A stretch of DNA of 64,000 nucleotides from Dimorphilus gyrociliatus (Eukaryota > Animalia > Annelida): positions 682,001 through 746,000 of the forward strand of contig CAJFCJ010000001.1 of assembly GCA_904063045.1 (NCBI GenBank). The letters run 5' to 3'. The notes under the pieces are model-generated. The model was not told the origin of the DNA. It saw only the letters and a list, made by a program, of their open reading frames with translations, and ran no database searches. This document shows positions 1 through 64,000 of the stretch, piece by piece. The stretch's first letter is position 1; every line of letters starts with the position of its first letter. The position numbers and the translations under genes were made by a program.

Positions 1-860
1 CTCATAGACGTTAAATCTAGTTGTAAATCGGCATTAGTTTCTTACTTTCATCTCGATTTGGCTTCGCTAAGCTCTGTGAGGAAATTTGTTCAGGAGCTGA
101 AAGACTCCAACATTCGTGTGAATATTTTGATCAATAATGCGGCAGTCGTCGGGGTACCTTATCAAAAAACAATTGACGGATTCGAATACATTTTTGGAGT
201 TAATTATTTAGGACATTTTCTATTAACGAACCTTATGCTGGATCTTTTAGAAGCAAGAGCTAGAATAATAAATGTTTCCGCTCATGCGCATATTTTTGGA
301 CATATTGATTTTGATAATTTAATGATGGATAGGGGTTTCAACTCTATTGTGGCATATTTCAATAGCAAACTGGCTATGGTATTATTTACTCAAGAAATAT
401 CGAGAAGATTAGATATTGAAGTTGCTTGCTCATATGCTCTCCATCCAGGCGCCATATACACTCAATTAACCAGACATTTTTTCTTTATGAGATATAAATT
501 TTTAAGGATGATAAGTGACCAATTGGGAAAACATTTCCTAAAGAATGCCAAACAAGGGATCCATACCATTCTCTATTGTGCTTTATCTGAAGAAATAGAA
601 GGTGTCAGTGGTAAATACTTCAGGTAGGTTACCTTTCTATGTCCATCTTTTTTATCATTTCCAGTTAAAGTATTTAAACAGTAACAGCTAGAAAAAATAT
701 GTTCATCTTGCTAAAAGAACAATGTTAATAAGAATTACTTTTCTTCTTATACAGCGATTGCAAATTATCCGTACCAATTCAAGAAGCTTTGGACATTGAA
801 ATAGCTGAGAGATTGTGGTCAACCAGCGAAGAGTTAGTAAGACTTAAAAAGGACGATTGA
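1..860 (+). CDS. Retinol dehydrogenase 12/13-like short-chain dehydrogenase (5' truncated by window edge)
   Basis: Frame open from base 1 (LDLASLSSVRKF...LINNAAV), YxxxK motif AYFNSK, LHPG motif. GT-AG intron 624-754, then last exon (S)DCKLSVPIQEALDIEIAERLWSTSEELV ending TGA at 858-860. Confidence 0.9.
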
Positions 861-1828
861 TTATGAACAGCTTCTTCCATTTCCAACATCTTCCTATGTT
901 TCTTTCCTCCCAAGAAAATTATTTTGTATTTTAAATTTCTGGAAAGTAGTCTTGTTTTTTAAATCAAAAACCAAAGAAAAAAAAGAAAATAACCAAACAA
1001 GACAGCAAATAAAATGCACTAGTCTACATTTGAGATAAAAAAAGAAGCTATCTCACACCTTTAAATAGTCATACCTTTTCTCTTTCTCTCTCATTAATTT
1101 ATTGATTCTCAAATTGTCTTGGAGTATTGTTAGTTTTATTTCTCTTTTATGAGTGTGAAATTTTGGTTTGCCTTTGTTTTCTGCTTTAAGTATATTAATT
1201 ATCTTCTTTAGCGATAATGATTTATCTTAGCCAACCAACCAATTGTCTTGCATTACTGTTTTATGCTAGAGTTTTATATTATGTTATTGGGTTTTTCTTT
1301 TGCCATTATTGCTCGTGTAAATTGATAAAATGCTGTAATAGATTAAAAAAAAACAAGCCATATTCTGCCAAGATGAAACGTGATGATCTGCTCGTTTTTT
1401 TAATAATAAATAATTATTAAATGAAAGCAAAAAGCTTTTTTCTTGTAATTTAATATCTCATTTTCATGGCATTTATTTATTTCTGAATTACATAGATAGG
1501 TACGTTAAAGTTCAATTTTACTTAATTTATTAAAAAAAATTCATTAAGTTTTTAAATGGAAACAAGAGAATTCTTTAGTAAAATTATATCTTAAATAATT
1601 AAAAATTCACGTAGATCTAATTTGTAGCTTTATTTCTAGTTTTAGCCATTACAATTATAAGCTCTAACACGTTGGCCATAAAGTGTACACAGCAAATACT
1701 GTGCTCTTTCAAAAAAATTTTTACAGCCGCTGTGCTGCGCTTAGCTTTGCTGAATATTTGAACATATTTTTTATTAGTTACGCGTTCGAGATGACGTTTA
1801 AAATTCTCTAAGAGTTGCGCAACTTAAA

Positions 1829-3395
1829 ATGAATATTTGTGGCACTATCTTTACGTTTCTTTTAAGATTTCTATCTAACATCGTTTTATGGTAATTATTA
1901 TTTAGCATTATTCTTTTCAGTAAATTGATCTTCTATTTTCTTTTCTATAATTGCAAACCGCTGAGCGATAATATAGCTATTTATAAATTTTCAGTCTCTG
2001 CAGTACGGTTTGCGTATGGTTAGTCAAGTGCTGTTTCATAAATAGGAGAAGAAATTCAAATAGAAAGCGTATAGCTTTCTTTCATCCATACTGTAATGCT
2101 GGGGGTGGTGGAGAGAGAGTACTCTGGATGGCTGTTAATAGTATTCAACAGACATATCCTAAGGCTGATATAACAATTTACAGTGGAGATTTAGATGCAA
2201 CATCTGAATCGATAATAGAAAAATGTAAAGAAAATTTTTCAATAACTCTAAAGAGACCAGTTAGTTTTGTTTGGCTTAAAAGTAGATTTTTAGTTGAAGC
2301 AAAATGCTGGCCAATCTTCACCCTTGCTGGTCAAAGCTTCGGATCTATGTTGTTATGTTTAGAAGCATTGTGGAAATTTACTCCTGATGTTTACATTGAT
2401 TCAATGGGTTACGCCTTTACACTTCCCATAGCTAAGATAATAGGATCAAAAGTTGGCTGCTATGTTCACTATCCAACCATAAGCACCGACATGCTTGACA
2501 AAGTAAGCTCCAGAAAAGCAGCTCATAATAACTCTCAACTCGTTGCTAAATCATCTATCTTATCCTCTGTAAAGCATTCATATTATAGATTGTTTGCTTT
2601 TCTATACGGCCTAGCTGGAAAAACGTCAGAGTGTGTAATGGTTAATTCATCATGGACTAAAAATCATATTGATTCATTATGGAATATAGACTCTATTAAA
2701 GTATTCCCCCCTGTTGACTTAAAAAGATTATTAAATATGAAAATTGATAATGAAAGATCAATTGTGTTATCCGTCGCCCAATTCCGCCCGGAGAAAGATC
2801 ATGAATTACAAATAAAAGCTTTCGCTAAATATCTTTCTTTTGGTACGGATACCGAAACAAGTATGATGTTAGTTGGTTCTGTTAGAAATCAGAAAGATGA
2901 AGAAAGAGTAGAAAAATTAAAAAGTTTGGCAAATTTATTAGGCGTTCGAGAAAGAGTAGAATTTAAGATTAACGCTAGCTACGAAGATTTATTGACATAC
3001 TTCAAAAATGCGGCTATTGGCTTACATACAATGTGGAATGAGCATTTTGGAATTGGTAAGTCGAATAAAATAAAAAATTATTAAATTTTAACATATCAAA
3101 TTAATATATTTAAAAACTGTTAGGTGTTGTTGAGTGTATGGCAGCAGGAGCTATAGCATTAGCCCATAAAAGTGGTGGTCCTAAAATGGATATAGTTACA
3201 CCCCTTAATGGAGAAACTACTGGTTTCCTGGCGGATACAATTGACGAATATGCAGAATATATCTCGAATATAATAAGAATGTCTCCTGAAAATCTGTTAA
3301 AAATTCGACAAAATGCAAGAAAAAGTGTAGAACGCTTTTCTAATGAAAATTTTCAAAAAGATTGGATAAAAGCCACAGAAATCTTATTTGTTTAA
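1829..3395 (+). CDS. ALG11: GDP-Man:Man3GlcNAc2-PP-Dol alpha-1,2-mannosyltransferase
   Basis: IAFFHPYCNAGGGGERVLW in frame upstream of ORF 2128; DSMGYAF, HYPTIS, AQFRPEKDH and MWNEHFGI|GVVECMAAG joined over intron 3056-3123. Putative first exon 1829-1890 (start less certain). Confidence 0.95.
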
Positions 3396-3473
3396 TGGAC
3401 AAAAGAAGCAGGTTAATTGAAAATGTTATAAAAAATAGTACATAAGCAAAAAACCAGTAAAGAAAATATTTGG

Positions 3474-4247
3474 CTAATACATTATAGTCTTTACGTCGTT
3501 AATCTCTTTGTTCTTTATGGCTTTTGTATATTAGAAAAGTTTGCACTTCTTTCTGAATTTGGTTTCTTTTTTTTGTTTACGACAAATATCAAAGTCGATA
3601 AGATCGTGGATGGAATAATAAACACAAAACTCATTATTATCATTATGAATGAATAGCTTATTGTAGTAGAACTAAAATTTTCTTCATACTTATGGTAAAG
3701 AGTTGAATGAATAATTATTACTATCAGTTGAAAAGTACCTGAAGAAAGAATAGTTGTTGTTTATATATAAAAAAAACTACTGAATGAAAAGATACCTACA
3801 CGATACTACGTTCAATAGCAGTAGAATTAAAAAATTTGATTCAACTGCTTCTCCACAATGATAGCTATCTTCTTCATCATCAGTTAATGCATTAAATATC
3901 CAACTATAAACGATTAAGCCAAATATATATACCAAAAATATAATCATTGCCAAAGCTTGAACAGCTTTAAAACTATGCTTTATATTTTGCGGATAGTGCC
4001 AATAGCAATGATCAAGTGTACAAGCTTTCCATAGTCCTATTTGAAAGGTATCCGTACCCCATATGTATTCTATTCGTGCTTTATACCAATGATTGGTTGA
4101 CCATCCAATGATAAAAAATAAAAGAGATATTAGAAATACAATCAGGTTCAACGCCAATCCTTTAGAAAGTTTCAATTTCTTATTTCCTATGTTCAAAACT
4201 TCGTATTTAAAGAGAATGTCTACAACCTTATTGTTTTGGTCAGCCAT
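3474..4247 (-). CDS. Claudin/PMP22/EMP-family four-TM protein
   Basis: W...GLWKAC-x4-C first-loop signature. Phase-1 intron 3739-3799 joins an exon encoding TM3/TM4 (TFQLIVIIIIH...SYSFIMIIMSFVFII) ending TAG at 3474. Confidence 0.8.
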
Positions 4248-4483
4248 TTTTTTTAATATAAGTACATGGATTGCTAATATATCGTCTTTATTATCTAAAA
4301 AATCAGTGATAAAGATAATTTTACGATTTTTGAAACATGAATAGTCCGCTAGATGGCTCTTGATGTTGTGCAAAAGAGAACAGCAGATCGTATTGATTTT
4401 TGGGTAAAAATCCCATCTAACAGATTTTTCCAGGAGATTTTACTGTCCTCTTTCTTTATTTTATCTTGAATATAAGAAAAACT

Positions 4484-7352
4484 ATGTCTTCCCTCATATT
4501 ATCTGCTAGATTAGAAGATGAAGATAGGAGAAAGGAGCTACGATCATTGCTGGAGGAGCTGCTGGCAACATTGGAGGATGTCGATGAATCAGTTCAGAGA
4601 GAGTTAATTGAAGAGAACATCATCAGAAATTCGTTAAAAGAAGATTTTAAAAGAGTTACTCAAACGTTAACTCGTCATGCTTGTGTACTAGTCGTTTCGG
4701 GTATAATGTCTATAATTATTTCCAACCCCATCATACCCTTTTAAAGAAGGAAACTTTTTATATAAACAAACCCTTTTTTGTTATAATTATTAAGGTTCCA
4801 ATTCGCCCTGCTCTACGAATATTGTAAACAAACTGCTAACAACCGAAGTCTTACCTACTAGTCTTCCTCCAACGTATACTATCAGATTCGGGGAAAAACC
4901 TAGCGCCAGGATAATAACAGAAGAGGGAAGGGTATATGAAATTGACGCCCTTGATATTCCTTGTGCTCAACAATTGGCTATATCTATGCTCGATATCCCG
5001 GGTAATTTAAGAGCTTTAGATATTTGCATTCCAAACGATTTATTAGAGGTATAGCACTTTTAAAATGAGATTTAAATGTTTTCACTATGTTCCCTTCAAT
5101 CTCCAGTTAAAGGTCACAATTGCTTCAATGCCTCCGCAAGACAGACTCTTAGAAAATTACTTGGCGGATCATGATCTCTTTGCTTTCGTATACGTATCCG
5201 CTGATAGTCCCAGTGAGGATAAACACGTAAGAATAAGATAATTAAATTGACTGATTTAATTAAAAACCAGCGTATCATGTTTAATAGTTAGAAGGTTTGC
5301 TTGATAGAATTAACGAACCAAGAGCATCAGTAATTGTTTATATGAGTGAGGAGGATGATTCTAAAGTATCAGAGAAAGAAGCAATGAGTTTACAAGCAGA
5401 ACATTTTATAACAGCATCCAGTTCTCATTTAACAGATGAGGAAATACTTCAAATATGCAACAAGGTTGATGAAGCTGCAAAAAGTGCTTTAAGAACCAGA
5501 ACAGAAGTCGTTTTTGAGTGGCTAGAAAGGATGACAAATAGGGCATTACATATTGTGGCTGCTCATGTTGCCTGGGATGAAATGAATACCCTTGAACTTA
5601 GAGAAAGACATCACGCCCTCTCTATGAGTTTAGAAAGAATTGAAAGAGACGCTGATAAAACTATTTCAGAATTGGAAAAAACTTTAGACGAAGAAATTCG
5701 AATCGCGACGATGAATCTCGTCTCTTATCTAAATAATTCAAATACTCATGCTAAAATGTCAATGTGGAGTAAAGATCATCTTCCCTATACGCAGCATTCC
5801 GACTTATGGCCCAATGTGGAAACTAAATTGCACGGTCATGTCGAGCAAAGAATTGCTAACGTTTTAAGGGAATGGGATGAAAGAACTCAATTGTTAAGAA
5901 AGATTTACAGTCGTATTAGAGATTCGTGTAGGGAAAAGTTAATGCCTATTGAATCTCAATTGGCAAACACAACAAAGGTAAATTTAAAATATTTCTCTCA
6001 AAAAGCGATAAATGAGTATGAAAATATCTTTAAAATTAATTAGGTTTTAGAAGGAGATATGCCAACCCTATTGAGCGTCAATGATGAAGATGTTACAAGG
6101 ACAATTAACGTAAGTGAATTATCCAGACCAACGAAATCAACCAGTTTTCCCCTAATAAAGAAATTAAGGCAGAGAGGAGATTTTTTAAGCTATTGTCGAG
6201 ATAGGGAAAAATACATGAGAGACTATTCAATGAAAATGCTTGAAACGATCAGCAATGAATGTATAGTTACGAAATATGTCGAAGACCAATTACAAATTTT
6301 AAGACAAACTCTGAGTAATGCTCGAGCAATTATACCTCACATAATACATGATACCAGAAGAGTTATGCACTCTCTTGCTGCTGATAGACGAAAATGTGCT
6401 GAAATAACCTCAAGACATAAATGTATCAACGCTTTGGCTCCTCTCCTCAAAGTAATTAAACTTTTATTTAAAATTCAATAAGGTTTTAACAAAAAAGTTG
6501 TATTTTTATTTGTTTGTTAAACTTCAGGAAAAGATCGCAAAATTTGCAAATCAATATGTTAGGAAATACGACATTGATTCTGAATCGGTCATAATAGGGA
6601 ATATTTGCGGGAAGAGTACCTGGAGTCTTTTGAAGGAAGGTTCTTGGAATGGTGCCGAATGTACAGTAAAATTGTATACTGGAAATGTTTCGGCAAGACA
6701 TATAGCATCCGAGGAGCATATTTTGAAACGAGTAAAGCATCCATATGTTGCATTCTTACTCGGTAGTCTACCCGTAGAAAATGCACCTGCTCTCTTAATT
6801 GAACAACATCTAAAGAGCGCCAGATCTTTTGCTTGGAGGAGGCGTGTGCCCAAGGCTGGTCGTATTCATACTCTCTCCGTAGGACGTCGTATTTTAGAGC
6901 AAACAAGCCTTGCTTTAGAATTTTTGCACACAAAAAAATTAGTACACATTGAGGTTCGACTAGATTCAATAATGATTGATGCTCAAAGTAACAAGGTACA
7001 GCTTTGTCACCTGGGCTCAGCAAGACCAATAGATATTAAAGAGGGGGAGAACGTTTCAGTTTATCTAGCACCCGAGGTTATTCGAGGCGGTACTTATACT
7101 TCACCAGCGGATGTTTACGGTATAGCTTTGGCGGCATATGAACTATGGCACAATACTATTGTAACTGATATTGACACTGTTAAAGCTGAATTAAACAATG
7201 ATACATCAGATTTTTTAGACTGTCCATATAGAGACTTAATCAAAAGATCGTTAATTGAAGATAAAAATTGCCGACCCGTCATTGGCGAGTGGATAGATGC
7301 AGTTCGATCACCATTATCTTTTGAAGAAGACTCTGACAAAGAATCAGACTAG
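4484..7352 (+). CDS. DSTYK-like protein: degenerate dynamin-like N-terminal region, helical region and C-terminal pseudokinase
   Basis: About 6 exons joined by short GT-AG introns. VLVVSGSNSPCSTNIVNKLLTTEVLPT resembles the degenerate P-loop region of DSTYK. Kinase fold TVK...HIEVRLDSIMID...CHLG...YLAPE...DVYG. Confidence 0.65.
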
Positions 7353-7832
7353 ACAGCAAAAAATTGAAATACTTTTGAGACAGTTAAGCCTACCGTCTTT
7401 ATAGTGTTATTAATACGACAACAACTTTAATGTGGAATTTTTAAAAATTATTTTTGTCATCAAAGCATTATCAAAACGAGATAATTGAAGATCTATTTTT
7501 AAAATTCTTCTTTATAAGAACTTCTAAATAATAATATCCTTTTATCCTTTCTTTGTAATATTAATTAGATGTTATTTAATATAAAATTTAAATCTTATAC
7601 TATTTTGAAGTTGTTTTTGTAGTTTGAAAATTGGCGCCTTGACAGCCTTCCGCCATTTTGAAATAGTTCTCAATTTTGCGACAGCCTTAGAGGCGGAAAT
7701 GATCGAAAATAGCCGAAGATTTCTTTCAATATTATTTTTGGCTCTTCTACTAAATATTAAAGGGACGAAACGTCTATTAGATTAATCAGGGTGGATTTAT
7801 TTACCAATTGCAAATAAAAAAATTGAAGCACA

Positions 7833-9322
7833 ATGGATAATAAGAGAGATTCAAATTCAAAAAAGGTCTCGGCAACTATCGGGTCCTTTTCCGAAGATGT
7901 TACGGTGGAACAATTTGAAATTTCCGACAAGAATGAAGAAACAACAGATAACGATAGTTCGTTTGATATTAATTCAGAACATATTAGCGACGACCTACAA
8001 GATGACAGATGTAATGAAACTTCTAGCAAAGTAGTTATTCAGGAGGTTGATAGTTTACAGCCAAATGAAGAACCATCTTACCGTAGATCAATGAAAAGAA
8101 AACCATATAGATATGAATGGAATGCATCAACAATGAAAGATGTATTAACAGTAAGATGTAAACAAGTAACAGGGTTCCTGCACAAAGAAAAGTTCGGTTC
8201 GGGTGGTAGGGGAAAGTGTATTCGAGTTAATGAAAAGTGGTTTACCCCCAATGAATTTGAAAATTTTTGCGGAAGAGGTAGTAGCAAAGACTGGAAAAGA
8301 TCAATACGTTATGGAGGAAGACCCCTGCAATTCTTGATTGAGGATGGTATTCTAGTTCCTCACGCTGCATCCTGTACATGTTCAGCTTGCTGTGATGATG
8401 AGAGTGTTGTAGGTGGTTTTCCTCTAGAATATCTCACTTTAATTTAATGATTAATCTATTTAAGTAACATCTAGCATAATGACTCTTTCCTTTCCAGAAT
8501 GCACCAGTAAGATTTTTTGTTCCATACAAAAGAAAGAAAAAAGAAATAAGTTCTTCTACCTCGGTGAAGAGATTAGCGTTATCCGACCAAGCCTTATCCG
8601 ACGTTACTTGTAAATTATTAAAAATATATCCAATGTCTTCAGGATAAATGTGTGAAATTTATGCTTTATTTCAGTAATACCAACACAATCTGATACGAAC
8701 TTGTCAAGAACTTCTTTTAATTCAGATATAATACCTGTACAATTTATCTCTGCCGATTTAGGGAACGTTTATCAAGGTACAACTATAATAGAACTACGCG
8801 AAAACAATTTATAATTTATATAATAGACTCTTCGAAAGAGAAAGAGCAAAATGTTAAAAAATGATTTATATTTAGATTCCACTGGGCAAACCTTGTACGT
8901 CCCATCTGTAACCACTAATACGACGTGTGAAGAGGAAAAAATATGGTGGCAATTGGAAACGGTAAAATCTTGGGATTAATAATATATTTTTTATTATTTA
9001 TATCTATTTAACAAAAAAAAAATGTTTATTCGGCAAAAATTTCAGAGTGTAAAGAGTATAGTCAACGAAGCTCAAAATTTACTATCTCAAATTCGGCAAG
9101 TCAAGCAGCAAGTTAATTTTGCTAAAGAAAAGGCTATCCGAGATTTAAAATCTCAACTACTAAAATCTAAACAAACTGAGGTTCTTTGAAGGCTTTTTTA
9201 TGTCTAAAAATATCTATATATCTATATAAACATAATTAAAAAAAACTTTTTTGTTACATTAACAGCCTGATGATTCAATAATGGATAATTCTTCATCATC
9301 AATGGTTTGGGCTTCTAAATAA
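7833..9322 (+). CDS. DEAF1: SAND-domain transcription factor DEAF1-like (no MYND finger found)
   Basis: [31 protein letters not shown]...[13 protein letters not shown]. The next exon (from 8498) reads [16 protein letters not shown], a DEAF1-specific continuation. Coiled-coil exon at about 9046-9181; stop at 9320-9322. Confidence 0.88.
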
Positions 9323-11348
9323 CACTAAAAGTATCTTATATTTTGTAATCAAGACCTGTCATAAAAGAAGAAATATTCGACCAGTTGATAGTAAATATTA
9401 ACATAACATATTTTATCAAATCACAGAGATAAATGAGAAAGGAAAATAGAAACAAATGACTTTGCCAATAATTTGAGATTTATGCTTGGCATTCGAAAAT
9501 TGTTTATCATTTCTATTTCATGCTGAATAAGCAAAAAAAATTATCGTTTGTTAACGAGTTAACTATTAAAAAAAGATAATTAATAGAGTATACTGGTTTT
9601 CTAAGGTGAATACTCTTCCTTTCTCTTTATTAATAAATAATGGAAAATTATTTATTGTATATTTTTATTTTCAAGTAATTAACTATTATATGAATAAATA
9701 TTAAGAAAACAGCGTACAAGTAACTGTAGTTATACTGTATATACAGTATATATAAATATTTATTGTTACATGTAAGAAATGAACTAAAATCACAGGGAAA
9801 TTTAAGCTCTTTCTTGGTAATTTCTTCTGTTACATAATCCCCTCTGGGGAAGTTTTACCGACTCTGGCAACTTATTCCATTAGTGTACCTAAAAAAATAA
9901 AAAGATCGGATGCAAACTGAGTAATCTCCAAGGGACTTTACTCCCTGTAAGAAACCCTTGTTAAATATAAATTTGTAGTTTGTCTGAAAGAAAAACAGGG
10001 AGGGAGAGATATATCTTAAAGTGCGAAATTTGCAAATTTTTAGATGGAAATAATGAGATGTTCGAAGGATGTCTTGGAAATCGTTTAGTTTAGGTCCAGA
10101 GAGTTAATCTCTTAAGGGATAGAGAAATTTTTTTTCTAGTCATCTTGAAATGAGTTTAGACGAGAAAGCAGTATTCCGTTGTGCATTTAGTTCTATTACT
10201 AAAATTAACTTTTAAAAGACAACTCTTTTTAATAAATATTTAATGCTGAAAGAAATGGGTTGAAACAATTAAGAATTTAATCGCTTAACGCCTAAGAAAT
10301 GTCACAAAAAAAGAAAAACTATTATTAGAGGCAATACAGAATGTTTCTTTTGATTGCGTAACAAAACATGCTATTGACGTTCAGTTGCCGAAATATGAGG
10401 ATTAGTTATCTTTAAAATAAAAACTAATATAATCTATATATATATATAGATATATATAGAGTTTTCAAAAAGTGCTACAATACAAGATCAATATTAAATT
10501 ACGAAAATTACTAATAAATAAATAATAATTGATCATTTAGAAGCTTTCTTCATATAATCTTTAATATAGTTGGTCAGTTGCTTTATGAAATAATCACAAT
10601 ACCGGAAATTATACACGAAAATGAACTATGAAAGAGATTATTTATACAATATCTTCCAATCTTATTAATAAATGAAACAAAACGAAAATTTACTTTGTCA
10701 GCGAAATTTTTTCTTTAATTTAAAGAGTTTTCCACTTCTAGTGAAAAGTAAAAGCTCTACTTTGTTTTACCAAAAGGTGGAGTCACCTGTATTTATTGTT
10801 TCAAGTTTACAAAGAACGCAATAGATTATTAAGTAATTGATTACTGAACAAACTATTTTAATCTTGCTAGAAACATATTTTTGTCCGATTTAAAGAATAC
10901 TATTTTTTATTTTGGCTCTACAAACAAAAATAAAAATACGCTTACAGATGGAGCAGTAAACCAGTTTAAACTGGAAAACGTTTGCAGAGGTAGTCACGCG
11001 GCTTGGAATAAATTATATATCTGTAATCGATTAGCATGCTTCCAGCCAAAATGCATTTAGGACCCGCTCTTGGGTAGGTAATGGCTCTGGACTGTTACTT
11101 CGTAGCTTCAAACGTTCTTTGGCACAAGATGCAGACTGTACAGTTCGTTATCATTTTTTTACTATTTGCTGTCTTAAATAATCATATGTTCTTTACCTGA
11201 GCGCTTTTTTTGCTTAGCAACACGCGCGCCGGCGTCCAAAATTGCACCGAGTGACTGCAATCATACGCACTGCAATATTCGGGGTTAATCATGAAAATTT
11301 CCACTGATGTTGTTTTTATTCTCATTTTTCCATCGTCGTGGATAGGTT

Positions 11349-13289
11349 ATGAATTGGGCTCTGACTGTGTAAGAACGTCTTTTTTATGCTTATTCGATTT
11401 AGAGTTATTTTATTTTTGGCTTTACTCATTAATTTATCGCTTGTTTTAGGAAATTTTACTCGAAACTATCTTGACGTTATAGAGAAATGATTATAAGGTT
11501 TTTTTTGATTAATTAAACGCTTTCTACCATCAAGTAAGGGCGAACGAATAATGTAATTTCTTGTAATTATTGCATGTTCATACAGTTTTTGAACGATTTC
11601 TGTTTAAAATTGAGAAAGTTAGTTCTTAGGGATTAGTCGATATGTATAAAAGAGGAATAAGATATATTCTGTACAAGTGCAGGAAGTCTTTGTCGACTTT
11701 TTCTTTGGAGGGTGTGTTCGTGATTCGCCTTTCAGCCTTAAAGTATCTTACTTTGGCGTTAGAAATTACTATCATTCTGTGCGAAATATACTTCATTAAT
11801 ACAAAACTAAACACTATCCAGGAGAATTTCTCTAAATCCCAAAGCGATTTTGAATTTAGACTATTTGCTTTTATATGTACAACAGTTACTTAGAAAGCGC
11901 TCTTTGTCTTTTTTTTTCATTATAACTATATTTAAACTTTTATCTTCTCTTTAAACTCAACTAAAAAACTATCTCTTTTCGATTTGCAGTGCCGTTTCTC
12001 ACAATTCGTCGAATTTTCGTTGTTCCAACTTAGCGAATTTTTCTGACGCAAAGCAAGCTGGTCGTCTTATAGAGGCCATTAAATCGAAAGACCTTAAGAC
12101 ATTGAAACGTCTCTTGGCCAAAAAACCAAATGGATTAGATGTCTTTCATCGTTTCGACGATGGTTTGGAGAAGATGACCGCCCTACATTATGCTTCATTG
12201 TCGGGCTATGCAAAAATTGTTGATGAATTAGTATCTGCCCAAGCAGATGTTAATGTCGTGACACCTTTCGATGAAGCAACTCCATTACACTTAGCCTGCC
12301 AGTATCCGAATGAAGTTGAAGTCTTGCAAATGGCTACAACACTCATAAAGGCTGGTGCTCAAGTGGACGTTGGGGATCATAGTTGTTGTACACCTTTGAT
12401 TATGGCCTCCGGAATGGGTCACTTGAATGTAGTAAGACTACTGCTGGACAGAGGAGCTCAACTTAATTCAAGGGCATGTCAGGAAAGTTATCCGCTCTCC
12501 GTTCGTTGGTCTCTGGATAATCTCCAGTTAAGTGAAAAAGAAGCAGATGAAATGGTTGATCCATTTACGGGTAATTCGGCCCTTCTTCAAGCTACTCGGG
12601 AACATCACATGCCGGTTGTTCAAGAATTATTGAAAAGAGGGGCCATACTCAACATCGCTAACAAAGCGGGTAATACTGCACTACATGTTGCTGCTAAGTC
12701 TGAATCTCGGACTATTTATTCCGATCCGGAGAAGCCTTCAGAAAGAACTCCTGTCGCCGGACATGTAGGAGTTGTAAAGGCTTTGCTTCGGTCCGGAGCG
12801 ATACTAGATGCTCGTAACAAGCATGGGGAAACACCTCTTCGAAGAGCCGTTGATGGTATTCATGAAATAGGAGAGTGGAGCGTCTCTTTTGATAAGAGGG
12901 AGAAGGAAGCAACTACTTTCTTAACTATTATGCAGCTGCTGTTATTCGCTGGTTCTAGGCCTACCAACCAAGACAGCATCCTATCTAGACTGCTTGAAGC
13001 CGTACCTAAACGCCGCCAGCATCAACACGTCAATGAACTTATCGAAAAAGTCGCCAAGATGTTGATAATGGCTGGCGGCGAAGTAACGTCCGAAATGATC
13101 AATGTCAGCATGAGACATATGCCGTCCATTGTTGGTCTGTTGCAGCGGCATAAAGACTCACCCATGTCATTGAAGCAGCAAAGCCGTCTGGCAATTCGGC
13201 GTTATGCTAGGAAACCGCTTTTCGATACGCTACATTACGTACACCTACCCTCCATAATGAGGCAATATGTTACATTGGAAATTCTTTGA
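11349..13289 (+). CDS. Ankyrin-repeat and SOCS-box protein (ASB family)
   Basis: Multiple ankyrin repeats (TALHYAS, TPLHLAC, TPLIMAS, TALHVAA) and C-terminal SOCS box SPMSLKQQSRLAIRR...LP. Main exon from acceptor at 11989; a phase-compatible short first exon 11349-11368 is tentative. Confidence 0.88.
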
Positions 13290-13651
13290 AATACAATCTA
13301 AATAGTAATACAAAAAGGCCACCAAAAAAAACAAAAAAAAAACCAGAAAACTAAATCAATAACACAAAGAAGAGAATCTTAGTCATCTTAACATGAAAAT
13401 ATAAAAAACTAATAATCGACCGAAAAATATCTAAATTTGTTGAAAGGAAAAAATTGATAAGAAACAATATAATAAGAAAAAATGTATACAAAAAAAACTT
13501 GGATAAAAAGGCTTTCACTGTCTCTTTCCTATTTAATTCATTTGTGATTTGTATCTCTATGTGCCTTAGTTTATCTGTCTCGTATCCACGCCTTATCTAG
13601 TCAACGAGAATATATACGGCACTAATAAACATAATTTATTTAACTTATTTG

Positions 13652-15540
13652 CTAACTATCTCCAATTTGCATTCCATCTAATTTCATGGTAATGTACGTA
13701 TCATCATGATCTTCATCGGTATAAAATTCTGCGTAAACAGGACAATGGTCACTGACAACTCCACCCCAACTCCAAACATCCGGGATTAAAGCATTCGTTA
13801 GACCGGAACGTACAACAAAAACGCTTCCTACAAAAAGAAGTACTTCATTATTCGCTGTATATTTAATGAAAGTATTGGCCACCGCCCACTCGTAAACATC
13901 CACTTACCAGTATGAATTTTTTTCGTCTGTTGCCCAATCCAAATATTATCATAGCTTCTACTGCCTTCTATATTCTTCGTACTAATATTCGTGAAAGTAT
14001 TGCCATTAACTAAAGGGGTATATCCTTTCCTTCTCAATACATCGAATTGCTTCGCTGATGACTCCAAATTAAAATCTCCTAATAATATTAAATCTTTCTC
14101 TCCAGCCAAGAAATTTTCCAATGAATGCAATAAATAAGCTGTACGCTTTGCTTCCGCTTCATTTCTATTCAAATTAATTAAAATGCAACAAACCAGAATT
14201 AGGAGATTTTCGTCAAATGTTAATGCTATGTTTACCTATTGGATCCGGAGCCATCGTGAGACACTGCTTTTAAGTGTAAAATCACCAGAACAACGTCCAG
14301 TTTATTTATCTATACAGGAAAGAAAATGATGGAAAGATGAATTAGATGTAAGTCTAAATAAGATGAGAGGAATATATGAAATATTTAGGCCTACTTGCAG
14401 AGATACAACGAAGGGTTTTCTAACAAATAATTTGACTCCGTCGTCATCGAATTCGACTAGAGATGATGCTGATATAGTAATATTCATATTTGTATCGTAG
14501 AGTACTCCCAAATATTCGTTTGATTGGTACATTCTGCCTGAGGCTTTAGAAGTAAGGCAATCCCATTTTCTAGAATTACTTTGGAACTTTTTCACATGAC
14601 TTAACGAAGGCCTATTTAGTTCGTCTCGTATTCTTTCTAATGCTGTTTTATCCGCTATTTCCTGAACACATAGAACACTTATTCCTTGCTCTAAAATGGT
14701 CATACAAACTACTTCTAAAACACCAGGATTACAAGCCTTTTCGGTTGATAATCTAGCTAAATTCCAAGTCGCAATTCTTATGCAGGGACGGTTATTATTT
14801 TCAAATGTGTAATAATTAGTAATAGTTGGACGTTTTGATTCTTTTATAAGAGGAAGAAAAAATTCTAAGAGATTATTGATAGATGAATTAGAGCCAAATT
14901 GGACGTCTTTAGATAAATTGCTATAGTTCTCAGAAGGTCTTGGTGGAATGGGAGGTTTCAAATTTTCATCCTTGACAGTAAAATGATGGCTTATTTTATT
15001 AAATAAATTCCCATCTATTCCTTCAACTTTCAATAAGTCCTCTATGCTCATAAATCGTTTAGTTTTCCTATAATTGATAATATTGCCTGCTATTTCTTCG
15101 TTAACACCAGGAATTGTTGTTAAATCTGATAAGATGGAAGTATTGAGACTATGCTTTGTTGATTTTTTACTATTTTCTAACGGTTTCTTTATACATATTT
15201 CATCTCGAAAGGAAGCGAATCGGTCTGCACCCACCCCCGATACGAGGGCGACATCTTCTATTTTCTGAAATTTACAACCTGGAAGACGTTTTCTATATTC
15301 AACTATAAAATGAGCTATTGTTCTATCGATTCCATCGAGAGTCATTAGCTGCTCTTCCGTTGCTGTATTCACATCAATACAGTGAGGAGCTGGTCGATCA
15401 CTGACGTTACTAGCTATTGATACGTTAAACGTTGCCGATAAATTTCTATTGTGACTCTTTATTGGACTTCTTTTAGGACTCTTTGGAAAAGAGTAATCAA
15501 TGTCTTTAGGTGCTTTACAGCATGACTTCAAATTTCCCAT
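13652..15540 (-). CDS. EEPD1: Endonuclease/exonuclease/phosphatase family domain-containing protein 1
   Basis: N-terminal MGNLKSCC (myristoyl/palmitoyl type), two helix-hairpin-helix regions, RIATWNL, LLGDFN, YDNIW and C-terminal WSWGGVVSDHCPVYAEFY. Three short introns. Confidence 0.92.
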
Positions 15541-15996
15541 AATTAGGTGAACGCTTCAAAATTCTTTCCAGATCACAATACAATTTGTTAAAAGTTTTAA
15601 TAATTAAGCAACTTTTTAAAAACACTATAATAAGAACATAATAATGCTATTTTTCACATTTTACTGACCGATGGCCGACTTTCTGACGAATAAACTCATC
15701 ATAATCGAACATCTTGATAAAAGATGGCCTTGACCTTATTTTACGTTTTTTTAAAAATATAACAGTTTTTAAGGATTTAACCAGCGCCACCTGCCTAAAT
15801 AACACAACCTTAATAACTCTTCACCTCGCAAAAAAAGTATAAGATAATAAATTCATTAATTTACTAATGCAGCCAGTTAAATATAGTATAAAACCTCTGC
15901 TTAATACCGTTCCAAAATTACTTAATTACAGAAGAAATACTTTGTCCAATATGTAGGCCTATGTACTCGTTACCTAGACTCCGAATATTATTCAAC

Positions 15997-17040
15997 ATGA
16001 CAGAGTGTACAGTTTGCCAAAATTGTAGTGAAAATATAAATGAATTATCTTGCCAGCATGTTTTCTGCAATGATTGTTTCGATCAATTTATAGCGGGAAG
16101 TATTGTGGAATTAAGATTCTTCCTTAGGTAATTTTTAGGCCTATATCTATAATATACAGTGTATATACATATTTAAGATTTGGTTCTTAGATGTTGCGTT
16201 TGCGGTACTAGAACAATACTTGTAAAGGAATCGAAAAATGAGTGTCCAATACTCAATTTTGGCCGAGAGGGAGTTGAAGTTTTACAAAAACCACTTTCTC
16301 TAGCGAGCAACGGAAATTGTTTAACAATATCGGACAAAGAAACAAGTAGAGTTACTGTTTGGAAAGATGGTGCCTTACTGAACAGTTTTCCCATTATTCA
16401 TCGATCGAATTTCTGCCATGGCATTAGTGTTGCAAATGATCGAATTACTGTTGCAGTCGCCGAAAACCAATTCACAGCTATATGCTCTTATACATTCTGT
16501 GGTAAATTCATGATGGCCACTTACTTATCAAGTTCTGTTTATGTAACAACGATTCAACATATACAAAATCATGAAATAATGATCGGAGATGCAGAGGGTC
16601 GACTCTACGTAATTGGTAAGTCCGGCAAGGTCAAGACGGAGAAGCAGCTAGAAAATTGCAATTATATAGGAGGATTAACAAAATTAATAACTGATGAGAT
16701 AGCTATTACAAATACTCCTAAGCATACTATACAATTCTATGATGATCAATTAGAATATCTAACAGCTACAGGAGGGTATGGACAGCGAGCCGAACAATTC
16801 AATTTTCCTACATCGATCGATTCTTGTCATAATATTATTGCTGTTGCTGATACGGGTAATAAGCGAGTACAATTGTTGGATAAACGTGGCAATTTTATTC
16901 GGTTTTTAGTTCGATATGTCGATACGGTTGATGTGTTTATGCAACCAATTGGGGTAACATTTATTCAAGAATGTATTGCTGTCATGTTAGGAGGTGTAAA
17001 CAGAACAAAGGCGGGAGAAGTACGAATATATCAGCTTTAA
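15997..17040 (+). CDS. RING-finger (C3HC4) plus NHL-repeat protein
   Basis: Exon 1 reads MTECTVC...SCQHVFCNDC and is spliced to RCCVC, completing the RING. NHL-like repeats follow (FNFPTSIDS...IAVADTGNKRVQLLDKRGNFIR). Confidence 0.78.
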
Positions 17041-17068
17041 AAAAAATTATAAATAATTGTATTCAGTT

Positions 17069-19056
17069 TCAATCAAGCTTATCCATTGCTTTCAAACGCT
17101 CCAACAGAGGAGGGTGTGAAAAATAAAAAGCAGAATAGAGACTATCAGCAATAGGAAAACCTAAATTATCTTTATGCAATTTGATCAGAGCACTTTTGAG
17201 ATATGCCGCTTGTTTCACGCTCTTAGCAAAAGCGTCTGCCTGAAATTCGAATCTCCTACTTAGAGCGGTCATCAGAAAAGAAAACACCTGTTGATATGGC
17301 AAATTATCTTATACTCAATTTTCTTTAAAAAAATATGTATGTATACCTCATTGTAAGGTGAAAAGATAAACTGTAAGATTATTATCAATCCAATAATGGT
17401 TGGCATTTCATTCATAAATCCAAATGACATGAATATTTTTTTGTTGTTATGTAGCGTGGCAAAAACGATAAACGTTAGCAAAACGTTTGCCTAGGTTAAA
17501 AAAGAATGTTAATATATACTGTATATTCCTTATACGAATTTATAATTTCATTCTAGTCTACCTGGCTTATAAAAAGATTCTTCAAGTTATGACTTAGCTT
17601 CCAGTGCCCTAGTTCGTGTGCTAAAACGGCTAAAACTTCTTCATTGTCACATCCGATGCTCTGTAAACAAAAATAGATGAGATTTCCTTCCATGTTAAAT
17701 GTAAGATTTCCTACTTTTTTCTCTTTGGTTGTTGATTCTTCGTCTTTATTGTTATCTGTTTCTCCTGTCTCTTCTTTAGCTGGTTCGTCAATTTTTTTTT
17801 CCTTCTCTTCTCTTTCATCTTTAGATACATAGTCTTTCAGAAGAGTATCAAACAGAACAATTCTTTTATTCTTAAAGAATCCATAAAAATAAGCGTTACT
17901 GTGAGTAGATCTTTTTGAGCCTAAGAAACAATTACGATATTTTTAATAATTATCTAATAATGATATATATTTTTGTACTTTACCAATATGTTTGTTTAAG
18001 GATAATTATTTTACACACCTTCGACTACAAATAATTTGTACAGCGGAAAATTAATGCTGGCTGCAAGGTCTTCAATCTTCTGTCTTAGCTCCCCTTCGGG
18101 AAGGGCAGTAAATTTGTCGAACAGAGGTGCGATGTAATCAGCATAAATAGTCACCAATAACAAAGAAATGACAAAAACGAAAACCCAAGCGTATATAAAG
18201 AAGTAATCGCCTCCAGCTTTAATTATCCAAACTAAGGCTGCTGTAATAGGAAGTATTATTACAATTGTTAGAGCAAACTTTTTTATTTGGTCTTTAGCGT
18301 AAAACCCGAGAGTCTAAAAAATAAAAATATACTTAAATATTGAAATATAAACTAAAATTAGAAACTATTTACCTGTTTGTTGAAATTATGTCTTTCCTCG
18401 ATTACAAATGTTCTATATAAATCCCACGGGATATTGATTATCATATTGAAAATCGAACAGAACAAAATAAATATCATAGACTGTTTGATCTAAAATTCAT
18501 TTTCTTATCATCATTAAAATTTCAATGTAAACTATGATTTAAATACTTCGTGAGTGGAATCAAAGCCATAACCAGCAAGTAGTTTTCCTGAGTAATACCA
18601 TACGAAAGGTAAACCTCCATACCATAAAATAACCTATTATCACATGGATTGTTCAATAATTAAAAAATTGAAAAAATAGATTGTTCAAAAAGTTACACTA
18701 TTCTCTATTTGGCTAAACAAGCCGTGATAAAATCCAAATGTAGCTTTGTCAATTTGATACAATCTAGCTTTGGAAAAAGTAGTTTGATCCATAATTTGCT
18801 CCACTTCGCGAGGCACTTTTTCGGTGCTCTTGAAGAGTTTCATCTAAAACGATAAAAGGTCATAAAAGTTGTATTATCGCTCAGAGAAATAACTCTTAAA
18901 CATATTTCTGATATAATTACTAATTTCAGAAATAAGTTTTTGAGTCGATTATACCTGACGGTGAGACAAGTAACTTTCCCATAAATATACAATCCATAGG
19001 AAAACTATTACCGACAGAAATATTGTTTGTTCAGAGAAAGGTATATCTATAGCCAT
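17069..19056 (-). CDS. ZMPSTE24: CAAX prenyl protease 1 homolog (peptidase M48)
   Basis: First exon [10 protein letters not shown]...WESYLSHRQ; HSNAYFYG; [14 protein letters not shown] at about 17598-17640; final exon [12 protein letters not shown]...SHPPLLERL. About 8 exons. Confidence 0.95.
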
Positions 19057-19964
19057 TTTCTTTTCTCAATTCTAAGATGGCGCTATCTTCTAAACTTCAC
19101 TTTCAGATATAACATAGTATACAAAGTTAATTTTTTAAATATTAATATAAACCATTTATAGAATTTTAAGTGGAGAAAATTATATAAATGAAAAGTATAA
19201 ATTATTTATTTCAATAGTGTTGTTAGAAAGATAAGAGAGAAAGAATGAGATTTATCAATGTAAGGACATTAAAAGCATAAATATTTTCTATATTTACTAA
19301 AACATTTTCTTTATAGGATTTTCATTGTTTACGTTTAAAATTTTGCTTACTGAGCTCTTTAGCATTATTTCTTTATTATATTCCATACTATATACTATAT
19401 AAAATTTAAAAAAAAATGAATACAAAAGGGCACCTGAAAAGATATTTATATTTTGTCAAATTACTTAGCTAATAAAGAGGTCATATAAAATAAGATCTTC
19501 ATTAGTAGATTATTAGATAGATTTACAGACTTATAATCTGTATATATAAGTCTAGCGATGGTAACTATAATATGTTTAATGATTTTTGTATCCTTTTCGT
19601 TCCAAACACTTTATTTCTTTCATGTTTACTTCTTCAATCAATTCCATTACTAAATCAAACTTTCTCTTTCTAGTTGCTTTATCCATCTGGAAATGTTGCA
19701 ACCAATTACCTTCGATTTTTATATATATATAAGCTGTATTTATAAACTTCATAAAAAGGAATAGCTAGCTGCTCATCTAAATATTTAAACTCTGAAAATC
19801 TACCATTTCTATTACTATTTCTTAATGATGGAAAATTTCATAATCAAGAAACAGATTATTTGATTAAATGAAGTGTTCAATATTAACTTTGGATTGTTGG
19901 AGAATACTCTGGAACTAAGCTCCAATTTCAAATTTTTTTCAAGCAAAATTGAGAACTAGTTGTT

Positions 19965-19983
19965 AGAGAGAGAGAGAGAGAGA
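19965..19983. repeat. (AG)n microsatellite
   Basis: GA run in the ZMPSTE24/ABITRAM divergent region. Confidence 0.85.
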
Positions 19984-20219
19984 AAGAGAATAATGAACGA
20001 AACAAGGAAGGAAGGAAATAGATAGAATGAGTGAAAAAGATGTTTATTAAAATTTCTCTAAAGAAAACATATTCTATTAAAATATCGAAGGAAACAAAAA
20101 GCAAAAAATCACTAAAATGTTATTTTGAATTTGTTTCTAACTTTGAAACTGTTCAAAAAGTCCTATCTTGCTTTTTGTCACGTGGTTTAATACAAATTGG
20201 TTTTGATTTTACTAGCGAC

Positions 20220-21343
20220 ATGCATTCTGATGAAAAGGATAGTAACGACTTTGATTATTCGAATATATCGACCAATATAGTATATCCAAGCGTTGCCGAA
20301 CGTTACTTTACGCCGAGATATAAAATAAGTTAGTTAAAGCATTGAATTTCGCTAAATTACTTCATTGTCACTGTATTATCGTCCATTATTATTTCAGGCG
20401 CCAATAACGAGAATGGGTCTGATCAGTGCATTCTTATTCATTCAAACAAGTAAAATAAAATAAATAGCTTAGTAATGTCCTTATTGTATGATTTTGTCTT
20501 ATAATTCTATAGACTTAGTGTGATAACATTGGCAATATCTCATTCATTATATCATGGAAAAAAAGTAATAAAGAAAATTGACTTTCAAGTGGACAAAGAA
20601 ACAAATCGATTAAGTAACAAGGTAGCCGGAAAGAAAAAGCATGTATGTTTATCCCTATTAAATATTCAGCTTTTAAATATTCCCATTTTTCAGGGCGCAC
20701 AAAACCTTAATGAAAATTCTATCCTCTGTAAGATAATTTGCGAAGATGATGAAGTTTTTACAGTATACAGCTGTATCAAGGGGATGCTTGTTGAAGTTAA
20801 TGAGAATTTGATTGAAAAGCCGCAACTCTTAATAGAGAAGGTAAAAGTTTATATGTACGATAGATAAATTCTTATGTATTTTTAAATTTCTATTTATCAT
20901 TTTCATTATTAATTTAAAATCAATTATGCTACTAAATTTGGATAGTAAGATAATATCTAATAAGGAAATACTGTATATGTTACATGTGTTAAGTTTTGAA
21001 TACTGAATGAATTTTTTATAGAAATGAAACAATTGAATACTCTACTTGTTTACCCCTAAATCCTATCAATCCAGTGTAAAACGTTTTCATACATTTTTAA
21101 GAGCTTTATATTTACAGTAGTTTATTATTTATTTCAATTGACTAGAGAGAATATAAATATAATTCAAACTCATCTACTAAAAAAAAACATCAACTAAATA
21201 ATTCATAATTTTTACAGCCAAATTCTGATGGATTTATTGCTATTGTCATGCCAAAAAAACTTCAAGATCACGATGGTAATTTAAGAAAATTGATATCTGA
21301 AAATGAATATAATGAGTATTTATTGAAGAAAGAGCAACTATAA
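20220..21343 (+). CDS. ABITRAM: Simiate/FAM206A protein
   Basis: YPSVAERYF, DQCILIHSN, SVITLA, NKVAGKKK and CIKGMLVEVNENL, then a last exon PNSDGFIAIVMPK. Four exons. Confidence 0.88.
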
Positions 21344-21476
21344 ATTTTGCCTTTAAATATTACTATAAAAATATGAAAGGAAAGACATAAATGTATATAC
21401 TCATTTTTAGCAGATATGAAAAAAAAAATGTTTGTTTTAGTGTATTCAGAAAAGTTTTTCAGGTATAATTTTGTTA

Positions 21477-23523
21477 TCAGTTAATAAAACAATCTTTTGC
21501 ATTTAACTTCTTACAAAGTTTCGAATCGCTTGTGTAGCTTTTAAAGAATATTATTAAAAAATTAAATGAATAAGTCATTTTTAATAGTATTTATCATTTT
21601 ACTCACAGATGATCAATTGTTTTGAGTCTAACCATTGTCTTATCAAAATTCTTAATTTTCATTCCTCTGATACCTCTTTATAAAAAATGCAATAAATAGA
21701 TAAATAAAGACTTGTAGACATTTATTATAAACTTACAAATGCCAGAATCTACAAGATTTAAAGTTTTTTCTCTTAAATGTGGTAAACTTATTAAATGAAA
21801 TGTCTCTAAAGATGAGAAAATAGTTTTATAATCTTTAATTTTTCAACAAAATCAATTTACAGTGAAAAATAGAATTTTTTGTAATTTTTACAAAAATCCA
21901 GAGGAAGTTCCGTCAATAAATTGTGTTTTAAACTCCTGTTTGCAGGCAAGACATTTTATTAGACTTAATAAATGAATTTTTAAATAAAGTATTTACAATT
22001 TAAATATTTCGTTTAAAGGAAAGTTGGCTCCAAAAGATGTAATTTTGTTTCTATTTAAGATTCTATTTTAGGTTTGTAAAGAAAAAAAAATTTTTTAAGA
22101 TAAATTAGAATGGATTAAGTGGAAGCAAAAAAGAATTACAAAGAGGAAAGGCCATGATTTTTTGGCAGAAAGCGCGAACCAATAGCTTTTATTTGATTAT
22201 CTTCAAGATATCTGCAATTTAAAGTGTATTAGTACAATATGTTTTCCAAGAAAGGGAAAAAAAAGAAAACTTGCAAATATTTTAGCTTCTTTCCAATGGA
22301 TAATTCGAACGAAGAATTCCACTGCAGTTTACAATGATTCATATCTCTACAATAAATACATCTAAATAAATTATTACTAAAGTACTTACTAAAAATCTTA
22401 CATCGATATTAGAGAGTTTAAAAGAAAAGCCTCTTTCGCTACGAAAGATATTAAATTACCTCGTAGAATTCTAAAAAAATCATTTCTTATTATTAAATAG
22501 CATTTTAATTGATAAGTAAAAATAATAAGGATAATACTTACAATTTTTCTACCTTACTTAAGTAATGAAAAGTATCTTTTTCAACAGCATTTATCCTATT
22601 ATCAGAAAGTAACCTTTTAAAAATACAATCCTTAATTAAATTTCTTTTTTCAAAATGATATTCAATTGATAAAGAATTTACAATTCTTTCAAATTACTCA
22701 ATCCGTGAAATGTTTCTTTGCTTATATTCTCTATATTATTCCCTTTTAAATTTCTAAATAATATAAAACATATATTCAGTATACTATATATAAACTAATA
22801 AGAGTACAAATGTTTAATTATTTCCTACAATGTCTGAAGATTTGGTAAACCAGCGAAAGCTTTTGGTTCGATATTTTCAATTCCATTGTTAGACAATCTG
22901 AAATATGTCTGATAAATTTTAAAAATAACATAAAGAATAAGCAAGTGATTTATAGTTCTTTCAAATAAATCTATTACCGTTGTCTTGGATTTGACAGAAT
23001 AAGCTGGAATTGTGGTCAATTTGTTCTTTATGATAATTCTTTTTAGAATTGAAGAAAATACAATTATATTAAAAAAAATTCCTCTAATAATTGGTTAAAT
23101 AATTAATATACTATACATTGACTTTAGTGATTCGGGCAAGTTGGGTGGAAATTCTTTCAAACCCGGTCTAAAGCATGTAAAGTATCTTCTAGAACAGGAA
23201 CAACAGCTTTTACACTCCTTGATATAGCCTTAACATAAAGAAATGATGTATAAAAATTAAATCCTTTATTGAATTTATTTCGTACCACATCGAGCCCCTT
23301 TACACACTGTCCACGTAAAACACCCTATCAAGCCTTTAATGAATGAGAAAAGGTTTTTTAAATTATAAAAAAAATTGTTAATTAATTATTAATAATCACC
23401 AAATATTATTATTGAATATTTCCGATTGTATTGCATTGTATTATAATGGAAGAATTTTTTTCACCTTTATCTTTTCACAGTTTACGTATACACAAACATT
23501 CACAGATATTTATATACAATATA

Positions 23524-23572
<49 letters not shown>

Positions 23573-23796
23573 TTCTTGTCTCTCTATCCATCTATCTTTT
23601 TAGGAAGTTATCTGGAACAATCTAGCTATCTACCCATGATTTTTATATATTAACATTAACCCTCATACATAGATATAGCAATGTTTTTCGTTTGTTAACT
23701 AAAAAAAAGAGAGAAAAAGATGAATTATTATGAAAGAAGAGCAAAAAAAAGCTTTCAGCTGCCCGCACCGGGACATGTAAATGTTAGTTTTTCCAT
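21477..23796 (-). CDS. Small LRR-only protein (LRRNT cap plus about 8 LRRs)
   Basis: LRRNT exon CKSCCSCSRRYFTCFRPGLKEFPPNLP, then roughly 60-75 nt exons each encoding about one LRR (RLSNNGIENIEPKAF; LLSDNRINAVEKDTF; YLEDNQIKAI; LDISFNKF), mostly with phase-2 introns. Stop at 21477-21479. Start exon tentative. Confidence 0.75.
23527..23568. repeat. (TC)n microsatellite
   Basis: Uninterrupted TC run in an intron of the LRR gene. Confidence 0.95.
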
Positions 23797-25401
23797 TCTT
23801 GTTTTTTTTATCTATGATTAATGTATGCATACATTCATAATTTCATCGCTTGATTTAGAGTAATAAATCATAAAATACGTTCTATAAAAACATACTCTAT
23901 ACTTAAAATATATATTCTATATAGAAACACTGTATTTTATACTTTTGTACTGCATTTATACTACGAATATACATAGATGTAAACATAACAAGAATTTTTA
24001 ATAATAGAATACAAAGCGAACCATAAATAGAAGTAAACTGTTGTTTATCTAGCTCCTAACAACTAACTTTATAATAATCATTAATTATTCTTGGATTTAG
24101 TAAAGCACATCTTCTACTAGAGAAATTATTATGTGAATAAATAGAGCTTCAAATAAGACGCTAAAGGAAGAAGAAAGAAAGACAATTTCCAAAGGAAATA
24201 GTTGAAATTTCGATAAATATAATAATTTCTTAAAACGGCCATATAAAAAAAAGTAGGAACAAATTCTCTCGTATCTTTTGCCTCTCTCTCTCTGTATCTG
24301 TCTATCTGTCACACACTGTCTCGCTCTATCATGTGTCTCACAAGACTCAGTAATTTACTATTAACGCAGGACAAAAATGTCTATTTGTTTTTGCCTCTGT
24401 GCAATGTTTCTTTCAATATTAAACGGAAATATAATGAGTTGTCTCTGGTAGATAATTAAGACGTAGGGAGAAACAGAAGAAAATCTTGAAATGTATATAA
24501 AAGATCCTCATAATTGTTTTAATAACAATTCTAGGAAATAAGAGGAACATTTTTCTTCATCGTGTAACCACTTGATTTACCTACATGTTTCAGAAATTGT
24601 TGTATTCAGGGAAGGAAAAGTAAGCCTTGCATGTCAATATGTAGCTCGATTGCAATCATTTATAACATAGAATCTAATATTATAATTCTTCTTTAGTATC
24701 TGAAAATAAAAGCTCTTGTCTCTGCTTTCGAGTAATAGTTCCTGTACTTCTTCTTTCTTTTTCCTTTCTTTATATTTGTTATTTAAAATATATATATATA
24801 TATAAAGTAAAGTATTAAGTACAGGATAAAAAATCTAGACTTTTCATATACAAGGCTTAGGAACGTCTGAAACTTTTCTTGCTTCTTATTGTGTGTCTTT
24901 TTTTTAACAATAAAAAAAGAGTTCAATAAAAAAGAATTTTGACATCTACTGACAGCTCTGAGATATCCCAGGGTTGAGGTTAAATATAATTCATCAGGGG
25001 CAAAATTAACAACTACCTAGGTTATTCTTAAGTAAATCACCTAGATTAACACTTGTTAGTTCAGTTAGAAATTTATAGAAAAGTTTAAACTTGACTTTTA
25101 TCTATAAATGATTATTTAGTTGACCTAATTAATATTCCATTTTATTTTCTATACTTGAATAAAATGTTAATACTATTAGTATAGTTTATAGGTTTTAATT
25201 CGCTTTTTTTTCTCTTTCCCATATATGGTAACGCCATCTTTTTGGTAAACTTTACAGGTGACCGAACTACGTGGACAAGAAACCAGTTTAGGTTATTAGT
25301 TGGCTAGTTGCGCGCCGTGGATTACCTGAGAAGAGGGCGAGGCTAAAACTAACCGAAATCAACGCTTTTCACCTCTAATAAATTACACTTAGTTGCAAAA
25401 G

Positions 25402-26975
25402 ATGGCTGAAGAATTTGATCAAGGAGCCTATGGAAATTATGGAAATATTATAGAAGAGTTACAGCCCCGTTTGACAGACTTAAAAGACAATGCTGAGGAC
25501 GAAAACCATACATATAACGATCAACAAGACTTGTCGCATTCTCGTGAATGGAAAGCGGAAGAGAAGGAAGAAGGTGCAAACCAAAACACAGAATATATTG
25601 AAGACGTTGACAGGCCTGTTGTAGAACTCTTTGTAAAGGTAAGATATAATTCATCATGTTCATTTAAACAGTTACGCTTGAATACATCTACCGCTTTTGA
25701 TGTTCAAAGAAAAAGGTTAATCAGTGGCTAGTCGGTTGCTTAGCAAATACCTTTGTAATGATAAGATAGCAACTTAATAAGATAAAATGTCTTAATAATG
25801 GAGTCTTATTAATAAAATTGCCAAAATTATATCTTCTATATCTGAGTAATACATGAAAGCCCGCATTGAAGTTGCCCGTACAATTGCAAATTCACTTTAA
25901 GCCTAACATCAATCAATAAATTTGATAAAAAAAATATTTACAGGCTGGCTGCGATAAGAAGAAAAATGGAAACTGTCCTATATGCCACCGATACTTTATG
26001 ATGTTTTATCTATTACGTGAAGAGGGTCAGATCGACCTGGTTGTTACAACGTTCTTACCAAGAGATCCGCCACCAGAAGTGAAAAATATTTCTTCCGGTA
26101 AACAGTATCCCATTGTCAAAGTCCATAGAGGAACAACGTTGAATGGTAGCGATATTGGAGGGGAAGTTTGCGATAATACCGACGAAATCGATGCACTAAT
26201 TGAAAAATTCGATTCTGCATTAATGCCAAGCACAACGATTCAAAAGAGGCAGATAGCAGATAAGGAACATTCCGAATTGGCAGAGCGTGAAAAGAAGGCG
26301 GAGTTGGCCTTTCAAAACTTGTACAATTCCTTTAATTTATTCCTGAAGGATAAAAAAGATAATGTTACAAAATTGCTGATAAATTTAAAAACGCTGAACG
26401 ATTTCCTAGCAAGAAATCAACGGAAATTTCTTATATTAGATACTCTAGCAAAAGCTGACTGCTATCTTTTGCCTCTGCTTCAACATATCAAAGTAGCTGG
26501 AAAAGTAAGTTATTGAAATTGGCCTATTTCCTTTTTCTAACTATATAAAATTCTATTTAAAAGACAATTTTAAATTTCCGGTGTAAAATTTAAGCTATAA
26601 AAATCCCATACACATTTTATTGACTTTGCTTATTCATAGTCCAGGTATTTATTGATCAGCTTAGTTTTACCAGCTTAACTTTAGTTATTAATGCGTTATT
26701 TTACAATTTTCTCGTTAATAGCAATTCTATTTCTTTTTTTTTATTCTCCCTTTTCCTCAAAGGCTTATAAAGATTTCGTTATACCCAACGATTTTGACGC
26801 CATCTGGAGGTATCTTACCGAAGCTTACGAGACAGAAGCTTTCAAAGAATCTTGTCCTGCCGATAGAGAAATTATTTTACTCTACTCCGAAAAGGCATCT
26901 TGTAAACCTAACGTTCCGAATAGGAGAGCTGAACTTATGGACGAAATGAGAGATTTTACTACTCCCTCCTTGTAA
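25402..26975 (+). CDS. CLIC: Chloride intracellular channel (CLIC/GST-fold) protein
   Basis: VELFVK|AG...GNCPICHRY, FLILDTLAKADCYLLPLLQHIKVAG, AIWRYLTEAYETEAFKESCPADREII. Three exons (25402-25638, 25944-26504, 26763-26975). Confidence 0.9.
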
Positions 26976-27069
26976 GAAAAAAAGAAATTAAAAAAAAAAA
27001 CATGGCTTTATGAAAATCCATATTTAAATAGGAAGCCGAAAATCATATCGATTAGTAATTATATATATA

Positions 27070-27072
<3 letters not shown>

Positions 27073-27104
<32 letters not shown>
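27073..27104. repeat. (TA)n microsatellite
   Basis: Uninterrupted TA run downstream of CLIC. Confidence 0.9.
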
Positions 27105-27109
<5 letters not shown>

Positions 27110-27616
27110 AAAAGACCTTTGAAAATTATGATTGTGATAGTACAAAAATGATATTGCTACGTTCTTGTTATGTGCTTTACCATTACAAAATGTTTTTTTT
27201 TTTTATATATTTGATTTAATTTCTCTCATCATGTTTTCTTACCCTTCCTCCCTCCCCCTCCCTCCTTCCCCCCCTACGCCATCATAGTTTTTATTTGTTA
27301 TTATTATTATCATGGCTATATTTTGAATTATTTATATACTATTATTATTTCTTTAGAGTTTCCAATCAAATATCGGACCATTTACAACAATCTATAAATA
27401 GATATATGTATTTACATATTAATGTACATATATATTCTCAGTCAGAAGTATTTAAAATGAAAGAAACCATCTTTTTGTTTTTATGCTAAGTTTCCATGTT
27501 TTTTTTTTATTTTTTTTATTTTATTTTATATTTCCTTCTTCTGCAAAGAAAAAAAAATTTATATTTATATATTACAACCGTTGCTAGCTAACAAAACAAT
27601 GAAAAACTGTTAGTCG

Positions 27617-27664
27617 TCTTATCTAAGGCGGATAAGTACTGTTATTCTTATCAAGCTGATAAGA
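27617..27664. promoter_or_regulatory. Two inverted pairs of GATA sites (candidate enhancer)
   Basis: TCTTATCT...GATAAG and the perfect inverted repeat TCTTATCA-AGC-TGATAAGA. Confidence 0.45.
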
Positions 27665-30171
27665 GCATACTATAATTTATGCGTTTAGTGGAACTACTTC
27701 ATATTTACCATAAGGCGTTTGTAAATTTACTTTAGTTCAGTTAAATTGTGACAACGGTGTGAAAATTTTGCAAAAAATAAAATCGATAATAGTATAAAAA
27801 AGGAGAATTGAATAGGGCCCCCCTTTTCGCATTTCCTTAAATTATTCTATTATGCCAAAATGCCTTTACGTAGCTTTTCTCACTCGGAGGGTAACTGCGC
27901 CAACAATTATCAATAAATAGATAATAAACACTTTTTAAAGCTAAATATAATGTTTATTTATATCAATACTCGTTTTTCTTCGTATGTTTCCCCTTTTATG
28001 TCTCGTATAATATAATGAGAATTATTTACAAATAGTACATGTCTATAAAGCTTTTATTATTATTATTATTATTATTGCAGTTAATTCATTAATCTATATT
28101 TATATATACTGTATATATATATATTTTAATTAAATAAGATGAAATACATTAAATTACTATAACTCTTACAGTTTCTCTATAATAGTGCACTATTTATTGC
28201 TATAGACTGTATTAAATACTTGCAATACTTTTATACTTTTTTCAGTGTTATTTCTAATCATTCGGGTCAAATGATAGGTTTATAAAAGATAATTTTAATA
28301 ATATTGCAAAAATGTCGACGAATGATTTGCTTTGGGCTAACAAAAATTTCTTTACGACCTTCTCTCTTCGTATAATAAATTTAAGATATGTGATCTACGG
28401 TACTCTACCTCTCTCTGGTATCTATATAGTATATTGAAGGTCATTTATGTAAGTATTTCCAATATCAAATAAAAAACGTATCATTAACCAGCATACTTCA
28501 ATAGAGACCATTACTGAAGAGCTCTTTTCATTTTTGATTTCTCGATAAGCTGATATCTCCTATACGAAGTAAACCAAATACATATAGGATAAGAATATTA
28601 ACTTCTGCTCTTGCGGTTAATCAACCATTTCTTATAATAGAATATAGTTTTTAAAAAATAAAAACAAACTGTCTACACATATCTCTTTTTGTCATATCCG
28701 TGAACAAGGACACTTCTTTTTTTTATTAATATCTAATTTTTAAAATCTTTTTATCCCGCTTTACAGGCAAGATGCCAGTAAGTCAGATTGTTTGTAGGAT
28801 TATAATTGGTAGTTAAAATAATCTGATCGACAGATAACCGATTAGTTGAATAATTTTAACTTAGTTTAGAGAAGGTGGGAGGAGGTTTTTTCACAGTAAA
28901 TCAATATGTAAAACTGTTTACTTTAAAAATCCATGCTCCATTTTAAACAACTAATTAAAATGTTAAAAGACGATAATCGATAGCAATTATTTTTCTTGTT
29001 CCCTTTAATTTCTATTATACTTAAATAAGGGACAAATTACTTTTATCTATCCTCATGCAAAGACTATTTAACAAGTAAAATTTTATTATTGCATAATCTA
29101 AAACAGATATCTAAGCTGTAGATAGTTTGATTTGTTTGAATAAGCTTTTGATATTCTTGATAGACTATGATACAGATAAAGATTCTTAAATCTTCCGTAA
29201 TCAGAATGTTATCAGTTTTAGTAGGCGTTCACGCCAGAAATGACGTTGACTTTTGAATTCTATTTTTTACAGTTTATCAGCTATACTGCAAAGTTTCTTT
29301 TTTAGTTTATAATAATGGTATTCATCTTAATAACCGAATTTTATTCTTTTTATTATTATTTATTATTTAACAATATAGGCCGATAGTTTATCATTATTTT
29401 GTATATACAATTCAAGTGCTAATATTTTTAATAAGAAGCTTTTCTTTTACACTATCCTTCACTTGCTAAATAAGAAAACTATTATACTTTCATATGGACT
29501 ATTTATAGATATACTATATATACTGTATATATTATTTTTGGTAATAGCAATACAAAATGAATATTTTTTGTATAATGAATAAAGTTTTTCACTACTTTCG
29601 CATTTATTTATATAGTTTGTATATAGTTAGATACATTTTGATAAAAATCAATATAGAATTTTTCAACAATAAAGAGTTAATAAAGGAGGCTTTTGAAGTG
29701 CGCACTGTTACCCACAATTATTTTCATTAACAACAAATCGTTTGTGCAGTTGGCTACATAACACACATAACTCTATTGAAATTTATGTATATGGCACCAA
29801 TACTATATTAAGTACGATTAGATAATCGATATGCAAGAATTGATGGTTAATTGTTACAATTCTGCAAATGGAGACTATAGCGCCATCTGTATGTTTTAAA
29901 AACTTTGTTTTTTTTTTGATTTTACTTAGATGCTGAAAAAGTAATCTTTTTATTTTTATTAAAGCAATAAGCAACTTTTCTTTTATCAGTAATGTTAGCT
30001 TTATAAAGTGTGATTTAAATAATATCTGTTTCAGTAGGATAGAACACGATTTTGCACTTAAGAGTACAAGACAGATTTGAAGTTTAATATTTCGGAAGAG
30101 ATATGAAATAGTAATAGAACATTAAGAGAGAGAGGGAGAAAGAGAGAGTTTTCATTCAAAATTATCTTTTC

Positions 30172-32727
30172 CTACGTAATCCTTTCGAGTGTTGGTGAAA
30201 AAACGGTTAAATACGATTCTCCGTGACCAACATACAACCTATGCTTATGGTCATCGTAGGCCAAATATGTTGTATCTTTGAACTGAAATGGTATTTTTCC
30301 AATTATTTCACCATGTTCATTAAATATTAAGGTTTTTTTTTCTAGTCCTAATAAAAAATTGTTTCTAAATGAACATATCGATCTCAATCCACTTGGTTGA
30401 AGATTACACTTGTAAAATTTCTTATCTAAGTATAGCCAGATACTTTCATAATCATAAATGATAATTTCCTTATTATATTCATTATATGTTAATCTTGTCT
30501 TTATTTATTGTTTGTTGATAGTAAAAGAAAAGACAAATCTTATAATCATAAGCAATAAACATAAATTAATTAATCATGATTTATCTATTCTTTCATCAAT
30601 GTACATTTTTTGGATTTAAACAACTCGGAAGTTTCTCCTTCCACTTTAATCTTTTACATTTCGCTGTCCAACAAAAAAGAGACCAATCATCATAATCCAT
30701 CTTTCCTATAACAATAATTGTATTGTCTGGTAGGCAGGCGACAGATCTGACATCGTACATATTATAGCCAACAGTTTGTAAGGAATATGGTGGTTTTAGA
30801 TAATGTATTTGTCCTATCTCATCTTGATTTACCGTAATAACCATTATATATGTTCCACAATACGAGGATGAACAGCTGACAATATTTCCTGAGTGTAAAG
30901 TTCGAATTTGGCCAATTTCACCTGAAACTGTTATCTGAAGTGAAAGTAATTTTCCCCTTTTCAAAACAGTTTCATTTTTAATAATAAGAACAACTAACTC
31001 TGGAGTAACTGATATAAATGATACCAATCCTTCAAATTCTATTTTATTTGTTGATATGTAATCTTCTTCATCAAATTCAACATTATAAAAATCCTTTCCG
31101 GAAATTTGAGCAACGGCGTCATTTTTAAGCGGAGATAGATTTTTCATTATTGATATTCCAGTGGAATTTTTCAACAGTTGATTCTTAAGGATTTTTTCGC
31201 GGATTGTATAATCCTTATTAGGTAATCTTTTATTATCATCTGTAAGAATCAATTCATTTTCCGACATAGCGTCCATACTTTCGGAAGATAAGCAAAGTAG
31301 AAAAGGTAATTTCGATCTTTTTCTTTTTTCTGTTTTCCCCCTAGATTTGATAGAAAGTAGTTTGGATGTATAGTTCGACGACTTCTCCTCATGTTCACTT
31401 ATTCTATATGGTACACATACACACACATATATGTATATATATATATATATCTATATACTGTATATATATATAAAATAACGATTTCTGTCAATATAACCTT
31501 AAATCTTTAGCTGAAAGGACACTTTCCATTTGATGGTTACCAACTTCCTTTGGAATTAATAGCATATCACTCATCCGCGGAGGTTGCTCTTTTAATATTT
31601 GATTGCTAAAACTAGGAATCGTTATTTCAACGTTTTCTGTTTGTTTCTCCATAATGCTAAACTTCTTAAAGCTATTTTCAATTGATTCTAAATTAGAGCT
31701 AGAACTTTTGGAATCATTTCTTTGATGCAATAATCGCTTTTCTAAATCCCTACTCGTGGAAGATTTTTGCTTATCATTACTGAGTTCGTACAGCTCTTTG
31801 TCTAGTTTATCAGTTGTAAGTTTAATTATAGTAAAATTGGTTGTTTCTAATGGAACTGGTATAAGTTGAACTTTTCGATTTTGCAAAGGAATTGGATTTT
31901 CAATAAACGATATTTCATTCGTTAGTTTTTCACAAGTTTCCTTGGTAATTTCATGATATTTAGCATCCGTTATCAAGTAAATAATATAATCATATAAGTT
32001 TTGTACTTTCCATAAATCATTCGATATTGCATGTAAATATTTTGATTCTTCTTTACTCATTCCATCATATATTTCTTTTAATTTGTTTAAGATATCTCTT
32101 TCTTCATAATCTATGCTATTCATTCGATCTTGAACCCATTTTTTCAAATTGGATCTTTCATTTTCAAAATGGGTTCTAGCTGTTTCAAATACTGTAGTTT
32201 TACTAGCTTTTCTCGACGATTCTACATCTGATATAACTTTACGATAATTATCCATCTTAATTTGTAACTTATTCTTAACGTGGCTTAGTTCGGAAGATCT
32301 AGTTTGACCTAATTGGGCTAGGTCATCAAATTTATGATCTAAATGACCACATTGGGTACATACTTTGCATATAGCAAGACTGCAGTCAATACACCATAAA
32401 TGGCATACGCTTTCCGGATGTCTAGGACACTTTGGTAATCTTTCGGATAAAAAATTATCATTATTATGATTTTCATTAATTAGGTAAATAATCTTATGAT
32501 TTTTCATATTTTCTGATGAATGAATCTTTTCAAAAAGAGGCAAACATAATTGGCAAACATTGTGATCGCAATTTTCGCATCTTACAGCAGCTATACCATG
32601 ACTAGATATCAAATCACAGGAGGCCTGTTAAACGTGAACTATACTATTGAAGTTTATAGAATTCTGTCTAATTTATAATAGATATATATATATACATATA
32701 CAAAAAAATGAAAACCTCGTTCATCAT
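30172..32727 (-). CDS. B-box/coiled-coil protein with C-terminal beta-propeller-like region (TRIM-like, no RING seen)
   Basis: B-box1 (CENC..VC..C), B-box2 (CPRH...LWCIDCSLAICKVC...HLDH), long coiled coil and beta-rich C-terminal exons. Phase-compatible introns join ORFs 31488-32612, 30596-31426 and 30172-30387. First exon tentative. Confidence 0.72.
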
Positions 32728-34226
32728 TAATAAATTTCTAATATCATACGCTTATGTTGCATTCCAATAGAAATGATGGATCTTTTATAGATATATATAA
32801 AATATATTGAGGGTACAGTGTACAAAAAAAAAGCAGGATATCAATGGTTAAAAACTTTATACTATAAACATTTCAAATTTAGATTAATTACAATGATGTC
32901 ATTTAATTGATATGCAAGTAAATATATAAACATCCTATTTATTACAAAGTATAAAGTGATAGTTAACCGATTACTGGATATAAACAAGTACACTTAATCT
33001 TCGTAAATAAGTTATTGCTGTAGAATTCTGATATACAATAATACAAACTGTATTCTAAATAGCATTTTGTTTGTTTAATTGTCTATTCTTAATTGAAAAT
33101 GAAAGTATTTTTAAGTAAAAGAAAGACTTGTAAATTGTTTCAAAATTTAAATACATTCATCTGAATAATAGAAACGGAATAAACTGATAAATAAAGTATT
33201 AACTTTCGCTTATAAAAGAGAAACGTAAATTGTAAATACTATGAATTTTACAGGTAGAAATATAAAATATATATATATAAATATAATTATTTAAAATGTT
33301 CTGTAATATAAAGCGTAACAAGTAAAAATTATTGGCATCTAAAGTTCACAATGATCTATGGAATACTAACAATTTTATGTGATTTCAACCGAATAACTAT
33401 CGATTATTTTTGTTAGAGATTACACGCAGAAAACTGTTTATTGCATCATCATTTTATACTTTTAAATTGCTCTATTTTGATGATGAAATAGTGATACTAA
33501 CTTCTTCTACAATACCCTCATGTCCTATATATTAAAAGAATTTATTACGTAGCTTTCTCTATTAATAAAATATATATTGTTGAAATGAGAAAAAACGACT
33601 TGGCCTGTATTTGGTAAATTTGAATAGAGGACAAATTCTAGTATATTTAATTTTATACTAGTATAAAATATCATCTCTTCCACTCCATATTTAAACATAA
33701 ACAATAGGTTTTTTTTTACCAGTTTTCGAAAATTCTCTCTTTTTTTTTTTACTTTCAAACTATTGTCTTTGAGAATGTTGTGTTTTCTTTAAATTTACCA
33801 AAACAAGGTATGTAACTGGAATTTTTAGCTTGATATCGTAACGTAGCATTTTTAGAAAATGTCCTAAGAGACGATAGAAAAGTTTTTCGTTGTTATATAT
33901 GTTAGTAATAATAGTATAGAGTGTCTTATTCGTTCTTGATAAATAGCATGAAGCGACAATTTATTGTTGGCAAAAGATGAAAATATTAATCTTCGATTTT
34001 ATTATAAAGGCCCACTTTATGTACTCATTTTGATTAGATATTGATCGATCCCACCTTGCATATAGTTTATCGTTATCTCTTCTTTTTTTTAAAACACGAG
34101 GTTTAGTGATTAAAATTGAATCGTATGCACTAAAGCCTGGATCGTAGTCAATTAAATTGCTAAAAATAACAACAAAATAATAAGGATTAAGAGAAGAAAA
34201 AGTTACTTTGATGACAACTCTTTGCC

Positions 34227-37200
34227 ATGGAAAATTGGGAAGAAACACTTAGTATTGAATCTTTCGAAAACAGGATAACAACATGTGAGAGTACTATACG
34301 AAACATAAATGAACAGTTTAGCAAGGTATACAAAAAAAATATCTCTCAGAAACTTTTGTTTATCTTATCGATGACTCTGCTCATCAGGTTCCATCCGTAT
34401 TGGCAGAAATTCTTGAATCGCAGGAACTTAATGAGAAGATTTCCTTCCTTCATCGACATCTATGCGTAATGATGCTTTTATTATTTAGTCACATGCTCTA
34501 CATATATAGCATATAGTGTTATTACTATTAAAATACTTTTTCATAACAAGGATGCGATTGATTGTTGGAAAATACTTCAAAGAAGAGCTCAGCTTGACAG
34601 CGGACTTGTTAAAAATTGGAGTAGAAATACAGAACTACTACAGAAATTAGATAATAAGTAATATATTTCAGCATCAGAGAAACTTTCATTAATAATAAAT
34701 TGTTTAATTTACCCCTTCCTTTCTTTAGAATCTACGATTTCCTCTCTATAACAAAAAGTATTTTACAAAGGATTGTTTTAGAACGAGAAAATGACCACTC
34801 TGTTCAATTGGAACATATTTATCATCACTATATATCCTTAATAAGGGATTTCATTGAAAAGTAATTTCTTTTTTTAAATATGATAATTTATGAAGAATAA
34901 CAACAATTAATTAATTATAATAGCTGGGCCCTGATCATTGATAATCAACCAACACAAGAATTTGAACAGAAATCTCAACAAGTATTCAAAGTAGAACAAA
35001 ATAAGATAAAGAATTTCAAAATGACTGCTCGTTTATTAGGAAAAAATTCCTATTTTCAAATATCTACGTTAAAAATCAAAGCGATTTATGATAAAGATTT
35101 TCACAATAGAAATGAAGATGATATCAAACAATTTTGTCATATGGGAAAAACCGAATTCGAATCCAAATTTAACAGACAAGGAACCCGATCTTGGACTATT
35201 ACAAAGGTTTTTCTTACTAATGAAAACTATAATAAAAAAATTAATCATTGGTTAATTATTCATTTTCAGGTACCAATTACTAATGTTATGCAACATGAAA
35301 AGTCTGATAGGAATGACTATATTCGTGAGAAGAAATACTTCTTTACACTTCGTATTGAATGTAAATTAGATTGTTTAAAGAATACACCAACTTTTACTGC
35401 CCAAGTAAACATCTTTAGATTATGCTACGTGAATTTTTAATCTTGTCTCTTTTTTGTTCCTTTTCTATATTTATAGGAAATATCACTTCCTGTAAGTTTA
35501 ATAACGCACGTAAATCAAACCGTTGACGCTTACGGAACAATTTATTGGTTCAATTTATTTGCAAATAATCAGGTATAGTTTAATAAATGTTAAATGTATT
35601 GAGTATTTTATATAATATTCTAATTAATACGGAAAAAAGAGAGGTCTAGTTACTGATAACATACTACCTAAAGAAGTACCTTGGTTATGCTTAGAGAAAT
35701 TTTTAACAACTAAATGGAATAAGCAAATGGCCGATTCAGCTAAGGATTTCAATAAATTCAAAGCTTCAGCTTCAAAAACATTGGTAAGTTGTTTATTAGT
35801 AAATAATATTAAACTAATAACAGCCTTTAAATAAAACTATAGGATCAAAGACCTTTACGAGTAGATGATCTAACGTATTTAGCATCAAGAGCAATGAGTA
35901 AGAATCTTTCATTTTTGTTATTTTGAATCATCTTTACGTTTGTTTCTTAAAATAGGATCAAATAAAAAAGATTTTTACCACCAAGATCTAACTTGGAGTC
36001 AGTTTAGTAAGGTAAGCTTTATGATGATCTCATTGTTCTAGTTTAACTTTTTAAAATTATCTGTTTGTTATTAATTATAGGAGAAATTAGTTCCAAATAG
36101 TACATTCTCTTTTTGGAAGTATTTCTTCGCTTGTATGACAAGTGCCTGTATTAATAAAGATGAATGGTTAAAAGGGTTATTATTAGTTATTTTAAATATA
36201 TAAGACAGTCGATTAGAGACAGATTTCATCGTTTTTTTTATCATTATCAGATATATATATGGATTTGCCACAACGGAGGAAGTTGAACAAAGGTTGTCTA
36301 AAGAGGACACCGGCGCCTTCGTTATCAGATTTAGCGAATCGACTATTAGTAAAAACCAGTCGAAAAATATCAGTGGAGAATTAATTTTGGAAGTTGTATA
36401 TTTAACTTCGTCTGGGAAAAAAATCATATTAAAGAGTAAAGAACTTATTAAGCCGGAAAACTTAAAAGCTGGTGGTCTTGTACCTACTTTGTTATCATTT
36501 GAATATTTTTGTAGAAGGTAAAAAAAATTCATACAAGTAATAATATATTAGCTTATTAAGCTAGCCGTTTATATTACTAGTTCAATCGTGAATGAAGTGA
36601 AACTTTATATAATGTGCTTTGAATGTGTAAAACATTATAGTTGAACATGTACAACATAATAAAAAAAAATGTGTTTCTTTTGCAGGACGAATACTAAGCG
36701 TCCCTTTCTTACAAAACTTATTAAAAAGGATGGAGATGCCATAGAGCTGAGTGAAATAGGTTTCTTTCTTTTCAACAAATGTTTAATCTGTTAATACTGT
36801 TACTTCGTTAATATATCATAATAGCCTCCAACCTAAAATCTGAAGTTCCGTTTTGTCCTCTAAAGATTCTTGTTGATACGCATAAAGCAGAATTTATTGT
36901 TTCTTCAAGGTCACTAAATTACAGAGAAGATTTTACAGGTAATTATAGTAAAGATTCACAAGGAAACATAGCCTACACTCTTATGCCTTTATTTATCAGT
37001 ACCAGATCTTTTAGGTAAAGATGAGGTAAACGAAATTCTAGAAGAGCTAGAACTTGATATCGGTCCGTCAAAATATGGGAAAATGCCAGCAGAGTTTGCT
37101 AATATGGACCCGGATATTTTCCAAGAAAAAACATCACCCATCTTTTCAATAGAGAATTGGCATACTACAGCAGCCAAAGAATTATACGAACAATTGGTTT

Positions 37201-37397
37201 ATGCAGGAAAGACAAATGATATAGATTCAAAAAATTTTCTAGACGATATAAAGCAAAACAATGAGCCTGTGAAAGCAGAATATTATGTTAATAACAATAA
37301 CAATTCAAATAATGAGTTAAACTCAATTCCAAATCAATTGCATCCTTATCTCTTCTCCTCTGAACATGAGCAAATGGATTTTACTCCATTTTGTTAA
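34227..37397 (+). CDS. STAT: Divergent STAT-family transcription factor
   Basis: Coiled-coil WKILQRRAQL; DNA-binding domain entry LIIDNQP...TARLL; SLPVSLITHVNQTVDAYGTIYWFNLFA; SH2 WLKGYIYGF...TGAFVIRFSES. About 13 short exons. Confidence 0.85.
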
Positions 37398-37784
37398 AAT
37401 ACATCGTAGTTTTTCTAGATTTATAGAGACTTCATTATTATATTATAATATGAAGAAAAAAGTATTTAGACAAAAAAAAGAATGTCTATATATATAAATA
37501 TACAGTATTGAAAAATGTATATAAACTCAATTATAACATAGTATACGAATGAATGCTTTAATTGTTATATATGAAAACAAATATATGGGGGTTTTTTTTG
37601 AAGAATAATAAAATATTTATCCATTTATTAAATGGAAGAGATTTTATTGCAAGTAAATATTGAAAACTCGTGAAAGTTTAATCGTTGCAATCATTTATTT
37701 ACTACTTCGGCTCCTTTAAAGCATAAAGTTCTTTTCTATCAATGTAATTTATCGGTTAAATCAGTCTTCATGGTTTTACACTTC

Positions 37785-39805
37785 TTATGATATTACACAT
37801 CCACTAGAATTTCCGGGATCTTTTTTTGATTGCGAAATATCGGCTTCTTTGACAGGAGGAACATCCTTTCCCTTTTCTTTATTTTCATTCTATAATAGTT
37901 GATTATAATTAAATATTTTACTATATACACTTACTCGATACTAGGAATAACTGATACTTACAGGATCAGGAACGTGCTTTTCTATTTTAAACCCTTCGTA
38001 GGCTTTCTTTGTCCACAAACTACTTAGTCCGGGAACTTCAAAGTCTTGAGGAGACGCTAGTCCATATGTAGCTTTTAATTCCAAAGCTGGTGTTGTTGTT
38101 GGAACTTTATGATGGTAACTAAATTATAAAAATAACATAATTAATTAAAAACTATTTTATTTAAATTAATTTACATACATAAAACCATTTTCTCGAACAC
38201 ATTTATCAAGAGTTCTTGTTACAATTGGTCCTAATTTTCTGAAGAATAAATGCTCGTGAGGTCGGCAAGTGGTTCCAGGACCTTTTGTTTTCGAGTATTC
38301 TTGACCAAAGTTTAATGCACTGTCAAAATCTATAATTTGTGTAAATTTTATAAATAATTAATATTTCCATGAATATTTTTTAAATAAATATTAACGTTTT
38401 TTGCTCTCTTGTAAACATTTTATTGCTTCTCCACACTTATCTGATGCTAATAACGATTCTCCATGATAATTAAATGCCTGTGATGGTAAGATAAAAAAGT
38501 TAAAAGAGCATATCTGAAATTTAAAGAAAGAGTAAACGCTTACGTAAGCCATGTAAATATTTATCTTAAATAATAGATATTTCTTCCACTTTAGAAGATT
38601 AGGATCCTCTAAACTAATCATAGAGTCGTGCGCCGATTGATACATGTTTGAAGTCTCATACGCCAAGGCAGATATAAGAGATGCTCCGTGCTTCAGCTCA
38701 ATAGCCCTTGCTATAGTTACTAGAAAAATAGAGGATGAATATTAATTTTTTTCCTTTATTCTCAAAGTTTAATGGTGTGAGTTATACCTTCCTGCGCTTC
38801 AGCTGTAGATTGATGAATATAAGCATTCAAAATACGATTCTCCAAATCTTCACCCTTTTCAGGCGCTTCTTTCAGTTTTGGTACGAGTTCCGATTGTATG
38901 TACTTGAAAATTCCAGCACTGATACGTAAGCACTTATGAACTTCTTTTGCTTCCTCCATATTTGGCCTATTATTAAAGAAAAAGAGAGAATAAACAAGTT
39001 TAAATTTTGCTTCTTTTCTTAATAAATCAAAATACAAACTCATCTTTTGCTGCAATCTTGGCCGCATGTTTAGTATACCATAGAGCAAAATTAAACAGTA
39101 TACTTGCCAACTCAAAAATACTGTCCTTTTTTTCTCTAAAAAAAACAAAAAAGAAGAGCTAACTTTAACATTTAGATCATATCTTTAATAATAATGAACT
39201 CACGTTGGTTTGGAGCCTGTAAGAGTATTTGTCCATCTAAATAAGATCATTTCTCTTAGTTTACTATCAGCTGAGGGATCTTCAATATCTGTTACAAAGC
39301 CCGCTAACAATTCTCCATAGTTCTTTGCCGCCGCTTCCAAGTTATCAATTGTATTATTTGGATTGCTCAAAAGATCTAATATTCTCGCTCTTGTCAATTT
39401 TGCATCACTACAATAAAAAAAAAACCAAGTAAAACATTATAACTATACAAATATACATTTATCTGATATTACATAAATACAAAAATGCAATATTATATAT
39501 AATTCAGGAAGTTTTCACTTAAGAGATGTATTCTAAAAGATCATAATTATATTTAAAAATAAAAAATAAAATAACTATTTAAAAATACCATTTTTTTGTA
39601 CTTTAATTTATAACAAATCCACAAGAAAGTAAAGATCTTTCAACATGAGTTATTAAAAATTATTAGAAAGAGTTGATCACTCTGGATAGGGGCTATAATA
39701 ATACCTGCAAATCTTTTGGGCATCACTACTCGAAACAACACTTCGTAGATCAAAACTGACAGGGCCTGAAGCTTTAAGGGGATTTCTGTGAAACCAGTGT
39801 GCCAT
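37785..39805 (-). CDS. BROX: BRO1-domain and CAAX-motif protein
   Basis: N-terminus [28 protein letters not shown]-terminal CAAX GCVIS* (stop 37785-37787). About 8 exons. Confidence 0.93.
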
Positions 39806-40365
39806 GATCTATCACTGATAATCACTACAGTAGTCGTTGATCAACTGTAGGACAAGAATTGATGATAAAATTTTAAAATGTATAAGCTATACAAGCTTAT
39901 TTCCGCTTCCTTTATCATGTGATTCTTAGTCAGAGATAACAAATCGAGAGAGATATCACGGAAAAAAAGAGAAATATTACATTAACGCCATCTATTTGTT
40001 GGTTTTTTTCCCCCTAAAAATAAACGATTGTTAAAAACATATAAAATGAATCAGCAGAAATGTAACAGAAATATGACACTGTCAGTATAAAGAAAAGAGA
40101 AGCTTATTTTTTCATGTTATATAATACATTCGAAACTTAGATGTATTGTTATGAAAATCGTCAAAGGTGCACATATAACAGCCAAACATACAAAAAAAAA
40201 CATAATCATAGTCTTATAACACGATGTAGATTTTATTACATACTTATTCATAACATATAAGATAGTGGATCTTTTGAGATAAAAGTCCAAGTTTTCTTCG
40301 AATTCTATCATAATTGACGGAAGTAGCTTTCTAGAAAGCTACTGAACTTTTAAAATATTTCAACT

Positions 40366-41340
40366 CTAATTAACAACTGTTATATTTGATTCAGATTTTC
40401 CATATCTCAGTAGAGCTTTAAGAGATTTTTTAAATTGTTCATATTTGATTATATAAATAATAGGATTAATGCAGCAATTCATAAAAAGCATCACTACTGA
40501 AAAATAATAAAAATGAGATGTAAAGTCTGCTTTCATTCCGAAATTGTACAATAGGAAATACACTTGATTCCATATCCAACATAAAAAGAAGCATCCGGAT
40601 ACTAAAGCAAAAGTTTTTAGCGTATTTTTTCTTATTCTTACTCTTCTCTCCTCTAGTTTTGAGTGAGCTCTGCTAATATCTTCAACCTTATTTTTCACAG
40701 AATATGCAATTGCGCCATATGAATAGGTTAAGATAAATAGAGGAAAAAAGAATTGAACGAAAAAGGTGAAACATCCCACTAAAGATTTAGCTGTTTTATT
40801 AGGGAAAATATCCCAATTAACGCATTTTCCATTTTCAACCCCACTTATTGGAATTTGTAGAGAAAACTGAAGTAGTGGACCGAACAACCAAATTGCAGTT
40901 ATTGTCAATAAAATATTTCTCTTTGAACTATATAGCTTATGCGTGATTGGATACACAACTCCAGCATAACGATCCAATGACAGTAAGACTAGATTATACG
41001 TTGAAGAGTTCATAAGAGCGAAATATAGAAGATTTCCGTGGATAATACGACAGTAGAATACTTGCAAAGAAAACGACCAGGTTGAAACATCAGTAAAGTA
41101 CCAATAGCATAAATTCGTTGTTGTAAAAAGCGAAGCAGCAACCAAATCAATCGCAGATTGGTTGATAACAAAATAATTTGATAATTTTGAATATAATGCT
41201 TTACTTCTTGCAAAGACAATTAGCACAACTGAATTTCCGAATATACCAAATACACTTAGAAAAGGATAAACGACGTGGATAATCCAAAAACCGTTACCAG
41301 ATGAAAAAGTTGTATTATTATCAGCCGTTACGTTAGACAT
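40366..41340 (-). CDS. Single-exon rhodopsin-class (class A) peptide-receptor-like GPCR
   Basis: Seven hydrophobic segments, GN in TM1, LDRY, CW in TM6, NCCINPIIY, N-terminal N-glycosylation sites. Confidence 0.92.
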   Translation of the reverse strand: MSNVTADNNTTFSSGNGFWIIHVVYPFLSVFGIFGNSVVLIVFARSKALYSKLSNYFVINQSAIDLVAASLFTTTNLCYWYFTDVSTWSFSLQVFYCRIIHGNLLYFALMNSSTYNLVLLSLDRYAGVVYPITHKLYSSKRNILLTITAIWLFGPLLQFSLQIPISGVENGKCVNWDIFPNKTAKSLVGCFTFFVQFFFPLFILTYSYGAIAYSVKNKVEDISRAHSKLEERRVRIRKNTLKTFALVSGCFFLCWIWNQVYFLLYNFGMKADFTSHFYYFSVVMLFMNCCINPIIYIIKYEQFKKSLKALLRYGKSESNITVVN

Positions 41341-41728
41341 TCTCGTGAAAGAACAACTTCCTTAAGAAAGGCTTCTCTTCACTTGAAATATATCAGCGCC
41401 TCCTATGGGTTCTTTAAAATAGACTATCAACCTATTCTATCTTTAAAGTCGAGCTGCTTATATCTTAAAGCGTATAGTAGTTTCTTTTTATCATATATGT
41501 AGTGAATGCTCTTAAGAATTATGTATATTGCTAATTTTTAAGATGAAAATCAGTATGCAAATTTATTAATTTGCAAAAAACAGATTTATATAAAATTTGA
41601 AAGACAAAACTGGTTGAGATTTATCAGAATAAAGACTCGTATACTGTATAATAACAGGTATATAATAGCATAATGATTATCAATGTTAATAATAAATAAT
41701 AAATAGTAATAGGTTAATCTGTACAAAA

Positions 41729-41793
41729 TGACTAGAGATGACACTCAATGAAATGGGAAAATGTTTACAAAGCATGACTAGATTGTAACACTC
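41729..41793 (-). promoter_or_regulatory. Two miR-279-family 8mer target sites in the Snail 3'UTR
   Basis: The plus strand reads TGACTAGA-GATG-ACACTCA (41729-41747) and TGACTAGAT-TGTA-ACACTC (41775-41793). The minus-strand mRNA is therefore complementary to miR-279 (UGACUAGAUCCACACUCAU) at the seed and 3' region. Confidence 0.75.
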
Positions 41794-41938
41794 CGAAAAA
41801 AAGACACATGGAAAATACAATAACTTTTAACATGAGGTTTTAAAAATATAAAAATCCTAAATGAGGTTAAAAGATAATAATATGCATAAAATATACGGTT
41901 TACAAAATTTTATAACAGCTTGTAGATTTAGGATTTAA

Positions 41939-42549
41939 CTAAAAACTACAAGTTGCTTTATGCCTTATTAATAAGGATAGTCGAGAGAAGGATTTGGAGC
42001 ATACTTGACAGCTATGTTTTTTTACAGTTTCATGAGTTTGAAGATGAGATCTGAGATTTGATCTGTCAGCAAATGCTCTTGAACATCGGTTACACGTAAA
42101 AGGTTTTTCACCGGTATGGGTTCTCATATGTCCTTGCAATAACCAAGGACGAGAGAAGGCTTTATTACAAACTGGACATTTACACGGAAGGGTATGCGTC
42201 TTTACATGCATTTTTAATGCCCCAATTGATTGGTAACCTTTGCCACAAAATTCGCAGAGCTTTTCTTTTTTTTCTTTTACTTCTATATTTCTTTCAATTT
42301 TTGCCAATAAGCTCAAGTTCAAAGCAGCTTTAGTTGGACTCATATCAATTTTAATTGGAATGTTTTCCTTCTCTTCCCAGAATCTCCAGGGTCTAATTCT
42401 CAAATCAAGAGGTTCTTCTGTGAGAATTAAATACGTATTAAAACAATATCTTTAATGTAAGAATAAAAATGAAAAATCTTACCTATAGACTCGCAAAAGT
42501 CATAAAGAAGGTTTCTCCTCGGAACACCGATCATCTCCGAACAAGACAT
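41939..42549 (-). CDS. snail: Snail-family C2H2 zinc-finger repressor (4 fingers)
   Basis: [42 protein letters not shown]...[15 protein letters not shown] is diagnostic. A phase-1 intron joins MSCSEM...ESI to EEPLDLR. Start codon tentative. Confidence 0.9.
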
Positions 42550-42877
42550 TGCGACCAAGTACACAGAACTGAACTGATGTACAAAGAAATCTTCGATTTT
42601 ATTTTCAAGTGCGCGGGCTAAATTGTCCAATCGGAATACAGAACCATTGTGAGCCTCCTGGAAATTTTGAGCAAAACCGACCTAATTCCCTGAGAAAACC
42701 AATTGTATGATTTATAACCAGAATGGTGTATGTCGTTTAATGTAAGGGTATTTTAGGAGGCGGTGAATTGTTCTTTATTTTGTCAGCTGATCATCTGTAT
42801 CTTGAACAGGAACGAACTAAACGACATACGATTATTTAGCGCCCTTATGCTATTTTAGCCATTATTCCGGGAAGGGG

Positions 42878-43155
42878 CAGGTGCAATACACAAAGGTCTT
42901 TCTTTCGATCCGCACTTGAGGACCAAAGCTATTATGAAATATTAACTGAGAATAGTCGTTGAAATATGATCATAAACTCTAAAAATGTAATATTTATTGA
43001 CTATTAATACTTTTATGAATAATTTGCTCGATTTGTTCACTTTTACATTAGAAATTCAAAGATGGGAAAGTAGATTTTACGTCATGAACAAAGAGTTTCA
43101 AAAGGCTGTAACGGCGCGTGCCAAATAGGGTGCCCGCACCTGTTCCTATCACCTG
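42878..43155. promoter_or_regulatory. Cluster of CAGGTG/CACCTG E2-boxes upstream of Snail
   Basis: Sites at 42878-42883, 43137-43142 and 43150-43155. Confidence 0.5.
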
Positions 43156-43554
43156 TCGGGTTATTTTTTCCTAGCATACAAGAAGATATATTTATAGGGG
43201 TCGTCCCCTCTTTCTTCTGTCTAGAAATCAGACATGCGTGAAGAATGAATTCGAATCAACCCATGCTTTTGTCCATAGAGAAAGGTTCGACCAATTTTAT
43301 GCCAAGTTTTCCTAAAGAAGAGAAAGAAGTAGTTTAAGTCAAAGATAAAGACACAAAATTTGAACCTATTATGAATAAATTTAACAACTTCACAAAATTA
43401 AGTAGTCAAAAATTAAGCTAACTATCAATAAGCCATTATAAATTCAAAAGTCTATTTATTTGTAAAATTTATTATTTTAAATTTCGCGCGAAACACGAGG
43501 CTGTTTTATTAACCAATCAAAAGCGATTGATATTTTCGACTCACCCACGAAAGA

Positions 43555-43571
43555 TTTCCTCTTCCTTTTCC
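43555..43571 (+). promoter_or_regulatory. 5'-TOP-like polypyrimidine initiator of RPL34
   Basis: TTTCCTCTTCCTTTTCC followed by a short non-coding exon with donor CTG|GTACGT at 43588/43589, typical of ribosomal protein genes. Confidence 0.7.
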
Positions 43572-43731
43572 GCACCGTATCAACACTGGTACGTGTTTTG
43601 CCTACTTCTTGTATTAATCTCTAAAAATCTCCCTATTATCTTATAGTTAAAATTCAATTTTATGGGGAAATGATAGTTTTGATAATTGTCAATTATTACA
43701 TATTTCATATTGGAATACTTATTTTCAGAAA

Positions 43732-44256
43732 ATGGTGCAACGATTAACGTTTAGAAGGCGCCTCAGCTACAACACTAAATCTAACAGAAGAAAGATGTAA
43801 GTAGGGAAATGCGCTTTTATAGTGTTGCTTATTTTGAAGATCAACGTTTAATCATCCCTATTTCATTAGCGTTAAGACTCCAGGCGGTCGACTCGTTTAT
43901 CACTACAAGAAGAAGCCGGGTACCCTCCCAAAATGCGGTGACTGTAAAGTTAAATTGCATGGTATCACACCAAGCAGACCGATGGAGAGACAGTCGATGA
44001 CAAAGCGTCTAAAGACCGTTTCTAGAGTTTACGGTGGATCTAGATGCCATCATTGCGTACGAAACAGGTGAGTTTATTAAAACATATTTTCTATGAGTAT
44101 AGACTCAGAATATTAAATTGAAAATGAAATAACCAACACATTTTATATATTTTCAGAATTGTCCGAGCTTTTTTGATTGAAGAACAAAAGATTGTCGTAA
44201 AAGTTATCAAAGCTCAGCAGAAATCGCAAGGAACGTCTTCAAAAAAGAAAAAGTAA
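43732..44256 (+). CDS. RPL34: 60S ribosomal protein L34
   Basis: Not in the ORF track. Three exons 43732-43796, 43870-44067 and 44157-44256 give MVQRLTFRRRLSYNTKSN...VKTPGGRLVY...[29 protein letters not shown]. Confidence 0.97.
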
Positions 44257-44879
44257 ACTCTTTATAAGCTGTGCGTTGCAGTTTTTTGTTCTTGTGGTTG
44301 GTAATACCTCAATACACGACGTACTGAAGATATAAATGCAATGTTTTCACGATACATTTAAAAATCTCAAATTATACCGAAGGCAGAAGTACTTTTTAGG
44401 ACATGCTTTGCAAATGTGCGAACATACTAAAATAGACAATAACCATTTAGAAATATTTCAATTATTAGACCATAATGCCATTAAACAGTTTGTTTTGATT
44501 TGCTTTTCTTCAAAATCTTCATGAGACCACAATTAAATTCCCTATTTATTTCACATAAAAATTCCTTGTCAACATTCAAGATGTGAAAGGGCCGTTATCA
44601 TTATTACACTTATTCTTATAGCCTGTCTGCAACAATATTCGTCAAGACACCCCCATATTAAACGAAAGCAATACGTTGATAATGAAAATACAGCTCCGGA
44701 GGTTCTATTTTTAATTAAACGTTTAAATTCCCAAGTAAGACTTGAAATTACTAGAGAGCTATGATAAAAAAGAAAATAACTCCATGTCTGTACCGGAATT
44801 TAAATAAAAAAGCAAAGCTTTTAAGCAAAGCCGATAGATGGCAGCATGGAAGGTCAATGAAGGTTATTCGAAAAACAAA

Positions 44880-45767
44880 ATGGCGAGTGCAAAGAACTTT
44901 TCGATGAAACTTGCGAAAAATATCTTGAAACCGGCTTTTCTTCAAAGCCGATTTGCTGCTACTGTAGCACCTCGCATGAAGACCTTTAAAATCTATCGAT
45001 ACGATCCTGACAAGCCTGGTAGCAAACCTTATATGTCTACATATGAAATTGATTTGAATACTTGTGGCCCTATGGTGTTGGATGCACTTATAAAGATCAA
45101 AAATGATGTAGATCCAACTCTGACGTTCCGAAGATCTTGCAGAGAGGGAATCTGCGGCTCTTGCTCTATGAATATCGAAGGAGGAAATACTTTAGCTTGT
45201 CTTTGCCCGATAACAGAGCCTTCGAAGACGACAAAAATTTACCCTCTTCCCCATATGTATGTTGTAAAAGATCTTGTTCCTGACATGAATAACTTCTATG
45301 CTCAGTACAAGTATATCGAACCTTACTTAAAGAAGAAGGACGCGAAAGAAGCTGGTGAGGAACCCTACTTCCAAAGTCCTGAAGATAGAGCTAAATTGGA
45401 CGGCATGTACGAATGTATTCTTTGTGCTTGTTGTTCTACTGCTTGTCCATCTTACTGGTGGAACGGTGACAAGTACCTAGGACCCGCCGTTATTATGCAG
45501 GCATACAGATGGATCATGGACTCTAGAGATGACTTCACTAAGGAAAGATTGGAAAAATTGGATGATAAGTGGTCGATGTATAGGTAAGTTCTCGAAATAA
45601 TTAATATTTTTGATATTTTAACATTTTATTAATTTCTTTTTAGATGTCACACAATTATGAATTGCACTAAAACCTGCCCAAAACACTTAAATCCTGGAGC
45701 AGCCATAGGCGAATTAAAGAAACTTATGATGGGTTCGAAATCTGAAGGTATCCCTTATCAGAACTGA
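44880..45767 (+). CDS. SDHB: Succinate dehydrogenase iron-sulfur subunit
   Basis: [30 protein letters not shown] and YR|[13 protein letters not shown] across intron 45584-45643. An in-frame upstream ATG also exists at 44838. Confidence 0.97.
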
Positions 45768-45915
45768 TCTAGTGTTGTATTTTTTGTTTGACAACACTCG
45801 TATTAAACGTTATATATAGAATTGACAATAGTATCACAGCTATTTATAAATGGACGGATAAGTGGACAAACAAAAAAACAAACTGCAAATTCTAAACTGA
45901 TATAATAACAAATCT

Positions 45916-48208
45916 TCATTGCGGTAGATTAGCTTGCGCTTCGAGAAACAATAGTTGATCAACAAGAAAACAATCGCGCGTTTTATTAGGAGAGAGACGG
46001 GATAGGTTATCCATTATTATCTTTTCGTCTGTTGTTTTCACTTCTTTTCCGTATCCTCTAGCTTCTTTCAAATAAGCATAAACTCTATTGAAAACAGACT
46101 CCGATAATTTTTTTATACATTCTCTAAAATTGTTGAAAAATCATATATAGTTCATCAGTAGCAACTAGATATCATGTAGTTATCACTTACGTTCGTAGAC
46201 TGATTATTCTCTGATTTCTTGCTATTGGCCCATATGCTCCTGTTGCATCATCAGCCAAAGTTATAGTACTGACTGAAAATATTTTTTTAAAAGTCAATGA
46301 AGTCCTTAAAACAAATCCTGATAACTACCTGTATCATTACATAAAGCATCCTCCAAGACGTTGATTAAATCTTCGTCAGCTCCAGACAATGGTTGAACAG
46401 TTTGAAGTAAAGTTCCTTCATTTTCATCATCTGAGTCGCTTTCGAATTCCTCGTATTGCGAGTAATACGTATTCGCCATTTCTGCATCATCTGGCTTTCC
46501 ATCCTTGAAATCTAAAGATGATACTTCTTTGTTATAGACTGTCCTATCTTTCATAGGTGTAATAGGTCTATCATCTGCTTGAGATCTCAGAATAGGTTCG
46601 GTCAAAAACACTGGAGGAGCCCTTTGAAGAGTGTCCTCATCAGAGCTATCGGAATCGTCAGAATCTCTTGTAGGTACATTATAAGAATCTGTTAAGGAGA
46701 TATAAGAGAATAACTTCAAATCGGTTAGACCTATGATTAAAATATTTTGCTTACATGACGCAGTTTTCGCACGGATATATTCAACTGGTTTACGTTCCGA
46801 TTGCTCCTTAAAAAGCTTTAAAAGATAATAGCAAATTTTGTAACTTATCATAAATAGCTAAAAAAAAACTAACATTTATGTTACTATAATAGGGATTCTG
46901 ACTCTCGCGAACTTTTTCATATTGTGCTTTGTTATCCTTTAATTGTTGGATTTGAGCATTACGTATCCTCTCCGCTTCAGCGTCTGCTCTCTGCATTTTT
47001 TTTAAACGTAAGCGATCTTTGTTGTTGAGATTCCTCATCTTTTTATCTTCAGACTCAATAACAACTTCTCCGTATTTTTTCTTTTGTTTACTATTACAAA
47101 AGACATAATTAGCTAATTTAGCTAATTTATATTTATACAACTCACAATGCTTTGGCTATTTCTTTCTGTTCCTCAAATATAATGTGAGATGATTTTTTTT
47201 CTTTTGACGCTTCTACGATAGTATCTTTTATCTTTTCCATTTGCTTCGTTATAAATGGTAGCTTCAACAATTCTTTAGACGACGGACGTTCGCTTGGATT
47301 TTTTTTGAGTATCCTGCAAGTTAGCATAAAAGCTTTATCAAATTAAAAAAATGATCATTTATCTTACAATTCGAACACTGATCGCAAATCTGTGGAGTAA
47401 TTTGAAGACCAATCGGGAGTATCACCCTCAACAATTTTATACATTACTCCCATCATGCTTTCTCCATCAAACGCGTGTTTTAAATGAATTAATTCATATA
47501 GTATGCAACCAATCGACCAGATATCGCTTTTAGCATTGTAGCCTTGATGTTTAAGTACTTCGGGGCTCATATAGTAGGGGGTTCCGGTAAAAGTTGAAGC
47601 CATATCGCTTGTTCCTATTAAAATTCTTGAAATACCAAAATCTCCAACTTTCAACTTTCCTTTTTTAATAAAAATGTTCCTAGTTTTCAGATCTCGGTGC
47701 ATAACACCTCTACCATGCATATACTGAACGGCTAATAGCAATTGAATTAGATATTCTACTACTATGGGCTCTGGAAACTTTTTTCCTTCTTTTTTATACT
47801 CTTTTATCTTTTGGTCCAAGTCACCACCTTCACAGTACTCAGTAACAATACAATAGCAATCACTATCCAAAAAAGAATCATGAAATCTAACAATTCCTGG
47901 GTGATTTAAGTTTCTTAGCAGAGTAGCCTCTCGATCAACGTCAAACGTTTCATCATTATCCATGTCCGGGCACGAAATTTCTTTTAATACTTTTCTTTAT
48001 AGGATAAATAAACTTAGAATACAATATATTGCAATATTATTTTTAATATTTACAATTTTTCGTCTGGAATCTTGCATTTTGCGTCAGTTACTAACCAGAC
48101 AGTCCCGAAAGATCCTTTACCCAATTTCCTTTCTGCATGATACCTATTGGCAAACACTCTTTTGACCTTCTTCTTTGCACTTTTCGGCAATTCTCTTGGA
48201 AGACTCAT
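45916..48208 (-). CDS. NEK11: NIMA-related kinase 11
   Basis: KLGKGSFGTVWLV, HRDLKTRNIF, GDFGISRIL, FTGTPYYMSPE, and a NEK11-type tail VYAYLKEAR...DCFLVDQLLFLE (stop 45916-45918). Confidence 0.9.
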
Positions 48209-48641
48209 GCTATTGTTAAAATTGTTGTAAATTTCTTTCTACAAAAGAAATGTATTGTTGCTAACCTTTCCTAATCAATAGAGGTCTCGCATTTTAGTTA
48301 ACAATTGAAAATATTCTGGGGAGAATTATTAGAAATCTATCAGATCAATGAAGAAACAACCGATAGAGAGTGTCCTCTAGTAACATTAATGAACCACCTG
48401 TACTAAACTTTGTACGGAATTTCTGCTTCAACTTGATAAACGGAAATACAATGTCCAACGCCATCTGTAACTCAGTCTGGTACCCGGTTTATTTGAAAAT
48501 AAACAGGTTTGTTAAATGTCTTATTTAAACAGAGATTTATTTGAAACTTTTCAATTTATACTATTTTTATAAAGATAAACGTATAATCTGTATATATGTA
48601 TATCTATGTTTTATCACGTATTAAGAGTTACGAGTTATTTT

Positions 48642-50221
48642 CTATCTCTTTTTCCTGTAAAAGTAAAAGTAAAGTAAAAATTAGAAATAGTCAGAAGGAA
48701 CTTGGTAAATAATTTTTACAAACCATGTGAAACTTCTCCTAGCACCCCATTTTCCTGGCTTCTTTCTTTCTTTTACTCTAGGATCTATCGTAAGTAAACC
48801 GGATATCCTCATTTTCTCAATTGTTTCTTTTTCAACAAAACTTTGCAATGCTGACGATATAGCTAATCTTATGGCTCCTGCCTGACCACTAGGTCCACCG
48901 TGATAAACTTCAGCTTTTATATCTACTTTTCCTAAGAAACCAGATACTAGTAATGGAAAAATTAACTGTTCTCGATCGTCCAATCTTGGAAAATAAGTAA
49001 GTAGATCTTGATTATTTATTGTAATTTCTCCACTTCCTTCTGTCCATAGTTTTACTTCTGCCATAGCAGTTTTCCTACTGCCAGACGCCTGAGCAAACGT
49101 TCTACCCGATTCATCTTTTTGTAAAATACTCGGTTCTAAAAAAAGGCTTTGGCTTTTGAGAGGTTTTCGATATTTCAAAATAAAATCCTTAACAGCATAC
49201 GCATGTGTTTGCTTAGAAAGCCGATCAAGCAGACGAATGAGTCTTGCGTACTTAAATTCATCAATGGTTTCAGTTAAAAGTGCTTCAAATTCTCTATAGC
49301 TTAACCATTCAGTGGCAGACAAATTAAGAAATTTATCAGGAGAGACTGTTTTTTTGGACTTAATAATTTCATCTTCAAAACATTTCAAAAATTCCATTTT
49401 TTCAACAATTTCCTATAGAATATTATAGTTGAAAACAGTATTACTTCATGTAAAAGTACTTACGTGTAATAACTCGAAATAATTTGGTTGTCGCGTATAG
49501 AAGAAATTATGAAACGGTCTGCCATCCATATCAAACTGGGCAGCTGTGATTTAAATGGAAGATTAATAAAATGTAAATACACATCAAACAAATAATCACC
49601 CTTTCTCTTTGGTATAACTTCTGATGGTGGTTTTAGTTTAGGTCTGGCTTTTGGATTAAGGAGACCCGACGGAAATAAATACTCGATTGCTCTCTTTAAA
49701 CAAAAGATAATTTACGAACTTCTCTAAAAGATTTTCATTTCTTTACTTACATCTATTTCATCTTGACTTATATTGTCGGGATCCAAATCCATTATTCTAG
49801 CCAGATGCCTTTTTCCAATTTCAAATTGCTTTTCTTCTTTCGCAAGAAACTCGTCTAAAGGTAAGATGACAATTTGTTACTTTGTAATAGTAATTATTAA
49901 TAACTTGAATATACCATGAGCTTTGGCATTTTCTAGGTATAACTTCATGGCTTGACTAATCTTTTTCGCTTTATACGATCCAGCATTTCCTATGGCTTCG
50001 TTTTCTGATGAGGTACCGTAAGTATTTTTTAAAAGCGATATCTAAAATAAACGGCAAGGACATTGATTTTCATTTTATCGCTCAACACAAAATCAATTTT
50101 ACAAAAATTGCTTATGCAGATATGTATTAATTATTGTCGTTCTATTTACCTGTAAAATAGAAAATGGGTTTTCAAAATATACACGGCAAAACTTGCGTGG
50201 AACAAGAACTTGTTTCAACAT
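48642..50221 (-). CDS. MRPS9: Mitochondrial ribosomal protein S9 (uS9m)
   Basis: RKTAMAEV, GGPSGQAGAIRLAIS, LLTIDPRVKERKKPG...FTW|KKR*. Upstream exons carry GKRHLARIM and LFPSGLL. Confidence 0.93.
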
Positions 50222-50415
50222 TTGTAGTTCGATCTTGTGAACAACGTGATTTCATAACAGATGGCGCTATAATCGAAAAATTTATAGGCCTGTTTGAATA
50301 GGATAAGAAAAACACAACTTTTATTAACTGTACAAGTTTATTTTCTAATCTTACAACAACTATCCAAAAACAGCAAGAAGTTATAAAATATCAAAAGTAA
50401 ACAGATGTAAACACA

Positions 50416-53400
50416 CTATGTGTCAATTAGTTCTGGCACCATGTCAACAAGCCTAGCATAAGGCGACTCGTTTTGACCACAGCAAATAGTTATACACTTT
50501 CCATTTTGCCTCATTGTTCTCATAGCTGCGTGGCAAGCAGAGACAGTGACATTTTTACAATAATTCACCTCTAAGATAGTGAGCAGTGGAACGCTGAAAA
50601 GCCCATTCAATACCTTATCAGTTATACAAGGGCAACCCGTAAGACCAACATGGGAGAGAGTTTCTGCGTCTGCTAATTGTCCAAGAATATCATCTGTTAT
50701 ATTTGGACAATACGTCAATTCTAGCTTTACTAGAATATTCATGTATCGAACAATAGAGCCGAGAACACTATCAGTAACTTCAGTACCATTTAGTGCTAAA
50801 CCTGAAACTATTTTCAAGCTGGAAGTGTGCGAAATTGGTGGTATAATCATTTTTAATGTGTCGTCATTTAAACCATCTATCCAGCTTAAATCTAGGGTTC
50901 TAAGACGAGTGACAGGAACGCTTCGAAGAGCCGAGCAAGCTGCAACAGAATTAGAGGATAAAAAGAGATGCTCCAAACAGGGCAGGCGCTTTAGGAGCCA
51001 TTCTAATTGTACTCTAGAAATATTTGTGCTGGTTAAATTTAAAGCTGATGGCTGTCTTCGAATTATTCCCGTAAGCATATTTCGTGAAAGGCATTTCTGA
51101 TTGACGTTGATGTAGTACCAAAACCTCCGATCAACTGTCCATTTGCAAAACGTTTTACAACAGGACATGATATTAACCATGGATTTTGAGTCCAGAAATC
51201 CAAAGATAGTTTGCCATAGATTTCTATCTAAAACATGGTTCTTTCCATCCTCCAATTCCACATATAACGGAGGTGGGGTAATAGGAGCAGGCCTTACAAC
51301 GAATTTTGGTTTTTCTTCTTCTACTTTAGATCGACTTTTTTTGTCAGCTGGTCTGGCCTTTAAGTAATCGTTGAAGGATAGCATTTTCGTACACTTGGGA
51401 GTCGGCGGCGTATTTACAGTTGGCAATATTGGCATCAGAACAGGTGGAGGAATCTTATTCTCTTTACCAATTCGACGTTTTTCTTCTATAGGTTTGCCAT
51501 CACATCTAATGCATTCGGGGCACCTCCAACAAGCGGGCATATCATCACAAAGACTACCACAAGGTAAATCGCTATCTTTGCTTGACAAACAGCGTGGATG
51601 GGAGATTTTCCAACAAATAGAACACTCCATTAGTAGATCATTAGCCTCTTTTATATCGTCCAAGCAAGCAGGAGCTTCTCTCCCATCACCGGATTCACAA
51701 AGGTGGCAAATGGCCGTTGATGGTAATAAAGGCACCATACACTGTCTCGACACACAGGTTTGCTTCATTCTTCCTAAACCACCAAACTTTCTCATATCTC
51801 GGCAAAAATGGCATTCACCGCAATCTGTTCGAGTACAAGGTTCACATTTCTTGCAGCGAACTCTTCGATGTTGAGGTCCCTTTGACTTATCTCCGCTACC
51901 TTGATCAACTCCCGCAGACGAGGGAGAGCTCTGAGAGACTCGACTGCCCCCTCGTCCCCTTTTCAATGAATTTGGTACTCGTGAAGCTGCTCGTGGCCTC
52001 TATAAAAGCAATGAAACTATTAAACATTAATTTAACGTTTTGAATAAAGTGTCTTACTTTATTGAAGGTCCAACTGAGAATAGGTTCGTTTGTTATAGCT
52101 AGGTCTGCGGCGTCATTTCTATGATTATCTAGTAAATCCTGTAGAAAATCAAAACAACTGGTAATTTCATTGTCTTGAAAAAAACTAAATCAAAATTATA
52201 CCTGTAGCTTTTTCAACAACAGCTGCGCGTTATGAAATTCAATAGGAACTCGTGCTGCAGCAAAATTTGATTTCTCAAGCCATTCAATTAAGCACTCCAA
52301 TCCTTCTAGTTCAAAAGTTGTTAAATATATTTTCATAGGTACTTTATTATTTTCATCTTTTATAGTGGCTTTTTCAGTCTTCGGCTCTTCTTCAGTTTGA
52401 TCGTTTTCGCCCTTAGTTTCTTTCTTAATTTCTTTTTTGCAACTTCCGTTTTCAGGAAGAGAAGATGTACTTTTAGCCATAGGACTCGTTGTTGGGGTTT
52501 TCTTTTCAGTATCTGTCTCTTCGCCGGAGGTTTCTTTAACAGGAGTCAGAGGAGGGTTCAATAATGCACCACAATATCTTTTCACGGCATACCACATGAT
52601 TTCAGTAAAAAAAGAATAATTAAATTTGTCGTAGATTCGCTTCTCTAGTTCAGCAATTTTTATTTGTTGAGGTATACTAAAACTATGAAGAAAATTTCCA
52701 CTGAATACAAGCGAGTCTTCCTCAGAGTAGATGGCATGAATCCATCCTGTTTCAAAACGAAAATTTAATCTTTATATTATAATTATTGATTTGCATAAAA
52801 AATAACAAAAAATCTAGAATATCTACAAACCACTTGGTAATAGAAACGTTTGCCCTTCTTTCAAAGTAAATTTCTGACATTCTTTTCCTTTTTCTGCAAA
52901 AAATTCCTGTTTTCCAGATTTCACCCATTTTTCAAAAGCATCAAGGTTGTATTGTGTTGGAGGTAAAATCCAAAAAATTTTCGATCCATGTAGTACGTGA
53001 TACCAGGTTGAGCAACCACTCATATCAATATGAAAATCTCCAAAACAGCCCTTGACGGACATAGCACAGAATTTTTGAACTTTTGGTAGTCGATTTCTAT
53101 CAGGTATACTTGTATTTTCTTCATTTTGAGAATCCCTTTGATGAATAGGCCATACGCAATTAGCCCAGTCAATTTGTTGAACTGCTGTTGGAGCTTCTAC
53201 GTAAGTTGATAATTTCGTGTGGGTAAACTCTAGCGAAGTAACACTAAATTTCTTTTTCACTTTTTCGGGGCGAACATAATACTCAACCCAATCTTTAACC
53301 ATCATTATGAACGAAGAACGAGTATCGCTGTCCACAACGTTTAAGGTTCTCAATGAGCCAACACATGCTTTAACATCAGCAACAGTAAAGTTTTGACTAG

Positions 53401-53692
53401 GCACTCTTAATCCCAGACCACTTTTATCATTGATTGAAATGGGCTTTGTAAAGCCGTTCTTTTGGAAATAAGCTAAATTTAGTTCCGATCCGGATAAATT
53501 GATAACATTATGTGCTTGGTATTGGCTAGCCAACTTATCCTCGATTTTATAATTGACAGACAATGGTACTGCCTTTTTGCCACCGTCGGCATTCTAGTAT
53601 ATGGAGATTACTTTTTAGAGTTATTTCGTACAAAACGAAAATAAAGAACTTACTGAAACTGATGCCGATCTCCCGTTTTCTTCACCGTCCAT
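50416..53692 (-). CDS. KDM2: JmjC-CXXC-PHD-F-box-LRR histone demethylase (FBXL10/11)
   Basis: JmjC DFHID...WIHAIY, CXXC RCKKCEPC...FGG.G.MKQTC, PHD LMECSICWKISHPRC, F-box-like WQTIFGFL and AMN1-type LRRs. Confidence 0.93.
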
Positions 53693-53995
53693 CGACTTTC
53701 AAGCTAACTAGAATGATCTTTTGTAAAAATCCTTTATAATTGTGAATTAGCTATTAAATTCATAAGAAATAAAGCCGAAAAGCTGTAAAAAATGTAAAAA
53801 AGACATTCGTCGATATTAATCACCCAACACTGCTCTAACTAACCTATGTGTTAGGATGTTCTATTGTATTTAGGTAGCCCCTATCGCGCTACAGTTTCTA
53901 TATTATAGTTTTCTCCACGACAACAGGCAAAAAACACAAAATATTTCATTGCGCATGTGCAATCCTCCATAAGAAATCTCAAATCTATTAGAAAA

Positions 53996-55042
53996 ATGGT
54001 ATGATATTTTGATTTTTTAGAATCCCAAGCCGTATTTTCCGTTCAAATTCCTATTAAGAGATAAATTATTCAACTTGAAAATTCAATACTTATAGTTGAT
54101 TTGAGCATTTTTTCCTATAAATTACCGGAAAATACGCTTGTAGTATTTGAAAATTATTTTGCTATTAATCTTAGGAAAAGGTGTATTTTATTTAAAATAT
54201 TTAAATGCACTACTCTTAAATATGATATTTTCGTTTTAAGAGCTATTCAACTCAGGTAAGTTAGGTGTTGTCTTAGAAGTTTGGTGGAAAATATTCCTAT
54301 TGATTTCATGTTGTAGGAGATATTTGATTAAACACTCCCTAAATCAATAAATTGATTATTGAATATTAATTTAAATAATTTTAAAGTAGATTGGTTGGTT
54401 TAGTTGATTTTTAGCATGCTTATATTTTGCTCTAAACCAAATTCTTGATTGTAATTGGAGACATTAAAATTTTAGGCCGAGACCGTTGAGGAGACCCTGA
54501 AACGTATTCAAAGTCATAAAGGAGTTATAGGAGTTATCATTGTCAACTCTGAAGGTAGAAGTTCTTTGATATAAAATTACTACTTAAGAATAATACAATT
54601 CTTACTTCAGGCATTCCAATAAGAACGACATTAGATAATTCAACAACTGTACAATACGCAAGTTTGCTTCATCAATTGACCGCAAAAGCTAGAAATGTAG
54701 TTCGAGACCTCGAACCATCCAACGACCTACAGTTTTTGCGTGTTCGTTCAAAAAAATATGAGATAATGATAGCACCTGGTAAGTCCAAAGTTACCTCCCA
54801 TAAAAATCTTTACAAAACAGTCAAAATGATATATTATCAAATTAGGATGCATTAATGTTTTAATTAAACAATTTCAATAATCAACAACTTTGTCATTATA
54901 TTAATGTACACTTACATTTTATTGAAATTGAGCTTAATTTTTTATTATTATTCTTTTTATCTTAATTATTTAAAACTACACAGAACAAGATTACATCCTG
55001 ATCACCCTTCAAAGCACAGACGGCGTCACAACCTCTGTTTAA
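53996..55042 (+). CDS. DYNLRB: Dynein light chain roadblock-type
   Basis: ATG-only first coding exon (53996-53998|GTATGA), then [36 protein letters not shown]...[19 protein letters not shown]|EQDYILI. Confidence 0.95.
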
Positions 55043-55351
55043 TTGTTATTGCCGCATCTTTGTTTCCTCTCTCGCTATCTCTCTTGCTCTATCTCTCTAT
55101 TATATATTCTACTATTTTATCCCTCTTAACATATTTATTAAGCTTAATCTAATATATTATAAGAATGATAATTTTTTGCAGACAAAGACTATTTGCTGAT
55201 AGTTATTCAAAACCCTAATGACAAGTCTTGAGCTTTTTTGCTAATGGTTTGCGGTGATGGGATTATTTTCTCTAATATATATATAACACATGACTACTAA
55301 ACTTTTTCTTGATTCTATAGTTCACTATTTTAAAGATGTGCTTAAGAATAC

Positions 55352-55354
<3 letters not shown>

Positions 55355-55382
<28 letters not shown>
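55355..55382. repeat. (TA)n microsatellite
   Basis: TA run between roadblock and SVOP. Confidence 0.9.
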
Positions 55383-55387
<5 letters not shown>

Positions 55388-55682
55388 ACAGGAGAGTAAT
55401 ATCCTTTGAAATTTTGAGAGTTTTTATTCTGCATGTATGACTCTATATAGTCTTACTAATAGATACTAACACAAGGTGTATTTATTATTTGCTTATTTTC
55501 CGTAAATAGACTTTAAATATTTTAAAATAAAGCATCCTTACACTGGAATGTTAAATAAATTCAAAAAAACCACACGATCAAGAAATACATTGTTTAAAAT
55601 GGAATGTTTCTTTTGGACAACTCGCGAATGGAATTAAATGTGTGAAAGTGATACACACGATGACATATATAAAAATGTAAGT

Positions 55683-57457
55683 CTAATCTGCAGAGTCTTT
55701 CATGATTCTGCCCATTGTCTCTATTGGTAAAAAAAATGTGGCAACTGCTGCTAATACTCCAACAGCACCATAAATAGAAATTGCGACATGAATAGATTTC
55801 TTTAATAAGACTTGGGCGACAAAGGGCGTCACAATTGCTCCAATTCTAGCCATTCCACTACAAGTTCCTAACCCCAATGCTCTAGTTGTTGTTGGGTACA
55901 CTTCTGGAGTGTATACATAAGCTGCTTGGAAAGCTCCAGTGATGAAACCCCGAGCAGTAAATAGAAGGAAAGTTAAAACACCTCTGAATATAAAAAGATG
56001 AATCGATAAATATGGGAAGAAAAGAATCAATAAATTATTACCTCGATGCGCAAATGTTCACTAATAGGACGAAAAACGAAAAAGCTACCATTTCGATTAT
56101 CATGGTTTTTCTTCGGCCAATCCATTCTATGATTAGTAAAGTTACAAGAATCCCGGGAAATTCAGCTAACGTGGTCCATAAAAGATCAACATAATCTCTA
56201 GTTGTCAGCATTTTACAATCTAACAAACAGGGAGGTTCATCAACTTTATCTACGTTCTTCGATACGCTTGAACAAGTGCTTGATCCAGAAGCCTCAAAAA
56301 GCTGAGTAGTGACTAGAACTATTCCGTAATAACTAAAAGCATTTGCCAACCAAATGATCCATAATAAGAAAGTAGTTAAACGAAGTTCGGGAGAAAAAAG
56401 ATCTTGAATACGGCCTCTTTTAGGTTTGCCACTAGAAGTAACATTTTCTGAGGCTAATTTTCCAAGAGGCATAGACTTGTTATTTTCTTTAGCAATTTTC
56501 TCTAGAGTTTTTTGAGCCGCATGGATGCGTCCCCTCGCCATGTCAAATCTAAACATAGCATAAAGAATTGATTTCAAAGTTAGACGATTCTACACTAGTT
56601 ATTTACCTTGGACTCTCAGGTAACCAAAAGCATAAAAAACAAAAAATTACCAAGGGGATTGAACTGAGTACCAGCAGCCACCTCCAACCCAAAGTAGGCA
56701 TTATAAGAAGTGCAAGGATCACTTCAAAACATGATCCAATGGCCCAAAACACTTCGATTAGAACTACGCATCTTGCTCTCGCACTGCTTGGCAAGAATTC
56801 AGCATAGAGAGTTACAGATTGTGGAGCACCTCCTATACCAAATCCAACTAGAGCTCTTAAAATAAGAATCCAAATTATATTTGGTGATGCGGCAGATAAT
56901 ATCCCATAATAAGCCGTAAAAGCAGACGAGATTATTAAAGCTACTTTTCGACCGAGCTTGTCGCAAACACTTCCCCAAGCTCCAGACGAGACCATCATTC
57001 CTCCGAACACAACAGTCGTTAGCATAGCTTGCTGCCAAGATGGAATCCCCCAAGCACAATGTAAGGCTGGCGCTAACATACTAAGTATCATCATCTCCAT
57101 TGCATCTGACATCTATAGAAATAAGGGACTATAGTTGCGGGCCTTTCAAAGCTAGCAATTTTAAAAATAATTACCCATGCCATTCCAGTTAAAAAAGATA
57201 ATTTAACCTGAAATTTTCCAAAACCCAGCTGATCTACTGCTTCATCTACTCTATATGTGTCTGATGTTTACGATACAATTATATTGCTTAGGAATTGAAG
57301 TAGATTTATTAAACAAACCTTCTGCTAAGTTATTTGCTGGCGTACCAGTTGGAGTATTATTTGAACTCTCACTAGATGTTGGATCACTAAGGGAAACTCC
57401 ATGAAGATCCTCATAGCCACCATCTGATCTTGTTATATTACTAATTCTTGACAGCAT
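55683..57457 (-). CDS. SVOP: Synaptic vesicle 2-related MFS transporter
   Basis: [54 protein letters not shown] across five exons. Confidence 0.9.
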
Positions 57458-57978
57458 TTTGAAGGTTAGCGTTTATTCAGTCAAAAGAAAAATGTGACTA
57501 TTCTGAACTGTGACATTTCAATCTGGATAGACATATCAACAATTCCAATTCACAAAGAATTTAGTTAAATCTTAAAGCATAATAACTTTGTTGCAATACG
57601 AAATATATACTAATAACAGAGTTGAATGAAACACTTACTTTAAAACTGGTTAATAATACGTGCATTTTATCAAATTTCCTTTACAATTAGGCAAGGACAT
57701 CAGTTGAATGTTTGTTTGATTGCATTTCAAGATTTATCCGGAATGTAAATGTAGCGGAAGTTATATGGATTTCAGGAAGTGGGCAAGCAGACAACACTTT
57801 CGCGCCAAAAATTTGAATAAGTTAGTTTCACCCATAGACTTTAAGAAATCGATTTAGTCGTTCTTCGTATTGTTACTTAATGATAAAATATCTCAATAGC
57901 TCTACGTAAGCACATCCTTTTATTTCTAAATTTGAATATCATGGAAACATAGACAATCAGCTCGTTATGGTGAGTATT

Positions 57979-59489
57979 TTAGTTTAGAATATCTAATGCT
58001 CTATTATGAACTAACTCCTCCATACTCATAACGTCGTCACACCATTTCTGTAGACGACCAGCCATAGATCGAATTTGATCGCGATCTAATACACGGGGTT
58101 GAACCCAAGTCATACGGACAACTTGTTCTACTTGATCAATTGATCCTTTTACTAAATTTAATGACAAAGCCTTCATTATAAGATGTTCTACTTCGTTGAG
58201 AGATAAATTAGTTTCTTTCGCTATTTCGGCGAAAGTTAAACTTCGTTCGGTTGCTGGTCTTCTAAATGTCATTTCCATAAGCGTTAACAAGCATATTTTT
58301 TGTCTCATATATGTCTCATTTACGCAAAGGTCAGGTTGTTTACTCCAGCTAGTTTTAAGTTGTTGATATAGCTTAATGTCACCGCTATTGAAAGCAAACA
58401 AGAGTTGGACAAGCCATGCTTTTTCAGAATTTTTCAGAGCTTCTAAAATGTCATGTTGTAGTAATTCGCCAAAATTATAGACTCCTTTACCGAGGATTGC
58501 TGCCAAGCCAATATTAAAAGCTCTTTCAATCTGGTCCTCATCTAAAATACATCATCATTAAGCTAAAATATAACTGATGACAATTTTGCTTACTTGAAAG
58601 AGATTTCAAATCAATACATCCTAAAAATCTTAAAGAATCTCTATAATAATTAGCATGATCAGCTTGAATTCTATGATAATTGCTTGATAGTTCGTAAAAA
58701 GGAGCATGAACAGGTGTAATACCGTCTAATTCTTCAACCATAGCACCAGCTTCTATCCTTATTTCCTTTATTAAAAATATATATAATTACAAGGCTTATT
58801 AATAAACAGTATAAATATGAAAAATACAAACATTAGCTTTCTCCATGTCGCTAGCAAGCATATACAACTGCCCTGATGTTGTTAGGCATAAAATCATAGC
58901 TTGCTTGTCACTTGAAACCTGAAGATTTGTTCAAAATTAACAACCATTTTTCCCATAGTCAACTTGAGACAAACCTTTACTTTAATCTTATTCAAAAATT
59001 CAATAGCTTCGAGATTATCTGGATAGACAATTAAATTTAACAGTTTCATTAATAATCAGAAATATTTCTTGAAGTACCTTTTATTTGACGAGCAATTGGA
59101 ATTGCAATCTCAACCAAGGCTAACGGATTGATACGATGCTCAAAGTCAACTATAAAGTTTGTGTACAACTGAGGGAAAATATTATTCATAATTGACTGTT
59201 TTTGGATTTTTTTAAAAGAATCTAACCGGCATAAGGGCATCGCTTTGATGGATTGTAAGTATTTTAACAAACTTCTGTAATTGAAGCGTCAGTTGGTGCC
59301 ATAATCTAAATTAAGAATAAAATCATAAAGAATAAATAAAATAATAAAGTTTTATGCTTGATATAAATTCTAAATTGGAAAAAAAAATTACTTTTTATTA
59401 TGTAAACTTTCCAAAGTTCCCCATTCTTGAGCAATTTCACCCGATGACTTTTTCTGCTGTTCAAAAAGAAAGGTTGCTATATCACGCAT
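57979..59489 (-). CDS. PSMD13: 26S proteasome lid subunit Rpn9
   Basis: MRDIATFL, KLWHQLT, FEHRINPLALVEI, HAPFYELSSNYH, and the PCI domain MKALSLNLVKGSIDQV...MTWVQPRVL. Confidence 0.95.
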
Positions 59490-59885
59490 TTTTCTTTGAT
59501 CGGCTTCTGCAATTCAATTGGCAAAGTTTTACCATATTACAATAAAAACTGGTATCAAAATTATCCGCTAGGGGACACTCCTAGTTGTGAAGATGAAAAA
59601 TATTTCACATGTACAATCTTTTAGTTTTACTTGTAGTACAATAAAATAGATAATTAGCGCATTAGAAATGATAATACTAATATTTATAACTCAATAAGAT
59701 ATAAATGAACTTCACAAACAAACTAAAGGACTTCTTAATATATTTTTTTCTCTTGAAAGTTATTGGACAAAATGACTTCAATAGAGATTTTTTAAAAATT
59801 AAACTTTATAATAACAAAAAAGAAGAGTAACTGAATCGATTAGTTTTTGTCTGAGTGCAAACTTTTAATATAGAGTTGGTAAATC

Positions 59886-62518
59886 ATGAAAAAAAACGAA
59901 TCGGTTTGTAGAAACTCTGAAGAACGAGAAATTCGAAAAAGAACATCGAGAAGTCAAGAAGCAGGGTCTAGAAAAAATTCTCATAGAGTGTCAAAGTCAT
60001 CTGGATCAAAAAGTCGAGTTAGAAAAAGTAAATCGTCTGCTAGAAGTGAAAGCCAGAATGAAAATAATAAGCCTAATAAACAATCTACATCAAAATCGAG
60101 TTATTCTTTTTATACAAATTCCGATAAAAACGGGGGCTGTTCAAAATTTACTGCTTGCATTACCTGTAGAAGACCGGAAACTCCAACCAGTTCAGCTATA
60201 TCAGAAGTAGTGGAGCCTGTTGATGAAAGTATTTATTTAGTCTTTATGCTTTGATAAATTAACACTCTCCTCTTCAGCAAACCAGACTGTTCAAGACGAT
60301 ACAGTCAAGAAGGAAAATTCAAAAATACATTCGCCCCCAAAATCTCAAGTTGAAGAGAAAAAACAAGAGGAGAAAAAGGAAGAAGCGGTTAAAAACGGAG
60401 AAGAGGATAAAAAAGGAGAGGAGTCTACTTTAAAAAGGTCTGAACCTTTTATTGCAATACAAAAGCACATATTTGCCGATGTATTCCGTCACAGAAGTAG
60501 GTTTGTAAGAAAATAATATTTCATTAATGAAATATCGTTATATAGAAAAGACAATTGTTTTAATCATTCAGCCCCGAAGTTAAAGACGAAGTTTTACTAT
60601 CTTCTTGTCCGTTCGATAAAAGTGAGAATGAACCTCAACGTAAAATTATACCTTGGGAGAAATATAAACCGCCACAGAATCTCTTACCTTTTTTTATCTG
60701 TCATAAATTTACTCAGCTGGAACAAGCTATTCTGGATTTAGATGAATTATGGTTCAGGTCTCACGAAAGTATTGCCATGTCTACTGGGAAAAGTTTTAAA
60801 ACTGTTGAAAGTGAACTGTATCAAATGATGGATCAAGATTCTGTTTTAAACCTATTAATCGAGCAAAAGAAATTGGAAGATAACTCTAGAAAGAAGGAAT
60901 TTGAATTTCAGACGGCAATAAAGGGACTTCATGACATTAAGCAGCAGTTAAAAGTAATGGATCAACTTAATAATGATAGAAAACCTATGTCAACCGTTGC
61001 AAGTATAATTCTAGATAGAAAATCAACATCTGTAATGTCCTCAAAATGGATGATGGAGGATGCAAAATCTTCGGCATCTGCCCTGATTAAAAAATATGCT
61101 CCTAAGCAGGAAAAATCAATGCAAGAATCGAAAGTCTCTATAAAAAAAGCATCAACCGAAAGCGTAAAGATAATTGGTAGACAATGGTCGATCGCTAAGA
61201 ATAACAGAATGCCAAAGGAAGAGAGAAAAGATAAATCCTCTTTAATGATAGAGGAACTTAATAAGATTAAAAAGCAAAATGAAATGGAAGCTAATATGCC
61301 AATTGCTGATTTTTTTATTAATCCACCGCCTTTTCAACCAGAGATGTCCCATTCTGATCAGATAAATGCTCTTCATGATGAATACATACAACAGTGGCAC
61401 GAATATGTTACAAATGATAGACAAGATTCTAAACGAACTTTTAAACTCCCTAGAATAAAATTCTTGCTAGATCCGATAAGCTATATGAACAATCCAAATA
61501 CGGGTAGACAAATACTATTAGGAATCTCAAGAAGATCTGTACTTATGGCCGCAACTTGTCAAATAAATGTGAGAGTCGAGCAGACTGAATATTTTTCAGG
61601 CAAGTACCATCAATATATAAGCCGTCTTTTGTTTTTACATAGTCTAATATTTACTTGCATTCTAATTTGTTAGTTCGAAAAGGTACAATGGAAAACTGGC
61701 AAGATTTGACTAACAAAAATGTCCAAAGTGTGATAGTAACTGTGAAGCTCTATAAGAAATCTGTCCGAGAATCTACTATATTCGATCTAATACGAGAGGC
61801 TCAAATTTTGGATTATGTTGGACAAAGAACTTCAGCTGTTCCAAAATTTATTGGACTTCTAAAAGTGGCAGAGTCTGAACAATACCTTCCTTTTGCTATT
61901 GCTACAGTATTATTTGGAGATGCTGACGATCTAGGAACAATATCTCTAGAAAAGTTGCTATTAACAGAAATATCACGGAGAAAGGAGGGGCAAGAAGTCA
62001 TTTTAGAGAATTGGAGGTGGATAAAAATGTTATATAGATTAACAAAAACTGTTCAGGAAATTCATAGAAGTTTAATTGTAATCAATAACTTAAAGTTGAG
62101 TAATATCCTTTTAAGGTATTACCCGGACAAAGGATGGACGGCTCCTAAGATAAGCAATTTTGGACGAGCCTACATCCTTGACGGATTTTCAGACAAATCG
62201 TCTAAAGGTCTCAAAGGGATGGCCGAGAAAAGCTCATTTAGACAGTATTCCATGTCCTTTGAATCAGATATCTTTCAATTGGGTTATATTATAAAACAAG
62301 TTGATCTCTCTCTTAATTTGGGATTGGACGGTATTGTACGATTTTGTCAATCTACTACAAGCAACGATCTATTTTGGTCGACATGCGATATTGCGGATGC
62401 ACTGGAAGGAGCAATGGCTGAAATGCAAGCATTAGCAACATCAAAGGGGACTAATAGAAAAAGCTCAATGCTTAAATTCGATCTATTTCAAACAGTTTGT
62501 CCCTGTCTTAACTATTGA
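59886..62518 (+). CDS. Uncharacterised protein: long low-complexity/coiled N-terminus plus C-terminal pseudokinase
   Basis: Four phase-compatible exons (about 59886-60228, 60279-60499, 60571-61599, 61674-62518). Kinase fold VTVKL...REAQIL...VINNLKLSNILL...KISNFG...SDIFQLG. Confidence 0.65.
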
Positions 62519-62803
62519 AAATAAGCAATAAAATTATTAAATATAGAGATAGTGAGATTAAAGAATATCAAAACAACTAACTGCTCACTGCTCAAGTAGA
62601 GACCTACTTACTGCCCAAATTTTGATAACGACATGTCTTAGAAATATTTCGATCTCAAATAGTGTAATGTGTGTTGATAGTACTAAAAATAATTTAATAA
62701 CAATGTCCTAAGAAATGTATTTTTTAAAATGATATGAATAGAGGCAATGACAAAAGACTATCTCATGAAATTAGTTCTAATAGCTAAATATAACCTATAT
62801 CAG

Positions 62804-64000
62804 TTAGTTGAGTAAGTCGGTATCTCTTTCAATACCGACAAATAGGTTTCTCTCTGTATGACCGTAGCGGTAGTCGAAGAATAATTCTTCTCCTTCCGCT
62901 ATTGCTCTTTTGGCGAATATTCCAATACGATGATCACCGTTGACTAATAATACTTTCGTATCACAATTGGGATTACGTGAATGATTAGCGAATCTAATCT
63001 TATTCCCTTTTCTTGTAGCATCAACAACGCTATCTGAAAATTATACAATTTCAAATGTAAGCAATTTTTCATTAAATGAAACATTTATATAAAATACCTT
63101 TGGTTAAATTGAATAAAAAGCTGCACATCGATTTATCGTAAACTTTTCCTCGCTTATCGGCCTCCAACTGAGAAATTAACTCTCCACAATATTCAGAAAT
63201 GAGCTCTTGCTTTTCACAAGCATCCTTAAGGAAAATTCCCCATCCAGCAACATTTGACGGAGCGAGAAGTAAATGCTAATATTTAAAAGAAAATTTCAAT
63301 TAGTAATGGTTGTGACTGAAAGAAAAGTATGTACCTTTCGCAAACCCCTTTGAATATTAACGTTTTTGCAATTTTTACTTTTAGAATCAGCTGTTTTTTT
63401 TTAAAACTTGCATTAAACTTAATTAATTGTCTACTTGTATAGAATTGAACTTACATGCTCCACAGCTCATGCATAAATCTGGATCACATTCTCTTAAAGC
63501 TACGAAGCAGGGACATTGTTTCGAATTACAATGAGATTTGCATTTGCAACCAGGATATCTGTTTCCGCCTAAAATATTCAGATTAATAAGCAATGAAATT
63601 AAAGCATAAAAAGTAAACAACAAAATAAGTTATACATACAATATTTGGAACAATAGCAAAATTTTTCGCAATTTAATTTACTTCGAACGCATATACAATT
63701 TTCATCGCATTCCCTATCAGGATGATAGCACGGTGTGAAGGAATGAGATTCTTGAGCCTTACGTTCTTCTCGTCTGTTGTTTTTTTCAAGTTATGAATTG
63801 GAGAGCATAAATATCGAAACGTTTTTAAACTTACTGATATTTTCGTTTCTTTTTCTTTGGAACTTCAGGCTCTGTGTATGGATTTTCTAAATTCCATTTT
63901 CTAGATAATTCACAAACTTCTTGGCAAGACTTAGTTTCTATTATTGCAGCTATACAACAATAGTCAGTATTATATATTTCGTGCAATGTTCTTAAAAGTG
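62804..64000 (-). CDS. EZH2: Enhancer of zeste / EZH2 H3K27 methyltransferase (3' part only)
   Basis: [29 protein letters not shown]; [16 protein letters not shown]...ISEYCGE...[15 protein letters not shown]...[11 protein letters not shown]...ELFFDYRY; stop 62804-62806. Confidence 0.96.

Follow-up and report, generated by a model that had tools for sequence, protein, structure and literature searches.

In Drosophila, the Snail-family gene escargot and nerfin-1 are the key targets of miR-279/996 in the specification of CO2 neurons (PMC4456407). The repression of escargot by miR-279, which the preliminary description of the locus analyzed here had put forward as established, is borne out by that study (PMC4456407), the regulation is known to restrict neuronal fate (PMC4456407; PMC6961396), and for the miR-279 site in esg, conservation in Tribolium has been predicted (PMC6961396). 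The miR-279 family itself has been called ancient and was reported in Capitella and Lottia (PMC4238352), and the lophotrochozoan miR-279-3p reads ugacuagauccacacucaucca, the Biomphalaria form being identical to lgi-miR-279 of Lottia (PMC7328434). Here, a candidate annelid counterpart was analyzed in a stretch of 64,000 nucleotides from Dimorphilus gyrociliatus (assembly GCA_904063045.1, contig CAJFCJ010000001.1), hereafter the window. As in the fly and, by prediction, in the esg gene of Tribolium, the same seed family would act on a Snail-family zinc-finger repressor via sites in the 3'UTR; compared with fly escargot, however, the annelid gene appears to be a divergent paralogue, and the other sampled spiralian Snail genes lack the composite sites. 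The annelid sites carry long 3' pairing.

Seed pairing combined with 3'-supplementary pairing is exemplified by the let-7 sites in C. elegans lin-41, and such supplementary pairing strengthens binding and can discriminate between microRNAs that share a seed. The annelid sites are likewise tandem and combine the seed with a helix centred on nt 13-16 of the microRNA across a small loop, but their 3' helix, with 6-7 bp from nt 12, exceeds the 3-5 supplementary pairs of typical targets (PMC10899785). They also resemble the triggers of target-directed microRNA degradation (TDMD), such as Cyrano for miR-7, HSUR1 and m169 for miR-27 or the Dora-dependent triggers of Drosophila, in their seed pairing, in a central loop that is left unpaired and in six or more contiguous 3' pairs from nt 12-13. 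In 12 of the 13 validated triggers, the contiguous 3' pairs number 6 or more and in many cases begin at nt 12-13, and the 3' hybridization energies range from -9.6 to -17.1 kcal/mol (PMC10899785).

The features of the locus, in mRNA order, are the following.

42484..42549, minus strand: inferred first coding exon, with the ATG at ~42549 and followed by a GT...AG intron of ~66 nt, as read from the sequence

41939..42417, minus strand: last coding exon (exon 2) of the Snail-family gene, with four C2H2 fingers and the stop codon TAG at 41941-41939

41775..41793, minus strand: site B (proximal), mRNA GAGUGU-UACA-AUCUAGUCA, pairing with nt 1-9 and nt 12-17 of miR-279

41729..41747, minus strand: site A (distal), mRNA UGAGUGU-CAUC-UCUAGUCA, with an 8mer (nt 1-8) and 7 contiguous pairs at nt 12-18

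41598..41605, minus strand: miR-71 8mer GUCUUUCA, within the conserved tail block that ranks second in length (41608-41594)

41562..41567, minus strand: AATAAA poly(A) signal, the only one between the Snail stop and the gene for a G protein-coupled receptor (GPCR)

The protein searches were performed with exon 2 alone. Generic C2H2 fingers only were recovered by the domain search (Pfam zf-C2H2, 6e-22), while the exon 2 protein matched human SNAI1 (3w5k_B) in a single colinear stretch of 119 residues and nearly all the named proteins among its word-search matches were Snail/SNAI. The colinear Snail-type finger block, the SNAI1 match and the Snail/SNAI homologues place the gene in the Snail family, as had been proposed at the outset. 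No protein identical to the window Snail (41939-42549, minus strand) was present among the database candidates of 87-276 aa, although a second D. gyrociliatus Snail, DgyrCDS13005 from the same assembly, did appear among them; the window gene may thus be missing from the public annotation or be modelled differently there. The next gene downstream codes for a rhodopsin-type GPCR (41340-40366).

The closest protein to the window Snail is P0001 (83% identity), whose gene lies on Logan contigs of three runs (SRR23372216/228/229). In the corresponding locus, L001, the gene order is SDHB-RPL34-Snail-GPCR, and both SDHB and GPCR were matched to the corresponding positions of the window. A further protein, P0003 (locus L004), is sister to the window Snail and P0001 in a tree that resolves this small clade only (support 97/96); L004 may be a paralogue or come from another organism in the sample, as it was found in the same run as L003. 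The tree gives this long-branch clade no resolved position relative to escargot or to the other spiralian Snails. The exon/intron layout is also seen in L001, the first exon is homologous to the SNAG-bearing N-terminus of P0003, and the fingers number four in the window Snail vs. five in P0003. The SNAG motif (MPRSFL...) is absent from the window Snail and also lost in L001 (MSFTTMVGVPRRNL, at 3561-3627) but kept in P0003 (MPRSFLIGASRRNL), so it appears to have degenerated in the lineage of the window. All three have retained an EPLDLR motif, which resembles the PxDLS motif that binds CtBP.

The two elements were read directly on the plus strand as TGACTAGA GATG ACACTC, followed by A at 41747 (site A, 41729-41746), and as TGACTAGA TTGTA ACACTC (site B, 41775-41793). 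The tandem of TGACTAGA, spacer and ACACTC noted in the preliminary description is present, but the 4-nt spacer given there for both copies is true of site A, that of site B being 5 nt long, or 4 nt only if nt 9 of the microRNA is taken to pair with the T at 41783. In the sense of the mRNA the elements lie on the minus strand at +146..+164 (site B) and +192..+210 (site A) past the Snail TAG, between the stop codon and the AATAAA as originally placed, and the position of this signal implies a predicted Snail 3'UTR of ~400 nt with both sites included. No ATTAAA was found between the Snail stop and the next gene.

The miR-279 sequence against which the elements had been aligned agrees with the published lophotrochozoan miR-279-3p (PMC7328434). 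The microRNAs of D. gyrociliatus in MirGeneDB are predictions only, and nothing was found on miR-279 in the genome paper of the species. The 8mer UCUAGUCA, with perfect pairing to nt 2-8 and an A opposite nt 1, is found on the minus strand at 41736-41729 and 41782-41775. Upstream of it, the contiguous pairing extends over nt 12-18 in site A and nt 12-17 in site B, beyond the 3-4 pairs over nt 13-16 that define supplementary pairing, and is separated from the seed by short loops of 4 nt (target) vs. 3 nt (microRNA) in site A and 4 nt vs. 2 nt in site B. The duplex with miR-279 reached -19.3 kcal/mol for site A, an energy attained in 0 of 2000 shuffles of the upstream part (median -10.3), and -18.9 kcal/mol for site B, attained in 3% of the shuffles (median -13.4), while the 3' helix alone (RNAduplex) contributed -9.4 kcal/mol and -8.4 kcal/mol, respectively. 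The geometry initially read by eye, i.e., an 8mer seed and pairing to nt 12-17 across a small central loop, thus holds at both sites. On the mRNA strand, the 161-nt region folded less stably than 199 of 200 shuffles (z = +1.87), and the sites are therefore expected to be accessible.

Within the window, TGACTAGA occurs 7 times (2.1 expected), and the remaining copies (10135, 13596, 21139, 32599, and 56310) have neither 3' pairing to miR-279 nor a hairpin. The composite GAGTGT-N3-7-TCTAGTC has exactly 2 matches in 64 kb, both at the Snail tail, and was found in 0 of 100 dinucleotide shuffles, a comparison in which sites A and B may be non-independent if they are copies of one duplicated unit. 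The TGACTAGA copy at 32599-32606, with its target sense on the minus strand, does not lie in a 3'UTR but overlaps the beginning of an ORF (31488-32612) that is cysteine-rich and B-box/RING-like.

The tail of L001 offers an orthologous comparison. Protein identity between the window and L001 is 89% for SDHB and 70% for the GPCR, so silent positions are expected to be saturated, and the two Snail tails align poorly overall. Site A is nevertheless contained in an exact block of 23 nt, TGAGTGTCATCTCTAGTCATTTT (L001 4410-4432), the longest one shared between the two stop-to-GPCR intervals, while in shuffled tails the exact blocks were ≤15 nt in 500 of 500 cases. Site B corresponds to L001 4330-4348, with 26 of 32 ungapped identities (GAGTGTTA[C/T]AATCT[A/G]GTCA); in L001, an A is replaced by G, which leaves a G:U wobble at seed position 5, and the U that precedes GAGUGU supplies a seventh 3' pair. 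The second-longest block has 15 nt, TTTGTCTTTCAAATT (window 41608-41594, L001 4574-4588), and contains the miR-71 8mer GTCTTTCA, for which the published miR-71 was used (PMC7328434). An unbiased ranking of the conserved tail blocks hence yields seed matches to two ancient microRNAs, miR-279 and miR-71, and since the second-best block is an 8mer for the latter, the conserved islands of this tail seem to behave as microRNA sites.

The same two-site design recurs in the sister gene L004, where TGAGTGT-AATAC-TCTAGTCA and GAGTGT-TAAA-ATCTAGTC-T are located at +244..+320 past the stop; the pairing nucleotides are kept, while loops and flanks differ from those of the window. Across the six sites of the three genes, GAGUGU is identical in all and UCUAGUC in five, the sixth being the one with the wobble, and these segments are complementary to miR-279 nt 12-17 and 2-8, respectively. 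The two sites are spaced differently in each gene (46 nt in the window, 80 and 57 nt in L001 and L004, respectively). Site A, as the top island of the orthologous tail, and the recurrence of the two-site design in L004 uphold the earlier reading of the elements as conserved targets, and the comparison shows, at the level of sequence, purifying selection on the pairing nucleotides. In L004 (2731-2830), the A-like and B-like units stand in reversed order relative to the window, and after them comes a third GAGTGT, to which no seed match is joined. The arrangement of the units suggests an older array of repeats that would have been remodelled by gain and loss.

Taken together, we consider it probable that the elements are two functional binding sites for the miR-279 family, located in the 3'UTR of a Snail-family repressor gene that is divergent and restricted to its lineage. 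The predicted regulation of Snail by miR-279 would be of an ordinary kind, and the sites are very probably real; we infer that miR-279 is made in the species, that the sites are within the mRNA, and that repression follows. Through the 8mer and the long 3'-supplementary helix from nt 12 across a small internal loop, each site would be a high-affinity target of miR-279-loaded Argonaute, and the canonical miR-279, which carries ACACUCA at nt 12-18, would probably be favoured over seed-sharing paralogues. The bound Argonaute could then recruit the usual deadenylation and translational-repression machinery, leading to less Snail protein in cells that express miR-279, and the two sites, being 46 nt apart, might act additively or cooperatively. 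If so, the locus provides a testable microRNA-target pair, with cross-species evidence of selection in hand, in a spiralian, a group in which almost no targets have been validated.

An alternative that we regard as unlikely is that the sites are TDMD triggers, in which the seed and the extended 3' pairing expose Argonaute to ZSWIM8, so that the Snail mRNA lowers miR-279, either alone or besides being repressed. Such a role had been raised as a possibility in the preliminary description, and its pairing side stands: the layout fits, with an 8mer, an internal loop and 7 (site A) and 6 (site B) contiguous 3' pairs from nt 12, as in validated triggers, and the conservation extends beyond the seed into loop and flank, like in some known triggers. 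The energetic side did not hold, as -9.4 kcal/mol, while touching the validated range, and -8.4 kcal/mol are both weaker than every validated trigger, site A falling just short of the weakest one listed (-9.6 kcal/mol), a borderline outcome given that the energies in the review may have been calculated differently. Moreover, the 3' end of the microRNA (nt 19-22) is unpaired in six of the six sites, the upstream flank is not conserved, and the mRNA of a transcription factor is unlikely to be abundant enough as a trigger. The sites are best described, on present comparisons, as unusually strong 3'-supplementary sites bordering the trigger architecture, and this position at the boundary makes them a potential natural test case for the threshold between the two.

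It is similarly improbable that the blocks serve another factor, for instance an RNA-binding protein, or function at the DNA level, in which case their complementarity to miR-279 would be a coincidence. The exact block of site A, including the loop CAUC and the flank UUUUGUACAG, exceeds the length needed for pairing with the microRNA, which may hint at an additional or different binding factor, and the flank recurs after site B in L001; its UGUA core is Pumilio-like. In L004, however, flank and loop differ, and yet both segments that pair with the microRNA stay at a compatible distance, and the nucleotides that are invariant across the six sites are precisely the complements of miR-279.

Still more doubtful is a two-way switch, in which miR-279 represses Snail and a strongly transcribed Snail mRNA in turn destroys miR-279 by TDMD; were it true, the miR-279/Snail-family link of flies would represent an ancestral protostome circuit surviving in a compacted annelid genome. 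We also judge it very unlikely that the elements are a functionless chance match of seed and 3' segment that was tandemly duplicated. When all conserved microRNAs and 3'UTRs are considered, one 8mer plus a 6-nt 3' match is roughly estimated to arise a few times per genome, and local duplication would yield the two copies, but chance is opposed by the top rank of site A among the conserved islands at a divergence where the remaining tail has ceased to align, and by the reappearance of the sites in a third gene whose loops differ.

There is next to no likelihood that the elements are plus-strand microRNA genes of the miR-279 family, since, even though the plus strand reads like mature miR-279/286 and its 22-mers start with UGACUAGA and contain ACACUC like family members, the 161-nt plus-strand region folds no better than shuffles (z = +0.63), the per-site folds have no complementary arm, neither element takes part in an inverted repeat, and the putative matures would be merely 46 nt apart. 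Genes for mir-279 precursors, for which a stable hairpin of ~60-90 nt with the mature sequence in one arm and a match in Rfam are expected, were accordingly rejected: no hairpin was found on either strand, in agreement with the missing complementary arm remarked upon initially, no inverted repeat was present, and Rfam yielded nothing when the whole window was searched at the gathering threshold, nor anything relevant in the local search at E up to 10.

Returning to the two candidate target sites, the preliminary description had further interpreted them as part of a deeply conserved miR-279-Snail circuit, a claim that was not sustained by the wider sampling. No 7mer or 8mer match to miR-279 was present within 4 kb downstream of the second D. 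gyrociliatus Snail (L005), one Lottia and one Capitella Snail-family gene, and an escargot-like gene of Mytilus had one seed-only 8mer at +1113. These named loci gave no enrichment of miR-279 matches. In 78 metagenomic Snail-family loci, a weak test as their host taxa are mixed and include non-protostomes, one 8mer was found in 89.5 kb, i.e., approximately the level of chance, and of the 88 loci fetched in all, 84 lack the composite pattern. Given the site-free Snail genes elsewhere, the annelid link to miR-279 may be convergent. The candidate sites would nonetheless extend the link between miR-279 and Snail-family genes from fly and beetle to an annelid lineage, and thereby provide a data point on the persistence of microRNA-target relationships, not only of microRNAs. 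The sole metagenomic 8mer (L027, Ga0194135_10006015) is located at +775 past a Snail-type stop, with a GAGTGA 10 nt upstream that could form a supplementary helix of 5 bp.

Two further signals were noticed downstream of the sites. A 7mer-A1 match to miR-1175 lies at 41621-41615, just upstream of the miR-71 block, and is a full 8mer (GAATCTCA) in L001. In the interval from the poly(A) signal of Snail to the GPCR start, the 12-mer ATAGGAGGCGCT (in the context CCCATAGGAGGCGCTG) is conserved at window 41395-41406 and L001 4887-4898; by eye, it looks like the core motif of CTCF, and CTCF motifs were described in the D. gyrociliatus genome paper as the commonest promoter motif of the species.
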